Virus record (IMG/VR): IMGVR_UViG_3300042473_001540
Coordinates: 1-64,000 of that record
Length of the DNA stretch: 64,000 nucleotides
Reading direction: 5' to 3' (one strand)
Part shown: piece after piece, positions 1 through 64,000 of the stretch
How the letters are laid out: the number at the start of each line of letters is the position of its first letter
How positions within the stretch are numbered: position 1 is the stretch's first letter
Notes under the pieces: generated by a model
Database searches by the model: none
Seen by the model: the letters and a program-made list of their open reading frames with translations, nothing else
What the model was told of the DNA's origin: nothing
Made by a program: the position numbers and the translations under genes

Positions 1-49
1 TTTTGAAATATTTTTCCAACAAAGCCATTACTTCTTTTTTGTCTACCAT
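1..49 (-). CDS. 5' end of LRR-like cassette protein (runs off window)
   Basis: ATG overlaps the W-stop of 43..687 (AGATGGTAG); reads MVDKKEVMALLEKYFK, nearly identical to the start of 32317..32922. Confidence 0.8.
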   Translation of the reverse strand, partial: MVDKKEVMALLEKYFK

Positions 50-687
50 CTGGCATTTCCTTCAAAGCCTGCATCTTCCAAGTCTTTTTGGCAGTCAAAC
101 ATTGCTCGTTTGCCTTGCCCTGCGTATTTGTTCAAAATATCATGGCATTGAATTACTTTGTCCCAACTTACCTTGGCTTGGCCTGGTGTGAAATCAACAT
201 GAAGTGCTACTAATGTTCGTAGCAGAGGCAAGTCTGGTTCGTAATCCAAACTCATGGTACCAGCAATGTGGTCAGGACAGCCTTCAAGGCTAGTGAGGGG
301 ATTTTTGAACACCATAAATGCACCGCCAACTTTTTTTGGCGCACCAATGAGATTGGTCAGCTTACAACTATAGGCAGTGTAGTCTTCTCCCACCTCAATT
401 GGTCCTCCCTTGAGACTTTCAAGGTTACTGTTGCGTGCCACAGAAAACACCCCAGTAACGCTTGTGGGCGCCCCTTCAAGACTTTTCAATCCCATACTGC
501 TGACATTGAACATGCCTTTGACCTCGCCAAACCTTACATTGAATCCTGATGATCCCATAAGGAATTGTATATCTCCAGTGAGATTCAGCTTGTTTTCATC
601 GTCAAAGCGTATTTGCCTAATACGCGAGGAATCATAATAGAGTTTGAATGTGTTCCAAATCTCTTTTTGTTCAGTGGTTAAGGCCAT
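43..687 (-). CDS. LRR-like repeat protein, cassette family
   Basis: LxSLEGxPxxVxGxF repeats; C-terminus GKRAMFDCQKDLEDAGFEGNARW shared with the 32-38 kb array. Confidence 0.85.
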   Translation of the reverse strand: MALTTEQKEIWNTFKLYYDSSRIRQIRFDDENKLNLTGDIQFLMGSSGFNVRFGEVKGMFNVSSMGLKSLEGAPTSVTGVFSVARNSNLESLKGGPIEVGEDYTAYSCKLTNLIGAPKKVGGAFMVFKNPLTSLEGCPDHIAGTMSLDYEPDLPLLRTLVALHVDFTPGQAKVSWDKVIQCHDILNKYAGQGKRAMFDCQKDLEDAGFEGNARW

Positions 688-708
688 AATGTTCTCAATC
701 TCTAAAAA

Positions 709-725
709 CCTAAATAATATTTAGG
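709..725. promoter_or_regulatory. Palindromic, probably bidirectional late promoter
   Basis: CCTAAATAATATTTAGG carries TAAATA on both strands between divergent genes. Confidence 0.55.
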
Positions 726-734
726 AGAAATCAC

Positions 735-1136
735 ATGTTCGGATTTTTGTCAAATAAGTTGCTGCTGGTTGGAGTAGGTGCCTTTGTGCTGTTGTCTGGC
801 ACTTTTTACATTTATTTCAAACACACACAAACACAACTGCAAATCATGGCTGCTAATGTGGCCAAAGCTGAGATAGCTATTGACTTACAGAAACAAGCTA
901 TCACTCAACTAGAGAACTTTGCACAAGATCAAAAGATCTCCATGGAGATGATGCAAGGACGAATGAGCAAAGCTGAAGCTGATAGAGCCAAACTAGCTAA
1001 AGCTATCAAAGACTTGAATATTGTAGGCAATGCCCAGGTTGATAGGAAACAACTTCAAATCAACTTGAACAATCAATTGAATGAGTTGTTCAACTCAGCT
1101 GTTGAAGGGACAAAAAATGCGCCAACTACCCCTTAA
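735..1136 (+). CDS. Putative inner-membrane spanin (Rz-like)
   Basis: N-terminal TM helix plus coiled coil; overlaps a lipoprotein gene and precedes a holin. Confidence 0.6.
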   Translation: MFGFLSNKLLLVGVGAFVLLSGTFYIYFKHTQTQLQIMAANVAKAEIAIDLQKQAITQLENFAQDQKISMEMMQGRMSKAEADRAKLAKAIKDLNIVGNAQVDRKQLQINLNNQLNELFNSAVEGTKNAPTTP

Positions 1137-1503
1137 ATTTATTACTGCTAGCTTACTTTGTTTGTCTCTAGTGTCTTGTGGACCAAATGTAAAAGAACTG
1201 GAGATCAAAACCAGCAACACAAAAATAACAGTGAGTGAACCTCCATCACCGCGAGAGTTGGTTATCAGCAACTTAAATGTGAATGTAGTTACAGCAGAAA
1301 ATTTCAAAGAACTTGAGGCTCAGTTAAAAGCAGATCCCAAGAGTGTGTTCTTGGTAATGACCCCATCTGATTATGAAAACCTAGCATCAAATATTGCAGA
1401 GATGCGTCGTTATATGCTGCAACAGGGCGCCATTGTGCAATACTATCGCGATATGGTAAAAACCATTACACAAGACACACCCACTCCAGAAAAGACAAAA
1501 TGA
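1117..1503 (+). CDS. Putative outer-membrane spanin lipoprotein (Rz1-like)
   Basis: Start MRQLPLK; lipobox LSLVSC; lysis cassette context. Confidence 0.6.
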   Translation: MRQLPLKFITASLLCLSLVSCGPNVKELEIKTSNTKITVSEPPSPRELVISNLNVNVVTAENFKELEAQLKADPKSVFLVMTPSDYENLASNIAEMRRYMLQQGAIVQYYRDMVKTITQDTPTPEKTK

Positions 1504-1868
1504 GTAATACGCAAGAAAAGTGGTTTGTGAAGTATTGGCGCCCTGCTGCTGCATGGATTTATTTGGCCATATGTGTATTTGATTTTGTAATCATGCCTGT
1601 ATATGTTGCTAAAACTAATTTGAAATTGGAAGACGTAGTCAAAGTTTCCTCAACATTTGAAGGCAGTGAAAAACTGGGCGCACTAACACTCTTAATGAAA
1701 AAGAACACTTGGGAACCCTTGACTGTTATGGAATCCGGAATGTTCCACCTGAGTTTCGGCGCAATACTTGGAGTAGCTGCCTATACTAGGGGCAGAGTAC
1801 AAGAGGCTCAAGTAAATCAACAAAGCACACGCCAGAGCGTTGACAATCCCAATTACTCTCCATCATAA
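1500..1868 (+). CDS. Putative holin (GTA 3TM-holin-like)
   Basis: WRPAAAWIYLAICVFDF motif and hydrophobic segments. Confidence 0.65.
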   Translation: MSNTQEKWFVKYWRPAAAWIYLAICVFDFVIMPVYVAKTNLKLEDVVKVSSTFEGSEKLGALTLLMKKNTWEPLTVMESGMFHLSFGAILGVAAYTRGRVQEAQVNQQSTRQSVDNPNYSPS

Positions 1869-1874
1869 TCACTC

Positions 1875-2250
1875 AACATAGTGGCAACAAATGATGGTGT
1901 TGTGTCCATCCGCAAACGCTCACCGCGAAGGGTGGGAACCTGCGTATCAAGGTCTCTAGTTCAAAAAGCCTTGGCCACAAAATTGAACAAAAAGGATGAA
2001 AAACCTTGAGTTTTTCACCAACTTCTGCCATCAGTTCTGGTGGAGGTTGGGCTTGTTGGATAGGTATATCCAACATAACCGGGCAAAGGCATGATGTGCC
2101 TTGAGTGGTAGATCCTGCGCTGGAAATAGGTGCCCCGCCAGTGCTAGAGGGTCTGAACTGAGACTGTGAAACCGGAATGAGGTTTTTTCCAACCATTCTC
2201 CCCGCAAGGGGAGAAATATGACCGATCCTCCAGAATGAGATGCGTCTTCC
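1875..2250 (+). ncRNA. Candidate large structured RNA
   Basis: About 9 consecutive hairpins with G-U pairs on the + strand and a GCAA tetraloop; no credible ORF. Confidence 0.5.
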
Positions 2251-2262
2251 TGTAAATACTGA

Positions 2263-3390
2263 ATGATGCAAACTAATGAAGCCCAAGATTGGGAACAGAT
2301 AAAAGATCCAGCAAAAAGATGGCTTGGAAGATTCACATATATGAATCAAGGAAAGAATCCCGAAAAGCACGTATTAGATACTCTCATCAAGAAATATCCC
2401 AACAAAGCTGGAGTCATATATCGAGGAATGAATTTCACTCGGGAAGAATCCTATACAGAGTTCATGGAACTGTTCAACAAGTCAAATGGCAAGTTAACGT
2501 TCAATGTGGTCACAAGCTGGAGTGGTGATCCCAGCACTGCTAACCAATTTGCATTGACTCAACCCACTTATCAATTGAATCCTGCTGTGTTAGCCGCTCA
2601 TGACCAACAAATGAAACGTCGAGAAAGGCTTAGTGGTTACAGAGGAGTAATTTTGAAAACCACTGTCTCTGCTGGAGTGGGCATTGATGTTGACGCCACT
2701 GGGGTTGGACATGAGAGTGAAATTGTGTTACCTCCTGGCACTTATCAAACAGAGATTTACCAAGAAGTAAAACAATACAAACACAGTCTTGAGGATGGCG
2801 ACACCTCAGTTGATGATGTGATTTTGAAAACAACAGCAGAGAGCTTACGCAGCCGATCTACAGAGCACAGCTTCTTTGACTATGTGATACATCATCATGG
2901 CCAGGAATTGAGTCCAAAAGCACAGCAGCATTTGTTGAAATTGTTTGGTCCTCAAACTGGTATACCTTTGTTCAAGAGTTCTGTTGATCAGCATACAAAT
3001 TACTTTACCAAAAAACCTGAGGTGACGTTTGACTATCACATACCAAACATACGGCTGTTTGAGTTGGCAGAAAAAGGAATTTTCACTCCTGAAGTAACAA
3101 ATAAGATCAGATTGTTGGGTAAAAAAATCATTAGTCAAGCACTGCCTGTAATAGAGAGTGTTATAGTTGATGCCACTTATTTCAACCCAGCACAGTTGGG
3201 TCTGGTGAGTAGGATTAGTCAGGACAACCGAGTGATTGATGCTATAAGAAAAGCCATTAAGCCAGCAGTAGCCCAATTGAATCAAAAAGTTCAGGACATC
3301 AACAAAATACAAGATCCAAAAGAGAAAAGGCAGGCCATTGAGCATTACAAGGATGAGATGGTGCGCCTGTTAAGCAGATTGGGCATATAG
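2263..3390 (+). CDS. Putative ADP-ribosyltransferase (R-S-E type) domain protein
   Basis: IYRG...TSWS...HESEIVL motifs; TAAATA upstream. Confidence 0.55.
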   Translation: MMQTNEAQDWEQIKDPAKRWLGRFTYMNQGKNPEKHVLDTLIKKYPNKAGVIYRGMNFTREESYTEFMELFNKSNGKLTFNVVTSWSGDPSTANQFALTQPTYQLNPAVLAAHDQQMKRRERLSGYRGVILKTTVSAGVGIDVDATGVGHESEIVLPPGTYQTEIYQEVKQYKHSLEDGDTSVDDVILKTTAESLRSRSTEHSFFDYVIHHHGQELSPKAQQHLLKLFGPQTGIPLFKSSVDQHTNYFTKKPEVTFDYHIPNIRLFELAEKGIFTPEVTNKIRLLGKKIISQALPVIESVIVDATYFNPAQLGLVSRISQDNRVIDAIRKAIKPAVAQLNQKVQDINKIQDPKEKRQAIEHYKDEMVRLLSRLGI

Positions 3391-3465
3391 TAAATACGTC
3401 TATATAACGAAGATCAAGCATGATTACAGGCACACGCAAACTCATCAGCAAGGAAATCCAACAGG

Positions 3466-3729
3466 ATGCTGATGTTTATGTTGGATCCACTGGGGAAGTT
3501 TGGTTCCAAGAAGGCACCCAAACATTACGCTTTGGTGACGATGAAACCCCTGGTGGCATACCACATCACAACTGACAACAGCACCAACAACTGGATTTTT
3601 GCTGTGGTCTACTGGGGAGAAGGGTGGCACAACAATCATCATGCCAATCCTAAAAAATGGAATTTTGGTGAACGCTGGTGGGAAATTGATGTGTCGGGGT
3701 GTATTATACGCCTTGTACAAAAAAGTTGA
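3466..3729 (+). pseudogene. C-terminal fragment of delta-9 fatty acid desaturase
   Basis: Only the third His box (GEGWHNNHH) and WWEID present; first two His boxes absent. Confidence 0.6.
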
Positions 3730-3780
3730 CATAATCCCCATGTCTTGCTATATAAGAGAATAGCCAAAAGGATAGACCTT
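3726..3780 (+). promoter_or_regulatory. Sigma70 promoter plus leader hairpin motif
   Basis: TTGACA-17-TATATA, then AAAAGGATAGACCTT at 3766-3780. Confidence 0.7.
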
Positions 3781-3808
3781 GCGGCAGATTGAGCAAAGGA
3801 TTTTTGCG

Positions 3809-4879
3809 ATGAACAAAGCTGACCTAGGAATCTTTATCGGAAGGTTTTCTCCTTACCATTCAGGTCACCACCATGTGGTAACTGAAGCACTCAAGCACGC
3901 AGACAATTTGGTGATTTTGGTGGGCAGTGCCCGCAGTCCGCGCAGTTATCGTGTGCCGTTTACCTTTCAAGAACGGCGGGACATGATTGAAGGCAGCCTG
4001 CCTGCCGAGCTGAAAAACAGAGTGCGAGTTCTGCCTCTAGAGGACGCCACCTACAACGACAGCAAGTGGATCCACAATGTGCAGACGCTGGCTGCCCAAG
4101 GGGCGACGCTTTTTGGGCTTGACCCAGCCAAAGCCAAGATCACACTAGTGGGCCACAGCCGAGACAACACCAGCTATTACCTGAAACTGTTTCCTCAATG
4201 GAGCAATGTGGAGGTCAGCAGCTTCCGCGACATCAGCGGTACCAACATTCGCAACAGCTACTTCAGCAACATGGGCCACATGTGGGTGAGAGATGCAGAT
4301 GGCCACCAAGCAGGTGACCTGCCTCAGGATGCAGTGGTGACACCCTATGTGCAGAAGTTTCTCAGCAGTTTCCTTGATACTCCCAACCACAAGCTGATCC
4401 GTGACGAGTATGAGTTTGTGCTGAAGTACAAAAGCAGTTGGGCGGCTGCGCCTTACCCTGTGAATCTAGTGTGCGTAGACGCTGTGGTGATCAAAAGCGG
4501 ACATGTGCTAATGGTGGAACGTGGAGCAATGCCAGGGAAAGGCCAGCTTGCACTTCCTGGTGGATACCTAGATGTAACTGAGCGAGTAGTTGACGGGATG
4601 ATCCGTGAGCTGCGTGAGGAAACTCGGTTGAAAGTCCCAGCTCCGGTGCTTAAAGGCAGCATTGTCAAGAAGGAAGTTTTTGACGATCCTAATCGCAGCA
4701 GCCGAGGTCGAGTGCTCACAGTAGCTTATCTCATTGATCTTGGCACAGGTCCACTTGACACAGTCAAGGGCGGAGATGATGCGGCCTCAGCCAAATGGGT
4801 AGCCCTTAAAGATCTTCGGCCAGAAATCTGTTTTGAGGACCACTATCATTTAATCTCTGTACTAGTCGGGGCAATTTAG
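3809..4879 (+). CDS. nadM: Bifunctional NMN adenylyltransferase / ADP-ribose Nudix hydrolase
   Basis: FIGRFSPYHSGH (HxGH), SGTNIR, Nudix box GG...RELREET. Confidence 0.9.
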   Translation: MNKADLGIFIGRFSPYHSGHHHVVTEALKHADNLVILVGSARSPRSYRVPFTFQERRDMIEGSLPAELKNRVRVLPLEDATYNDSKWIHNVQTLAAQGATLFGLDPAKAKITLVGHSRDNTSYYLKLFPQWSNVEVSSFRDISGTNIRNSYFSNMGHMWVRDADGHQAGDLPQDAVVTPYVQKFLSSFLDTPNHKLIRDEYEFVLKYKSSWAAAPYPVNLVCVDAVVIKSGHVLMVERGAMPGKGQLALPGGYLDVTERVVDGMIRELREETRLKVPAPVLKGSIVKKEVFDDPNRSSRGRVLTVAYLIDLGTGPLDTVKGGDDAASAKWVALKDLRPEICFEDHYHLISVLVGAI

Positions 4880-4889
4880 GAAAAAGGTA

Positions 4890-5087
4890 ATGATGACGCG
4901 CATCAAGATTGAAACTTGCACCACCATCAGTAATGTGGACCCCAGCAGTCTCGAGCAGTTGAAACAAACTCTCCGTATCTCACAGAAGCAGGGGTTGATT
5001 AGGCCCACAGGTGATCCCAGTATTGATGCGCCCATCACGGAACAAGAAAATGACAAAGAAAACAAAAAAGAAGATCCCAACAATTGA
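4890..5087 (+). CDS. Hypothetical protein
   Basis: ORF with RBS in operon. Confidence 0.45.
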   Translation: MMTRIKIETCTTISNVDPSSLEQLKQTLRISQKQGLIRPTGDPSIDAPITEQENDKENKKEDPNN

Positions 5088-5199
5088 AGCCGCTCTAGCG
5101 GAATGTTTGGTGCAACAGGCTGGCGAGCTGTGGCAACCTGCTGAGCCAAGCCTGTTGGAACAACTGCTCCGTTACCGCGAAAGGACAGACAGTGAGTGA
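5050..5199 (+). CDS. Hypothetical protein
   Basis: Short ORF MTKKTKKK... overlapping neighbours. Confidence 0.4.
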   Translation: MTKKTKKKIPTIEAALAECLVQQAGELWQPAEPSLLEQLLRYRERTDSE

Positions 5200-5512
5200 C
5201 ACTCCCCAGTTCACAGAAGTTGATCTCAGCAAAACCACACGGCATGGCAGTGATGAGCTAACAGTGGGACCAACCTATATCTGCTTGATTCACGGCAGCT
5301 ATTTCATAGGCACATTCGGCAAGGTATGGTTTGGCTTGAACTTCAATGGTTGGCATGGCTGCGGCTTGCAATACGATCCACCGGGCACTAACTCTAGCCG
5401 TTGGCAGCGGGTGTGGCGGTTTGACAATGCAGAACTCATCAAACAAACTGAATCAGTTGTTGATGCATTGTTGAAAGGCACACCTAATGGGACACTACGA
5501 CGAACAACGTGA
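5192..5512 (+). CDS. Hypothetical protein
   Basis: ORF with AGGA RBS, coupled to neighbours. Confidence 0.6.
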   Translation: MSDTPQFTEVDLSKTTRHGSDELTVGPTYICLIHGSYFIGTFGKVWFGLNFNGWHGCGLQYDPPGTNSSRWQRVWRFDNAELIKQTESVVDALLKGTPNGTLRRTT

Positions 5513-5714
5513 TTTTGACGACTATCAGCAAAGTCTACGGCGAGATAAACAGTTGATTGAAGATGTGAAAAGTGGCAAATTTGGGGTGCTCTTGCATGCT
5601 GCTGACATTGCCAACAGCAATACAGTGATGGTGAACTGTGGCACATTTGCACGCATGATCAGCATCATCTCACGACTTGACCCGAAAACCTACACATACC
5701 CCTGGGAACGATAA
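5487..5714 (+). CDS. Hypothetical protein
   Basis: ORF in operon. Confidence 0.55.
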   Translation: MGHYDEQRDFDDYQQSLRRDKQLIEDVKSGKFGVLLHAADIANSNTVMVNCGTFARMISIISRLDPKTYTYPWER

Positions 5715-5724
5715 GGAAATTTCA

Positions 5725-6282
5725 ATGGTTATGACTGCACGAGCCTACCGGCATTTACGCGATCTCATCTCGGAAAAAAGTTTGATTCAAGATCAAAACT
5801 TCACTCTCAGCAGTGGAGCAGCCAGCAACTACTTCTTCAACATGAAGATCTCCATGTTGGATCCCATGGGCAGCAATCTCATTGCTGATGCTATGCTGGA
5901 TATTCTCGATACATTGGATTTTGACAGCGTAGGAGGGATGGCTGTGGGCAGCGTTCCGTTGGTTACCAGCATTGCCACCAAAAGCTACCTACGCAGTCGC
6001 CATTATCCAGCTTTCTTTGTGCGAAAAGAAGTGAAAGATCACGGCGTGCAAACAAAGATTGATGGCCACTGCACTCCGGGTAGCCGAGTGGTGCTGGTGG
6101 AAGATGTGACTACTACTGGAGGCAGCATCATGCGGGCTGTTGAGGCTGTGCGGGAGATTGGTTGCCAAGTGGACACAGTGCTCACAGTCGTTGACCGACT
6201 GGAAGGTGCGCGAGAGAATCTATCAGCAGAAAAGATTCGCTTGATCCCCCTCTACACACGAGTTGATTTTGAGGATTCATAA
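5725..6282 (+). CDS. pyrE: Orotate phosphoribosyltransferase
   Basis: FTLSSG, RKEVKDHG, PRPP motif VLVEDVTTTGGS. Confidence 0.9.
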   Translation: MVMTARAYRHLRDLISEKSLIQDQNFTLSSGAASNYFFNMKISMLDPMGSNLIADAMLDILDTLDFDSVGGMAVGSVPLVTSIATKSYLRSRHYPAFFVRKEVKDHGVQTKIDGHCTPGSRVVLVEDVTTTGGSIMRAVEAVREIGCQVDTVLTVVDRLEGARENLSAEKIRLIPLYTRVDFEDS

Positions 6283-6285
6283 ATT

Positions 6286-7017
6286 ATGATTATAATTCCT
6301 GACTCTCCCATTGCAGTTACACATCTAAAAAGGCCTATTATTCTCCCAGGAACTCCTTTACCAGATTATGTGGTGGAGAAAATACTCGCAAGTGAACAAG
6401 TTATTGACGATGATGACTCCTCCTTTGAAACAATGTTTTCTGGGGCAAAACCAATTGATTCGTCCGGCTTTACTGGGGCAGTGACTCAGTGGGTTGAAGG
6501 AGAACTTGGAAGTTTAGGGTATCCTATAAATCACAGCAGAGGGATTGACGTACCGCCCTACAGTATCGAGATCAGAACTCGCAGAAAACACGCTACAGCT
6601 CCACAAACTTTTGGGTCTCTCAAACTATCAGATATAATTCAAAACTCATGGCTTACATCTGATATCAAAACAAAGTGTCAACTCCACTATCAAGTGATGT
6701 GGGATGCGCAACACATGGTTGTTTGTGACGATCAAATCGTGGATTTCCGACATCCTTGGAGACAAGAGGCGTTACAAAAAGCTTTTGATAATGCTAGGGA
6801 TGAGCTGATTGCATACTATTCTAGGCCCAATATTACAGTGCCTTTGAAATTCACTTCGACTGCTGGCGGAATTTATCTTGAAAGAACTTCAAGGAAGAAC
6901 AGCAAAAAAAGCTGGTTCTCAGCATTTTACCAGTTTCGAGTACGAAACAATTTGATGGAAAAATGGCATATAGCGGGCAGGAAAAACTCATACGATGAGC
7001 TGTTTTCAAAAATTTAA
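6286..7017 (+). CDS. Hypothetical protein, possible PD-(D/E)xK-like nuclease
   Basis: 243-aa ORF with AT-richer codon use; GID...IEIRTR weakly nuclease-like. Confidence 0.45.
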   Translation: MIIIPDSPIAVTHLKRPIILPGTPLPDYVVEKILASEQVIDDDDSSFETMFSGAKPIDSSGFTGAVTQWVEGELGSLGYPINHSRGIDVPPYSIEIRTRRKHATAPQTFGSLKLSDIIQNSWLTSDIKTKCQLHYQVMWDAQHMVVCDDQIVDFRHPWRQEALQKAFDNARDELIAYYSRPNITVPLKFTSTAGGIYLERTSRKNSKKSWFSAFYQFRVRNNLMEKWHIAGRKNSYDELFSKI

Positions 7018-7020
7018 AAG

Positions 7021-7080
7021 TTGACGTAATTGGGCATCTAGCCTATAAATATGACACAGGAAAAGGATAGACCTTTTCCT
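7021..7080 (+). promoter_or_regulatory. Sigma70/late promoter plus leader hairpin motif
   Basis: TTGACG-17-TATAAATA, then AGGAAAAGG-ATAGA-CCTTTTCCT. Confidence 0.7.
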
Positions 7081-7107
7081 TCACATACTGAACAAGGGAG
7101 ACTTGTT

Positions 7108-8517
7108 ATGTTCAATTACGATAGCGTCATTCTTGACGTCGACAGCTACAAATTCAGCCATCCGTGGCAACTTCCCCCAAACACCACACACATTCACAGC
7201 TACGTAGAAAGTCGCGGCGGACGCTTCCCTCGCACACTGTTTTACGGGCTCCAAATGTGGCTCAAGCGTCGGCTGGTGACTCCAGTGACCATGAGCGACG
7301 TGGACGAGGCTGCTGGATTGGCAGCCGCACACATGGTGCCTTTCCATCGGGAAGGCTGGGAATACATTGTGCGTGAGCACCAGGGCCGGTTGCCAGTAGA
7401 GATTCGAGCAGTGCCCGAAGGCATGGTGATCCCCACTCACAACGTGCTAGCCACTGTGGTGAACACCGATCCCAATGTGCCCTGGCTCACTAGCTTCCTA
7501 GAGACAGCTCTACTCCGTGCTGTTTGGTACCCCACCACAGTGGCCACACTCAGCTGGCATGCCAAGCAGACCATTCGAGCTGCACTGGGGAAGAGCAGCG
7601 ACAACCCCGAAGGCGAGCTTCTGTTTCGACTGCACGACTTTGGCGCTCGTGGCGTCAGCAGCGATGAAAGCGCTCAGCTGGGTGGCAGTGCTCACCTAGT
7701 GAACTTCCGAGGCACCGACACTGTTGCAGCCCTCCTTGCAGCCCGACGCTACTACACCGAGGCCATGGCAGGGTTTAGCATTCCGGCAGCAGAGCACAGC
7801 ACCATCACCAGTTGGGGTCGCGATGGCGAAGCTGAGGCCTATGGCAACATGCTCAAGCAGTTTGCCCGGCCAGGCAGCATCCTTGCAGTGGTGAGCGACA
7901 GCTACGACATCATGAACGCGGTCAACCACATCTGGGGCGAAACACTGCGAGACCGTGTGCTAGACAGTGGGGCCACCCTTGTGATTCGTCCCGACAGCGG
8001 TGATCCAGTTGTGGTGCCAGTTGATGTGGTTGAGGCACTTGGTGAGCGGTTTGGCTACACCGTCAACAGCAAGGGCTACAAGGTGCTGAACAAGAGTGTG
8101 CGTGTGATCCAGGGCGATGGCATGAACATTGACAGCATCAAAACCCTGTATGACAACCTCACAGCACGCGGCTGGAGTGCAGAAAACGTGGCTGTGGGCA
8201 TGGGCGGCCAACTCTTGCAAGGTATTACTCGCGACACCAATCGATTTGCGATGAAAGCTTCAGCTGCCTGTATTGATGGGGAATGGCGCGAGGTATATAA
8301 GGATCCTATTACAGACAAAGGAAAAACATCCAAGAAAGGTAAAGTTACCCTTTGGCAGTCAGGTAACCAATTTCAAACAAGCGTTAACACTCCTCTACGC
8401 GGTCTTGAGAATGGTGTGGTGTGGACCGACGTTCTGCAGACAGTCTACCGGAATGGACGCCTTCTCATTGATCAATCATTCCAGGACATTAGAGATCGAT
8501 CTGAGAAAGTCTTTTAA
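7108..8517 (+). CDS. nadV: Nicotinamide phosphoribosyltransferase (NAMPT)
   Basis: DSYKFSH, LHDFGARG, SIPAAEHS, VSDSYD, IRPDSGDP, IQGDG motifs. Confidence 0.95.
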   Translation: MFNYDSVILDVDSYKFSHPWQLPPNTTHIHSYVESRGGRFPRTLFYGLQMWLKRRLVTPVTMSDVDEAAGLAAAHMVPFHREGWEYIVREHQGRLPVEIRAVPEGMVIPTHNVLATVVNTDPNVPWLTSFLETALLRAVWYPTTVATLSWHAKQTIRAALGKSSDNPEGELLFRLHDFGARGVSSDESAQLGGSAHLVNFRGTDTVAALLAARRYYTEAMAGFSIPAAEHSTITSWGRDGEAEAYGNMLKQFARPGSILAVVSDSYDIMNAVNHIWGETLRDRVLDSGATLVIRPDSGDPVVVPVDVVEALGERFGYTVNSKGYKVLNKSVRVIQGDGMNIDSIKTLYDNLTARGWSAENVAVGMGGQLLQGITRDTNRFAMKASAACIDGEWREVYKDPITDKGKTSKKGKVTLWQSGNQFQTSVNTPLRGLENGVVWTDVLQTVYRNGRLLIDQSFQDIRDRSEKVF

Positions 8518-9611
8518 TAAGACTGTCTCGTCATCGATAACAAGATACACGTCGTAGCCAGCTCTTTGCGCAGCAAAGAGCTTGGCTATATTTTGTTCTA
8601 AGAATGAATTTTTGGGACCAAACAATGTGTATTTTGACTTGACCTCAAAGATTTTGTGTTCAATCCGGAAATCTGCAAAAAAGGTTTTTTCCTTACCGTG
8701 AAACGTGTATTTGATCATTGGTCCTCTTGTGACATTCTCTATGATTCCTACAGCTTTTGCCCGTTCCAAAAAACGCCGTTCATTTGAGTATTGCCAAAAT
8801 ATGCCTTCTATGAAGCCTGAATTTTTAGAGTTGGATTTCCAGTGTGCTCGCTCAAACCCATTTAAGCCAAGTTCATCAATGTTCTGGGATTTGGTTTCTA
8901 CCATAATACTGGCACGTCGCATAGCCTCTGTTTCACCGGTGGCTGGATTAATTACAGTATTCATAGATTTCTGATTTTTTTCGCTTATCTTTGTGATCCA
9001 TTTTTGTCCTTCTTCTGATTTAAGCCATTGTTGGTATTTTTTAGCTGTTAGCTTATGGACATTTAATCCAGTATCGTTGTCAATTTTATTTCTTTTGATG
9101 TTGGCTACTTTTTCAGCATTTCTTTGGTGAGCGTTATTGCCATAGACATCAATATCAGATGCTTTTGTTTTGGCTGCTTTCTGTGATGCAAGAGTCCCCA
9201 AAGTAACTCCTGGAGCTACCTCAATAAATTTTGACTTTCTGATTTTCTGTCCGGCTTGTATCCTTATATGTTCACAATTGGCACTGTTGCGATTACAACA
9301 ATATTTGCTGTTACGGAATTTCCATTTGGCTGTTTTGTTGCACCCGTAATCACATAAATGATCACCATCATACTCAATGGGTTGAATTTTCTTTTTTTGA
9401 GGCTTTCCTTTTGTAGAACAAGCGGGACATTTTGCTGGATTTTGATGACATAGGTGTTTGCCATCCTTAGTTGTATATGTAGCAGGCCCCCCGCATCGGT
9501 GGCAATTCATATTTTATTCTCCTTTTGGTTTATTTATACACTTGAAGGGCTTCACCTATTCTTACTGCTATATAAGTGTCCGTCTTTTCTGCATGACCTA
9601 CCATCAGTATA
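8221..9611. mobile_element. Homing-endonuclease element carrying a replacement NAMPT 3' end (left boundary approximate)
   Basis: Codon style shifts near 8221; displaced original 3' end resumes at 9612. Confidence 0.7.
8476..9510 (-). CDS. Putative free-standing homing endonuclease
   Basis: Cys-rich zinc-binding N-terminus (CHRCG, CDYGC); FADFRIEHKIFEVKS PD-(D/E)xK-like core; TATAAATA (9531-9538, minus strand) and AGGAG RBS. Confidence 0.7.
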   Translation of the reverse strand: MNCHRCGGPATYTTKDGKHLCHQNPAKCPACSTKGKPQKKKIQPIEYDGDHLCDYGCNKTAKWKFRNSKYCCNRNSANCEHIRIQAGQKIRKSKFIEVAPGVTLGTLASQKAAKTKASDIDVYGNNAHQRNAEKVANIKRNKIDNDTGLNVHKLTAKKYQQWLKSEEGQKWITKISEKNQKSMNTVINPATGETEAMRRASIMVETKSQNIDELGLNGFERAHWKSNSKNSGFIEGIFWQYSNERRFLERAKAVGIIENVTRGPMIKYTFHGKEKTFFADFRIEHKIFEVKSKYTLFGPKNSFLEQNIAKLFAAQRAGYDVYLVIDDETVLLKDFLRSISNVLE

Positions 9612-9884
9612 GACACACAGAAGTTTGCAATGAAAGCCTCTGCTGCCAAGATCAATGGTGAGTGGCAGGATGTCTACAAAGACCCTGTGACCGACAAGGG
9701 CAAGACCAGCAAGCGTGGCCGACTGATCCTCACTCGGGAACGTGGCAAGTGGGAAACACTGCCTGTCAACAGTGGATTTGATTGGGCCAACATGCTCCTG
9801 CCAGTCTATCGAAATGGAGAGCTGCTGCGGGACTGGACCTTCCAGGAGGTTCGAGCCAACAGTGACAAGGCTGCACTAGATTAA
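9612..9884 (+). pseudogene. Displaced original 3' end of nadV
   Basis: DTQKFAMKASAAKINGEWQDVYKDPVTDKGKTSK parallels DTNRFAMKASAACIDGEWREVYKDPITDKGKTSK. Confidence 0.85.
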
Positions 9885-9900
9885 GCCGAACGATTGGGAC

Positions 9901-9930
9901 AAAGAGGGGCATTTTTGCCCCTCTTTTCTG
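9901..9930 (+). terminator. Intrinsic terminator
   Basis: AAAGAGGGGCA-TTTT-TGCCCCTCTTT stem followed by T-rich tail. Confidence 0.75.
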
Positions 9931-10008
9931 TTCTGCTTAACACCAAAAGATTTGTCAAAAAAGTGCAAACTATGTTGAAACCCACATAAACTACAACTAT
10001 ATAGTTAT

Positions 10009-10536
10009 ATGAGCGATTTAAAAACACTTACTTGGGCAAATCACAAGCTTGCCGAAAGTACTCCTTTGATGGCTGCTATGCTTTCTGGAGATATAACACC
10101 TGAATGCTACTCTGATCTAGTGTACAGCAAACACTTGTTGTATTCTGTTATTGAAAGCAGACTTGCTTTTGAGTGTGCTGACTTGCCTCGAGCAGGCTGT
10201 GCGTTCCAGGACTGGAAAGAGATGGGGTCCCACAGTCCCACTTTACCTGCCAGTTTTTTTGAATTTCACGAGAGACTGGAAACTGTGTCTGAAAGCCAAT
10301 TGTGGGCGCATGTGTATGTGCACTACCTTGCCCCGCTCTATGGTGGTCAAATCTTGAAGAAGATTTTGAGCCCTCGTTTTCCGGTAAACATGCTGAGTTT
10401 TGAAACACCCAAAGCAGCTATTGCTGAGATTCGCTACAAAACACATGCTGGTTTGGCTGAAGAGGCCAATCTCAGCTTTGAGATGACAACAAGGTACTAT
10501 GACGAACTTCATCAATCTCATCAACCAAACGGCTGA
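10009..10536 (+). CDS. Heme oxygenase
   Basis: LKTLTWANHKLAE (heme-ligand His), AHVYVHYLAPLYGGQIL. Confidence 0.85.
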   Translation: MSDLKTLTWANHKLAESTPLMAAMLSGDITPECYSDLVYSKHLLYSVIESRLAFECADLPRAGCAFQDWKEMGSHSPTLPASFFEFHERLETVSESQLWAHVYVHYLAPLYGGQILKKILSPRFPVNMLSFETPKAAIAEIRYKTHAGLAEEANLSFEMTTRYYDELHQSHQPNG

Positions 10537-11125
10537 TAAATTTGAGCAGCTGATCCAAAACAACACCACTCTCTTGACGGAGATACCAACAGAGGATTTT
10601 GGTTGGACCAATAACCGATGGTATAGCCAACAGTTTCGGCTTGCTCATGTGGAAAGATTTCAGCAACCAAAATTCAGTGTGTTGCACACTGTGATCTTTC
10701 CTCACCTGACTGATCCCAGCCCTATTTTTGGGTTTGATATCATTGCCAGTGACACCAAGGCCACAGGTTTGTTTTTTGATTTCAGTCCCACTGTTGAAAG
10801 TTATGGAATCATATCTAGTCATCTATGGAGTGAGCCACGTGAAAGACCTGAATGGGGAACAATTTTCAGCGAGCATTGGATCGCTTGCAGACCCACATAT
10901 ACGGAAGCTGAAACCATCAGCACATTGGCATGCACACTGTTGGAACAATATCTATCTCAGTTGGGAACAAAAACCACAACAGATGTACCTATGGTCATAA
11001 AGAAGCAAAATCAATACAGTTTGAACCAAAGACAAAACACTCATACTACTAGAGTTCTCATGAAGATACTGGGAGAAGAGCGTGGCCAGTATTTTGTGGA
11101 AAATATTTTATTCCCAACCATATGA
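10499..11125 (+). CDS. Ferredoxin-dependent bilin reductase (PcyA/PcyX-like)
   Basis: VLHTVIFP, PIFGFDII, FDFSP, RERPEWGTIFS, QRQNTHT; overlaps heme oxygenase. Confidence 0.85.
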   Translation: MTNFINLINQTADKFEQLIQNNTTLLTEIPTEDFGWTNNRWYSQQFRLAHVERFQQPKFSVLHTVIFPHLTDPSPIFGFDIIASDTKATGLFFDFSPTVESYGIISSHLWSEPRERPEWGTIFSEHWIACRPTYTEAETISTLACTLLEQYLSQLGTKTTTDVPMVIKKQNQYSLNQRQNTHTTRVLMKILGEERGQYFVENILFPTI

Positions 11126-11181
11126 AGAATTGACACACCCTATACTTGTAGTATCTTTCAGACTGAAGCATGGAGTAGAGT

Positions 11182-12591
11182 ATGACACCCGCTACAACGA
11201 CAGCCAAAACTATTGAAAAATCCAGTGATATGGATGCAACCAAACTGTATCTCAAGCAGGTTGCCAAAAACAAGTTGCTTACACATCAGCAGGAAATTCA
11301 ATTTAGTCAACAAATTGAAAACAGCAAGAAAAACCTGCTCTTGAATCTGTTCTCTATTCCTATGGCAGTATGGCAGTTTGATACCAAGATTCAAGGTGTA
11401 GTAAAAGGGGAAATTGACAGCCACAGCATTTTTGACATTGAAGAAACAGAACTAGCCCCTCTGCTCACAAATCTAGCAAACATTCAACAGGATATTATGC
11501 TGTTAAGCACCAGCCCCAATAGTGAACTCTGTCAACGAGTGGCTGAAACCTGTTCTTCGCTGAGTTTCAAACTCAGCTTTTACGACAGCATGGTTCAGCC
11601 CTTCAACGACATGGTGAAAGACATTATTAGCGCACAAGGAGCTTACCTGCGCTTTGCACAAAGCAAAGGAGTCTCTCGTGAGTTGTTCCTAGCCGCATAC
11701 CAAAGCATGTCACAAGACAAAAATTGGCTGCGGTTCAAAACAGTTCACCAAGCCGAAGTGGAAAAGCATGAGTCGCAACTAGCAAGTTTTGTTGCCAACA
11801 CGGGTATGCCACTTGACACACTCCTTGAAAAATGCCGCCAGATTCGGCAAGAGCAAAAAAACAAGGACGAGGCAGTGGAGATTATGCTCAAGAGCAATCT
11901 TCGACTCGTGGTGAGTGTGGCAAAGAAATACACCAACATCAGTCAAACTCCCATTCTTGATCTCATTCAAGAAGGCAACATTGGTCTCTTGAAAGCTATT
12001 GAGAAGTTTGATTGGAAGATGGGATTTCGTTTCAGCACCTACGCCACTTGGTGGATCAAGCAGTGTGTGCTGAAAGCCTTGAATGAGCATCATCGTATCA
12101 TTCGTATCCCAGCTCACATGAGCGACCTTGCCAAGAAGGTAACGCGAGCACGAGCTGAGTTTGTAAATCACAATGGTTTTGAGCCCAGTGTGCAAGAAAT
12201 TGCAGAGATGCTGGAAATTGATGTGGAAAACGTAGACAAAGTCTACAGTGTTGCGCAGGGCACAATCTCTCTGGAAACGCCAATTGGCGGTGAAGAAGAT
12301 CAAACCATTGCACATCTTATTGAAGACACTGAAGGGGTGAATGCGTTTAACCTCTTGGCTGAGGCTGACAGCGCATATGCAGTGTCAGAGGTCTTGAAAC
12401 ATCTCAGTCCCAAGGAAGAGCGTGTGATCAGGATGCGCTTTGGTATTGGTGTAAACGAACAAAGCACACTGGAAGACATTGGCAACAAATTTGGTGTCAC
12501 TCGTGAGCGTGTGCGCCAGATTGAAAGCAAAGCACTGGAAAAGCTCAAGAGTACGGAACTAGCTCAGAAGCTGCAAGAAGCTTTTACCTAA
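11182..12591 (+). CDS. rpoD: RNA polymerase sigma70 factor (RpoD-like)
   Basis: NLRLVVSVAKKY, DLIQEGNIGLLKAIEKFD, FSTYATWWI, TRERVRQIE. Confidence 0.9.
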   Translation: MTPATTTAKTIEKSSDMDATKLYLKQVAKNKLLTHQQEIQFSQQIENSKKNLLLNLFSIPMAVWQFDTKIQGVVKGEIDSHSIFDIEETELAPLLTNLANIQQDIMLLSTSPNSELCQRVAETCSSLSFKLSFYDSMVQPFNDMVKDIISAQGAYLRFAQSKGVSRELFLAAYQSMSQDKNWLRFKTVHQAEVEKHESQLASFVANTGMPLDTLLEKCRQIRQEQKNKDEAVEIMLKSNLRLVVSVAKKYTNISQTPILDLIQEGNIGLLKAIEKFDWKMGFRFSTYATWWIKQCVLKALNEHHRIIRIPAHMSDLAKKVTRARAEFVNHNGFEPSVQEIAEMLEIDVENVDKVYSVAQGTISLETPIGGEEDQTIAHLIEDTEGVNAFNLLAEADSAYAVSEVLKHLSPKEERVIRMRFGIGVNEQSTLEDIGNKFGVTRERVRQIESKALEKLKSTELAQKLQEAFT

Positions 12592-12596
12592 TCCAC

Positions 12597-12700
12597 TATA
12601 AATAATCTTATGAACAAAACAGCACTGAAACCCAAAACCAAGACAAAGCTGTCAGCTTGCAGGCTCAGTAGAGTCTTGGTTTTGGGTCCGGTGTTTTTCG
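12597..12700 (+). ncRNA. Late-promoter-driven stem-loop RNA (overlaps possible 48-aa ORF 12610-12756)
   Basis: TATAAATA, then perfect 15-bp inverted repeat 12630-12644/12673-12687. Confidence 0.35.
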
Positions 12701-12838
12701 CACTCGTGGGATCCCCCACCTTTGGTATTGGTCCACTGCTTCTTGCAGAAAGCTGACGATATTTCCTTCAAAATATAGAGTTGTTAAGCTTACGCCTGTT
12801 GCATACAGGCGCTATAATTTTTAGGAATGGGAAATCAA

Positions 12839-13513
12839 ATGATTCAATACATTGAAATACGCCAAGCTGAGGGCGGAGAAGACAGTCAACTGTTTGTTGA
12901 TGATTTGGCACGTGCCTATATTCGCATGGCCAGCAAGCTGGGTTGACTCACTACTGTAGTTAAAACGGTCCCAGGCTTCTGTGTTATCAAACTAGAGGGA
13001 CAAGATCTTTCACAGTGGGCACAAGAAGCAGGTGGGCATAGGATACAGAGGGTTCCACCAACTGAAAGACGTGGAAGAGTCCATACCAGTACAGTCACAG
13101 TAGCAGTGCTAGAGTATCCTTCAGAACAAGCCATTGAAATACTTGACAAAGATCTAGTAATAGAGTGGTTTTCTGGCACTGGTCCCGGTGGTCAAAATCG
13201 AAATAAGGTAATGGCCAGTTGTAGATTGCGACACACACCAACTGGGGTAGTCGTTACCGCCCAAACAAGAAGCAGAACCACTAGCTTTGCACAAGCTAGG
13301 CAGGAATTGGAGACACGACTTCAAAACAGGTTCAAGAGCCAAGCAGCCTCTCAAACCAGCCAAGAAAGAAAACATCAGGTTGGTAGCGGCCAGCGCGGAG
13401 ATAAAATACGCACTATCCAAATTCAACATGACTCAGCTGTGGACCATCGCACAGGCAAACGTTGCACTGCGGAAAGTTATCTCAAAGGCGAAATTTACAA
13501 GCTTTGGTTGTGA
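12839..13513 (+). CDS. RF1-like class I peptide release factor lacking domain 1, with in-frame TGA at 12944-12946
   Basis: IEIRQAEGGEDSQLF...KLG*...EAGGHRIQRVPPTERRGRVHTSTVTVAV, GPGGQNRNK, GSGQRGDKIRT all in one frame. Confidence 0.85.
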
Positions 13514-13575
13514 GTTGCATTGTAAATCTAAGTGTGCAATAATACAACTGCACACCAAGATTTTTGTACAGGATC

Positions 13576-13800
13576 ATGACAAAAGAAAAAAAGCTTAAGC
13601 CAAAAAACAAAACGTATGTGGTATGTACTGATACAAATCAACGAGTCAAGGGCCTAATTGTTCAAAAAGATGAACAACAATTGGTCCTTGACTTGCCCAG
13701 TGGGTATCAGATGCACATGGTTCGAAAGCCAAAAAGAAAATTATATATCCATCATGTTGGTATGCTGGAGTTTACTAGCGATGGCTGGGAAGTCAGCTAG
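13576..13800 (+). CDS. Hypothetical protein
   Basis: ORF with AGGA RBS. Confidence 0.55.
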   Translation: MTKEKKLKPKNKTYVVCTDTNQRVKGLIVQKDEQQLVLDLPSGYQMHMVRKPKRKLYIHHVGMLEFTSDGWEVS

Positions 13801-14141
13801 ACTTCGTAAAATTTATTGCCTGTGACATTGATGCTGACAAATCCAAGTTGACTACTGCCAATAATTTGATCCTGTGGGCCCAACCCCACATTTGGCAATA
13901 TAAAGAATTGGTTAGGCAGCAGTTCAGTGTCATAAGCGACCCAATGTTCATCACCCAGCGTACGGCCTGCAGGCAAAACTGCTACTCTAGCAAAATCAAT
14001 AGTTGTACTCGTTACATTTGTAACAATTACATTTACATAATATCCATATTCAGGCCTAGCAACTACAATGACTAGATTTTGTCCTGGAAGTGGTTGACCA
14101 CCTCCCAACAATGCTGGATCGTAAACGGTTTCACTGCACAT
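13797..14141 (-). CDS. Hypothetical, fibre-associated protein
   Basis: Coupled downstream of fibre gene. Confidence 0.6.
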   Translation of the reverse strand: MCSETVYDPALLGGGQPLPGQNLVIVVARPEYGYYVNVIVTNVTSTTIDFARVAVLPAGRTLGDEHWVAYDTELLPNQFFILPNVGLGPQDQIIGSSQLGFVSINVTGNKFYEV

Positions 14142-14457
14142 TTGATGTAACGGGGAAAGTTACCATATAGGTGTCTTGTTGTATTTTGGCCAAAAGTCGT
14201 GATTGCATAGATGCGTTAAGTAATTCAACGTCCAAATTGGCTTCCAGCCAACCAATCAATACGCTTTCTGTTATTTCATCAAAAGGTATGTAGTTGAGAG
14301 GATCAGGTAAAGGTAAAATGCACCGTCCTGTTTCTGACACAGTGTAACCAGCATCTGAACAACTGTATCCCCATAACACTGCCACAATCACATTGTGTAG
14401 GCTACTGTCCTGTCGTTTCACTTGTAAATTTAAAGACGTCCAATTGTATGTTACCAT
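14131..14457 (-). CDS. Putative tail-fibre assembly/associated protein
   Basis: Follows fibre gene; YIPFDEITESVLIGW motif typical of such phage proteins. Confidence 0.55.
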   Translation of the reverse strand: MVTYNWTSLNLQVKRQDSSLHNVIVAVLWGYSCSDAGYTVSETGRCILPLPDPLNYIPFDEITESVLIGWLEANLDVELLNASMQSRLLAKIQQDTYMVTFPVTSNVQ

Positions 14458-14472
14458 TTATATTTCCAATCA

Positions 14473-18564
<4,092 letters not shown>

Positions 18565-18623
18565 TTATAACCAACGTTTTGGATATTTATGCAAGCTACG
18601 ACTATTGTTAAATAGGATTTATA

Positions 18624-19034
18624 ATGTTTGACAAAAGAAGACAACTCACACTATCTCCAACAGACTACTATGAAATTGAAGCCAGCGAAACACTTTGGCA
18701 TCCATTTCAAATCAGCCCCAAAGGCTTTGTGACGTTCACATCTGCTCACACAAAATTTTACAATAACCAAAATTGGACTATTAGATTGTGGGCAAGTGAA
18801 AAGCCATCTGGTATCAGTCTCACAGGAAGCCCGCTGTCAACTCAAAGATTTGTCAGTCCGTTGAAACTGCCCCAAAAATTTGGATTTTATGATGTAACCA
18901 ACGGAATTTTCAAAGACAACACCCTGTTGTTTGCCTATGGATTAGCACCTGATACCACCTATTACATCAACATTGACAACGTTGAAAACAGGAAAAACGG
19001 CTTTTATCTCAAGATAGACTTTGGCGAATTTTAA
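18624..19034 (+). CDS. Hypothetical protein
   Basis: ORF after TAAATA and AGGA. Confidence 0.6.
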   Translation: MFDKRRQLTLSPTDYYEIEASETLWHPFQISPKGFVTFTSAHTKFYNNQNWTIRLWASEKPSGISLTGSPLSTQRFVSPLKLPQKFGFYDVTNGIFKDNTLLFAYGLAPDTTYYINIDNVENRKNGFYLKIDFGEF

Positions 19035-19048
19035 AGTTACAGTTGCGC

Positions 19049-19861
19049 ATGAGCAATTTGAAGACAAGATTCCTAGAGCAAGCCCTTGTTCTTGACACCG
19101 AGACAACAGGACTTGATCCCACGACAGCAGAAATTATTGAATTTGCCACTGCCTTATACCAAGACAGTCAGTGGAAGATCTCAACAAAATTGTTCAATAC
19201 ACCCAATGGCATTCCTCCTGAAAGCAGCGCCAAAAATCAAATCAGCAATAGGATGGTGCAAGGGTCTCCCTATTTTGACCAAAGTGTCTTGTTTGATGTT
19301 TTAGACATGCTGGGTGCACCAAAATATTTTGTAGCTCATTATGCAGAATATGATAGATCAGTTTTGGTCAGCAGTTTTGAAAGAATGAACCAAGGTGATG
19401 TGGCAGCCATGTTTGCCAATCAGGATTTGTGGATCTGCACCTGGCGTGTGGCTAGGCACATTTATTCCCCCACCTTTCAAGACAAAAGTTATGCTCAAAA
19501 CTATCTCAGATATCGCTTGGATCTACCAGTGCCTGATACCATTGGTGTGCACCGAGCTGGCGCTGATGTAGAAGTGTGTGGGGCTTTGATTGAGCGATTG
19601 ATTGAAGATGGAATCAAGCAAGGAGTGTTGGATCCCAATAGAGAAATTGGACCTCAACTTGTGGAGTTGACACAAAAAGCTGTTCCAGTGAAAACCTGGC
19701 CTACAGGCAAGCACAAAGGCCAAGTTCTTGAGAGTATTCCAACAGAATATTATCTATGGAGCATGGAAAACCAGGGTATTCTGCGCGAGAATGACCCTGG
19801 TTATGACTTTGATTTGGCAGAAAGTGTAAGAAAGATTTTGGAGGTTAGGCTCTCTTCTTGA
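19049..19861 (+). CDS. DEDDh 3'-5' exonuclease (ExoX/DnaQ-like)
   Basis: VLDTETTG, VAHYAEYD, HRAGADV, C-terminal GKHKG. Confidence 0.85.
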   Translation: MSNLKTRFLEQALVLDTETTGLDPTTAEIIEFATALYQDSQWKISTKLFNTPNGIPPESSAKNQISNRMVQGSPYFDQSVLFDVLDMLGAPKYFVAHYAEYDRSVLVSSFERMNQGDVAAMFANQDLWICTWRVARHIYSPTFQDKSYAQNYLRYRLDLPVPDTIGVHRAGADVEVCGALIERLIEDGIKQGVLDPNREIGPQLVELTQKAVPVKTWPTGKHKGQVLESIPTEYYLWSMENQGILRENDPGYDFDLAESVRKILEVRLSS

Positions 19862-20390
19862 GCTTGCGACCTTCTTTCAAATGGCGTTGGTTGGGCTCAA
19901 ATCCTTGAGCTATCATCTTCTCAGCCATATCACGGGCTTGCCTGCCAGTTACCCCTGCTTTTGATAATGCCGTTAGCCAACGGGTCATAAGTTCCTTATG
20001 CTCAGCTGCATGTTCTTCAGGACTGCCACGCCAAAATTCCTTAGCGCCTTTTTTCAAACCCTGTAATACATCGCCTATTCCCTCGTTAGTAGCATTGCTC
20101 TCAGCAAGTGTTTGGCTGACCATCTCATACTCGATGTAGTTTTTCACAGCCTCAAGATTTTCAGCAGCAATTGTAATCTTAGCTTGCACCCATCCTTCAA
20201 GTTCGCTAACAAACTTCAACATCTTGTGCAGTTCGATGCTGTTCTTAGCTGCGCGGTAGAGCTGAGATTGGCTCATACGCACTTCATCATCCACATGCTC
20301 TGGTTCTGGCATAGAGGAAGTTGGGGAAGACATGGAGCCCATATCTGGCATGTGCATAGCTGGGGTTGGTGTAGCGAACTCGTCGTTCAT
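19845..20390 (-). CDS. Hypothetical protein
   Basis: Start MNDEF with GGAG RBS and TATAAATA upstream. Confidence 0.65.
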   Translation of the reverse strand: MNDEFATPTPAMHMPDMGSMSSPTSSMPEPEHVDDEVRMSQSQLYRAAKNSIELHKMLKFVSELEGWVQAKITIAAENLEAVKNYIEYEMVSQTLAESNATNEGIGDVLQGLKKGAKEFWRGSPEEHAAEHKELMTRWLTALSKAGVTGRQARDMAEKMIAQGFEPNQRHLKEGRKLKKRA

Positions 20391-20479
20391 TGGTGTCTCC
20401 AAAAGGGGTGCAAATTGTGCATTATTTATATATCTGGGCAATGATGCTATAATGTTTTGTTGAACAAGGAAAAATCTCC

Positions 20480-21208
20480 ATGCCCACACTAGGCATCACA
20501 TGTGTTGACACTAAATTTTATTCAAAAACAAAGGTTGCACTAGAGCGAACCTTGGAAACCTTAAATCATCTTGATATCAAAAAAATCTATTGGTTCAGTG
20601 ATCAGCCATTGCAGATAGACACTAGTGTAACAATACAACATATACAAATTCCTCAGATTGATAACACTCTTGAAGAGGTTTGTTTTCAGAAAGTCTACTC
20701 TGAAGTAATGTTGCGCCAGTGTCCAAAACTGGTGGAAGAAGATTTCAACCTCATAATTCACGCTGATGGCTATGCGGTGAACAAAGATGCCTGGACAGAT
20801 GAGTTCTGGAACTATGATTACACTGGCGCGGTTTGGAAAAAATGGACCTGGTGGTGTGAAAATTTAGTAGGCAATGGCGGTTTTTGCCTTCGCAGTAAAA
20901 AATTGTTATCCGCTCTAGACGCTTTGAATTTACCTACAGATGTTGATGATTATCCTGGCACAGTATTGGAAAAAGACTGGCTGGCCTCACAAGGCTATGC
21001 CAAACAACTTCGTTATATTCCAGAAGACAACATCATCTGTAGATGGTATCGACAAAAATTGGAAAAAGAGTTTGGTATAAAATTTGCACCCCTTGCGCTG
21101 GCTGATCAATTCAGTATCGAAAGAAACTTTGAAAGCCCTTGGCTGGGCAAAAGCTTGGGGTTTCATGGCAAACATGGGGTACATGAATTTTATGGGGTTG
21201 AAATCTAA
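20480..21208 (+). CDS. DUF5672-like putative glycosyltransferase
   Basis: IIHADG, YDYTGAVW, VGNGGFCLRSKK, EDNIIC, GFHG. Confidence 0.7.
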   Translation: MPTLGITCVDTKFYSKTKVALERTLETLNHLDIKKIYWFSDQPLQIDTSVTIQHIQIPQIDNTLEEVCFQKVYSEVMLRQCPKLVEEDFNLIIHADGYAVNKDAWTDEFWNYDYTGAVWKKWTWWCENLVGNGGFCLRSKKLLSALDALNLPTDVDDYPGTVLEKDWLASQGYAKQLRYIPEDNIICRWYRQKLEKEFGIKFAPLALADQFSIERNFESPWLGKSLGFHGKHGVHEFYGVEI

Positions 21209-21224
21209 AAATAATTTTTTTCCG

Positions 21225-21255
21225 TTGACATTTTTTGAACCTTCTCCTATAAATA
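21225..21255 (+). promoter_or_regulatory. Overlapping sigma70 and late promoter
   Basis: TTGACA-17-TATAAATA. Confidence 0.75.
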
Positions 21256-21313
21256 ACTTAAGGTAGCAAACAACAGTATGTTGCCCAAACACAAAAGGAC
21301 TGGAACTATAAAA

Positions 21314-21430
21314 ATGTTTTCAAAACTGATGCATAATATTTGGGAAAGGGATTGCTCATTTAGCAATGAGTATCAGCCCGCCGGTATTGTGCGCAAGCCA
21401 GTCCCAGCACCTGGAGGTGAAAAGATCTAG
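21314..21430 (+). CDS. Attenuator leader peptide (38 aa; alternative in-frame ATG at 21278)
   Basis: MFSKLMHNIWERDCSFSNEYQPAGIVRKPVPAPGGEKI*; last codons form the antiterminator 5' arm. Confidence 0.65.
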   Translation: MFSKLMHNIWERDCSFSNEYQPAGIVRKPVPAPGGEKI

Positions 21431-21465
21431 ATCAACTTTGATATAGACTTTTCAGGACCCTCCAG
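21411..21465 (+). promoter_or_regulatory. Antiterminator hairpin
   Basis: CTGGAGG/CCTCCAG, TGAAAAG/CTTTTCA, TCTA/TAGA, ATCA/TGAT nested pairings. Confidence 0.7.
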
Positions 21466-21491
21466 AGATCACAAGTCTCGGAGGGTTTTTT
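21457..21491 (+). terminator. Intrinsic terminator of attenuator
   Basis: CCCTCC(A)GAGA-loop-TCTCGGAGGG followed by T6. Confidence 0.85.
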
Positions 21492-21555
21492 GTTGGTTGG
21501 ACATTTATGCAAGGAGAGAGGAAAACGAGAAACAAATATGAAAGCACAAACAGAT

Positions 21556-21675
21556 AATCGTAGATGAAACAATTGAGCTAAACGCTCCCAAAGGTCAACT
21601 GGGTGAAAGTCCCCGGTCTAGAGCTGATAATGGTAGACAAATCCATGCAGCCAGTAATATTATTCATCTACGATT
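21556..21675 (+). ncRNA. Candidate structured RNA
   Basis: 13-bp closing stem AATCGTAGATGAA/TTCATCTACGATT enclosing small hairpins. Confidence 0.5.
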
Positions 21676-21700
21676 GTTTTAAGACAAAAGGATAGAATTT

Positions 21701-21775
21701 GGTCAGTTGGCAGAGCGATTATGCAACGGACTGCAAATCCGTTACACGGGGGTTTAAATCCCTCACTGACCTCCA
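21701..21775 (+). tRNA. tRNA-Cys(GCA)
   Basis: Cloverleaf; ACGGA-CTGCAAA-TCCGT; U73, CCA. Confidence 0.9.
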
Positions 21776-21784
21776 AATATTTGT

Positions 21785-21857
21785 GGCGCCATAGTTTAGT
21801 GGTCGAGAACACTCCGTTTTCACCGGAGAGACGGGATTTCAATTATCCCTGGCGCTA
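21785..21857 (+). tRNA. tRNA-Glu(TTC)
   Basis: CTCCG-TTTTCAC-CGGAG anticodon arm; cloverleaf. Confidence 0.85.
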
Positions 21858-21904
21858 TTCACCTATATTGACACCAAGATACATATCCTGTAGATACAAC
21901 TGAT

Positions 21905-21994
21905 GGAGCTGTGGCCGAGAGGCTTAAGGCGACGGTTTGCTAAACCGTTGTACATTGTAAAGGTGTACCGAGGGTTCGAATCCCTCCGGCTCCG
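21905..21994 (+). tRNA. tRNA-Ser(GCT)
   Basis: Long variable arm, TTCGAAT, G73. Confidence 0.92.
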
Positions 21995-22012
21995 GAAATT
22001 TTTGAGAATCAA

Positions 22013-22822
22013 ATGAACAAAGTATATGATTGTTTCAGTTTCAACGGAGAATGGGATTTACTGGAGTTAAGGCTCAATACTCTTGATCCTGTGGTTGATT
22101 ATTTCGTAATTGCTGAAAGCAATCACACACATATGGGCATACCCAAAAAATTACAGTTCAATATTCGTGACAGCAGATTAAGTAAATTCACACGCAAGAT
22201 ACGTTATATCCTGGTTTCAGATATGCCCAATCAAGATGCGTGGGGCAATGATAGATTTCAGCGGAATGCCGCTATGAGAGGCTTGTGGGACGCACAGCCA
22301 CAAGATTTGGTCATTATAAGCGACTGTGACGAACTACCAAGGCGAGAGGCAGTAGGGGTTGCTAGAGATCACAGCTATAACTTGTTTGGTTTTGAACTAG
22401 CTTGGTATTACTGTTACATTAACAATGTGAATGTTCACGGGCATCCTCCAGAAATAGCATCGGTTGGGGTTCGTTTCCAAGAACTCAAAAACCATACGCC
22501 AGATGATTACCGATGGGGTATCCGCGGAGCCAAGTATCAGGGCATTTGGATTTTCACCAACAGTGGTTGGCATTTCAGTTATCTTATGGACAAAGAAAAA
22601 ATAATTGAGAAAGTGCAGAATTTTACTCATCAAGAGTTCAACAACCCAAAAGTTTTGAGCACAATTGATCCAGTTGAAGCTGCATTGGCAGGACGCGACC
22701 TTTTGGGCAGAGACTGGATGAGTTGGAAATTGATGGAAAAAAATCAATTGGACCTACCAGCATATATTTGGAAAAATTGGACCAAATTTGAAAAACACTT
22801 TTTGTCACCAGGATTAGAATGA
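22013..22822 (+). CDS. Glycosyltransferase family 17-like protein
   Basis: VYDCFSFNGEWDLLELRL, FQRNA, ISDCDELP, GWHFSY. Confidence 0.85.
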   Translation: MNKVYDCFSFNGEWDLLELRLNTLDPVVDYFVIAESNHTHMGIPKKLQFNIRDSRLSKFTRKIRYILVSDMPNQDAWGNDRFQRNAAMRGLWDAQPQDLVIISDCDELPRREAVGVARDHSYNLFGFELAWYYCYINNVNVHGHPPEIASVGVRFQELKNHTPDDYRWGIRGAKYQGIWIFTNSGWHFSYLMDKEKIIEKVQNFTHQEFNNPKVLSTIDPVEAALAGRDLLGRDWMSWKLMEKNQLDLPAYIWKNWTKFEKHFLSPGLE

Positions 22823-23625
22823 AAAAGAAAGTTTATGACTGTTTTTGTTTCAATGGTGAATGGAGCATACTCGAGCTACGTTTGAACACACACACCCCTG
22901 TTGTGGACTATTTTGTGATTGTTGAAAGCATTTTCACACATGTGGGTCGCCCCAAGGAATTGAAATTTGATATCTCTGACCCAAGAGTTGCAGATTTTGC
23001 CCACAAAATACGATATATTTTAGTAACGGATTTTCCCAATGAAAGCGTTTGGGGTAACGAAGTCTTTCAAAGAGATGCCATTACCCGAGGATTGTGGGAT
23101 GCAGAGCCCAACAGCTTGATCTTGATATCAGATTGTGATGAAATCATTAGACCTGACTGTATACAAGCCTGTCTTGAAAACCAAGAATACAAGCTTTTTG
23201 GATTTCAACAGTTGAGTTATTTCACGTTTTTAAATAACAAAAATGAAGCAGGCAGTGGTCCTCAAGTTTGGAGTGTGGGGGTATATTTTGAAGAACTCAA
23301 AAATGCCACTCCTACAGAATATCGAATGGGCATTAGAGATGGACATTTCTCTCACATGTGGTGGTGGCACGATGCTGGATGGCATCTCAGCTATATGATG
23401 ACAAAGGAACAAATAATTGAAAAAGTCCAGAACTTTGCTCATCAAGAGTTCAACACTCCTGGCGTTTTGAGCAAGATTGATCCCATCAAACGAGCTAGGG
23501 CTGGGGAAGATATTTTGGGTAGAGAACATTGTCGATGGCAGCTTTTGCCTTTTGACTCTGTGGATTTACCCGCTTACGTGAGGCAAAATCCAGATAAGTA
23601 TCAAAAATACTTTTTAGAGCCTTAA
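22819..23625 (+). CDS. Glycosyltransferase family 17-like protein (tandem paralog)
   Basis: Same motifs as 22013..22822. Confidence 0.85.
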   Translation: MKKKVYDCFCFNGEWSILELRLNTHTPVVDYFVIVESIFTHVGRPKELKFDISDPRVADFAHKIRYILVTDFPNESVWGNEVFQRDAITRGLWDAEPNSLILISDCDEIIRPDCIQACLENQEYKLFGFQQLSYFTFLNNKNEAGSGPQVWSVGVYFEELKNATPTEYRMGIRDGHFSHMWWWHDAGWHLSYMMTKEQIIEKVQNFAHQEFNTPGVLSKIDPIKRARAGEDILGREHCRWQLLPFDSVDLPAYVRQNPDKYQKYFLEP

Positions 23626-23636
23626 CACTACACTAT

Positions 23637-23712
23637 GGGCCTATAGCTCATTTGGGAGAGCGCTTGATTTGCATTCAAGAGGCGCCTGGTTCGAACCCAG
23701 GTAGGTCCACCA
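23637..23712 (+). tRNA. tRNA-Ala(TGC)
   Basis: G3-U70, canonical cloverleaf, CCA. Confidence 0.92.
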
Positions 23713-23726
23713 ATTTAAATAAATGT

Positions 23727-23802
23727 GCCAGCATAGCACAGCGGTAGTTGCATCTGCTTTACACGCAGGATGTCGGGAGTTCAAATCTCTCTGCTGGTAC
23801 CA
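23727..23802 (+). tRNA. tRNA-Val(TAC)
   Basis: Cloverleaf, CCA. Confidence 0.9.
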
Positions 23803-23806
23803 TTAT

Positions 23807-23882
23807 GCCAACCTAGTGATCGTGGTCGACACAAACCGCTGAAGACGGTAAGAGCCTGGTTCAATCCCAGGGGTTGGCACCA
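23807..23882 (+). tRNA. tRNA-Phe(GAA)
   Basis: ACCG-CTGAAGA-CGGT, CCA. Confidence 0.85.
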
Positions 23883-24044
23883 TTTCAAAGATATACCATG
23901 CCTAAAACCCTAATTTCATCATATGCTTAGTCGTAGGGACATGTTGGCAACACAATTGCATCTCGCCACGCAACGTGTTGGGGTAAATCCTCCTCCCCCA
24001 ACCATGGGAATAAATAAGTCAAAAGTCTAATACAGAGGACTAGA

Positions 24045-24506
24045 ATGAGCTCATCTGAATTTTTGAGAAAGCTTTCTCTTTTGATAGAGAACAGTGGGTA
24101 TGATACTAGACTGTTGACTCTTCGAGAAAAGGTTGAGAGAGTCATGAAGCAACCTGACTTAGATTCGTGGAAAGAGTTAACAGAATTTGTGCTGCACTTA
24201 AACACTGACGGCTTGGATGAGCTTGAAAAAATCACTGTTGACAAAATCAAAAATGTGTGTGCCAAAGTTGAAGCCAAACCTCAATTGGCACAAAACATGA
24301 GACTGGTTTTAGATACTCATTATGGGCATTTGGCTTTTTTCACAGGCGGTAAGAAAAGTAACTTCAAGGAAAATGCGCCAACTATTGTGAGTGCTACCAC
24401 CAAAAGTGGAGAAATAGATCGTGCTGTGGCGGACCGGATTGAAGACCCTGAAGGTTATTTCAAAAAGGCGAGCAGTTACTATAGCAAAAAGCGGAAACGG
24501 AAATAA
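24045..24506 (+). CDS. Hypothetical protein
   Basis: TAAATA and GAGGA upstream. Confidence 0.65.
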   Translation: MSSSEFLRKLSLLIENSGYDTRLLTLREKVERVMKQPDLDSWKELTEFVLHLNTDGLDELEKITVDKIKNVCAKVEAKPQLAQNMRLVLDTHYGHLAFFTGGKKSNFKENAPTIVSATTKSGEIDRAVADRIEDPEGYFKKASSYYSKKRKRK

Positions 24507-24591
24507 CGCTTTTTGGAGTTGACAGTGTAAGTTTGCACTGTAAATTTACGATGTTGAGGACCGGTAGTAATTGGTCCTCAACAAAAACTAT

Positions 24592-24670
24592 GGATCACAT
24601 GTACTCACTGGTGTGTACAACGGTCTTTTAAACCGTCCTCTGCGGGGTTCGATTCCCCGGTGATCCTCCA
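24592..24670 (+). tRNA. tRNA-Lys(TTT)
   Basis: ACGGT-CTTTTAA-ACCGT, CCA. Confidence 0.85.
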
Positions 24671-24678
24671 ATACTTTT

Positions 24679-24754
24679 GGACCGTTAACTCAGTGGTAAG
24701 AGTGCCATCCTCTTAAGTTGGAAGTCCTGGGTTCAAATCCCAGACGGTCCTCCA
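24679..24754 (+). tRNA. tRNA-Lys(CTT)
   Basis: Cloverleaf, CTCTTAA loop, CCA. Confidence 0.88.
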
Positions 24755-24760
24755 AATTTT

Positions 24761-24835
24761 GCGCATCTGGCTGAGAAGGGAAGCACACCCTTGATAAGGG
24801 TGGAGAGGCAGGGGCAGTACCTGCGGTGCGCACCA
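24761..24835 (+). tRNA. tRNA-Ile(GAT), atypical T loop
   Basis: CACCC-TTGATAA-GGGTG; T loop GGCAGTA; CCA. Confidence 0.8.
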
Positions 24836-24850
24836 AGTTAAGAATATAAT

Positions 24851-24925
24851 GGGGCATGGGCAAGGTACCCGGAGGATCTTTGCAAGATCCTAGCCTGATC
24901 GGCGCGATACCGATATGCTCCACCA
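24851..24925 (+). tRNA. tRNA-Ala(TGC) second copy, atypical
   Basis: G3-U70; GGATC-TTTGCAA-GATCC; T loop CGCGATA; CCA. Confidence 0.7.
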
Positions 24926-24930
24926 ATTGT

Positions 24931-25004
24931 AGGTCGCTGGTGAATTAGTATCACGTTGAGCTCCAACCTCAAAGTGCCGGGGGCGGTACCTGGGTGGCCT
25001 GCCA
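24931..25004 (+). tRNA. tRNA-Trp(CCA), atypical T loop
   Basis: TTGAG-CTCCAAC-CTCAA; G73; CCA. Confidence 0.8.
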
Positions 25005-25024
25005 ACTATTCTCTCAACCAACAA

Positions 25025-25133
25025 TTGCCATCGAGGTTGGAACAGCCTCCCAACACACCATGAGAATGGTAACTAGCCGGCAGCAATCACCTAGCTGGTG
25101 AAGAAATCCGGAAGTGGCATCCGGCGATGGCGA
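25025..25133 (+). ncRNA. Candidate multibranch RNA
   Basis: TTGCCATCG/CGATGGCGA closing stem with four internal hairpins. Confidence 0.45.
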
Positions 25134-25152
25134 TTTAACGTCAAGACAATAA

Positions 25153-25205
25153 GGGCCTGTAGCTCAACTGAATAGAGCGTGAGACTTTGGATCTCAAGGT
25201 TGAGA
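25153..25205 (+). pseudogene. Truncated tRNA (Arg-like body, TTG anticodon)
   Basis: Intact 5' acceptor strand, D and anticodon arms; no T arm or matching 3' acceptor strand. Confidence 0.55.
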
Positions 25206-25328
25206 TGGTTTACTCCTGTCATACCTGGGGAAATTGTACGCAGATCCTACGGATCAATGTCAGGTTGACTCCACACCCTCTTAAAGCCATGTAAATAAAT
25301 GCAGACAATAAGACAGGAGCAGGGTTAT

Positions 25329-25697
25329 ATGGGAACGCATGACCTTAGAAAATACATCAATATCTTGCAAGAAAATAGCCAAAAGCCTAACGCTCTGTTA
25401 GAATTTGAAGATGACAGAGATGATGGCGACGGAGATGGCGAAGAAGAATATATGGAAGCTAAATTTCGTTTTGTCCTCCGAGGCGTAAAATATGCAGGTA
25501 TAGTACGTGTGTTTCCAGGAGGCAACGAAACAACTGTAGAGTATGATCTTAACGGTAGAAGATATACTAAGACTATGGACTCTAGTTCAGTAGATGACTA
25601 TGATGAATTTATAAGGAATGCCAAAGGATTCATCCAAGAAATCAACATGTTGAAAGGCGATGGCCACCATTCAGTGGAAGATATTCCAACTACCTAA
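25329..25697 (+). CDS. Hypothetical protein
   Basis: TAAATA upstream; HDLRKYINILQE start resembles 41167. Confidence 0.6.
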   Translation: MGTHDLRKYINILQENSQKPNALLEFEDDRDDGDGDGEEEYMEAKFRFVLRGVKYAGIVRVFPGGNETTVEYDLNGRRYTKTMDSSSVDDYDEFIRNAKGFIQEINMLKGDGHHSVEDIPTT

Positions 25698-25782
25698 TAT
25701 AAATCATTTTGGGTAAATCGTATAGCAGCTTTTCAACTGTCTTGGCAAGACAAGTAACGCCTGCGACGTGTACCAAGTTTAT

Positions 25783-25857
25783 GGTGTCTAGAGTCAGCAA
25801 GTGTGGACGCGGGTCTGTGGAACCCGCCAGTCGGGGGCAGTACCCGATAGACACCCA
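25783..25857 (+). tRNA. tRNA-His(GTG)
   Basis: G-1:C73; CGGGT-CTGTGGA-ACCCG; T loop GGCAGTA. Confidence 0.82.
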
Positions 25858-25869
25858 TTAAATATTACT

Positions 25870-26355
25870 ATGAAAATAAGTGAAATCACCTTACCAAAAA
25901 CGCGATGGGATGCACATGGTATTCTTGTAAAAGCTGGATATAAGAGATTGGGCAGCGGAGCATTTGCTTCTGTTTATGAAAAACCTGGCCGCCCATATGT
26001 TATAAAGTTGTTCGGTAGTGAAGACAGTGCATATCGTGCATTTATTGATCTAGCAAGAAAACATCCAAACAAACATTTTCCAAAGTTTTTTGGTAAATTG
26101 ATTCGCTTTCCTGATTTTTATGGTATAAGAATGGAAAAACTCTCACCATATAAAGGAAACTCCAGGTATATCCGAGATTACATCTTGTTTGGAGAAGACG
26201 AGACAGAAGAAATCATGCATCGGCCAGAATTAGCAGAAGCATGCGATTTGATCACGACTTTGCTGGGAAAATACAATCTCGATATCAAGAATGATAATAT
26301 TATGCAGAGAGGAAATACCCTTGTGTTTATTGACCCAGTTTGGGGCAAAGAATAA
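25870..26355 (+). CDS. Minimal protein kinase-like protein
   Basis: LGSGAFASVY, VIK, DIKNDNIM, FIDP. Confidence 0.7.
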   Translation: MKISEITLPKTRWDAHGILVKAGYKRLGSGAFASVYEKPGRPYVIKLFGSEDSAYRAFIDLARKHPNKHFPKFFGKLIRFPDFYGIRMEKLSPYKGNSRYIRDYILFGEDETEEIMHRPELAEACDLITTLLGKYNLDIKNDNIMQRGNTLVFIDPVWGKE

Positions 26356-26379
26356 AAAGCAGACGCCAAGAGATAATAT

Positions 26380-26449
26380 CCCAGGTTGAACCAGCGTTCC
26401 ACCGGCCTTCATACGGCTGAGTGAAAAGGTGCAACTCCTTTGCCTGGGA
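26380..26449 (+). tRNA. tRNA with CAT anticodon (Met-type), atypical
   Basis: CGGCC-TTCATAC-GGCTG; short D arm; T loop TGCAACT. Confidence 0.65.
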
Positions 26450-26537
26450 CTAAAAATATAAGTTGACTGACCCCTCAACGCACTTATAATCTGTGTATTG
26501 ATAGAGAGCGGTGAGGTAGAGACAAAAATAGAGATTA

Positions 26538-26614
26538 TCCCGGACGGGCGCAAGGTGTGCCAGCAGATTGTTAATCTGTTCATCAGGAAAGTTCGATTCT
26601 TTCTCCGGGAGCCA
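26538..26614 (+). tRNA. tRNA-Asn(GTT)
   Basis: GCAGA-TTGTTAA-TCTGT; G73; CCA. Confidence 0.85.
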
Positions 26615-26622
26615 AAAACAAG

Positions 26623-26765
26623 ATAGGACTGACGATGGTCCTCCCTCAAGGGTTCGAGTACATGGTTGGGTTAGCGTCCAACTTGCAGCAATGTGCGAAA
26701 TCACAGCGTCCTCTGGAGCTGGGTGTAATGCCCAGATAGGCAGCCGGTTAAGCCGAACAAGCCGG
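26623..26765 (+). ncRNA. Unknown structured RNA, copy 1
   Basis: Diverged repeat of 26898-27042 with compensatory stem changes. Confidence 0.7.
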
Positions 26766-26897
26766 TATATCATACGCAGACACGGCGCTGCATGGTTGCT
26801 ACAAGGAACATTTTGAGAGAATGGTGTGTAGGGATAGACAAGCGCGACGCCCAGGGTTGGCCAACTTATGAGACGTGAACCGTTTCCGCACCAGCAA

Positions 26898-27042
26898 ATA
26901 GGACTGCCCATGGTCCTCCTGAAAAGGTTTGAGAACATGCCTGGAGTTTATCGCCTAGGTAGTAACAATGTTTGAAATTTACAGAGGTCTCTGGTGCTAC
27001 GTGTAACTCGTAGATAGTCAGCCGGTTAAGACGAAAAGCCGG
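26898..27042 (+). ncRNA. Unknown structured RNA, copy 2
   Basis: See copy 1. Confidence 0.7.
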
Positions 27043-27126
27043 AGTATTTGTTGTTACCTACTCTTTACTGGGGTGTCATTCAAGTCTAGAGACGTGTGCA
27101 GCCAGCGTCAAACTATAAATATCCTT

Positions 27127-27489
27127 ATGTTGATATTTGAAGTTTTGGCGCCAGCGAACACAAGACTGGAATTGGGAAAACAACTACAAAGTATTTTAGA
27201 TGCTGTGCGTGGTCCAGAAAACAGCCGGGTCAAGTTAACCAAACATCTTCTAGATAAAATGTTACAATACAATATTCGTGCCAGTAATGTTGCAGCTATG
27301 GTAAAAAAAGCTTTTCGATTCCACAATCGCCCGTTGGCTGAACTGGGAACAAACAACAGAATCATATTGCGGAAAACAGATAAAACTGGCTTGGTGGTAG
27401 TCAAAAACACACACGGTGATTATGTGCTGGCTACTATTGACCCCAATTTGTATAACGTTAAAAATCCCAGTCCAGAACTGCGTGTGTAG
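27127..27489 (+). CDS. Hypothetical protein
   Basis: TATAAATA immediately upstream. Confidence 0.6.
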   Translation: MLIFEVLAPANTRLELGKQLQSILDAVRGPENSRVKLTKHLLDKMLQYNIRASNVAAMVKKAFRFHNRPLAELGTNNRIILRKTDKTGLVVVKNTHGDYVLATIDPNLYNVKNPSPELRV

Positions 27490-27538
27490 TTGACAGTTTC
27501 CTTCTCTCATATATAATTGAAAATAGATAGATATTTGG

Positions 27539-27657
27539 CCTGCTTTATATGCAGTCCTACAGCAGGTATTGAGTGCTCTGCCCAAAAGCGTTGCACCGTA
27601 CACAAATTCAAATGAATTTGTGGGTTTTGGGCAGGAAGGGGAGTGTGCAACCTCCCT
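27539..27657 (+). ncRNA. Candidate pseudoknotted leader RNA
   Basis: Nested stems plus GTTGCAC/GTGCAAC loop-loop complement, downstream of TTGACA...TATAAT. Confidence 0.45.
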
Positions 27658-27690
27658 GAGAGATTTTTGTTTGAGTGGAAGGAACTCAAA

Positions 27691-27885
27691 ATGACACGAC
27701 TGTTACCAATTGTTGCTTTGTTGGGCCTATTGATTGGCTGTGCACCCGCACCCTACTATTCCGATCACCGATCTGGCTACAGCACATACCCGCGACACTA
27801 TGGTCCTCCAACACCAGTGTGTCATTACACTAGCTATTATGACAGATATCAGCGTCGCCACGTCACTGTCCGACGCTGTCACTAG
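27691..27885 (+). CDS. Small lipoprotein
   Basis: Signal peptide with LLIGC lipobox. Confidence 0.65.
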   Translation: MTRLLPIVALLGLLIGCAPAPYYSDHRSGYSTYPRHYGPPTPVCHYTSYYDRYQRRHVTVRRCH

Positions 27886-27890
27886 ATTTA

Positions 27891-27966
27891 GGGCCATGTT
27901 GGACACCCCACTGGAAAACCCACAGTGGACGATGACGGGGTCTGGGATCATCTCCCAGGTGGTCCA
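27891..27966 (+). ncRNA. tRNA-like RNA with Ala identity (no D or normal anticodon arm)
   Basis: GGGCCAT/GTGGTCC-A with G3-U70; T arm CTGGG-ATCATCT-CCCAG. Confidence 0.45.
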
Positions 27967-27988
27967 CTAAGTTTTCATTTACGAGTTA

Positions 27989-28063
27989 CTGGGTGTAGCT
28001 CAGAAGCAGAGCGCTGGTTTTGGGAACCAGAGGCCAGGATTGCGAAATTCCTCACCCGGACCA
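27989..28063 (+). tRNA. tRNA-Pro(TGG)
   Basis: CTGGT-TTTGGGA-ACCAG; T loop TGCGAAA; CCA. Confidence 0.85.
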
Positions 28064-28075
28064 CTTTTTACCTAT

Positions 28076-28164
28076 GAGCAGCTTCCCCCACACCGGTCTG
28101 TAAAACCGACGCCTTTCAAAACAGTGGGGAATTGAGGCGAGGGGAGAGTTACCCTGGTTGCTCA
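28076..28164 (+). tRNA. Atypical tRNA-Tyr(GTA) lacking a D hairpin
   Basis: GAGCAGC/GTTGCTC-A; CGGT-CTGTAAA-ACCG; long variable arm. Confidence 0.55.
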
Positions 28165-28305
28165 AAACTCTAAATAGCCTTGTAGATAAGGTATCTACAA
28201 ACATTTGAAAAATCAAAGGAAACCTAAAATGCCAAGTGGCAGTATACAGCCGTCAATTTAGGGTTCTCAAGTCTCCTAAGTTGACGGCAATAGTAGGAGA
28301 CAGCT

Positions 28306-28623
28306 ATGCGTAAATTTATCAAGAATAGGTTTGAGATTTTGGCTGAGTGGATCAGCGCCAATTTGGGTCACCCATATGCGTTTTTGAGCGCAGCAGGTTC
28401 AGTTGTATTATGGGCCTTGCTGGGGCCAGTGTTTGGATTCAGTGACACATGGCAGCTGGTAATCAATACCAGCACAACCATTGTTACGTTTTTGATGGTG
28501 TTCCTATTGCAGAACACTGGCAATAGAGGCATCAAAGAAATGGACGAGCGTATCAAAAGTCTGGAGCGGCAAAACAATCAATTGCTGACGGAGATACGTG
28601 CAATGGTTCACACCAAAGTTTAA
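28306..28623 (+). CDS. Low-affinity iron permease family protein
   Basis: GPVFGFSDTWQLVINTSTTIVTFLMVFLLQNT. Confidence 0.85.
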   Translation: MRKFIKNRFEILAEWISANLGHPYAFLSAAGSVVLWALLGPVFGFSDTWQLVINTSTTIVTFLMVFLLQNTGNRGIKEMDERIKSLERQNNQLLTEIRAMVHTKV

Positions 28624-28713
28624 GGAAGTGTGGCAGAGCGGCTCTAATGCACTGGTCTTGAAAACCAGCGAAGGCAGGAATGTCTTCCGTGGGTTCGAAT
28701 CCCACCACTTCCG
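28624..28713 (+). tRNA. tRNA-Ser(TGA)
   Basis: Long variable arm, TTCGAAT, G73. Confidence 0.92.
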
Positions 28714-28752
28714 TTCGTTGACACAGCCTAGTGGACGCCCATATAATTGAGA

Positions 28753-29007
28753 ATGAATATCACTTCTACTAGAGTGGCTCCCACAAGTGAGGAAATCACT
28801 GCTGCAAGAAAATGGGTTCGAAAACAGTTTCCCTATGCACTTGCGCCATCGTATAGTCCAGGACAAGGCCATTTGATGTTCAGGTTCATGGAAGAAACTT
28901 TTGGTCCTTGTGACGTCTGCTGGACCTATCTTGAGCCAGAAGTGTTGTTTAAAACAGAAGAAGATCGAGCAGCATTTTTACTCAGCTGGGGAAAATGGGA
29001 CGAATAG
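28753..29007 (+). CDS. Small hypothetical protein, F-x7-8-F-x-L-x-W family
   Basis: C-terminus FKTEEDRAAFLLSW; sigma70 promoter upstream. Confidence 0.6.
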   Translation: MNITSTRVAPTSEEITAARKWVRKQFPYALAPSYSPGQGHLMFRFMEETFGPCDVCWTYLEPEVLFKTEEDRAAFLLSWGKWDE

Positions 29008-29059
29008 CCTGCATGGATCATTTGCAGCTAGCAAGATGCTGCTATATACTATGTACTGT

Positions 29060-29222
29060 GCCGGATTAGCTCATTTGGTAGAGCAATTGATTTTTCCGTG
29101 GCGGGATAATGCCACCAACTGGTGAATAAATTTACCAGTTGTTTGTGGGCAACACTGGCCTAAAGCCAGTACGCCAAATGGTAATCAATAGGTGGTCAGT
29201 TCGAAACTGACATCCGGCACCA
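29060..29222 (+). tRNA. tRNA-Thr (TGT or GGT) with 87-nt anticodon-loop insertion
   Basis: Perfect 5' and 3' tRNA halves (ATTGA/TCAAT stem, TTCGAAA, ACCA) separated by a structured insert. Confidence 0.8.
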
Positions 29223-29241
29223 TAATTGAAAGGCAGCAACA

Positions 29242-29823
29242 ATGCAACAGCTTCAAACCTACAGCAATCTCATTTGGAGTTTTGATGGGGCTATGAGCGA
29301 CAGTCTTTGCAGTCTGTTACAGGACCACATGAGCCTTTTAAAATTCAGTAATCAACCCAGTATTGATGGTCGCATGCCTTGGGAAGACCAAGACGACTTG
29401 CCTTATAACCAAATACAAGACATCACAGTCAAACGTGCTATAGAGGCGTATCGCTTCACCTGTAGTCAGTTGGTATATCAAGTCACAAGGCAATTTGCCT
29501 ACCCCAACTACACTGACTTAGTGCTGTGGCGGCCTGGACGACAAATGCATGAACACAAAGACAATGGTTACACTGACGACAGCAATCTCCGTCCTCGAGT
29601 TTGGTCATCTGTTACCTATCTCAACGACGACTATCAAGGCGGAGTGACGTTTATAAAAAATGAACGTGGTGAATACTATAGCTCAGCACCTCGTAAGGGG
29701 CGGATAGTGATTTTTGCCAGTGATGACCGTTGCACGCATGGTGTCACACCTGTTGAGGGTGGGAACAGATTTACGTTAAGTATTTGGTTCGCAACTGATC
29801 CCTACGCTCTTGAGCGCACTTGA
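29242..29823 (+). CDS. 2OG-Fe(II) oxygenase (prolyl hydroxylase-like)
   Basis: HKD...TYLNDDYQGG...HGV...RFTLSIW. Confidence 0.85.
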   Translation: MQQLQTYSNLIWSFDGAMSDSLCSLLQDHMSLLKFSNQPSIDGRMPWEDQDDLPYNQIQDITVKRAIEAYRFTCSQLVYQVTRQFAYPNYTDLVLWRPGRQMHEHKDNGYTDDSNLRPRVWSSVTYLNDDYQGGVTFIKNERGEYYSSAPRKGRIVIFASDDRCTHGVTPVEGGNRFTLSIWFATDPYALERT

Positions 29824-29832
29824 CTTCAACTC

Positions 29833-30183
29833 ATGCCACTACGAGACGAGGACAAGAAGCTGTGGCAACAGGTGATGCAAGGGGTTAAGCCATTAACCAC
29901 TGCAACTCAAGTCCCCTTGCCTCAGTCTCTCCCAAAAACAAGTTCGTCATACCATAATCCCCTTCACACTTGGGATTTACATGGCATGACCTTGAGCGAA
30001 GCCTATCAAAGAACTATTGAACAAGTGTCAAACAAACATTTTCCCAGTCTAACCTTCATCACTGGCAAAAGTGGATTGATGCAACAGGAATTTTCACATT
30101 GGTTGGAGAAGAATCCAGCTGTGCAGCGTGTGGAAAGTTTGCCAGGTGGTGGGGCCTTCCGGGTGTATCTCAAGAAAAAATAA
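29833..30183 (+). CDS. Smr-domain protein
   Basis: DLHGMT, ITGKSG, GGGAFRVYL. Confidence 0.85.
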   Translation: MPLRDEDKKLWQQVMQGVKPLTTATQVPLPQSLPKTSSSYHNPLHTWDLHGMTLSEAYQRTIEQVSNKHFPSLTFITGKSGLMQQEFSHWLEKNPAVQRVESLPGGGAFRVYLKKK

Positions 30184-30257
30184 GCAGGTATGGTGTAATA
30201 GGAACTCAGTGCGTTGCCAACGCACAGTCGCCGGAGCGTTACCGGCTACCTGCTCCA
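30184..30257 (+). tRNA. tRNA-Gly(GCC), atypical T loop
   Basis: GTGCG-TTGCCAA-CGCAC; U73; CCA. Confidence 0.8.
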
Positions 30258-30305
30258 AACTTCCTTCTGTAAATATCCCAAACTGTTTACAGAAAGGACA
30301 AAAAA

Positions 30306-30698
30306 ATGGAAATAGTTGTAACGCGTCAACCCTCAGCCAATGGCTGCACAATTGGCACCATGAACATTGACGGAGCATTTGAATGCTACACTCTAGAGGA
30401 TGTGGTTCGTCCCAACGGAGAAAAAGTCTATGGCCAAACTGCTATCCCTGAGGGTCGCTATCAAATCAAGCTGACCATGAGCAACAGATTCAAGATTGTG
30501 TTGCCACTGTTGGAAAACGTACCAAACTTTGAGGGTGTGAGAATACATCCAGGCAACACAGCAGCTGACACTGATGGATGCATATTGGTGGGTCAAACCA
30601 AAACTAGCAACAGCATTGGATCAAGCCGAGTGGCTTTTGACAAGTTGTTTTCACGATTGCAGGCCCACAAGGGAGAAATTTGGCTCACTGTAAAATAA
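30306..30698 (+). CDS. DUF5675-family protein
   Basis: CYTLED, TAIPEGRY, IHPGNT..DTDGCILVG. Confidence 0.75.
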   Translation: MEIVVTRQPSANGCTIGTMNIDGAFECYTLEDVVRPNGEKVYGQTAIPEGRYQIKLTMSNRFKIVLPLLENVPNFEGVRIHPGNTAADTDGCILVGQTKTSNSIGSSRVAFDKLFSRLQAHKGEIWLTVK

Positions 30699-30763
30699 GT
30701 TGGTTGCACGACTCCTTTTGTTTGTTTAGACTTCAACTCTGAACTTACAAAAGGAGAAGTTTT

Positions 30764-31390
30764 TTGTTCAATTTACAAGCTATTGATCGAAGTTTGTTGT
30801 GGAAGCTGGTGTGTTTCCACACATTTGTAATTGCTCTCAGCAATTATCTAGTGACAATCAAATTTTCAATGTTTGGATTGCCGCTAACCTGGGCTGCATT
30901 TACTTTCCCACTTATTGTGGTGGCAACTGACTTAACTGTGCGGTTGGTTAACAAAGAAAATGCACGAGCTATTGTTAGTGCAGCTTTTGTGCCAGCAATT
31001 ATTGCCAGCATTGCTGTTGTGTATCTCAGCGGTGCTCCCTCAAGTGTGGCTTGGCGTATTGGCCTTGCATCTGGTGTTGCTTACCTCTTCAGTAACCTTA
31101 TGGACGTGTTTGTGTTTCAAAAGGTGAGAGAGCGACTTCAAATGTGGTTTTGGGCACCTGCCATCTCAGCTGTGTTTGCCAACATTGTAGACACCTTTGT
31201 GTTCTTTGCTGTAGCCTTTTACAACAGTGCTAACGCCTATATGGCAGCCAACTGGCACATTCTTGCATTGAATCAAACTGGAGCCAAGGTGCTGGTATCA
31301 GCAGCAGTGATTCTGCCCATTTATGGTGTGCTGTTGGCTTGGTTGCAAACCCGAGTTGAACGAGACATTATGGGGCCAACAGGCTCATAA
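30764..31390 (+). CDS. yhhQ: Queuosine precursor transporter (VUT family)
   Basis: SNYLV, TWAAFTFP..ATDLTVRL, DTFVFFAVAF; multi-TM. Confidence 0.8.
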   Translation: MFNLQAIDRSLLWKLVCFHTFVIALSNYLVTIKFSMFGLPLTWAAFTFPLIVVATDLTVRLVNKENARAIVSAAFVPAIIASIAVVYLSGAPSSVAWRIGLASGVAYLFSNLMDVFVFQKVRERLQMWFWAPAISAVFANIVDTFVFFAVAFYNSANAYMAANWHILALNQTGAKVLVSAAVILPIYGVLLAWLQTRVERDIMGPTGS

Positions 31391-31398
31391 AAGGTTTT

Positions 31399-31472
31399 CG
31401 TCCTGTAGCTCAACTGAATAGAGCATTTGAATCCTAGTCAAAAGGTTGCGAGTTTGAATCTCGCCAGGACGT
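31399..31472 (+). tRNA. tRNA-Arg(CCT)
   Basis: TTTGA-ATCCTAG-TCAAA; Arg-type D loop. Confidence 0.75.
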
Positions 31473-31537
31473 TGACACAAACGGAAACTGTGTAATAATA
31501 GTATAGATATCCATTGCAGGAAGGAATTTAAATACCT

Positions 31538-31730
31538 TTGATGCACAGACGCCAGTAACCTGCGTTTGTGAGGGCAAGCTGGGATTTTGAGCTTGTCCTG
31601 TGAGAGTGATCAAATTGTTCTCTCTCCAAAATCAAAATCGAGATTGACAAAAATGTCAACTTCGTATTTTGGCGTGAAAGTCTTGTGCTTTCATGCAAAA
31701 GTTGTCTCTGTCATTTTGACTGCGGCAATC
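31538..31730 (+). ncRNA. Hairpin-chain leader upstream of cell-wall hydrolase
   Basis: About six back-to-back stem-loops with G-U pairs. Confidence 0.4.
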
Positions 31731-31752
31731 CAAGAAAAGAAGGAGCATTGCT

Positions 31753-32301
31753 TTGAAAACTATCTTATGGCTAGCCTTTGCAGGGCTGCTGTTGATCATC
31801 AAGCCAGTAACCGCACAAACATACGGTTTCAACAGTTATACAGCACAACTTACAAGTGTTCAGCCTTTGACAGCTGATCCCAATAGTGTCAAGGAAATCA
31901 TTTGCATGAGCCTCAACATTTACCATGAGGCCCGGGGCACAAGCCTTGCCAATCAAATTGGCGTTGCACATGTAACCAGAAACCGGCACAAACAAAAGAA
32001 AATGAGCATTTGTGACGTAGTGTTTGAAAGAAAAGGGGCGTCAGCTCAATTTTCCTGGAGCAACAAACCAGGTGCCAAACAAAAGCGTCTTGAGATTGAA
32101 AGTTGGGACCGGGCACAAGAAATTGCCTACAGCGTTCTCTACACCAAAACTCACGACATCACAAAAGGTGCAACGTATTTTCACGAAAAAACCATACGTC
32201 CTGTTTGGGCTTCACGAGCTCGGGAAAAAACAGCCATTGGTGCACATGTTTTTATTCGACTGGAAGAAGTTGCTGAGGCTCGGCCAGTAACGTTGCCGTA
32301 A
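31753..32301 (+). CDS. SleB-like cell wall hydrolase
   Basis: CMSLNIYHEARG, QFSW, GATYFH, IGAHVF; signal peptide. Confidence 0.85.
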   Translation: MKTILWLAFAGLLLIIKPVTAQTYGFNSYTAQLTSVQPLTADPNSVKEIICMSLNIYHEARGTSLANQIGVAHVTRNRHKQKKMSICDVVFERKGASAQFSWSNKPGAKQKRLEIESWDRAQEIAYSVLYTKTHDITKGATYFHEKTIRPVWASRAREKTAIGAHVFIRLEEVAEARPVTLP

Positions 32302-32316
32302 GCAACGCTACTGGTC

Positions 32317-32922
32317 TTACCATCTTGCATTATCCTCAAATCCAGCATCTTCTAGTTCTTTTTGACAATCAAACATGGCACGTTTGCCTTGTCCTGCGTA
32401 TTTGTTCAAGATTGTTTCAACAGTCGTGTGATTCATTGCTGACCGCAACGAGATACTTTTGGCTGCCAAACAACGGAGCAGTGGAAGAGTAGGCGTGTAA
32501 GGTATAGCCAAGTAATTGAGCTCTGAAGGCATACCTTGGAGTGAGGTTAATGGGTTGAGGTGACAACTAAAAAGATCACCAACACTGCTGGGAGCACCTT
32601 CCAGTGAAGTCAGTTGGTTGTTGAAGCATACGAAACTTCCAACCACATTCTTGGGTGCAGCTTTAAGTGAAATAAGTTGGTTACTTGAGCCTAAGAAACT
32701 TCCACCAACACTCTCTGGCGCCCCGTCCAGTGTGGTTAGTTGGTTGTAATCGCACTGGAAGTGTCCAAGAACACTCTTGAAACGCACAGGGAACTGGGGT
32801 AATTGTCTTTTAAGTATAACATTACCCTGGCAAGTGATCAACCCCTCAGGATCTATTGTGACTTGGCCTGTTGTTTTGAAATTAGCTTTCAACAAAGCCA
32901 TTACTTCTTTTTTGTCTACCAT
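32317..32922 (-). CDS. LRR-like cassette protein 9
   Basis: LRR-like repeats plus conserved C-terminal block. Confidence 0.85.
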   Translation of the reverse strand: MVDKKEVMALLKANFKTTGQVTIDPEGLITCQGNVILKRQLPQFPVRFKSVLGHFQCDYNQLTTLDGAPESVGGSFLGSSNQLISLKAAPKNVVGSFVCFNNQLTSLEGAPSSVGDLFSCHLNPLTSLQGMPSELNYLAIPYTPTLPLLRCLAAKSISLRSAMNHTTVETILNKYAGQGKRAMFDCQKELEDAGFEDNARW

Positions 32923-33668
32923 CTTGCATTCCCTTCAAATCCAGCATCTTCCAGTTCTTTTTGGCAGTCAAACATGGCACGTTTGCCTTGACCCATATAC
33001 TTTTGCAGAATAGCCCGCACCTCGTGTGGCCATCCCATACCCGACCACAGTTTTTTAGCATTTAAACAACGCAAGAGCGGCAGAGTGGGGCTGTAGTCAA
33101 TCCATAAAACCCTTACTTCAGTAGGCATTCCTTCAAGTGACTCTAGCTGATTACCCCATGCTCTCAACTCGCCAGTGATGGTTTTTGGTGCACCGTGTAG
33201 TGAGACTAGTTTGTTTTCCATGCAAAACAAATCATGCACTTTCTCAGGAACATGTTCCAGTGATGAGAGTTGATTTGTCATACAAGAGAAATTGGCACCA
33301 ACTGATTTGGGACAGTGTTCAAGGCTTTCTATGTTGTTATTATCGCATTTGAAATCTCCGCCCACATGTTGAGGCGAACCCAACAAACTGGTGAGTTGGT
33401 TGTGGCCACACTTGAAATCTCTACCTACCCAAGAGGGTGCGCCTTCTAGACTCACCAGATCGGTATGCTGTACAGCAAAATCGTAGCGTATTTTTCCAAA
33501 CCTTACCCGCAAGGTTTTTATACCTGGCTTACCATCAAGGTAAGATTTCTCCTTGCTCTTGACACTGCCTGTGCAGGATATCAATCCTGTGTTGGGATCA
33601 ACAGAGAGTTTACCTGTGTGAGAGTAATATTTGTCAAAAGTTTTTTTGATCCCGGCTAGATCTACCAT
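32916..33668 (-). CDS. LRR-like cassette protein 8
   Basis: Same; 7-nt ATGGTAG start/stop overlap. Confidence 0.85.
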   Translation of the reverse strand: MVDLAGIKKTFDKYYSHTGKLSVDPNTGLISCTGSVKSKEKSYLDGKPGIKTLRVRFGKIRYDFAVQHTDLVSLEGAPSWVGRDFKCGHNQLTSLLGSPQHVGGDFKCDNNNIESLEHCPKSVGANFSCMTNQLSSLEHVPEKVHDLFCMENKLVSLHGAPKTITGELRAWGNQLESLEGMPTEVRVLWIDYSPTLPLLRCLNAKKLWSGMGWPHEVRAILQKYMGQGKRAMFDCQKELEDAGFEGNARW

Positions 33669-34279
33669 CGTGCATTTCCTTCAAATCCAGAGTCTTCCAA
33701 ATCTTTTTGGCAGTCAAACATGGCAGCTTTGCCTTGACCTGCATATTTGTTCATGATTTCTTGAACCTTCTGGGGTGGCTCCGATTCATCAACCCTATGC
33801 ATGAATACAATTTTTTTGGCAACCAATGCACGTAGCAAAGGCAAAGTGGGCGAATATTGTAACACTAGTCGCCCTAAACCTTCTTGCGGTATGCCTTCAA
33901 GACTTTCAAGTGGATTGCCCACACAACTCAAAGATCCAAGAACTTTTTTGGGTGCACCTTGCAAGCTCTTGAGCTGGTTGAACCCACATAAGTAGTGTTC
34001 GCCAACAGCATCAGGACCGCCTTCAAGAGTTTGTAAATTGTTCTCAGTACAACGAAATTCATTGTAGACATATTTGGGAGATCCTTGAAGGCTTGTGAGC
34101 CCCATGCCCCCCACATCAAATCCTTCCACTTCATAAAAGCCAACTGGCAACTTCTTAACATGCAACATAAGCGTTACGTAACCTTTTGTGCTTATTGTTC
34201 CATCAGAATTGATTACAATGCTTTCATTACATTGAAAATAATCATCAAAAGTTTTTTTGATGTTATCAACGTCTACCAT
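33662..34279 (-). CDS. LRR-like cassette protein 7
   Basis: Same. Confidence 0.85.
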   Translation of the reverse strand: MVDVDNIKKTFDDYFQCNESIVINSDGTISTKGYVTLMLHVKKLPVGFYEVEGFDVGGMGLTSLQGSPKYVYNEFRCTENNLQTLEGGPDAVGEHYLCGFNQLKSLQGAPKKVLGSLSCVGNPLESLEGIPQEGLGRLVLQYSPTLPLLRALVAKKIVFMHRVDESEPPQKVQEIMNKYAGQGKAAMFDCQKDLEDSGFEGNARW

Positions 34280-34911
34280 TTTGCATGATCCTCAAATCCA
34301 GCGTCTTCCAAATCTTTTTGGCAATCAAACATGGCACGTTTGCCTTGGCCAGCATATTTGTTCAAAATTGTCTGCACTTTTCCCTTCTCCACAGTGTGAG
34401 TGTCGTCAGCAGGCTCTAAAAATATATGCCTTGCTGCCAAGGTACGTAAGAGAGGCAAATGTGGTAGATACGGTAACCAAGCTGCATTTTCCACTTTCAA
34501 CGGAAATCCATCCAAGCTTTTCAACGGATTACCAATGCAATTGAAATTATTGGGTATCTGGACAGGTGCCCCCTTCAAATCAACAAGTTGATTATGGTCA
34601 CAGTAGTAGTTCCAACCTACAATTTCTGGCCCCCCACTAAGGCTTTTGAGCATGTTACGTGAACAGTCAAAACTCACGCCCACTTCAGGGGGACAGCCTT
34701 CCAAGGTTACTAGTGCGTTCTCATCTAACGATAGATTTTCAGTTACAGCTTTGAAGGCAACTGGCAGTTTTTCAAAACGTGTATAGTGGAGATTCAACAA
34801 TTGAATATCGCCATTTACTGTTACCAGTCCATCTGATGAAACTTTTGCACTGTTGTAGTCAAAGCTGAAATGGTCTTTCAATAACTGCAAGATTTCTCGT
34901 TTGTTTACCAT
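34273..34911 (-). CDS. LRR-like cassette protein 6
   Basis: Same. Confidence 0.85.
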   Translation of the reverse strand: MVNKREILQLLKDHFSFDYNSAKVSSDGLVTVNGDIQLLNLHYTRFEKLPVAFKAVTENLSLDENALVTLEGCPPEVGVSFDCSRNMLKSLSGGPEIVGWNYYCDHNQLVDLKGAPVQIPNNFNCIGNPLKSLDGFPLKVENAAWLPYLPHLPLLRTLAARHIFLEPADDTHTVEKGKVQTILNKYAGQGKRAMFDCQKDLEDAGFEDHAKW

Positions 34912-35564
34912 CTGGCGTTGTCCTCAAATCCGGCATCTTCCAATTCTTTTTGACAATCAAACATAACACGTTTTCCTTGCCCCAAATATTTTTCCAAAAT
35001 GTATAACACCTTCCAGGCATCGCTGCCCTCGCTTTGATACGGCCAAAAAATAATCTCTGGTGCCACCAATGTGCGCAACAAAGGCAGCTGAGTATCATAA
35101 GTGATATACAAACTATCTCCAATTTTTTGAGGAAAGCCCTGCAAGCTCTCTAGAGGATTGGCTGAACAATTGAACACACTGGGGATTTCTCTAGGTGCCC
35201 CTTCCAAATCCTTCAATTGATTTTTACTGCAATTATAACTGCCGCCAAATGTGGGTGTTTGTGTCGTGCCTATTGTTTTGGGTCCAAACTTCAAACTTTT
35301 GAGTTCATTATTGTCACACTCAAAATTCTTACCAACAGTTTCTGGACAACCCTCTAGTGTCTTGAGTTGGTTGATGCTGAGCATCATACTGCCTTCAATG
35401 TGAGAAAATTTCACCGGTAGTTCTTGAAAAGAACTGTGAAATTTGTTGTATAACACAACGTCTCCCATGACACTGACTTTGCCAGCTGGATCAACAATGG
35501 GGTCCCCATCTACCATGAAATGTTGAGTTAGCGTGTTCAACACATGCTGTTTGACGTCTACCAT
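34905..35564 (-). CDS. LRR-like cassette protein 5
   Basis: Same. Confidence 0.85.
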   Translation of the reverse strand: MVDVKQHVLNTLTQHFMVDGDPIVDPAGKVSVMGDVVLYNKFHSSFQELPVKFSHIEGSMMLSINQLKTLEGCPETVGKNFECDNNELKSLKFGPKTIGTTQTPTFGGSYNCSKNQLKDLEGAPREIPSVFNCSANPLESLQGFPQKIGDSLYITYDTQLPLLRTLVAPEIIFWPYQSEGSDAWKVLYILEKYLGQGKRVMFDCQKELEDAGFEDNARW

Positions 35565-36163
35565 CTTGCATTTCCTTCAAAGCCCGCATCTTCCAGTTCT
35601 TTTTGGCAATCAAACAGGGCACGTTTGCCTTGTCCTGCGTATTTGTAAAATATTCCTTCAATTGTTAGAAGTTTGCTTTGCATAACATTGTGGGCATACA
35701 GCATTAGGCCCTGTTGGCAGTTCAAAGCTCGAAGCAAGGGCAATTTATTGTGATAATTTATGCTCAAGTGTTGGCCTACTCGTTGGGGAAACCCAGCAAG
35801 ACTCAACACTGGAACCTCTTGTCTAAATCCCACACGACCTGAAACCTCAAGGGGCCCACCTGTCATGTCTTTCAAAGGATTTTTGTTGGCAGTGAATCTG
35901 CCTCCCACAATCTGCGGACAACCTTCAAGACTGGAGAGTCCACATCTGTCTAAAATCAAACTGGCATGGCAAACGCCAAATTTTACAGGCAGTTTTCCAT
36001 TGGGAAACGGTCCTTGTATGGCCAAGAGCACACCATATCCTGGTGTGATCTCCTGCACATTTACTATACCACTATCTTCAATTTGAAAGCGCACCCGGTT
36101 GTCTGCCTCACCATTACGAAAATAAGTGTTCAACATGTGCTGAACTTCTTGTTTGTCTACCAT
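35558..36163 (-). CDS. LRR-like cassette protein 4
   Basis: Same. Confidence 0.85.
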   Translation of the reverse strand: MVDKQEVQHMLNTYFRNGEADNRVRFQIEDSGIVNVQEITPGYGVLLAIQGPFPNGKLPVKFGVCHASLILDRCGLSSLEGCPQIVGGRFTANKNPLKDMTGGPLEVSGRVGFRQEVPVLSLAGFPQRVGQHLSINYHNKLPLLRALNCQQGLMLYAHNVMQSKLLTIEGIFYKYAGQGKRALFDCQKELEDAGFEGNARW

Positions 36164-36756
36164 CTTGCATTTCCTTCAAATCCAGCATCCTCTAGATCTT
36201 TTTGACATTCAAACAGGGCACGCTTGCCCTGTCCTTTGTATTTTTCAATTATTTCTTCAATGGGATTAGTGTTAAAGGATGATGAGCTCAATATTACACC
36301 ATCTTGGCAAGCTAACGTGCGCAGCAGCGGCAACTTGTCATGGTAAGGCAGTTTAGCATAGTCACCCACCCTATCAGGAAAACCATCCAAACTCTCTAAT
36401 AGGTTTTTCTGCATCCCAAGCCAAAACCTACCTGTGACTTCTTTGGGCCCACCCTTGAAATTTTTCAATTGATTGCCAAGTGCAACAAAATTGCCTTGGA
36501 TTACAGGGGGACAACCAACCAAGTCCACGATTTGATTCCGGTCCAATTTTAAGCTGGCTTTGAACAAGCCAAATCTCACAGGCAACTGACCTCCAGGGAA
36601 GGGTTTGTCCTTAATAGTGCGGAGATGGCCGCGACCAGGAGTCAGCTCAAGCACATTAACCAAGCCCTCAGGACCTATGTCAAATTTCACAGCGTCATTT
36701 GGCTCAAAGAAAAAATACTCTGCCAACAGTTCCAAAATTTCCCTTTTGTCTACCAT
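36157..36756 (-). CDS. LRR-like cassette protein 3
   Basis: Same. Confidence 0.85.
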   Translation of the reverse strand: MVDKREILELLAEYFFFEPNDAVKFDIGPEGLVNVLELTPGRGHLRTIKDKPFPGGQLPVRFGLFKASLKLDRNQIVDLVGCPPVIQGNFVALGNQLKNFKGGPKEVTGRFWLGMQKNLLESLDGFPDRVGDYAKLPYHDKLPLLRTLACQDGVILSSSSFNTNPIEEIIEKYKGQGKRALFECQKDLEDAGFEGNARW

Positions 36757-37571
36757 TTGGCGTTCCTTTCAAATCCTGCGTCTTCCAATTCTTTTTGACA
36801 GTCAAACAGGGCTCGTTTGCCCTGGCCTGCGTATTTTTTCAAGATGGTTTCCACTTGAATATACTTGCCCCACAGCACAGGCCAAAAATTGACCTTCTGG
36901 GCTACCAAAAGCCGTAACAAGGGCAAATCGGATTTGTAACTGACTTCAATCAAATCAGGAGTTTGGGAGCCTAACCCCTCAAGATTTTCCAAGGGATTGT
37001 GATCAAAAATAAACTGCTTGGAAATATTCAAAGAGGCACCTTTGAGTGTTGTGAGCTTGTTGTTGGTTGCCCAAAAATATTCCACGGTCTGTGGTGCGTC
37101 TTGAAGATCAGTCAAGAGATTTTTACTGACATCAAACATACCACCTATTTGCAGGGGAGCACCTCGCAAACTCACTAAATTGTTGTTGTATGCAATGTAT
37201 TCTTGTGTAAAGTCTCGTGGACTTCCCAACAAATCTGAGAGTTTATTATTCTGGCAAGAATATTGTCCTTTTACTGTTTTTGGGCCACCAACCAAGCTGA
37301 TCAACTGGTTTTCACTGCAATCAAATGTGTCCAAGACAGTGTGAGGACAGCCTTCAAGTGTTTCCAACTTGTTCCTGTGACAGAGAAAATTGCCTTCCAC
37401 CACTCCAAATCTCACAGGCAATCGAGAGGTCTCTTTGCTCAACAAAATTGATCCATGAGCATCTACAACACCTGTATCATGTATAGTGAAAAGGGTACTT
37501 TCCCAACCAAAGTATTCATTCAGTAACTGACGAACAGTTGTTTTGTCTTGTGGGAATTCCTGGTTTACCAT
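36750..37571 (-). CDS. LRR-like cassette protein 2
   Basis: Same; longest member. Confidence 0.85.
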   Translation of the reverse strand: MVNQEFPQDKTTVRQLLNEYFGWESTLFTIHDTGVVDAHGSILLSKETSRLPVRFGVVEGNFLCHRNKLETLEGCPHTVLDTFDCSENQLISLVGGPKTVKGQYSCQNNKLSDLLGSPRDFTQEYIAYNNNLVSLRGAPLQIGGMFDVSKNLLTDLQDAPQTVEYFWATNNKLTTLKGASLNISKQFIFDHNPLENLEGLGSQTPDLIEVSYKSDLPLLRLLVAQKVNFWPVLWGKYIQVETILKKYAGQGKRALFDCQKELEDAGFERNAKW

Positions 37572-38221
37572 CGTGCATTTTCCTCAAAACCCGCATCTTC
37601 CAATTCTTTTTGGCAGTCAAACAAAGCACGTTTGCCTTTGCCTGCATAACTGTTCAAAATTTTATGTAACTGCTGGAATTTTCCTTCGTTTCCTCGCTTA
37701 TATTGCATAGGCACAATAAGGTCCACATGCAAGGCTCCTAATGTTCTCAACAGTGGTATTGTGGGACTATACGTCAATGTTACCCAAGCAATGCTCTTGG
37801 GCAAGTGGTCAAGTGACTCCAGTGGGTTGTCTTGAATCTCCAGATTGTCAGATACTGTGTCCGGCAAACCTTGTAGAGAAGTCAACTTGTTGCTATTGAG
37901 AAGGATACTGCCACTGACCCAATGCGGAAAACTGGTTAACTTTGATAGCAAGTTGAAGCTGGCGTCGAAATCTCCTTCAATCTCAAATGGGCATCCTTCC
38001 AAGGTTCTTAGATTCTTGTTGTTGCAGGTGAAGGTACCATGCACCTTACTGAAACGCAAAGGTAACTGAGATTGAGGCCGCGTTAGGTGTAAGTCACCAG
38101 CCACAACAATCTTACCATCTTGATCAAACATCCAACCAGCTGGATATAAGGCATTGCTCTCTATCTTGAAGTTCTGGCTCAAGATGGTTTTGGTTTGTTC
38201 ATATTCCACATCACTTACCAT
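37565..38221 (-). CDS. LRR-like cassette protein 1
   Basis: Same. Confidence 0.85.
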   Translation of the reverse strand: MVSDVEYEQTKTILSQNFKIESNALYPAGWMFDQDGKIVVAGDLHLTRPQSQLPLRFSKVHGTFTCNNKNLRTLEGCPFEIEGDFDASFNLLSKLTSFPHWVSGSILLNSNKLTSLQGLPDTVSDNLEIQDNPLESLDHLPKSIAWVTLTYSPTIPLLRTLGALHVDLIVPMQYKRGNEGKFQQLHKILNSYAGKGKRALFDCQKELEDAGFEENARW

Positions 38222-38358
38222 CTTGCATGCAGTCCTACGCCAGAGTCTTCCAACTCTTTTTGGCAGGCAAACAAAGCACGTTTGCCACTCTCTGAATCAA
38301 CATTGTAGGTGCCAAAAACATTGAACCAGCTCTCAAAATCTTCAATGGGCTGAGGCAT
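38215..38358 (-). CDS. 47-aa mini cassette made mostly of the conserved C-terminal block
   Basis: MPQPIEDFESWFNVFGTYNVDSESGKRALFACQKELEDSGVGLHARW*; coupled at both ends. Confidence 0.65.
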   Translation of the reverse strand: MPQPIEDFESWFNVFGTYNVDSESGKRALFACQKELEDSGVGLHARW

Positions 38359-38678
38359 TATTTGCCCAACTCATTCAAGGTGTCCACATCCACAAAAGTT
38401 TTGTCTGTGCCTGAGGTCATTATACAAGTGAGGCTCTCACTTTGTCCAGGCACGCTGAGAGTATTTGTTACTAAGATTTCTTTTTGAGGGTTGATCCATA
38501 CTGACACCATCTGGGTTTGAAACTGACTTACAATAACAGGCTGGTAATTTTCCTTCTTAAACATAGCAAAAGCTTGGCTTGTGGTTGTGCAAAGTTTTTT
38601 GCTGTCAACAGGGGTCCAAGCTTGGGCACATGATATGGTTAGCAGAGAAAAAGCTAGAGACAAAATGGGGAGACGCAT
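38358..38678 (-). CDS. Secreted hypothetical protein
   Basis: Signal peptide MRLPILSLAFSLLTISCAQA; TAAATA upstream. Confidence 0.65.
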   Translation of the reverse strand: MRLPILSLAFSLLTISCAQAWTPVDSKKLCTTTSQAFAMFKKENYQPVIVSQFQTQMVSVWINPQKEILVTNTLSVPGQSESLTCIMTSGTDKTFVDVDTLNELGK

Positions 38679-38805
38679 CAGAAAGTCCTTGAGGTTTTTC
38701 CTATTTATCAAAGGTTGACGGTGGCGAAAAAACCGCGTATAACAATGATGTTGAAGCGCACTACACGGTGTGTGGCAAACAAAAGGAGACTATATACTAC
38801 TGGAT

Positions 38806-38891
38806 GCCCTGGTGGCGGAACGGTCTACGCGGATGACTCAAAATCATCTCCTCTTACGAGGTTGGGAGTTCGAATCTCCCCTAGGGCACCA
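38806..38891 (+). tRNA. tRNA-Leu(CAA)
   Basis: Class II cloverleaf, CCA. Confidence 0.92.
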
Positions 38892-38912
38892 AAATTTTGG
38901 AAGTGACTTTGA

Positions 38913-38988
38913 TGGGGAGTAGCTCAATTGGTGGAGCATCCGACTTTGAATCGGAAGGCCGTGGGATCGTACCCCACCTCCCCTACCA
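38913..38988 (+). tRNA. tRNA-Gln(TTG)
   Basis: TCCGA-CTTTGAA-TCGGA; CCA. Confidence 0.85.
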
Positions 38989-39010
38989 ACTTTTAAGACT
39001 TGTACCATGT

Positions 39011-39084
39011 GGCCCTGTATCCCAATTGGCAGAGGAGACAGACTTAAAATCTGTTAGTTGAGGGTTCGAATCCCTCTGGGGCCA
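39011..39084 (+). tRNA. tRNA-Leu(TAA), short variable loop
   Basis: ACAGA-CTTAAAA-TCTGT; TTCGAAT. Confidence 0.85.
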
Positions 39085-39183
39085 TATTCCCTTATAGGAT
39101 AGGTTCTCCGGTTCGGAGATTATATTTTTCAATTATTTTCCCTGTTATTGTGTATGTCTTGGAACACCAGCTATAATTCCTAT

Positions 39184-39873
39184 ATGACATACCTAGATAT
39201 ACAACAACATCACAAGCCAAATCATAAACATCCTTTCAAGAATCTGCTGTTCACCTGGTTCAATGAAGTCTACTCCCGGGAGCTCACAGCTAAGGAATAT
39301 TATCTCCAAATCCCAGGCATGAGTGGAAAAAAGTATCGCTATCTCATGAACAAAATTTCCAGCAGCTTGGAGGAAGCTCGCTACTTGGAAATAGGCAGTT
39401 GGAAAGGCAGCACACTTTGCAGCGTGTTGAGCAACAATAGGGTGCAAGCCACAGCCATTGACAATTGGAGTCAGTTTGATGGCCCCAGGGATGAATTTTT
39501 TGCCAATGTAGACAAGACAATCCAGCTGGGAACCCAACTCACAGTGTTGGAAAAGGATTTTCGTTCAATTGACTATAGCACTCTAGGCAAGTTCAACATG
39601 TATTTGTTTGATGGTCCACACACTGCACAAGATCAATATGATGGCTTGATGATGGCCCAACCCGCTCTAGATCCTGATTATCTTCTTGTGGTAGATGATT
39701 GGAACTGGCCGCCTGCTAGAGAAGGAACACATCGAGCCTTGAGAGAATTGGGGGCTGAGGTCAGCTATATCACAATTATGACCACACCAGATGGCAGTCA
39801 TCCCAACAATCATAGTGAAAACAGTGATTGGCACAATGGGTATTTTCTTGCTGCGGTTTCCAAGAAAGCTTGA
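39184..39873 (+). CDS. Class I SAM-dependent methyltransferase
   Basis: YLEIGSWKGST, FDGPH, VVDDWNW. Confidence 0.8.
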   Translation: MTYLDIQQHHKPNHKHPFKNLLFTWFNEVYSRELTAKEYYLQIPGMSGKKYRYLMNKISSSLEEARYLEIGSWKGSTLCSVLSNNRVQATAIDNWSQFDGPRDEFFANVDKTIQLGTQLTVLEKDFRSIDYSTLGKFNMYLFDGPHTAQDQYDGLMMAQPALDPDYLLVVDDWNWPPAREGTHRALRELGAEVSYITIMTTPDGSHPNNHSENSDWHNGYFLAAVSKKA

Positions 39874-39908
39874 CAGTGTTGATATGATAGTGTAATATAG
39901 ATGTGTAA

Positions 39909-39994
39909 GCGGCGTTAGCTCAGGGGTTAGAGCACAAGTCTTCCAAACTTGAGGCGAATAGGTTCCATCGGTTCGAATCCGATACGCCGCTCCA
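39909..39994 (+). tRNA. tRNA-Gly(TCC), enlarged variable region
   Basis: CAAGT-CTTCCAA-ACTTG; U73; CCA. Confidence 0.85.
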
Positions 39995-40124
39995 TTTAAA
40001 CTTACTAACAGTTTTTGAGACGCATACTATCGTGTTTGTTTTTGATTGTGTTAAACTTAAAATTACTACAAACATTCGTAGTTGACGTTGCAGAAAAGAT
40101 CAATATAGTAAAACTACAAGTTAA

Positions 40125-40248
40125 GGATCCGTGGTCTAATTGGATAAGGCAAGAGCCTTCCGGTCCCGCAGGTAGCATTCAAGGTTCGAATCCTTGGGGA
40201 CCGCTCCTAAGCTCTTCGATGGGGGTTCGAATCCCTCCGGGTCCGCCA
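40125..40248 (+). tRNA. tRNA-Arg (probably TCT) with 47-nt tRNA-mimic insertion in anticodon
   Basis: GGATCCG/CGGGTCC-GCCA; AGAGC/GCTCT stem; two TTCGAAT T arms. Confidence 0.8.
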
Positions 40249-40280
40249 CTTACTACACTCTTATAAAAGAACCCAACCTA

Positions 40281-41072
40281 ATGCAACCACTCACCCCCGA
40301 TCAAACCCAACGCATAAAAGAATTATGGCATCAAGCCGAAGGAATTGTGATCTTGGCTGGTGCCGGCATGAGTGTAGACAGTGGCTTGCCAGATTTTCGA
40401 GGCGCCACAGGCTTGTGGACCGAGGCCAAAGAAAACTTTCTCAAGAAAGCTACAGCCAAAAGTTTTGACACCAATCCCCTTGAGGCTTGGAACTTTTACG
40501 TTGGCCGCATGATTAAATATCAAGACACTGTCCCACATGAGGGTTACAAGATCCTCCTGGATCTCCTACAATCACACAACAAAAAAAGTTTTGTAGTAAC
40601 CAGTAATGTTGATGGCCATTTTTTGAAAGCTGGTTATGACCCACAATATCTCTATGAGATACATGGCAATCTGCGAAAAATTCAGTGCACTCAACCCTGT
40701 TGCCGAAACTTACCCTCTATGCCAAAATTTTCTTCCCTGCTCACCTCAGAACAGGAAATCCCCAAATGCCCCTACTGCAACAAGAATGCTCGACCAAATG
40801 TGCTGATGTTCAACGACCCAGGGATTGTTTGGACACAAATTGATCAAGGTCAAGAAAATTTTCGGAATTGGGCAGCATCAAAGATGGAGGTTTTGGGTAT
40901 TGAAATTGGTGCAGGAACTGGAATCCCCAGCATTAGGATCTTTGGTCAAGAACGCACCACTAACTTGATTCGCATCAATCCACATGAGTTTGAAACTTCA
41001 CGTACAAGTGATTTAGGAATCTCTGCCGGTGGGTTAGAAGGGATACGGGCCCTAGAGAGGGCTGTGGGCTAG
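40281..41072 (+). CDS. Sir2-family NAD-dependent deacylase
   Basis: GAGMSVDSGLPDFRG, TSNVDG, EIHG, CxxC pairs, RPNVLMF. Confidence 0.9.
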   Translation: MQPLTPDQTQRIKELWHQAEGIVILAGAGMSVDSGLPDFRGATGLWTEAKENFLKKATAKSFDTNPLEAWNFYVGRMIKYQDTVPHEGYKILLDLLQSHNKKSFVVTSNVDGHFLKAGYDPQYLYEIHGNLRKIQCTQPCCRNLPSMPKFSSLLTSEQEIPKCPYCNKNARPNVLMFNDPGIVWTQIDQGQENFRNWAASKMEVLGIEIGAGTGIPSIRIFGQERTTNLIRINPHEFETSRTSDLGISAGGLEGIRALERAVG

Positions 41073-41166
41073 CCTTACGCCCTCGCTATCTCTTGCTGAT
41101 GTTGCATATGGTTATTTAAAGAATCTCCTAGAGATATAAATAATTTAAAATCTTAAGGAATACTCT

Positions 41167-41412
41167 ATGAGCGACGACATCAAAAAATACAGAGCCATTG
41201 TGGAACAATCACACGCTAATGTATCAGGCAAAAAGAGGTTGACAGAAAATACCCAATCAACAGCACAAATGATTCTAGAGAGCCTACAAGGACAAAAGGT
41301 CAGCAAGGACCAATTGTTTGGCGCGCTAATCAACAATCCTCGCATTCGCTCTAGTTCTGCTGCTGTGCGTGTGTTGCAGGAAATGAAGGCTGGTCTCAAA
41401 AAGTCTGTGTGA
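41167..41412 (+). CDS. Hypothetical protein
   Basis: TATAAATA and AAGGA upstream. Confidence 0.6.
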   Translation: MSDDIKKYRAIVEQSHANVSGKKRLTENTQSTAQMILESLQGQKVSKDQLFGALINNPRIRSSSAAVRVLQEMKAGLKKSV

Positions 41413-41439
41413 AACACAACTGATTATAGTCAATAATTT

Positions 41440-41476
41440 AGTCCTGACCTGGAAACTCTGGGTCAGGACTTTCTTT
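41440..41476 (+). terminator. Probable intrinsic terminator
   Basis: AGTCCTGACC/GGTCAGGACT stem then TTCTTT. Confidence 0.6.
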
Positions 41477-41507
41477 GGTTAAATACTCGACCTAGGAGAC
41501 GTAGAGA

Positions 41508-42464
41508 ATGCAACTGGATCAAGTATTAGCACAAGAAAATCAAAACCTTACAGAGGCATTGGGCAAGTGGGGCACGCTGGGGGCACTGGGCTTGAGTGCA
41601 GCTTTGGGTGCCTATGGTGGCTCTGCTCAAGGAAGTGCATTAGCCAAAAGCCTTTTGGGCAAAAGTGCACCTGGCCAAGAGCGAGTGGTTTCTCCATCAA
41701 TTCCTCCACTGGCTGTGCCACCAACAGCATCCACACCACAAACCGTTGCGCCCAAGCCCGCAACCGACCTTCCCCTGCCCCCAATTCCGCCAAAAGCTGT
41801 GCCAACAGTGAAACCCAGTGGCAAAGATGTGCATCCCAATTTTCCGCCAGCCCTACAATCTCAGCCTACAGCAGCTCCTGGCGACAAAATCAACAGCTTT
41901 GTACAAAACTTGTTGCCTAGTATTCGTGAGATAAATCAAGAAATATTACGTGACAGGACGACGTTGAAATCTATTATGCAGAGGCAAAGTCTCACACCAG
42001 CACAACAAACATGGCTGGAAGACAAGATGACCCGTTACAGAGCTAGTAATGTTCGTGAGCTGTTGCAAAAGATGGATGTGATTCCTCCCAGCTTGGTATT
42101 GAGCCAAGCAGGCTTGGAAAGCGGCTGGGGAACATCAGACATTGCCCGCCAATTCAATGCCTTTTTTGGTCAAAAAACTTGGGGAGACAAAAATGCTGTT
42201 ATTGCACCTGGTGGTGAACGCTATCAAACCTTTGACAATCCCGCCCAAAGCATACGAAGTTACATTCAAAATTTGAACAGTCATCCTGCTTATCAAAGTT
42301 TGCGACAAACTCGAGCACAGCTTAGGAAAGCCAACAAGCCCTTGACAGGCGATGTATTGGCTACTGGGTTGGAAAAATACAGCACCAAGGGCAAGGATTA
42401 TGTACGCCAAGTTCAAGGCATGATCCGGGGCAGACAGTGGACAGATTTGGATAAAAATCACTAG
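41508..42464 (+). CDS. GH73 glucosaminidase (Bax-like) peptidoglycan hydrolase
   Basis: QAGLESGWGTS, FFGQ, YIQNLNSHPAY, LEKYST. Confidence 0.85.
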   Translation: MQLDQVLAQENQNLTEALGKWGTLGALGLSAALGAYGGSAQGSALAKSLLGKSAPGQERVVSPSIPPLAVPPTASTPQTVAPKPATDLPLPPIPPKAVPTVKPSGKDVHPNFPPALQSQPTAAPGDKINSFVQNLLPSIREINQEILRDRTTLKSIMQRQSLTPAQQTWLEDKMTRYRASNVRELLQKMDVIPPSLVLSQAGLESGWGTSDIARQFNAFFGQKTWGDKNAVIAPGGERYQTFDNPAQSIRSYIQNLNSHPAYQSLRQTRAQLRKANKPLTGDVLATGLEKYSTKGKDYVRQVQGMIRGRQWTDLDKNH

Positions 42465-42501
42465 TATTGTATACTCCAACTAAAAATTTGGAGAACTAGA
42501 G

Positions 42502-43881
42502 TTGAGTTACAAAGGTAAAATTGTTATTTTGGGATTTGGCAGCATTGGCAGTGGACTTTTACCATTGTTGCTCAAACATTTTCAGCCGGAAAAGATTTTA
42601 GTTATTGGTGCTGATGACCGAAACATCAACATCTCCGCCAAATACAGTGTGGCTCACATTATTGAGCCAGTGCTTCCTGGTAATTATCAAAGTGTGCTGG
42701 CTCGCTATACTCAACCGGGTGATTTTTTGGTCAATCTCAGTGTAAATGTGAGTAGCAAGGCCCTAGTTGAGTGGTGCCAACTGAACCAAGTTCTCTACCA
42801 AGACACTTGTATTGAGCCCTGGGAAGGTTTTTATACTGACACAAGCCTTCCAGTAGAGCGTAGGAGCAATTATGCACTACGCCAAGAGATGTTGGACTAC
42901 AGAGCCAACCTGCCCAACGGAAACAAAGGCCCTACAGCCATTATGGCACACGGTGCCAATCCAGGCCTAGTGAATCATTTTGTGAAGCGTGCGCTTTTGA
43001 ACATTGCATACAAACTGGGAAGCAACCTAAACCCAAAAACACGAGCTGATTGGACCACTCTCTCCCAAACACTGGGCTTGAAAGTGATCCACATTGCTGA
43101 ACGCGATACTCAAACTCCCAAGAGTCCAAAAGCTCGCGGCGAGTTTGTGAACACCTGGAGTGTGGATGGCTTTGTGAGTGAGGGCTTGCAACCCAGTGAG
43201 TTGGGCTGGGGAACTCATGAGAAAAGTTTACCCCAGGATGCCCAACGTTTCAGCTTTGGTTGTCAGTCTGCGATCTACTTGAACCGACCAGGTTGTGTTA
43301 CCAAGGTACGGAGTTGGACACCTGGCGAAGGGGCGTATCAAGGTTGGTTGGTAACACACAATGAAAGCATCAGCATCTCTGACTACTTCAGCAACAGTGA
43401 GTATCGTCCCACAGTGCATTACGCATATCATCCCTGTGACTCAGCAGTAATGAGCATGCACGAGCTGGCTGGCAAAAACTACACTCAACAAACCTCTCAA
43501 AGACTCATTGTGGATGAAGTAGAAAGTGGGGTAGATGAGCTGGGGGTGTTGCTCATGGGAACATTTGGGGCCTATTGGTATGGCAGCCATCTCAGCATTC
43601 AAGAGGCAAGGAAACTGGCTCCCCACAACAATGCCACAAGCTTGCAAGTGGTGGCACCAGTGCTGGCAGGAATTTTGTGGGCCATTGAGCATCCCAATGA
43701 GGGCATCCTGGAAGCTGATGAGCTGCCTTTCCAAGAGATTACCAAGGTCACTGATCCCTATATGGGAAATTTGGTTGGCGCCTACACAAACTGGACTCCA
43801 CTGGAGGATCGCGGACTTTTGTTTCCGGAAGAGGTTGACTCAAGTGATCCTTGGCAGTTCCTAAACTTTAGAGTCAGTTGA
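42502..43881 (+). CDS. hss: Homospermidine synthase
   Basis: GFGSIG, HGANPG, HIAERD, NTWSVDGF, HNE, NATSLQV, DPWQF. Confidence 0.93.
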   Translation: MSYKGKIVILGFGSIGSGLLPLLLKHFQPEKILVIGADDRNINISAKYSVAHIIEPVLPGNYQSVLARYTQPGDFLVNLSVNVSSKALVEWCQLNQVLYQDTCIEPWEGFYTDTSLPVERRSNYALRQEMLDYRANLPNGNKGPTAIMAHGANPGLVNHFVKRALLNIAYKLGSNLNPKTRADWTTLSQTLGLKVIHIAERDTQTPKSPKARGEFVNTWSVDGFVSEGLQPSELGWGTHEKSLPQDAQRFSFGCQSAIYLNRPGCVTKVRSWTPGEGAYQGWLVTHNESISISDYFSNSEYRPTVHYAYHPCDSAVMSMHELAGKNYTQQTSQRLIVDEVESGVDELGVLLMGTFGAYWYGSHLSIQEARKLAPHNNATSLQVVAPVLAGILWAIEHPNEGILEADELPFQEITKVTDPYMGNLVGAYTNWTPLEDRGLLFPEEVDSSDPWQFLNFRVS

Positions 43882-43926
43882 CAGACAGCCAATGCATGTT
43901 ATGCTCTATTATTAGAGGAGTAGCAG

Positions 43927-44727
43927 ATGCATTGGATTATTCAGGACAACCTGCTCAATGAGCGCAACTATAGCAGCCTTCTGGAAGCTCTAGTTCGTCT
44001 TCAAATCCCTCATGACATTGTCAAGGTGATTCCGTTCACAAGTGGGTTGCCATGGGAAGAGCGAATTACTCCCCTGGTAGACCCTCAAGGACACGTGATG
44101 GTGAGTGGGAGCATCAGCCTGGCTACACTGGCTACTGATCGTGGTTGGACCCCAGGCAGCTTTCACAATGAGAACCATGACTTTCAAGTGTGGCGTGAAC
44201 ACATGAAAGGTCATCTCCTCAATGAGGAGGCAGTGGTGTGCAAGTTTGGTGATGTGCCCCATTTGTGGGATCGCTTTTTTATCCGACCCACAGAAGACAC
44301 CAAGAGCTTCAACGGGCAGATAATAGACTGGCAGGCGTTCCTATCTTGGCAACGTAAGGTGATTGGATTGCGTGAGACCTATACTACTCTTGATGAGAAC
44401 ACTCCAGTTGTGGTGAGTGAACTCAAACAGATATATCGGGAGGCCCGATTTTTTGTAGTAGATGGAGAAGTCATCACAGGCAGCACCTACAAGATTGGAA
44501 GCCGCGTTTGTCCAACAGCAGAAGTGCCACCCACAATGTGGGAATATGCTCAACGCATGGCTGGAAAGTGGGGACCAGCTCGAGCCTATGTGATTGACCT
44601 GGCTCTTACTGACGATGCTGATGATGGATACAACAAGATTATTGAATACAACTGCTGCAATTGTGCAGGGTTTTATGAGATTGATGTGCAGAAATGGATT
44701 ATGGCCATTGAAAACATGGAGTTTTAG
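43927..44727 (+). CDS. ATP-grasp domain protein (DUF4343-like)
   Basis: FIRPTEDTKSFNG, EARFFVVDG, YVIDLA, IIEYN. Confidence 0.7.
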   Translation: MHWIIQDNLLNERNYSSLLEALVRLQIPHDIVKVIPFTSGLPWEERITPLVDPQGHVMVSGSISLATLATDRGWTPGSFHNENHDFQVWREHMKGHLLNEEAVVCKFGDVPHLWDRFFIRPTEDTKSFNGQIIDWQAFLSWQRKVIGLRETYTTLDENTPVVVSELKQIYREARFFVVDGEVITGSTYKIGSRVCPTAEVPPTMWEYAQRMAGKWGPARAYVIDLALTDDADDGYNKIIEYNCCNCAGFYEIDVQKWIMAIENMEF

Positions 44728-45336
44728 GTGTTCAAGTTGCTGGCCAAGTTGCCTCGAGAACTGGGGGTAGCGTGTAGCGGTGGTGTAGACAGCATGGCGG
44801 TGCTGGATTTTTTGCGCCTCCGGCACAACGTCACTGTGTGTTTTTTTCATCATGACACCGAAACAAGTTCAAAAGCGTTGAGCTTTCTCAGCACATACTG
44901 TTATGAGAACTCCATTCCCATGCGAGTGGATTTTTTGGTTGATGCGTGCCCCAAAGGGGTTTCAATGGAAGAACATTGGCGCAACAGTCGATATGAGTTT
45001 TTGCACAGCATCGAAGGAGTTGTGGTAACAGGGCATCATCTAGATGATTGTGTGGAGACCTATCTCTTCAACTGTTTGCATGGGAAAACACACACCATTC
45101 CCATGTGGCGGAACAATGTGGTGCGACCCTTTCTCACCACACCCAAGAGTGTGTTTGAAAGTTGGTGTGTGAGACATGAGGTGCCTTGGGTTGAGGATGA
45201 GAGCAATAAAGATTTGAAGTATATGCGGAATCACATTCGTCATAAGATTGTACCGGAGGCACTCAAGGTCAATCCAGGCTTGAGGAAGGTGGTCAAGCGG
45301 CTGGTTCTTCAAAGCATGCAAACAGAAAATAGTTGA
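44728..45336 (+). CDS. tilS: tRNA(Ile)-lysidine synthetase (catalytic domain only)
   Basis: SGGVDS PP-loop, GHHLDDCVET, VRPFL, EDESN, RNHIRH. Confidence 0.9.
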   Translation: MFKLLAKLPRELGVACSGGVDSMAVLDFLRLRHNVTVCFFHHDTETSSKALSFLSTYCYENSIPMRVDFLVDACPKGVSMEEHWRNSRYEFLHSIEGVVVTGHHLDDCVETYLFNCLHGKTHTIPMWRNNVVRPFLTTPKSVFESWCVRHEVPWVEDESNKDLKYMRNHIRHKIVPEALKVNPGLRKVVKRLVLQSMQTENS

Positions 45337-45376
45337 CAGACTGCGATTTAGCGCATATTATATGAGCAGTTGATAA

Positions 45377-45450
45377 GGACGCATAGCTCAATTGGTTAGA
45401 GTCGGCCGCTCATAACGGTCTTGTTCCAGGTTCGAGCCCTGGTGTGTCCA
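45377..45450 (+). tRNA. tRNA-Ile2(CAT)
   Basis: GGCCG-CTCATAA-CGGTC; adjacent to tilS. Confidence 0.8.
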
Positions 45451-45501
45451 GTAACCCCCTAACATTTTGACCTCCGTCTCCTGCACCATTATAATCAGCC
45501 T

Positions 45502-46089
45502 ATGCAGCCTCCATTTGAATTCAAGGTGACTGATGTAGTCACCGCACAAACACTTATTAAAAACCAATGGCCAACAAAAATCATCACTCTCTTGGGGCAA
45601 GAATATCCCAATGGTGTGCCCAGCGAGGGAAGTCATCATCTCACTGTCTCTGTTGATGACATCACCTATCCTGCTCCTGGCTGGAACACACCTTCAACAT
45701 TCCATGTTGATACTATTTTGAAATTCTCAAAAGGTTTTGAGCCAACTGATCGAGTGTTGTTTCATTGTTTCGCCGGAATAAGCAGAAGCACTGCAACAGC
45801 AATTGGGGTATTATGCCAACATCAAATCTCTCCAACTGATGCAGTTGTGTTGGTTGAACAAGCTACCGCAGGGTTAGATCCAAATGAACTGATTCTATTT
45901 CACTTTGACAGCCTGTTGGGATTGAAGTTGGGTTTGATGGACAGTTATCGGAGCTGGAGTGTGACTCAAAACGGAAGGCTGGTGAATCGCATGCCACGAA
46001 ACTTCTCAGCTGAGCTTGAGCGCAATGCTCGAGAGTATTACTCTCAAATGAGTCAGCGCAAGAGCATCAAAAATATGGATCTGTTATAA
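45502..46089 (+). CDS. Protein tyrosine/dual-specificity phosphatase-like
   Basis: HCFAGISRS (CX5R). Confidence 0.8.
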   Translation: MQPPFEFKVTDVVTAQTLIKNQWPTKIITLLGQEYPNGVPSEGSHHLTVSVDDITYPAPGWNTPSTFHVDTILKFSKGFEPTDRVLFHCFAGISRSTATAIGVLCQHQISPTDAVVLVEQATAGLDPNELILFHFDSLLGLKLGLMDSYRSWSVTQNGRLVNRMPRNFSAELERNAREYYSQMSQRKSIKNMDLL

Positions 46090-46645
46090 CCCAAACCGTT
46101 CCGCGTCGCATGATGTTGAGGGGATGCAGGTCCAGTCTAGGACCAATCTTTTTCAATTGGCGTGTCATCAGCTGAACCACTTCCTCTGCATCTCTGCTGA
46201 GAGATGAACACTCAATAACGTCTTTGTCTATGTTTGTCCAATATAATGTTTGGCCAAGATTAGCATACAGTTGTTTGGCCACACAAAATGCCTCAGGCAT
46301 TTCAATTTTTATATCAAATTCAGTCACTCGGGCTAGTTTTTCCATTCTCACATAACTGAAAAGCGTGCCAGGAATCTTTCTCTGCTCTCTACTGAATTTG
46401 GGAAAATGTGGGTTTTGAGGCACTCTTTGCGCCAAATCCACAAACTTGGTGTAGAGGCTCCCTGTGGGGTAGATTTTCAGCACATAAAGCTTGCTGGGAT
46501 GCTCGGCCACAGCCGCCTCACTTCCTCTACCCAACACAGTCCAGCCACGCTCTCGCAACAGGTTTGACAGTTCTGTTCCAAACCCATAATTCAATTTGCC
46601 AATGGCTTTGAGCTCACGCTTCAGTTGTAGTTCAGCTAATTGCAT
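46067..46645 (-). CDS. Minimal protein kinase-like protein (paralog of 25870)
   Basis: LGRGSEAAV, VLK, NPHFPKF, RMEKL, DLHPLNIM, ITDP. Confidence 0.7.
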   Translation of the reverse strand: MQLAELQLKRELKAIGKLNYGFGTELSNLLRERGWTVLGRGSEAAVAEHPSKLYVLKIYPTGSLYTKFVDLAQRVPQNPHFPKFSREQRKIPGTLFSYVRMEKLARVTEFDIKIEMPEAFCVAKQLYANLGQTLYWTNIDKDVIECSSLSRDAEEVVQLMTRQLKKIGPRLDLHPLNIMRRGTVWVITDPYF

Positions 46646-46715
46646 ATGATATTTACTGATTTGTGATGAAAATTCTGTTTAAATAAACTAGCTGCTTTAT
46701 TTTGGGAGACAGAGT

Positions 46716-47156
46716 TTGATCGTTGTGCTCAACACGCCACACAGTCCATTAGCCGAGCTCATCCTGGGAGATCCTGTTCGACCTCATATTCCAATTGAAA
46801 CTCGATTCACCAATGGCGAAGTTTGGATGCTGTGCAATGAGCAAGATGATGTTGCGGCTGTGTTGTGTGTAAGTTGGCAGGATTTTGTGCCCGAGAGTGA
46901 AAGTGAGTTGTTCCAATGCAGTGGAGTGAGCCCAAGTGTGGCTGTGTTTTACACGGTGTGGAGTCTCTCACCAGGCGCCGGGCAAAAGATGATCCAGGAA
47001 GCGCAAAAACGTTTGAAACACGCTTATCCACATATTCAGCGTGCAGTAACACTCAGTCCGCCCACAGCTATGGCACGCAAGTTTCATCTCCGGAATGGGG
47101 CATTTGAATTGCAAGTAAATTCCACAACTGTGAATTTTGAATACGCCCTCTCTTGA
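46716..47156 (+). CDS. Hypothetical protein (possible GNAT-like fold)
   Basis: FYTVWS..GAG, TLSP..MARKFHLRNGA. Confidence 0.55.
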   Translation: MIVVLNTPHSPLAELILGDPVRPHIPIETRFTNGEVWMLCNEQDDVAAVLCVSWQDFVPESESELFQCSGVSPSVAVFYTVWSLSPGAGQKMIQEAQKRLKHAYPHIQRAVTLSPPTAMARKFHLRNGAFELQVNSTTVNFEYALS

Positions 47157-47192
47157 CGTTGTGTTTCGAGTCTGCTATACAATGTCTAGTAC

Positions 47193-47266
47193 GGCCCCAT
47201 AAGACAAAGGTAGTCAGCTGGACTCTAAATCCAGTGGTGTGAGTTCAAATCTCACTGGTGCCACCA
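47193..47266 (+). tRNA. Amber suppressor tRNA (CTA)
   Basis: CTGGA-CTCTAAA-TCCAG; TTCAAAT; ACCA; own TTGACG-17-TATACA promoter. Confidence 0.85.
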
Positions 47267-47400
47267 AAAGTTTACAAAAAGGTTTTCAAACAAAATAATG
47301 ACCTAGGTTTCACACAAGTTTGAACTTTTCTTTGACCCGCAAGCGGCCTCTGTGCCCTTGCGGGTTTCTTCATATCAACTCAACAAGAAGGAACAAAAAC

Positions 47401-47949
47401 ATGACTGAGATTTTCTGCGAAGAAATTGTCTTCCATTTTAACAAAAAGAACTTGGAAGATCCCGCTGTACCAATGTGGACCTTGAAAACCAAGGGCCAGT
47501 CACTATATGTGAGCCACGTTAGTTGCGAGTGTCCTTGGACCACCAAGGAAACACCTGATAACCAATCTACTAAAGGATCAATAAAAGTTAAGAACGCACT
47601 ACTAATCATCAATGATTTCAATGAGGCAACCTTGCGACCAGCGACCTCAGCGGACAAGGCACGTTTGAAAGGAGAATGCCTGGTTAGAGTGGGCTGGTTG
47701 GGATTGGACCACAATGTGATGAAGGAGTTTTTGCAGAAGAATGAAATTGCTACCACCGAATGGAAAAATCTCCTTGGAGGATGTGGCAGCAGCTATTGGA
47801 TAACTGATGTGTTGAGCAATAGTGATGTAGTGCAGATGGAATTGGCACTTTGGGGAAAATTCAGAAGGCTACAGCCCAACGAGCCATTGTATAGAGGTTA
47901 TGATAGCGCAGGGAATGAATGGATTGACGATGATGACGAGGGCGGTTAA
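47401..47949 (+). CDS. Hypothetical phage protein
   Basis: FHFNKK...TKETPDN...KGSIK; AAGGA RBS. Confidence 0.65.
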   Translation: MTEIFCEEIVFHFNKKNLEDPAVPMWTLKTKGQSLYVSHVSCECPWTTKETPDNQSTKGSIKVKNALLIINDFNEATLRPATSADKARLKGECLVRVGWLGLDHNVMKEFLQKNEIATTEWKNLLGGCGSSYWITDVLSNSDVVQMELALWGKFRRLQPNEPLYRGYDSAGNEWIDDDDEGG

Positions 47950-48152
47950 CTCATCCAAGCCAGCATGAACGCTGTTTTCAACTCATTGTTAGGAAAGTAT
48001 ATCAAAAAGTTGCCAGTGGGGGTTTTGATAGCCTTAGCCTCATAGAGGTCAAACAACCAATCGTGTGCGTCGTTCCAACTGACAAATCCCTGCGAGCGCC
48101 AGAGAAGGGGCCACCAAAGGCTGTTGCGAGTCACTAATACTGAGTCTGTCAT
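47946..48152 (-). CDS. Small F-x-L-x-W family protein
   Basis: FPNNELKTAFMLAW. Confidence 0.6.
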   Translation of the reverse strand: MTDSVLVTRNSLWWPLLWRSQGFVSWNDAHDWLFDLYEAKAIKTPTGNFLIYFPNNELKTAFMLAWMS

Positions 48153-48379
48153 TCACTTGCCCACGAGAGTTGAAATTGAACTTTGGTATCAGCATCAGGA
48201 AAACACAAGATCAACACATCCGAATGCTCTACCATAGCCACACCGTATTTTTCCTGCAGAAAATTTCTCAAGCCTTCATACGTGCTGGCGTCAACAGTGG
48301 CAATAAAGTCTCGCCACCAATTGCTGCGCGGCACAACAAAAAGACAACACGCATGAGTCATAGGTAGGCTAGCACTCAT
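48149..48379 (-). CDS. Small F-x-L-x-W family protein
   Basis: FPDADTKVQFQLSW. Confidence 0.6.
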   Translation of the reverse strand: MSASLPMTHACCLFVVPRSNWWRDFIATVDASTYEGLRNFLQEKYGVAMVEHSDVLILCFPDADTKVQFQLSWASE

Positions 48380-48443
48380 AGAGTGTGCGATTCTTGGAGA
48401 GTGATGGGTTCAAAAGATTCACATTCTGTTGCTTAAATAGAGT

Positions 48444-49409
48444 ATGCTAATACGTGAACTTTTGAGTGAAGTCAAGCGGCCTCTAACCGTAGTTGACCTT
48501 CGATATGAAGAACCCGCTGACCCCAAGAAAGTGCTAAAGCACTGGGGGAGTGAGCCCAAAGAGTATATTCATCCTCAAGATGGATATTTTTGGCACTGGA
48601 GTGAAGGCAAACTTTTGCTACACAGTGAGAGAAATGAGCACTACAGTTGGAAAATGACCCAATTGTTGGGCTTGCGCGACTCAACGGAAACAAAGCAGCC
48701 TTTGGGAGAACTTTGGAACACCTTAAATGGCAAGGTGGATTTCAATAATCGTACAGTTACCATACTCAAGGAATATACAAATAACACGTCACGCCAAAGA
48801 GCCATCAGCAATCTTAAAGAATTACAAGATGCATTCATAGTTTTGATGCGTTATGGTTTAGGTGAAGATTTCAAGGTAGCTGGAGTTCCATCACATGTTG
48901 CTAAAACTGTAGGCAAAGTATTGGCCCAAACAGATCCCACTAGTATTGTGCTCAGAGGAGACTCTCCTGTCATGTATCACGGCACAAGTAGTGACAGGTG
49001 GGAACAAATACAACAAAAGGGGTTGCAGCCAGGACACACTGGAGAAGCTTATGCGGATCTGCGTCCTGGATATAGTGAACACAATGTTTATTTGGCAACT
49101 AATCCCAAAGTAGCAGAGTTTTATGCCAAAAGACAGGCCAAGAAAGATGGCAGTTCGTCAGGTGTAATACTTAAAGTAACAGTGCCTGATCCTGCTAGGT
49201 TACTGAGCGATGATGAGTGGATCCCTTCTGGCCAATGGAGCGAGAAAGAACAAAGAGTGATACCGCCTAGCCCCAGTGCTCAATTGCGGCGAGGAGGCAG
49301 TCAACAAGCCTTACGCAGCAGTGGGAGGCAGTTGGGCAGTTTTGCATACCGCGGGCGTATTCCCAGTTCAAGAATTGAACTTGTGCGGAATGTGGCTGTG
49401 AAAAGTTAG
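48444..49409 (+). CDS. Putative ADP-ribosyltransferase-fold (H-Y type) protein
   Basis: MYHGTS...IQQKGLQP...VYLAT...AEFYA. Confidence 0.55.
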   Translation: MLIRELLSEVKRPLTVVDLRYEEPADPKKVLKHWGSEPKEYIHPQDGYFWHWSEGKLLLHSERNEHYSWKMTQLLGLRDSTETKQPLGELWNTLNGKVDFNNRTVTILKEYTNNTSRQRAISNLKELQDAFIVLMRYGLGEDFKVAGVPSHVAKTVGKVLAQTDPTSIVLRGDSPVMYHGTSSDRWEQIQQKGLQPGHTGEAYADLRPGYSEHNVYLATNPKVAEFYAKRQAKKDGSSSGVILKVTVPDPARLLSDDEWIPSGQWSEKEQRVIPPSPSAQLRRGGSQQALRSSGRQLGSFAYRGRIPSSRIELVRNVAVKS

Positions 49410-49413
49410 CTGG

Positions 49414-49611
49414 TTATAGATAAGTCAAAACAAACTGGGTTTTTTCTTCCAAAGAAGGGAATGAGATGGTGATAGACCCGTTCCCAAAATACACTCCTGC
49501 TGCATGATCATTCTCCAATTTCAAAAGCAGCATTGATGGCACAATTTTAGCATCACGTGACATTTCATACCATTTGCTCCATGGAATGGAAATAGAGCAG
49601 TTCATAGCCAA
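49414..49611 (-). CDS. Small F-x-L-x-W family protein
   Basis: FPSLEEKTQFVLTY. Confidence 0.55.
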   Translation of the reverse strand: MAMNCSISIPWSKWYEMSRDAKIVPSMLLLKLENDHAAGVYFGNGSITISFPSLEEKTQFVLTYL

Positions 49612-49757
49612 GTCAGTACAAATTCTGAGTAGTGTTCACTATTCTCAAACTCAATCAAAAATGTGCGCTCGTTAGTGTACTCGAACCTATTAAGTGGTAT
49701 GCTCATCAACCAGGTATAGACCTTCCCTGAGATCTGCAACCAACGCTGTTCGCTCAT
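49602..49757 (-). CDS. Small F-x-L-x-W family protein (51 aa, not in ORF track)
   Basis: MSEQRWLQ...FENSEHYSEFVLTWL*. Confidence 0.55.
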   Translation of the reverse strand: MSEQRWLQISGKVYTWLMSIPLNRFEYTNERTFLIEFENSEHYSEFVLTWL

Positions 49758-49758
49758 C

Positions 49759-49974
49759 TCAATAGTGTTGCTCATTGTCAACCCAAACTAGGCGAAAGGC
49801 TATAGCATCTGATTGATGTTTGAAATAGAAGTTGGCACCAGCACTTCTCCATAGATGCCTAGTGGGGCCAGGATCGCCCAGCGTGCGTAGGCACCACCAA
49901 TAGGCTCCGTAGACGTCTCTAGTGACTCTTACTAAATGAGGCCTGTGAGGATCAGCTGCTGGCGTGCTCATCAC
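49759..49974 (-). CDS. Small F-x-L-x-W family protein
   Basis: FKHQSDAIAFRLVW. Confidence 0.6.
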   Translation of the reverse strand: MMSTPAADPHRPHLVRVTRDVYGAYWWCLRTLGDPGPTRHLWRSAGANFYFKHQSDAIAFRLVWVDNEQHY

Positions 49975-50213
49975 TTTTGTTCCAACACATGTTGCTCATC
50001 AAGGCAAGTCTCCCAGAATTGGAGACAGCAAACGTTTCACATCAGCACGTAGGAGTAGCCTTCATCGTTTTTCATACTTCACATATAGCATGCCTTCCGA
50101 ATTGACGCAAGGTAAATTACCCAGTTGCAGCCCTAGAAAAAATTGTTGACACCAATTTTTTTGGTGCTATATTGCACACATAGCTGAAACAGAAAACGGG
50201 AGTTTATTCTCAA

Positions 50214-50477
50214 ATGACTGAAAAGACTTTCACCTATGTGGGCATTGCCACAATGAAAAATCGCACCAAGTTCAAATATGCCAACGGCAGCATTGATGCG
50301 CGGGTCAAGAGCATGCAGCGGCTGGGTTTCACAAACATTGAGTTTGTGGGGCTTCCAGGTCCCATGACCAAAGCTGATGCCAAGAATTCAATTGCGGCAC
50401 AGGAAATGGCTCAACGCCATAACTTTTCCTTGCCCAAGGCACCTGTGAGTCAAGAGGCTGAGGAAACTGAGGCTTAA
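50214..50477 (+). CDS. Hypothetical protein
   Basis: TTGACA promoter and GGGAG RBS upstream. Confidence 0.7.
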   Translation: MTEKTFTYVGIATMKNRTKFKYANGSIDARVKSMQRLGFTNIEFVGLPGPMTKADAKNSIAAQEMAQRHNFSLPKAPVSQEAEETEA

Positions 50478-50541
50478 AAGCCTTTGACATACGTCTCCCT
50501 GTGTATAGACTTTGAACTAGCATATACACAGGGAGACACTT

Positions 50542-50769
50542 ATGCTGACGCAAACTGAAAAGGTTTTTAACTATCTTGAGGCTGGTCGCACGCTAACTGC
50601 TCCAGAAGCTCGAGCTCGCTTTGGTATTCAAAATCTTCGTGCTCGAGTACATGAGCTGCGTGAAGATGGGGCTAATATTACCACTGTTCCTTATATTCGA
50701 AAGAATGGTCAGCGAGCAGTAAAATATCAACTCATTACCCGCGCCACAAAGCGTGTTTCTCGAGCTTGA
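50542..50769 (+). CDS. Winged helix-turn-helix DNA-binding protein
   Basis: LTAPEARARFGIQNLRARVHELREDG. Confidence 0.75.
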   Translation: MLTQTEKVFNYLEAGRTLTAPEARARFGIQNLRARVHELREDGANITTVPYIRKNGQRAVKYQLITRATKRVSRA

Positions 50770-50859
50770 TAGCTAAATAGGCAGTTGCACAAATAGACTG
50801 TCTAATTAAATTACAGCTGGTGTCACTTACACTGAACACTGGTTTTTTAAAAATAACTG

Positions 50860-50897
50860 GGTGGGTTGAGAGTTTTTCTCAACCCACTTTTTTGTTT
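50860..50897 (+). terminator. Intrinsic terminator
   Basis: GTGGGTTGAGA/TCTCAACCCAC stem plus T run. Confidence 0.75.
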
Positions 50898-50929
50898 GAC
50901 GGGTGGGAAGGATAGTGTATAGTTGATTT

Positions 50930-51352
50930 ATGACAATGCATCTTCTCCCTGCCTTCATCAACACAAATGGCAACACCAAGCGGAAGAAAACACCGCAGCA
51001 GGTGAAAGCTCAACAGGAACATGAAAAGTGGCTGAAAAAGAATGGCGTTCACCCTGAACAATTGGCCAGCAAGACTCAAACTAAAAGCCGCAAGCTGAAG
51101 CTAGATCTTGTCAAGGACAAGAGCAGTGCTAAATGCAGCAATGGTTTTGCCCCAGGTGGCGCCAAGCGGTCAGTGTTTGATAACGAATGGCAAAATCGTT
51201 ATGATAATGATCCTGCTATGGCTGAACGCGAGAAGGCGGCACTTCGTGCTGCTCAAGAAAAGAAGAATCGTGTGATGCCCCTTTTCAACAAAGGCGGTCT
51301 TCAATATTCAGGCAATCTCAAGATGACAGAGCTGGGTAAGCGTCGTCCATGA
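50930..51352 (+). CDS. Hypothetical basic protein
   Basis: ORF after TTGACG promoter; PLFNKGGLQY. Confidence 0.7.
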   Translation: MTMHLLPAFINTNGNTKRKKTPQQVKAQQEHEKWLKKNGVHPEQLASKTQTKSRKLKLDLVKDKSSAKCSNGFAPGGAKRSVFDNEWQNRYDNDPAMAEREKAALRAAQEKKNRVMPLFNKGGLQYSGNLKMTELGKRRP

Positions 51353-51356
51353 CGCT

Positions 51357-53024
<1,668 letters not shown>

Positions 53025-53045
53025 CTACAACCACTTGGGCCCACA

Positions 53046-53249
53046 ATGCATTTACTACACGAACTCAAAGAGACTTTCTCTCAACAAAATTGGATCAAAA
53101 AGGTCTATGATTGTTGGCTTGTTGTTTGTTTTGTTTTGGCAATTCTTGCATTGTTTGGAGAAATCTCTCTACAAGCAATGAGTGTCTTGATGTTGCCTAT
53201 GGTTGTAGTAGGCTACTTTGTAAGGCTAGTAGTTTATTTGAAGGGTTAA
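53046..53249 (+). CDS. Small membrane protein
   Basis: Two hydrophobic segments. Confidence 0.45.
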   Translation: MHLLHELKETFSQQNWIKKVYDCWLVVCFVLAILALFGEISLQAMSVLMLPMVVVGYFVRLVVYLKG

Positions 53250-53295
53250 CTATCCAAAAGGCAAGGATAGTGAACTGGTAGTGTAGGAATAGTCA

Positions 53296-53332
53296 AAAAA
53301 AGTTGGCTTGGAATCTAGTTCTCCAAGCCAAC
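53296..53332. terminator. Terminator between convergent genes
   Basis: A run, then GTTGGCTTGGA/TCCAAGCCAAC stem. Confidence 0.65.
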
Positions 53333-53359
53333 ATATCCTGGTCTTGAGTCCTAGCTGGG

Positions 53360-53824
53360 TTATTCTCTGTTTTGTTTTGTTGTCGCACGTAACATCCAAC
53401 CGTGCTTGGCATGCCTCTCTAGACGTCCTCCTAGGAAGTTGATAAGACCTTCATCATTGGAGATTTTGGCTTGCTCAACAGCTTTTTTCAGGCTGTCAAT
53501 TACACGATCGTTGGTTTCCAGCAACTTGCTGACCATAGCACTGCTGGTGGGAATCTTGCTGTCATCTTCAACTGTAGCCAATTCTCCCAAACGACCAAAA
53601 TTGAATGGCACATATTCATCTAGTGCACGGATCTTTTCAGCAATATCATCCACTGATGCCCAAAGCTCTTCGTAGATTTTTTGAAACAACTTGTGGTATT
53701 CATAAAAATCTCTGCCTTCCACATTGAAATGATACTTGTGTGCTATCATATACATGGTGAAAGTGTCGGCCAATACAACTTTCATTGCGTTGCCTAAATC
53801 GCTCATTTGGTTTTCCTCAGTCAT
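53360..53824 (-). CDS. dps: Dps ferritin-like protein
   Basis: HKYHFNVEG..F.EYHKLF...DDIAEKIRAL, KHGWML. Confidence 0.9.
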   Translation of the reverse strand: MTEENQMSDLGNAMKVVLADTFTMYMIAHKYHFNVEGRDFYEYHKLFQKIYEELWASVDDIAEKIRALDEYVPFNFGRLGELATVEDDSKIPTSSAMVSKLLETNDRVIDSLKKAVEQAKISNDEGLINFLGGRLERHAKHGWMLRATTKQNRE

Positions 53825-54290
53825 CGTTTTCCCTATTTATAAGGGTTGTTTCATAGTTCACACCCGCAGCCTTGAGCATGCTTTGACTGACTTGAATTTG
53901 TTCACTCCATTTGGTAAAGAATATTCCTGTGGAGTCTAAACAAGCTTGGTCCACAATCAAGTGTGTTATGCCGCTTTGGATGATTGCTCGAGTGCAATCA
54001 CAACAGGGCCAGTGTGTTACAACCAATGTACAATCGTCACAACTGATGCCGTTGCGTGCACACGCATAAACTACATTCCTCTCCGCATGCTCAAACAGCC
54101 AGTTCTTTTGAGGTTTTTGCCACACATGGGGGTCACTGTCATCAATGTTGCGTGGTGGGCCATTGTAACCAAAGCCACGAGGATTGCGATTCTTGTCAAA
54201 AATTACAGCGCCAACTTTGATCTCATCTTTGCTCCAGCTGGCTACCTCATGTGCCAACCTTAACCATCTTTGATTCCATTTATGTGACAT
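53817..54290 (-). CDS. dCMP deaminase-like protein
   Basis: GYNG, HAERN, PCCDC. Confidence 0.85.
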   Translation of the reverse strand: MSHKWNQRWLRLAHEVASWSKDEIKVGAVIFDKNRNPRGFGYNGPPRNIDDSDPHVWQKPQKNWLFEHAERNVVYACARNGISCDDCTLVVTHWPCCDCTRAIIQSGITHLIVDQACLDSTGIFFTKWSEQIQVSQSMLKAAGVNYETTLINRENDD

Positions 54291-54355
54291 AACGCAAATA
54301 TCCCTATATCATATGAGCTTAACTTAAATACGTCCCTAGTGCAAGGCCCTTTGAG

Positions 54356-54847
54356 ATGACCAAGATAGTGTTTTTAGACTTTGACGGCGTGTTATTACCT
54401 GATCCTGATGCTAGAGAGCAAGCAGAGCAGGGACTGACTACCAATAACTATCTCTCTAAAGTTGTATTCAATCCCAGTTGTGTGAAAAATTTGAATGCCT
54501 TGCTCAAGGCAACTCATGCTGAAATAGTTCTCAGCACAAGTTGGGCTGAGGGACACAGTGTTAGTGAAGTCAGCAATTGTCTCATGCGCAATGGTATTGA
54601 TCCTTCCTGTATATTTGAATACGATGATCCCAGTGAAGGCAATTACATGACTCCTAGACAGCAAGGGTCAAATCGGGGTCAAGAAGTTTTGAACTGGATT
54701 GCTGATCATCCTGAGATTGACACTTGGGTAGCAATAGATGACAACCCAGCCATCTTGTATTTGAAAACCAATTATGTGAGAACACATCCTGATCATGGTT
54801 TTGACAAAGCCAGCTTAGCAAAAGCCTTGAGCATTTTGAACAAATAA
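54356..54847 (+). CDS. HAD phosphatase (RNA-repair-associated type)
   Basis: FLDFDGVL, VLSTSW, RGQEV..W, VAIDD. Confidence 0.75.
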   Translation: MTKIVFLDFDGVLLPDPDAREQAEQGLTTNNYLSKVVFNPSCVKNLNALLKATHAEIVLSTSWAEGHSVSEVSNCLMRNGIDPSCIFEYDDPSEGNYMTPRQQGSNRGQEVLNWIADHPEIDTWVAIDDNPAILYLKTNYVRTHPDHGFDKASLAKALSILNK

Positions 54848-54893
54848 TCTACTTAAATAATAACTGTAAATTATCCTAGGGAAAGCAGGCATT

Positions 54894-55307
54894 ATGGTAG
54901 GGTTTGTAACAAACAATGGTATTTCATATGCAGGACAGCATCTTTTGATTGACTTGTATGACTGTCAACAGCATGGTACCCTTAACGAAATTCAAGAAGT
55001 TATGGAAGACAGTTGTAAGGCTACAGGCGCAACTGTGCTGTTTTCATATCTGCACCCCTTTGATGGAGGAGGGGTAAGTGGTGCTGTGATATTAGCTGAA
55101 TCCCATGAATCCATCCATACCTGGCCTGAATCAAAATTCGTTAGCTTGGATATTTTTGTGTGCGGCAATTGTGATCCGCATCAGGCAGTACCTATACTAC
55201 AGAAATGGTTCAAGCCAGCATATTCTTCAATCAAGATGGAATTGCGGGGCATTGTGAAGCCAAATAAACTGCCTGTTGACATAAAGCAGTTTTGTCCTCA
55301 TACATAA
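54894..55307 (+). CDS. speD: S-adenosylmethionine decarboxylase proenzyme
   Basis: GQHLLID, GVSGAVILAESH.SIHTWPE, DIFVCG. Confidence 0.9.
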   Translation: MVGFVTNNGISYAGQHLLIDLYDCQQHGTLNEIQEVMEDSCKATGATVLFSYLHPFDGGGVSGAVILAESHESIHTWPESKFVSLDIFVCGNCDPHQAVPILQKWFKPAYSSIKMELRGIVKPNKLPVDIKQFCPHT

Positions 55308-55309
55308 TT

Positions 55310-55621
55310 ATGTTTGAATCAATAACGTTTTTGGAAGTATTGCAGTTCAGAGAGGAACGAAGTGACAAACTGTGGGGTCGTTTTCAACTTGACGATGATA
55401 CTTGGCATGTATTCTGGTGTGCCTGGAAAGGCAGCAGCAGTTTCAAAACACATGGTGTTGGCTGGGAAGGTATGATTGGCTCACAGCGATCCAAAAACAC
55501 TAAGTTGAAAAAAGGTTACAAAACAATTGACTACCAGGAAGTTGTCAAAGACTGGCCTGAATTTCCCACTATGATGTTGGAAAGATTCACTTGGCACAAA
55601 TTGCTGAGCTCTGCAATTTAA
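55310..55621 (+). CDS. Hypothetical protein (WGR-like)
   Basis: SDKLWG...KLKKGY. Confidence 0.55.
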   Translation: MFESITFLEVLQFREERSDKLWGRFQLDDDTWHVFWCAWKGSSSFKTHGVGWEGMIGSQRSKNTKLKKGYKTIDYQEVVKDWPEFPTMMLERFTWHKLLSSAI

Positions 55622-55641
55622 ATACAAGAAAAGGATACCCC

Positions 55642-56187
55642 ATGAGCTTACGAAATCATATTTGTTTAGTAGAGGCTGCATCTCTCATAGAGCCTATCAA
55701 GATCACTAAGCTGCCTTATGGATTGAAAGATCTTGAACCAGCAATGAGTGAGCACAGCGTAGATGTGCATTACAATATTTTAACAAAAAACTACTTCAAG
55801 AAGTACAAAGCCACTGGTGACTTGTTTCAAAAAGCAGGTGCCCTATTACACAATGACTTCTTTTGGCCACTAATGCAACCTTATTCAAAAAACAACCAAC
55901 CCGGTAATGCATTGGAAAAAAAGATCTCATCAACGCACGGAACCTTAGATGCGTTCAAGAAAGCTGTGGTAGATGCAGCGTTGACTATCCAAGGCAATGG
56001 TTGGGTATTGATAATGGAAGATTTACAAATACAAACCATCCAGAACCATGTTTTGAAACCTGGAATTGCCATGGCAATAGACCTTTGGGAACACACTACA
56101 GTTGATTACGATTTCAATCGGGAAAAGTTTTTCACGGAGTTTTGGAATGTAGTGAACTGGGATCACTTGGAACTCAAAATCAAATGA
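55642..56187 (+). CDS. Fe/Mn superoxide dismutase
   Basis: LPY..LEP.MS...HY, HNDFFW, QGNGW, DLWEH, FWNVVNW. Confidence 0.85.
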   Translation: MSLRNHICLVEAASLIEPIKITKLPYGLKDLEPAMSEHSVDVHYNILTKNYFKKYKATGDLFQKAGALLHNDFFWPLMQPYSKNNQPGNALEKKISSTHGTLDAFKKAVVDAALTIQGNGWVLIMEDLQIQTIQNHVLKPGIAMAIDLWEHTTVDYDFNREKFFTEFWNVVNWDHLELKIK

Positions 56188-56516
56188 AATCTGTAATAAA
56201 CTTAACACCATCAGCTGAGCAGCACATAGATCTCATATTGTCTGAGGCAGTCCAAACAGTGTTCGTAATAGGCCTTGACAACAAAGGCTGTTCCGGACAT
56301 AGTTACGTTTATGAACTGTGTAATAATGATCAACTATCTAAATTTGATGAAACTATTGAAATTACAAATGGCACTATTGCCATCAAAGCTGATAGTGTAA
56401 TGAAATTATTGGGCAGCACATTGGGCTTGGAAAGCGATTTATTTGGCAAAAAGTTTGTTTGGACCAATCCTCATGTATCTAACACCTGTGGCTGTGGCAA
56501 AAGTGTGAGTTTTTAA
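56184..56516 (+). CDS. IscA/HesB Fe-S assembly protein
   Basis: GCSGHSY, NP...CGCGKSVSF. Confidence 0.88.
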   Translation: MKSVINLTPSAEQHIDLILSEAVQTVFVIGLDNKGCSGHSYVYELCNNDQLSKFDETIEITNGTIAIKADSVMKLLGSTLGLESDLFGKKFVWTNPHVSNTCGCGKSVSF

Positions 56517-56521
56517 CTTAG

Positions 56522-57127
56522 ATGATCAAAACAAACTATTCCAGTAAACTGTTTTTTGGAAAGTATAGCACCAAAATTACGGTGTCAACTGTTGTACCCA
56601 GCAAAAAAAGATATAATTATGGATATCCAAAACCACCTGAGGTTTTTGTTATACACGACTGGTGCAAAGATAACTTTGAAGAAAGCTATCTAATAAAAGA
56701 TCATTTCATCAAGACCACCAATGATCTTCAATATCATCAAATGGTTTATACGTCTAGCCTTGTGGACAAAAACAAATTAATTTTGGAATTTGGAACCAGG
56801 ATACTTGAAATAACACAACCGTTGAACTTGGATCACGAAAAATCTCTCGATGTAAGAAATCTTGTGGTAGTCAGAAAAAATCTCCTGTTCAACAAATACA
56901 AATATAGTGTCTACTTCAAATATGACCCAACTCATGAAACTTGGGACTGGCTCAAAAACTTTTTCCAAGATGAAACTGATTACAAGCTTGTGCCTAGCTC
57001 TAATGATATAACCTCATACCCAGTTTGGCCCCGAATTTATTTGACTGATGACACTCACCTCATGAGTTTGAAACTCATGTGGCAGGAACGCATTGATTAC
57101 ATCAAATCTGTAGAGTTACTGCCCTAA
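56522..57127 (+). CDS. Hypothetical protein
   Basis: 201-aa ORF in operon. Confidence 0.65.
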   Translation: MIKTNYSSKLFFGKYSTKITVSTVVPSKKRYNYGYPKPPEVFVIHDWCKDNFEESYLIKDHFIKTTNDLQYHQMVYTSSLVDKNKLILEFGTRILEITQPLNLDHEKSLDVRNLVVVRKNLLFNKYKYSVYFKYDPTHETWDWLKNFFQDETDYKLVPSSNDITSYPVWPRIYLTDDTHLMSLKLMWQERIDYIKSVELLP

Positions 57128-57180
57128 ACCTGTTTTCACAATAGCCTTAAATATTGGTAATCAAAAATAATGGATTACCA

Positions 57181-60100
57181 ATGACGTCTTATCCTTTTTG
57201 GGTTACAGAAGGTCTGCTACCAAGCAGAAGTGAGGGCTATAGCTACAGCAGTAACCCAGAAATACTGTCTTATGGAGAAACTCTAGATCTTCCCTGCAAT
57301 GTAAGCATTCCTCCAATAAATGGAAGTTTGCCTCCTGGCACACGTTTGGAATTTATCAACAGTCAAATTGAGATTTTAGGACAGATTTCAGGAGTTGTGG
57401 GCACACAAACTTTTAGTTTTACACTCCGACTAAACAACGGCACATTTTCAACTGATCGCACATTTTACATAACTGCTACAAATAGTGTTGACATTCTGGA
57501 ATGGCAGACCACCAATACAAGTGTTTTGGGCTACTATTATCAATCTGAACCACAAGAATTCGTAGTGGCTGCCCAAAATACACCTTTGAAATCCATTACC
57601 TACAGCTTTCCTCCTGTTATTACCTGGAGCCAAGGAGTTTCTATTGAAGCGCAAACAGGCTTGGTCACTGTTGACCTGTCTTGGAAACCCACTTCGTTGT
57701 ATTCAATAATTGATTATGTTTTTAACAATGGCTATTTGTATAAGTGTACAGTGCCTGGAAAGAGCGGGATAGCCAATGGTCCTTATGTTTCTGGACTGAA
57801 TATAGTAGACAGCATTGACCCGCCTTGGCAGCCCAATACTTATTATGTAATAAACCAAATTGTGTCAAATGACACTGGAAAACTCTACGTGTGTTTGGCA
57901 AGTGGGTTCAGTGCACCTGCTGGTGGTCCCACAGGCACAGGAGGATATATTCCTGACGGATACCCTACTGCCTGGCAATACATTGCCCAAGCTGCTGTGT
58001 GGGACCAAGTAACACCTGGCACAATTGACTCGCTTGATTTCACAATTATTGCATCAACCAACACTAAAACCATTTCTCAGGTGTTTTCAGTAGGGTTGAT
58101 AAGTCCCCCACATGCGCCTATTTGGATTACTCCCTCAGGAAGCTTAGGCACTATTGCGCCTGGCACTAATTTTAATTTTCCTTTGATAGTATTTGAACCA
58201 GACTTGCAGAGCGTAGCTTTCTCTAGCGTAAACCTGCCTCCTTGGTTAAATCTCAGCATTCTTGGAGAGCTCTGGGGGCAGGCGCCTAATGTCTCTATTA
58301 CCACTGTGTATTCGTTTACAGTGATTGCAAGTGATGGTACAAATGCAATACCGCAAAACTTTTTTGTTACAGTGGCACAAGATGCCAAACAAATCACTTG
58401 GATAACACCAAATGATTTGGGCTCCGTAAATGACGGTGAATTCAGTAGCATACAATTTCAAGCCATTACAACTAGGCCTGGAGCTAGCATACAATACGGT
58501 CTCAGGGGTGGCAATATACCTCCCTACACTATAGTAGTGAGTGAAACCGGCATGCTAAGTGGTTTTGTGGAGTATCATGCTGTTTCCAAAACATATTATT
58601 TTGAAGTAAGTGCTGGAGACGGTGTAGATGTAGCTATTCAATGGTTCCGTCTAACAGTCCAAAGTCAGAATCTTGAACATTATATGAGCATACAGATTCC
58701 CATAACAGGCACAAACAAACTGGACTTTATTATCAATAACAGCACCAGCCTAATGCCACCTGAATATCTGTTTAGAGAGGCTGATAAAAATTGGAGTCGA
58801 AATGACAGTCCAGCAGTCTCTATTATAAATGGTTTAAATTATCAAAATGTTTCAACTGTTAGAGATGCTATTAGCAATTATTTGACAGAGTTTAAGCTGG
58901 GTTATGGCAACGTTTATGTAAGTGAAGGCAATCAACTGCCGTATCAAACATTATTTGTTGCTGTAAAAGATGCGAACAGTAATAGGACTTGGACTCCCTT
59001 TTCATTTTATCATAGTAATGAAAGAGTAAGCACTAGCACCGGACTGCAACTTGTAGCTAGTGTTAGTGGAAAGAGTGGAGATTTTCCTGAACCCACCACA
59101 CCTGGTGCTGATGGATCAGTAGTTTGGCAGCTGGTTGCCTTCCCTAACATCGCTACTAGCCGTTTGTTACCATTGCCTTGGTATCCCCAGCACAGATATC
59201 AAACACAACAAACAATTGTAAATCAAGACCTACTTTTGACTGCACAAACCACTGGTTGGTCAGCAGGTGGGCTAGGACCTTCAGGAACAGCCATTCCCAT
59301 AATAGATAATCAAGTTGTTTGGCTCAAACAAAACAAACAAGGTCCTAATCAAGCTTTTCCAGCCAGTGTCTATAATATCCGGCAAACAACAGAAAGATTG
59401 TTTGGGTTTTCCAACGCCAAAGGCTCTGGGGCACAAGCAACTGCATCAGTGAACTTGAGCAGTGGTGCATTGACAAACATAGCAGTAAATTCCTCTGGAA
59501 CAGGATATTATAGTCAACCCAAAATCTCTGTTATTGGACAAGGCTCGGGCGCACAAGTAGTGGGATATCTAGGTTTGCAGAGCGGTACTATTGAAAGCTC
59601 AACACCTGGATTCTTAGCTGACCAAGAGTTTGAAGTGAAAGTCGGCTCAGCAGTAAATCAACAATTTGGCAAAATAAAAATAGTCAGCGTAAACAACATA
59701 GGTGTAGTAACCAGTATTCAAGTAACAGTTCCTGGACTTTTTTCGCATTTTCCCAAAGGGAACATTACATTTTTCAATGGTACAAAAAACTTTGCAGTAT
59801 TATTTGATTTAGGGGTATCAACAGTCTCTATATTGAGCCCTGGGCAAGGATATCAGTCAGGAGCATTTATTGATTTTTCAGGAACAGAATTACTGCCTTC
59901 TTGGCAAGAAGTTTGGGCAGACAATTTTGTATTATCAGTTCCGTTGGCGGAAGTCTCAGATTCTGGAGCAGAGTGGTTTAAAAACAATCCTTTTCCTGTA
60001 AATCCTTACGATGGTAACTTGATTGAAGTCAAACAAGTGGAGTTGACTGTTCAAGGCATTGTTTGGACTGGATCTACAACTTTTGATGAGGATACTATGA

Positions 60101-60363
60101 CTTGGGATGTTGGCCAAACAGCCTTGGTAGAGTATGAACCCGCTAGCGAGACAGTGTTTGATAACAATACAACTTATTTTGACGAGTTTACAACTGAGTT
60201 TGACTTTGTGAACAACACTAATATTCCCTTTAGCCAGGTAATATTTGATGAAAACAAGACTATTTTTGATTATTATAGCACTGTGTTCAATCAAAGGGCC
60301 TCAGTGACAGCAAGCAGGTTCTCTAGGACATGGGTTTTGAATTTTGGGAAACCTTGGCAATAA
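57181..60363 (+). CDS. Large virion structural protein (baseplate/tail, Ig-like repeats)
   Basis: Repeated WITP.G.LG / LPP Ig-like modules; acidic TxFD tail; TAAATA upstream. Confidence 0.65.
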   Translation: MTSYPFWVTEGLLPSRSEGYSYSSNPEILSYGETLDLPCNVSIPPINGSLPPGTRLEFINSQIEILGQISGVVGTQTFSFTLRLNNGTFSTDRTFYITATNSVDILEWQTTNTSVLGYYYQSEPQEFVVAAQNTPLKSITYSFPPVITWSQGVSIEAQTGLVTVDLSWKPTSLYSIIDYVFNNGYLYKCTVPGKSGIANGPYVSGLNIVDSIDPPWQPNTYYVINQIVSNDTGKLYVCLASGFSAPAGGPTGTGGYIPDGYPTAWQYIAQAAVWDQVTPGTIDSLDFTIIASTNTKTISQVFSVGLISPPHAPIWITPSGSLGTIAPGTNFNFPLIVFEPDLQSVAFSSVNLPPWLNLSILGELWGQAPNVSITTVYSFTVIASDGTNAIPQNFFVTVAQDAKQITWITPNDLGSVNDGEFSSIQFQAITTRPGASIQYGLRGGNIPPYTIVVSETGMLSGFVEYHAVSKTYYFEVSAGDGVDVAIQWFRLTVQSQNLEHYMSIQIPITGTNKLDFIINNSTSLMPPEYLFREADKNWSRNDSPAVSIINGLNYQNVSTVRDAISNYLTEFKLGYGNVYVSEGNQLPYQTLFVAVKDANSNRTWTPFSFYHSNERVSTSTGLQLVASVSGKSGDFPEPTTPGADGSVVWQLVAFPNIATSRLLPLPWYPQHRYQTQQTIVNQDLLLTAQTTGWSAGGLGPSGTAIPIIDNQVVWLKQNKQGPNQAFPASVYNIRQTTERLFGFSNAKGSGAQATASVNLSSGALTNIAVNSSGTGYYSQPKISVIGQGSGAQVVGYLGLQSGTIESSTPGFLADQEFEVKVGSAVNQQFGKIKIVSVNNIGVVTSIQVTVPGLFSHFPKGNITFFNGTKNFAVLFDLGVSTVSILSPGQGYQSGAFIDFSGTELLPSWQEVWADNFVLSVPLAEVSDSGAEWFKNNPFPVNPYDGNLIEVKQVELTVQGIVWTGSTTFDEDTMTWDVGQTALVEYEPASETVFDNNTTYFDEFTTEFDFVNNTNIPFSQVIFDENKTIFDYYSTVFNQRASVTASRFSRTWVLNFGKPWQ

Positions 60364-60395
60364 TGATCCGTTAAATAGCGCAGATATTTTTGTGA

Positions 60396-62638
<2,243 letters not shown>

Positions 62639-62639
<1 letters not shown>

Positions 62640-63064
62640 TGGCAGTAATCAGCAGAGTAAATCCCAATTTTCCAGTTCCTGGTATTGATCAAAGCTCAAA
62701 AGGCTTTCGAGACAATTTCTCCACTATCAAAACAGAGATTGAAAATCTTCAAGGCAAAACAATCTTGATTACTGGCGATGTAGTATCTGGACCAGTGCTT
62801 ATTGATTCAGGCACAAGTCCAGTAATTATCTCCACAGTGGGTTTGGTGTTTCGTCAAAGTTTTGTAGCTGCGGACTTAGTGGGAGGTGTGCTCCCAGTAG
62901 CTCATAACCTGGGACAGAAAATAGTTTTGGTGCAGGTAAGCAACAATTTGAGCCAAGTAATAACACCTGATAGCATTACGCTCACAAGTACCAGCGCATG
63001 TTCAATTGATTTAACAAGTTTTCTGCCACTTGTGGGTAATTGGAACTTGATAGTGAGGGCTTAG
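62639..63064 (+). CDS. Structural protein sharing the FPV...GFRDNF N-terminal domain
   Basis: N-terminus paralogous to 60402. Confidence 0.7.
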
Positions 63065-64000
63065 CCCTCATTTGCCACACTGCTGAGTTCAATCAAACAT
63101 GCTGAAAAATTGATCTCAGGATCAGCACACATGGCATGGTCTCTCAGCCGGTTAGCAATGATAACAATCGCTGCATTCTGTTGTTTATCACTTGGACCCC
63201 ACCAGTTGAGATTTTGATACAAAAGTCGATAAGCTTCTTCAAATTCAGCACCTTGCAGCTTGGGTGCCAACAGCTTTCTGGCTTCTTGAATCTTGCCTTC
63301 GCGGAACAGTCCAACAGCTTGCACGATGTAGTCGCTTGTGGCGCTAGCAGTGCCTTCACCTGGTCGTTGTAGTGTTTTGTTGATGCAGTTTTGTTGCAGC
63401 ATGTTGATACACTTGCGTAGATCAGGATAGCATGCTGATACGTAATCATCCAGAATCTCAAAATTATGTTCAGTGAGATCAATGCCTTCGCTCATAAGAA
63501 CTGTAGCAATGCGCTCTACAAACTGATCGCGTTCAAGGCTTTGGATTTCAAATGTTTGGCACCTGCTCTTGAGTGCTGGAATGATTTTGTGACCATAATT
63601 AGCAGTGAGAATGAAACGTGCCCCATCACTGTAGGTCTCAACCATGTTGCGCAATCCTGATTGCGCTGCGACAGTTAGACCGTCAGCTTCGTCGATAATC
63701 ACATAACGAAACTCGCCCATGGGCATAGTAGACACAAAGTTTTCAAGATCACGTACAAAGTCGATACCATTTGTTGTAGATCCATTTACAAACTTGATAT
63801 CTGAATTATCTACATCCAGCTCTCTCATCAGCATCATAGCTAGTGCAGTCTTACCAATTCCTGGATGCCCAATTAGCAATAGATTAGGCAGATGGCGCTC
63901 AGCTACCCAAGTTTCCACTTGGGCTTTCTGAGCACTGTTACTCCAAACATACTCACTAAGTTGGCTTGGTCGATATTGTTGTACCCAAAGCTTTTTGCTC
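63061..64000 (-). CDS. Clamp loader subunit (gp44/RFC small), 5' end outside window
   Basis: LWVQQYRP, GHPGIGKT, DEAD, SRC motifs. Confidence 0.9.
   Translation of the reverse strand, partial: SKKLWVQQYRPSQLSEYVWSNSAQKAQVETWVAERHLPNLLLIGHPGIGKTALAMMLMRELDVDNSDIKFVNGSTTNGIDFVRDLENFVSTMPMGEFRYVIIDEADGLTVAAQSGLRNMVETYSDGARFILTANYGHKIIPALKSRCQTFEIQSLERDQFVERIATVLMSEGIDLTEHNFEILDDYVSACYPDLRKCINMLQQNCINKTLQRPGEGTASATSDYIVQAVGLFREGKIQEARKLLAPKLQGAEFEEAYRLLYQNLNWWGPSDKQQNAAIVIIANRLRDHAMCADPEINFSACLIELSSVANEG

What the first reader, a model, noticed from the sequence alone, without database searches (positions are those of the whole stretch)
47153..47266. Amber suppressor tRNA in a genome that is not TAG-recoded and encodes an RF1-type factor
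Seen: a full cloverleaf with CTA anticodon, encoded CCA and its own promoter, yet long genes here are uninterrupted and TAG ends many ORFs, including the attenuator leader and most LRR cassettes. Established: TAG-recoded phages usually pair a CUA tRNA with RF2, whereas RF1 competes with it. Inference: tunable UAG readthrough, promoted by the tRNA and reversed when the UGA-gated RF1-like protein is made.
Basis: partly seen in the sequence, partly recalled or inferred. Interest (0 to 1): 0.65.

Follow-up and report, generated by a model that had tools for sequence, protein, structure and literature searches.

The report
Suppressor tRNA paired with amber-gated gene
A lake-water giant phage that uses the normal genetic code carries a real, conserved UAG-reading tRNA. 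Its conserved target appears to be the gene next door, which hundreds of related phage contigs place behind a deliberate UAG codon, making a natural single-gene switch.

Summary
Window 47193-47266 is a genuine tRNA with a CUA anticodon, its own sigma-70-like promoter and a terminator. It sits in a jumbo phage that uses the standard code, where about 19% of genes end in TAG.

The interpretation needs changing. I found no conserved read-through extensions, and TAG and TAA stops swap freely between orthologues. The RF1-like gene is real: it lacks domain 1 and carries a family-wide in-frame TGA at a Trp site. But a clear copy is present in only 1 (plus 1 marginal hit) of 6 complete genomes that carry the tRNA module, so it is not an obligate partner.

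The tRNA is instead linked to the gene just downstream (47401-47949).
- In 70 of 80 related viral loci, that gene starts ATG-NNN-TAG-ATT-GAA, with an in-frame amber at codon 3 to 5.
- A CUA tRNA lies within 1.2 kb upstream in 44 of the 80.
- In the focal phage and 11 other fetched loci (about 9-10 lineages), the amber ends a 2-6 codon leader placed ahead of an intrinsic terminator.
- The frame after the TAG stays open through the whole hairpin in 12 of 12 cases, against 6 of 24 control frames.

Best reading: a suppressor tRNA plus an amber-gated gene, here wired as a read-through-sensing attenuator. The inserted amino acid and the protein's function are unknown.

The parts
47153..47181 (+). 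Sigma-70-like promoter of the tRNA unit: TTGACG (47153-47158), 17-nt spacer, TATACA (47176-47181)
   Evidence: Read from the sequence. The CTTGAC and TATAnA blocks are invariant in three diverged relatives while the flanks drift. The tool's promoter scan did not list this site, which matches 8 of 12 consensus positions, below the scan's cut of 9.
47193..47266 (+). tRNA with CUA anticodon (amber-suppressor type). A73 and CCA are encoded. A 26:44 pair extends the anticodon stem to 6 bp, leaving a 3-nt variable loop
   Evidence: ARAGORN and Rfam at 58.5 bits. Homologues sit at the same syntenic spot in several further lineages (L059-62, L053, L054/66/67, L064/65; L076 and L077). The anticodon is invariant, and there is a compensatory C3-G70 to U3-A70 change.
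47298..47306 (+). Two-codon leader ORF, ATG ACC TAG, ending in the amber codon
   Evidence: ATG and TAGGTT are the only invariant block between the tRNA and the terminator in 5 lineages. The middle codon varies: ACC, ACT, ACA, CTA. Leaders of 2-6 codons ending in TAG occur in L076, L077, L078, L117, L153, L161 and L103. No good Shine-Dalgarno precedes it in this phage, though one does in L077, L078 and L153.
47307..47408 (+). Frame downstream of the amber codon: 33 codons open through the terminator, ending at TGA 47406-47408 just past the next gene's ATG
   Evidence: The frame is open through the whole hairpin in 12 of 12 leader-type loci, against 6 of 24 control frames. The next stop lies within 5 nt after the gene's ATG in 8 of 12 loci, and overlaps it as ATGA in four (L053, L054, L064, L117).
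47336..47371 (+). Intrinsic terminator: hairpin 47336-47364 followed by TTTCTTC
   Evidence: RNA fold. The stem is conserved with a compensatory A-U to G-C change in L064. The hairpin starts 29 nt after the UAG, beyond the reach of a ribosome stopped there. That reach is my inference from known ribosome footprints.
47401..47949 (+). Gated gene (P0001, 182 aa). It has no Pfam domain and consists of an N-terminal beta domain, a C-terminal ACT/ferredoxin-like domain and an acidic tail
   Evidence: The family has more than 130 protein clusters and relatives on 350 viral contigs. In 70 of 80 loci it carries an in-frame TAG at codon 3-5. AlphaFold gives pLDDT 86.6, with only unspecific fold matches at Z about 7.
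12827..13513 (+). Context only, not an obligate partner: RF1-type release factor lacking domain 1, with an in-frame TGA at 12944-12946 at a conserved Trp position
   Evidence: TGA sits at the same column in six diverged homologues and in database members that translate only with TGA=W, while the other Trp codons are TGG. A clear copy is present in 1 (plus 1 marginal hit) of 6 complete module-bearing genomes.

Best explanation
The tRNA is one half of a two-part 'amber gate'. The phage makes a tRNA that reads UAG, presumably charged by a host synthetase. It also places a UAG where it controls the neighbouring gene (47401-47949).

In most relatives the UAG is codon 3 of that gene, so the protein can be made only when the suppressor tRNA beats RF1.

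In this phage the UAG ends a two-codon leader (47298-47306) lying 29 nt ahead of an intrinsic terminator. A ribosome that stops at the UAG leaves the hairpin free to form, and transcription from the tRNA promoter ends there. A ribosome that reads through runs into the hairpin, prevents termination, and stops just past the gene's ATG. Transcription, and probably coupled translation, then enters the gene.

Shown: the tRNA and its conservation, the linkage to this gene family, the invariant amber codon, the terminator, and the open frame across it.

Inferred: charging, actual read-through, antitermination, and the purpose of the gate. The purpose could be a delay or threshold switch, or feedback on suppressor activity.
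For: tRNA conservation:
- The tRNA is real and under selection, with syntenic homologues in several further lineages whose flanking proteins have drifted to 55-58% identity.
- The anticodon is invariant and a stem change is compensated.

Linkage to the gated gene family:
- Of 80 viral loci with a relative of the downstream gene, 70 start ATG-(1-3 codons)-TAG-ATT-GAA behind a good Shine-Dalgarno.
- Among the 51 distinct gated loci, the base after TAG is A in 50, and the genes themselves end in TAG only once.
- Database copies that read 'MAQIEY' translate only with TAG=Q.
- 44 of the 80 loci have a CUA tRNA within 1.2 kb upstream on the same strand, with 32 distinct sequences.
- Two complete genomes without an adjacent tRNA each hold exactly one CUA tRNA, 2.1 and 4.7 kb upstream of the gene.

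Standard code in the neighbours: pooled loci and both complete genomes show no TAG recoding.

Leader type:
- Twelve loci from about nine to ten lineages have a 2-6 codon ORF ending in TAG, then a terminator.
- The frame after TAG is open across the hairpin in 12 of 12, against 6 of 24 control frames.
- The distance from TAG to the hairpin's 3' end is 57-72 nt.

Independent case: the distant relative G002 has an unrelated CUA tRNA and, 2.6 kb downstream, two adjacent genes that start ATG-NNN-NNN-TAG-AT(C/T).
Against: - There is no RNA or protein evidence. No RNA run holds this phage.
- The leader in the focal phage lacks a recognisable Shine-Dalgarno.
- One variant (L066) has 2 extra bases that move the downstream stop.
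- No alternative antiterminator structure or pause site was found.
- One control frame is also open in this phage.
- The ATG-NNN-TAGGTT block could be a protein-binding site or promoter element. A weak promoter-like match overlaps it.
- In the focal phage the gene has its own SD and ATG, so gating would act only through the terminator.
- The gated protein's function is unknown.
Confidence: 0.6

Rival explanations
1. The tRNA causes general, tunable read-through of UAG stops across phage (and host) genes. The UGA-gated RF1-like protein switches this off when it is made.
For: Both elements exist and are conserved. RF1 competes with CUA tRNAs by established biochemistry. G001 and G002 each carry both elements.
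Against: - No coding signal or conserved length follows TAG stops.
- There is no excess of in-frame TAG junctions, and none is conserved.
- TAG and TAA swap freely between orthologues.
- A clear RF1-like gene is found in only 1 (plus 1 marginal hit) of 6 complete module-bearing genomes.
- The two genes lie 34 kb apart here and about 140 kb apart in G002.
Confidence: 0.1
2. The tRNA is a real suppressor, but the conserved block after it is only a processing, binding or promoter element, and the hairpin merely terminates the tRNA transcript. In this phage the tRNA's targets lie elsewhere: host genes, competitors, or masking of nonsense mutations.
For: - A terminator after a tRNA gene needs no further explanation.
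- The leader's Shine-Dalgarno is weak.
- A promoter-like hexamer pair overlaps the leader.
- The gene has its own SD and ATG.
Against: - Leaders vary in length and sequence across lineages but always end in TAG.
- The frame after TAG is open through the hairpin in 12 of 12 loci.
- L078 and L117 keep the leader-terminator-gene unit without an adjacent tRNA, so the hairpin is not simply a tRNA terminator.
- The same gene family carries an in-frame TAG in 70 of 80 loci.
Confidence: 0.2
3. The phage is on the way to TAG recoding, or is already partly recoded. Its recoded genes would lie in the unassembled quarter of the genome, and the tRNA serves them.
For: - G001 is only 76% complete by CheckV's estimate.
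- Suppressor tRNAs in standard-code relatives have been proposed as a step towards recoding (10.1101/2021.08.26.457843).
Against: - The portal, tail fibres, virion proteins and giant ORFs are uninterrupted.
- TAG is not depleted, at about 19% of stops.
- GC is 45%.
- The complete relatives G006 and G009 carry the module and use the standard code.
- No RF2 gene is present.
Confidence: 0.05
4. The CUA anticodon is a recent accident in a decaying or unused tRNA gene.
For: One acceptor-stem mismatch (C4.U69) and a 3-bp D stem.
Against: - The anticodon and its loop are invariant across lineages with 55-92% flank identity.
- A stem change is compensated.
- The promoter and terminator are conserved.
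- 32 distinct CUA tRNAs lie beside the same gene family.
Confidence: 0.02

Closest known systems
Suppressor tRNAs of stop-codon-recoded phages (crAss-like, Lak, Jade and others; Borges et al., 10.1101/2021.08.26.457843)
   Same: A phage-encoded CUA tRNA is proposed to time gene expression by letting UAG-containing genes be translated only once the tRNA is available.
   Different: In those phages many late genes carry many in-frame TAGs, TAG is depleted as a stop, coding density under code 11 is low, and RF2 is the partner. Here the genome uses the standard code, about 19% of stops are TAG, and one gene (or its leader) carries one positionally fixed UAG next to the tRNA.
Leader-peptide transcription attenuators (trp, his, pheA operons; established textbook knowledge)
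   Same: A short leader ORF precedes an intrinsic terminator, and the position of the ribosome decides whether the terminator forms.
   Different: The classical cases sense the supply of charged sense-codon tRNA through stalling and use alternative antiterminator hairpins. Here the deciding event would be reading a stop codon, the sensed tRNA is encoded on the same transcript, and no antiterminator hairpin was found. The ribosome itself would occlude the terminator.
Synthetic amber-suppressor AND gates (supD tRNA plus amber-containing T7 RNA polymerase; recalled from memory, not checked here)
   Same: Output needs both a suppressor tRNA and an mRNA with an early amber codon.
   Different: That system is engineered. 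This one is natural, linked in cis, and widespread in environmental phages.
Release-factor genes gated by their own recoding: the prfB +1 frameshift at an in-frame UGA (PMC12421855), and the giant-virus release-factor paper found in the search (PMC3521657; title and abstract start only, its recoding details recalled from memory)
   Same: This bears on the RF1-like gene. An in-frame stop codon inside a release-factor gene is conserved as a control point.
   Different: In prfB the factor senses its own codon and the ribosome frameshifts. Here an RF1-type gene carries a UGA, which RF2 reads, at a Trp position, and needs in-frame read-through. The protein also lacks domain 1.
tRNA-Pyl (ARAGORN's label)
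   Same: CUA anticodon. A 26:44 pair gives a 6-bp anticodon stem and a short variable loop.
   Different: It has two bases between the acceptor and D stems, G18G19, a normal T-loop and A73 rather than G73. No PylS-type core was found in 310 kb. The label is only ARAGORN's default name for a CTA anticodon.

Membership tests
Amber-suppressor tRNA (tRNA with CUA anticodon) | Canonical cloverleaf recognised by tRNA models | tested here: met
   ARAGORN. Rfam RF00005 scores 58.5 bits against a gathering score of 29.
Amber-suppressor tRNA (tRNA with CUA anticodon) | CUA anticodon kept by selection, not by chance | tested here: met
   The anticodon is invariant in syntenic lineages, with compensatory stem changes. 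32 distinct CUA tRNAs lie beside the same gene family.
Amber-suppressor tRNA (tRNA with CUA anticodon) | The tRNA is aminoacylated and inserts a residue at UAG | not testable with these tools
   No GlxRS, Trp/TyrRS, Lys/Asp/AsnRS or Phe/PylRS core is encoded in G001 or G002, so a host enzyme must charge it. A73 with U35 suggests Lys, or possibly Gln, by analogy with E. coli amber suppressors. That analogy is from memory and is a lead only.
TAG-recoded (code 15) phage | Low coding density under code 11 that is rescued by reading TAG as sense | tested here: not met
   Cover is 0.89-0.93 under code 11. The gain from TAG as sense is no larger than from TAA as sense.
TAG-recoded (code 15) phage | In-frame TAG in many conserved, especially late, genes, with TAG rare as a stop | tested here: not met
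   No conserved in-frame TAG was found. The portal, polymerase and fibres are intact. TAG ends about 19% of genes.
Leader-peptide transcription attenuator | Short translated leader ORF upstream of the regulated gene | tested here: inconclusive
   The ATG-NNN-TAG block is conserved with a variable middle codon. The Shine-Dalgarno is good in L077, L078 and L153 but absent in the window. Translation itself was not shown.
Leader-peptide transcription attenuator | Intrinsic terminator between the leader and the gene | tested here: met
   The hairpin at 47336-47364 plus its T-tract is conserved with covariation and present in all 12 leader-type loci.
Leader-peptide transcription attenuator | Alternative antiterminator structure | tested here: not met
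   No conserved alternative pairing was found by eye or by folding. The open frame across the hairpin (12 of 12) suggests direct occlusion by the ribosome instead.
Class I release factor RF1 (prfA) | PxT tripeptide and GGQ motif, with a better match to prfA than to prfB | tested here: met
   PPT and GGQ are present. prfA scores 186 bits, prfB 105 and PrfH 52. The best solved relatives are RF1.
Class I release factor RF1 (prfA) | Full length with domain 1, scoring above the curated family cut-off | tested here: not met
   The match starts at about residue 107 of RF1, the score is below the cut-off of 400-423 bits, and the frame is interrupted by TGA.
tRNA-Pyl | One base between acceptor and D stems, a small D-loop without GG, a PylS partner, and G73 | tested here: not met
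   There are two bases (U8, A9), G18G19 is present, and the discriminator is A73. No PF01409 core was found.

The most novel reading that the evidence does not exclude
Jumbo phages that use the standard code carry a natural, cis-linked genetic AND gate or timer: a dedicated amber-suppressor tRNA plus a gene locked by a single early UAG. In some lineages, including this one, the lock has moved into a 2-6 codon leader ahead of a terminator. That would make a transcription attenuator whose input is stop-codon read-through, a kind of attenuator I did not find described. The widespread RF1-type factor that lacks domain 1 and is itself gated by a UGA would be a second, independent example of phages using single stop codons as regulatory sensors of the cell's termination capacity.
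Probability: 0.5. Interest if true: 0.9.

Novelty: new variant of a known kind. Interest (0 to 1): 0.8.

Why it matters
Phage suppressor tRNAs have so far been read as tools for, or steps towards, whole-genome stop-codon recoding. This case suggests a simpler and apparently common use. One tRNA unlocks one gene in an otherwise standard-code genome, either at codon 3 or through a terminator that only a read-through ribosome can open.

If this is right, it has several consequences:
- It explains 'orphan' suppressor tRNAs in standard-code phages.
- It gives a testable model of how partial recoding could begin.
- It adds a new input, read-through of a stop codon, to the repertoire of leader-peptide attenuators.
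- It offers natural orthogonal tRNA and gate parts for synthetic biology.
- It shows how gene callers mislead. Depending on the code model picked for short contigs, they hide both features: the gated gene is truncated or silently translated with TAG=Q, and the RF1-like gene is split or translated with TGA=W.

Tried and rejected
1. Hidden recoding. Coverage profiles showed a few bins with low code-11 cover in the spliced G000/G001 sequence and in G002. In those bins several overlapping frames open at once when TGA is read through, which is a composition effect rather than recoding.
2. ATP-grasp | TAG | TilS-like junction at 44725 as a read-through fusion. Rejected: the relative G005 lacks the ATP-grasp gene and its TilS-like gene stands alone.
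3. The G001 258127 TAG junction that aligned to a Trp in G002. This was an off-frame artefact of a conserved overlapping gene.
4. Conserved C-terminal extensions after the three TAG stops shared by G001 and G005. None was found; the one look-alike overlaps a convergent gene.
5. Paralogy of the suppressor with the phage's other tRNAs. None is close.
6. An exact anticodon-arm search in IMG/VR. Outside this phage it found only chance hairpins.
7. A distant blastn search of GenBank phages. Only fragmentary tRNA matches came back.
8. A UGA suppressor hidden in the intron-like tRNA at 40125-40245. Its anticodon reads CCU or UCC, not UCA.
9. A conserved read-through structure after the RF gene's TGA. 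None was found, and the fourth base varies.
10. A second, reciprocal RF gene. None is present.
11. Function of the gated protein. Pfam, the Atlas, Foldseek and VIA gave nothing specific.
12. RNA evidence. No RNA run holds the phage. I did not use read laying because contigs of near-identical strains would add nothing.
13. Amino-acid identity of the tRNA. It could not be settled.

A note on method: I read TGA as W in the RF1-like gene, and relied on TAG=Q database translations, only to read through single conserved stops. I do not claim that the genome uses another code.

Full report
**Source and context.** The window is the end of an IMG/VR virus record of 180,697 bp (G000). A longer assembly of the same phage, G001, has 309,756 bp and is 76% complete by CheckV's estimate. 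G001 is collinear with the window from base 1. The sequence recurs in at least 24 lake-water metagenome runs, none of them RNA. G001 encodes a portal, tail fibres, a T4-type DNA polymerase, Lon, its own RpoD-like sigma factor and 18-20 tRNAs, all within window 21.7-47.3 kb.

**Observation.** ARAGORN and Rfam both call a tRNA with a CUA anticodon at 47193-47266.
- A TTGACG-17-TATACA promoter precedes it, though the tool's promoter scan did not list it.
- A strong hairpin with a T-tract follows it.
- No other suppressor-type tRNA (UCA or UUA anticodon) exists in the 310 kb.

**The genome uses the standard code.**
- Stop-to-stop ORF cover is 0.89-0.93 under code 11. Reading TAG as sense gains no more than reading TAA as sense.
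- TAG ends about 19% of predicted genes.
- ORFs of up to 4017 aa are uninterrupted.
- In-frame junctions are equally common for all three stops.
- Extensions after TAG carry no coding signal.
- No TAG junction is conserved against the 292-kb relative G002.

**The tRNA is under selection.** Orthologues of both flanking genes were found in diverged contigs, at 58-92% protein identity for the downstream gene. A homologous CUA tRNA sits between them every time. The anticodon loop is invariant and C3-G70 becomes U3-A70 in L053. The promoter hexamers and the terminator stem are also conserved, the stem with covariation. The distant relative G002 carries a CUA tRNA of unrelated sequence. No synthetase core that might charge the tRNA is encoded in G001 or G002.

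**What it does not do.**
- Comparing G001 with the 35-kb relative G005, TAG and TAA stops swap freely. TAG became TAA in 2 of 5 single-copy genes, and TAA became TAG in 3.
- Extensions after shared TAG stops are not conserved.
- The ATP-grasp | TAG | TilS-like junction is not a fusion.
- Backup stops are not enriched after TAG.

**The lead.** Between the tRNA and the terminator, the only invariant block is ATG-NNN-TAGGTT. The middle codon varies between ACC, ACT, ACA and CTA. This reads as a two-codon ORF ending in the codon that the adjacent tRNA decodes.

More distant homologues of the downstream protein, fetched, gave two patterns:
- **Leader type.** A short leader ending in TAG, then a terminator, then the gene (L076, L077, L078).
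- **In-frame type.** The gene itself starts ATG-NNN-TAG (L079, L080).

Database proteins that begin 'MAQIEY' translate only with TAG=Q.

**Family-wide tally.** A profile scan of IMG/VR found 350 contigs with a relative, and 80 loci were examined.
- 70 of the 80 loci have SD-ATG-(1-3 codons)-TAG-ATT-GAA in frame.
- Among the 51 distinct gated loci, TAG is codon 3 in 41, the next base is A in 50, and the gene's own stop is TAG only once.
- 44 of the 80 loci have a CUA tRNA within 1.2 kb upstream on the same strand. These are 32 distinct sequences, 27 of them with A73, and all have an encoded CCA.
- Two complete genomes without an adjacent tRNA each hold exactly one CUA tRNA, 2.1 and 4.7 kb upstream of the gated gene. 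Both genomes use the standard code.
- The pooled neighbourhoods (168 kb) are standard-coded.

**Leader-type loci.** There are twelve: window, L059, L053, L054, L064, L076, L077, L078, L117, L153, L161 and L103.
- The leaders are 2-6 codons long, differ in sequence, and all end in TAG.
- The frame after TAG is open through the whole terminator in 12 of 12, against 6 of 24 control frames.
- TAG lies 57-72 nt before the 3' end of the hairpin.
- The next stop lies within 5 nt after the gene's ATG in 8 of 12 loci, and overlaps it as ATGA in four.
- L078 and L117 keep the leader-terminator-gene unit without an adjacent tRNA, so the hairpin is not merely a tRNA terminator.

In the window the hairpin begins 29 nt after the UAG. 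That is out of reach of a ribosome terminating there, by my inference from known ribosome footprints.

**An independent case.** G002 has two adjacent genes of other families that start ATG-NNN-NNN-TAG-AT(C/T), 2.6 kb downstream of its unrelated CUA tRNA. The principle therefore seems general in this phage group.

**Mechanism proposed.** The tRNA promoter drives a transcript that carries the tRNA, the leader and the terminator. If the UAG is read by RF1, the dipeptide is released, the hairpin forms and transcription stops. If the tRNA reads the UAG, the ribosome translates across the hairpin, the polymerase continues, and the ribosome terminates just past the gene's ATG, which favours coupled initiation. 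In most relatives the same dependence is achieved directly, by placing a UAG at codon 3.

An A after UAG, and a stop very early in the ORF, are contexts that I recall as favouring suppression over release in E. coli. I did not check this here.

The purpose of the gate is unknown. It could be a delay until the tRNA accumulates, a check on translation capacity, or feedback on suppressor activity. The protein has an unassigned beta-rich N-terminal domain and an ACT/ferredoxin-like C-terminal domain.

**The RF1-like gene.** The gene at 12827-13513 aligns to RF1 from about residue 107 onward, so it lacks domain 1. It has PPT and GGQ motifs and an in-frame TGA where RF1 has a conserved Trp.
- TGA is at the same column in six homologues of 51-56% identity.
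- It is also there in database 'full-length' proteins, which translate only with TGA=W. Their other Trp codons are TGG, and their neighbours have no internal TGA.

So the gene is a programmed, UGA-gated RF1-type factor. It would probably depend on near-cognate reading by tRNA-Trp. Two of four relatives' phage tRNA-Trp genes have 4-bp anticodon stems, a feature linked to UGA reading in PMC13092985 (abstract).

Only one such gene exists per genome. A clear copy is present in only 1 (plus 1 marginal hit) of 6 complete genomes that carry the amber gate. I therefore treat it as a separate feature and not as the tRNA's off switch.

**Literature.**
- Borges et al. (10.1101/2021.08.26.457843) tabulated suppressor-tRNA frequencies by genetic code, standard code included, and found a standard-code relative of TGA-recoded phages that carries a TGA suppressor. 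They report RF2 with TAG recoding, RF1 with TGA recoding, and propose recoding as a regulator of late genes.
- Al-Shayeb et al. (PMC7162821) list RF1 and RF2 in huge phages.

I found no paper in the held library that describes an amber-at-codon-3 gene family beside a CUA tRNA, a read-through-sensing terminator, or a UGA-interrupted phage RF1. The library is incomplete, so this absence is weak evidence.

**Verdict.** The result is a new variant of known kinds (suppressor tRNA, leader attenuation) and is of high interest.

Noticed in passing
window 12827-13513 (+); TGA at 12944-12946: An RF1-type release factor that lacks domain 1, with a single in-frame TGA at a conserved Trp codon. The TGA is conserved across a large environmental phage family. 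Gene callers either split the gene or translate it with code 4. Only 3 of the roughly 95 full-length database members were checked at the DNA level. I found no description of this in the held papers.
   Followed up: partly
L025:4509-4847 and L025:4850-5431 (G002 144509-145431): In the distant relative G002, two adjacent genes of other families start ATG-NNN-NNN-TAG-AT(C/T) behind good Shine-Dalgarno sites. They lie 2.6 kb downstream of that phage's unrelated CUA tRNA (G002 141916-141992). G009 has a second gated ORF at 320980.
   Followed up: partly
window 42502-45450 (+): A run of four features: a saccharopine-dehydrogenase-like gene, an R2K-clade ATP-grasp gene, a TilS N-terminal-domain-only protein (120.6 bits, above the cut-off) and a tRNA with a CAU anticodon. 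This looks like a phage-borne lysidine tRNA-Ile2 system, perhaps with a polyamine-type twist. The ATP-grasp gene is absent in relative G005.
   Followed up: partly
window 39010-39085, 39909-39994, 40125-40245: Three odd tRNAs: a 76-nt 'Leu(UAA)' with an 8-bp acceptor stem and no long arm; a 'Gly(UCC)' with a long variable arm and U73; and a tRNA with a 50-nt insert in the anticodon loop that itself contains a T-arm-like hairpin.
   Followed up: no
window 25026-25132 (+): Rfam match to skipping-rope RNA (44.5 bits, gathering score 36.7) inside the tRNA region.
   Followed up: no
window 32317-38221 (-): Nine tandem paralogous cassettes of about 200-270 aa, each overlapping the next by 7 nt (ATGnTAG or ATGnTAA). 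Six end in TAG. The one copy I tested had no Pfam hit, so the 'LRR' label is unconfirmed.
   Followed up: partly
window 46716-47156 (+): The gene upstream of the tRNA is a small GNAT-fold protein (malonyl-CoA-decarboxylase C-terminal-like). It is common in phages and syntenic with the tRNA in relatives.
   Followed up: partly
L005:2872-2948 and L009:1203-1276: Phage tRNA-Trp(CCA) genes near the RF1-like gene in two relatives have a mismatched top pair, giving a 4-bp anticodon stem. A 2026 NAR paper links this feature to UGA reading. The focal phage has no tRNA-Trp.
   Followed up: no
L074 (LR745206.1 47679-49159): A 635-kb huge phage also encodes a domain-1-less RF1-like protein, with two in-frame TGA codons at other positions (codons 46 and 54). 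Another huge phage (LR756511.1) has an uninterrupted copy.
   Followed up: no
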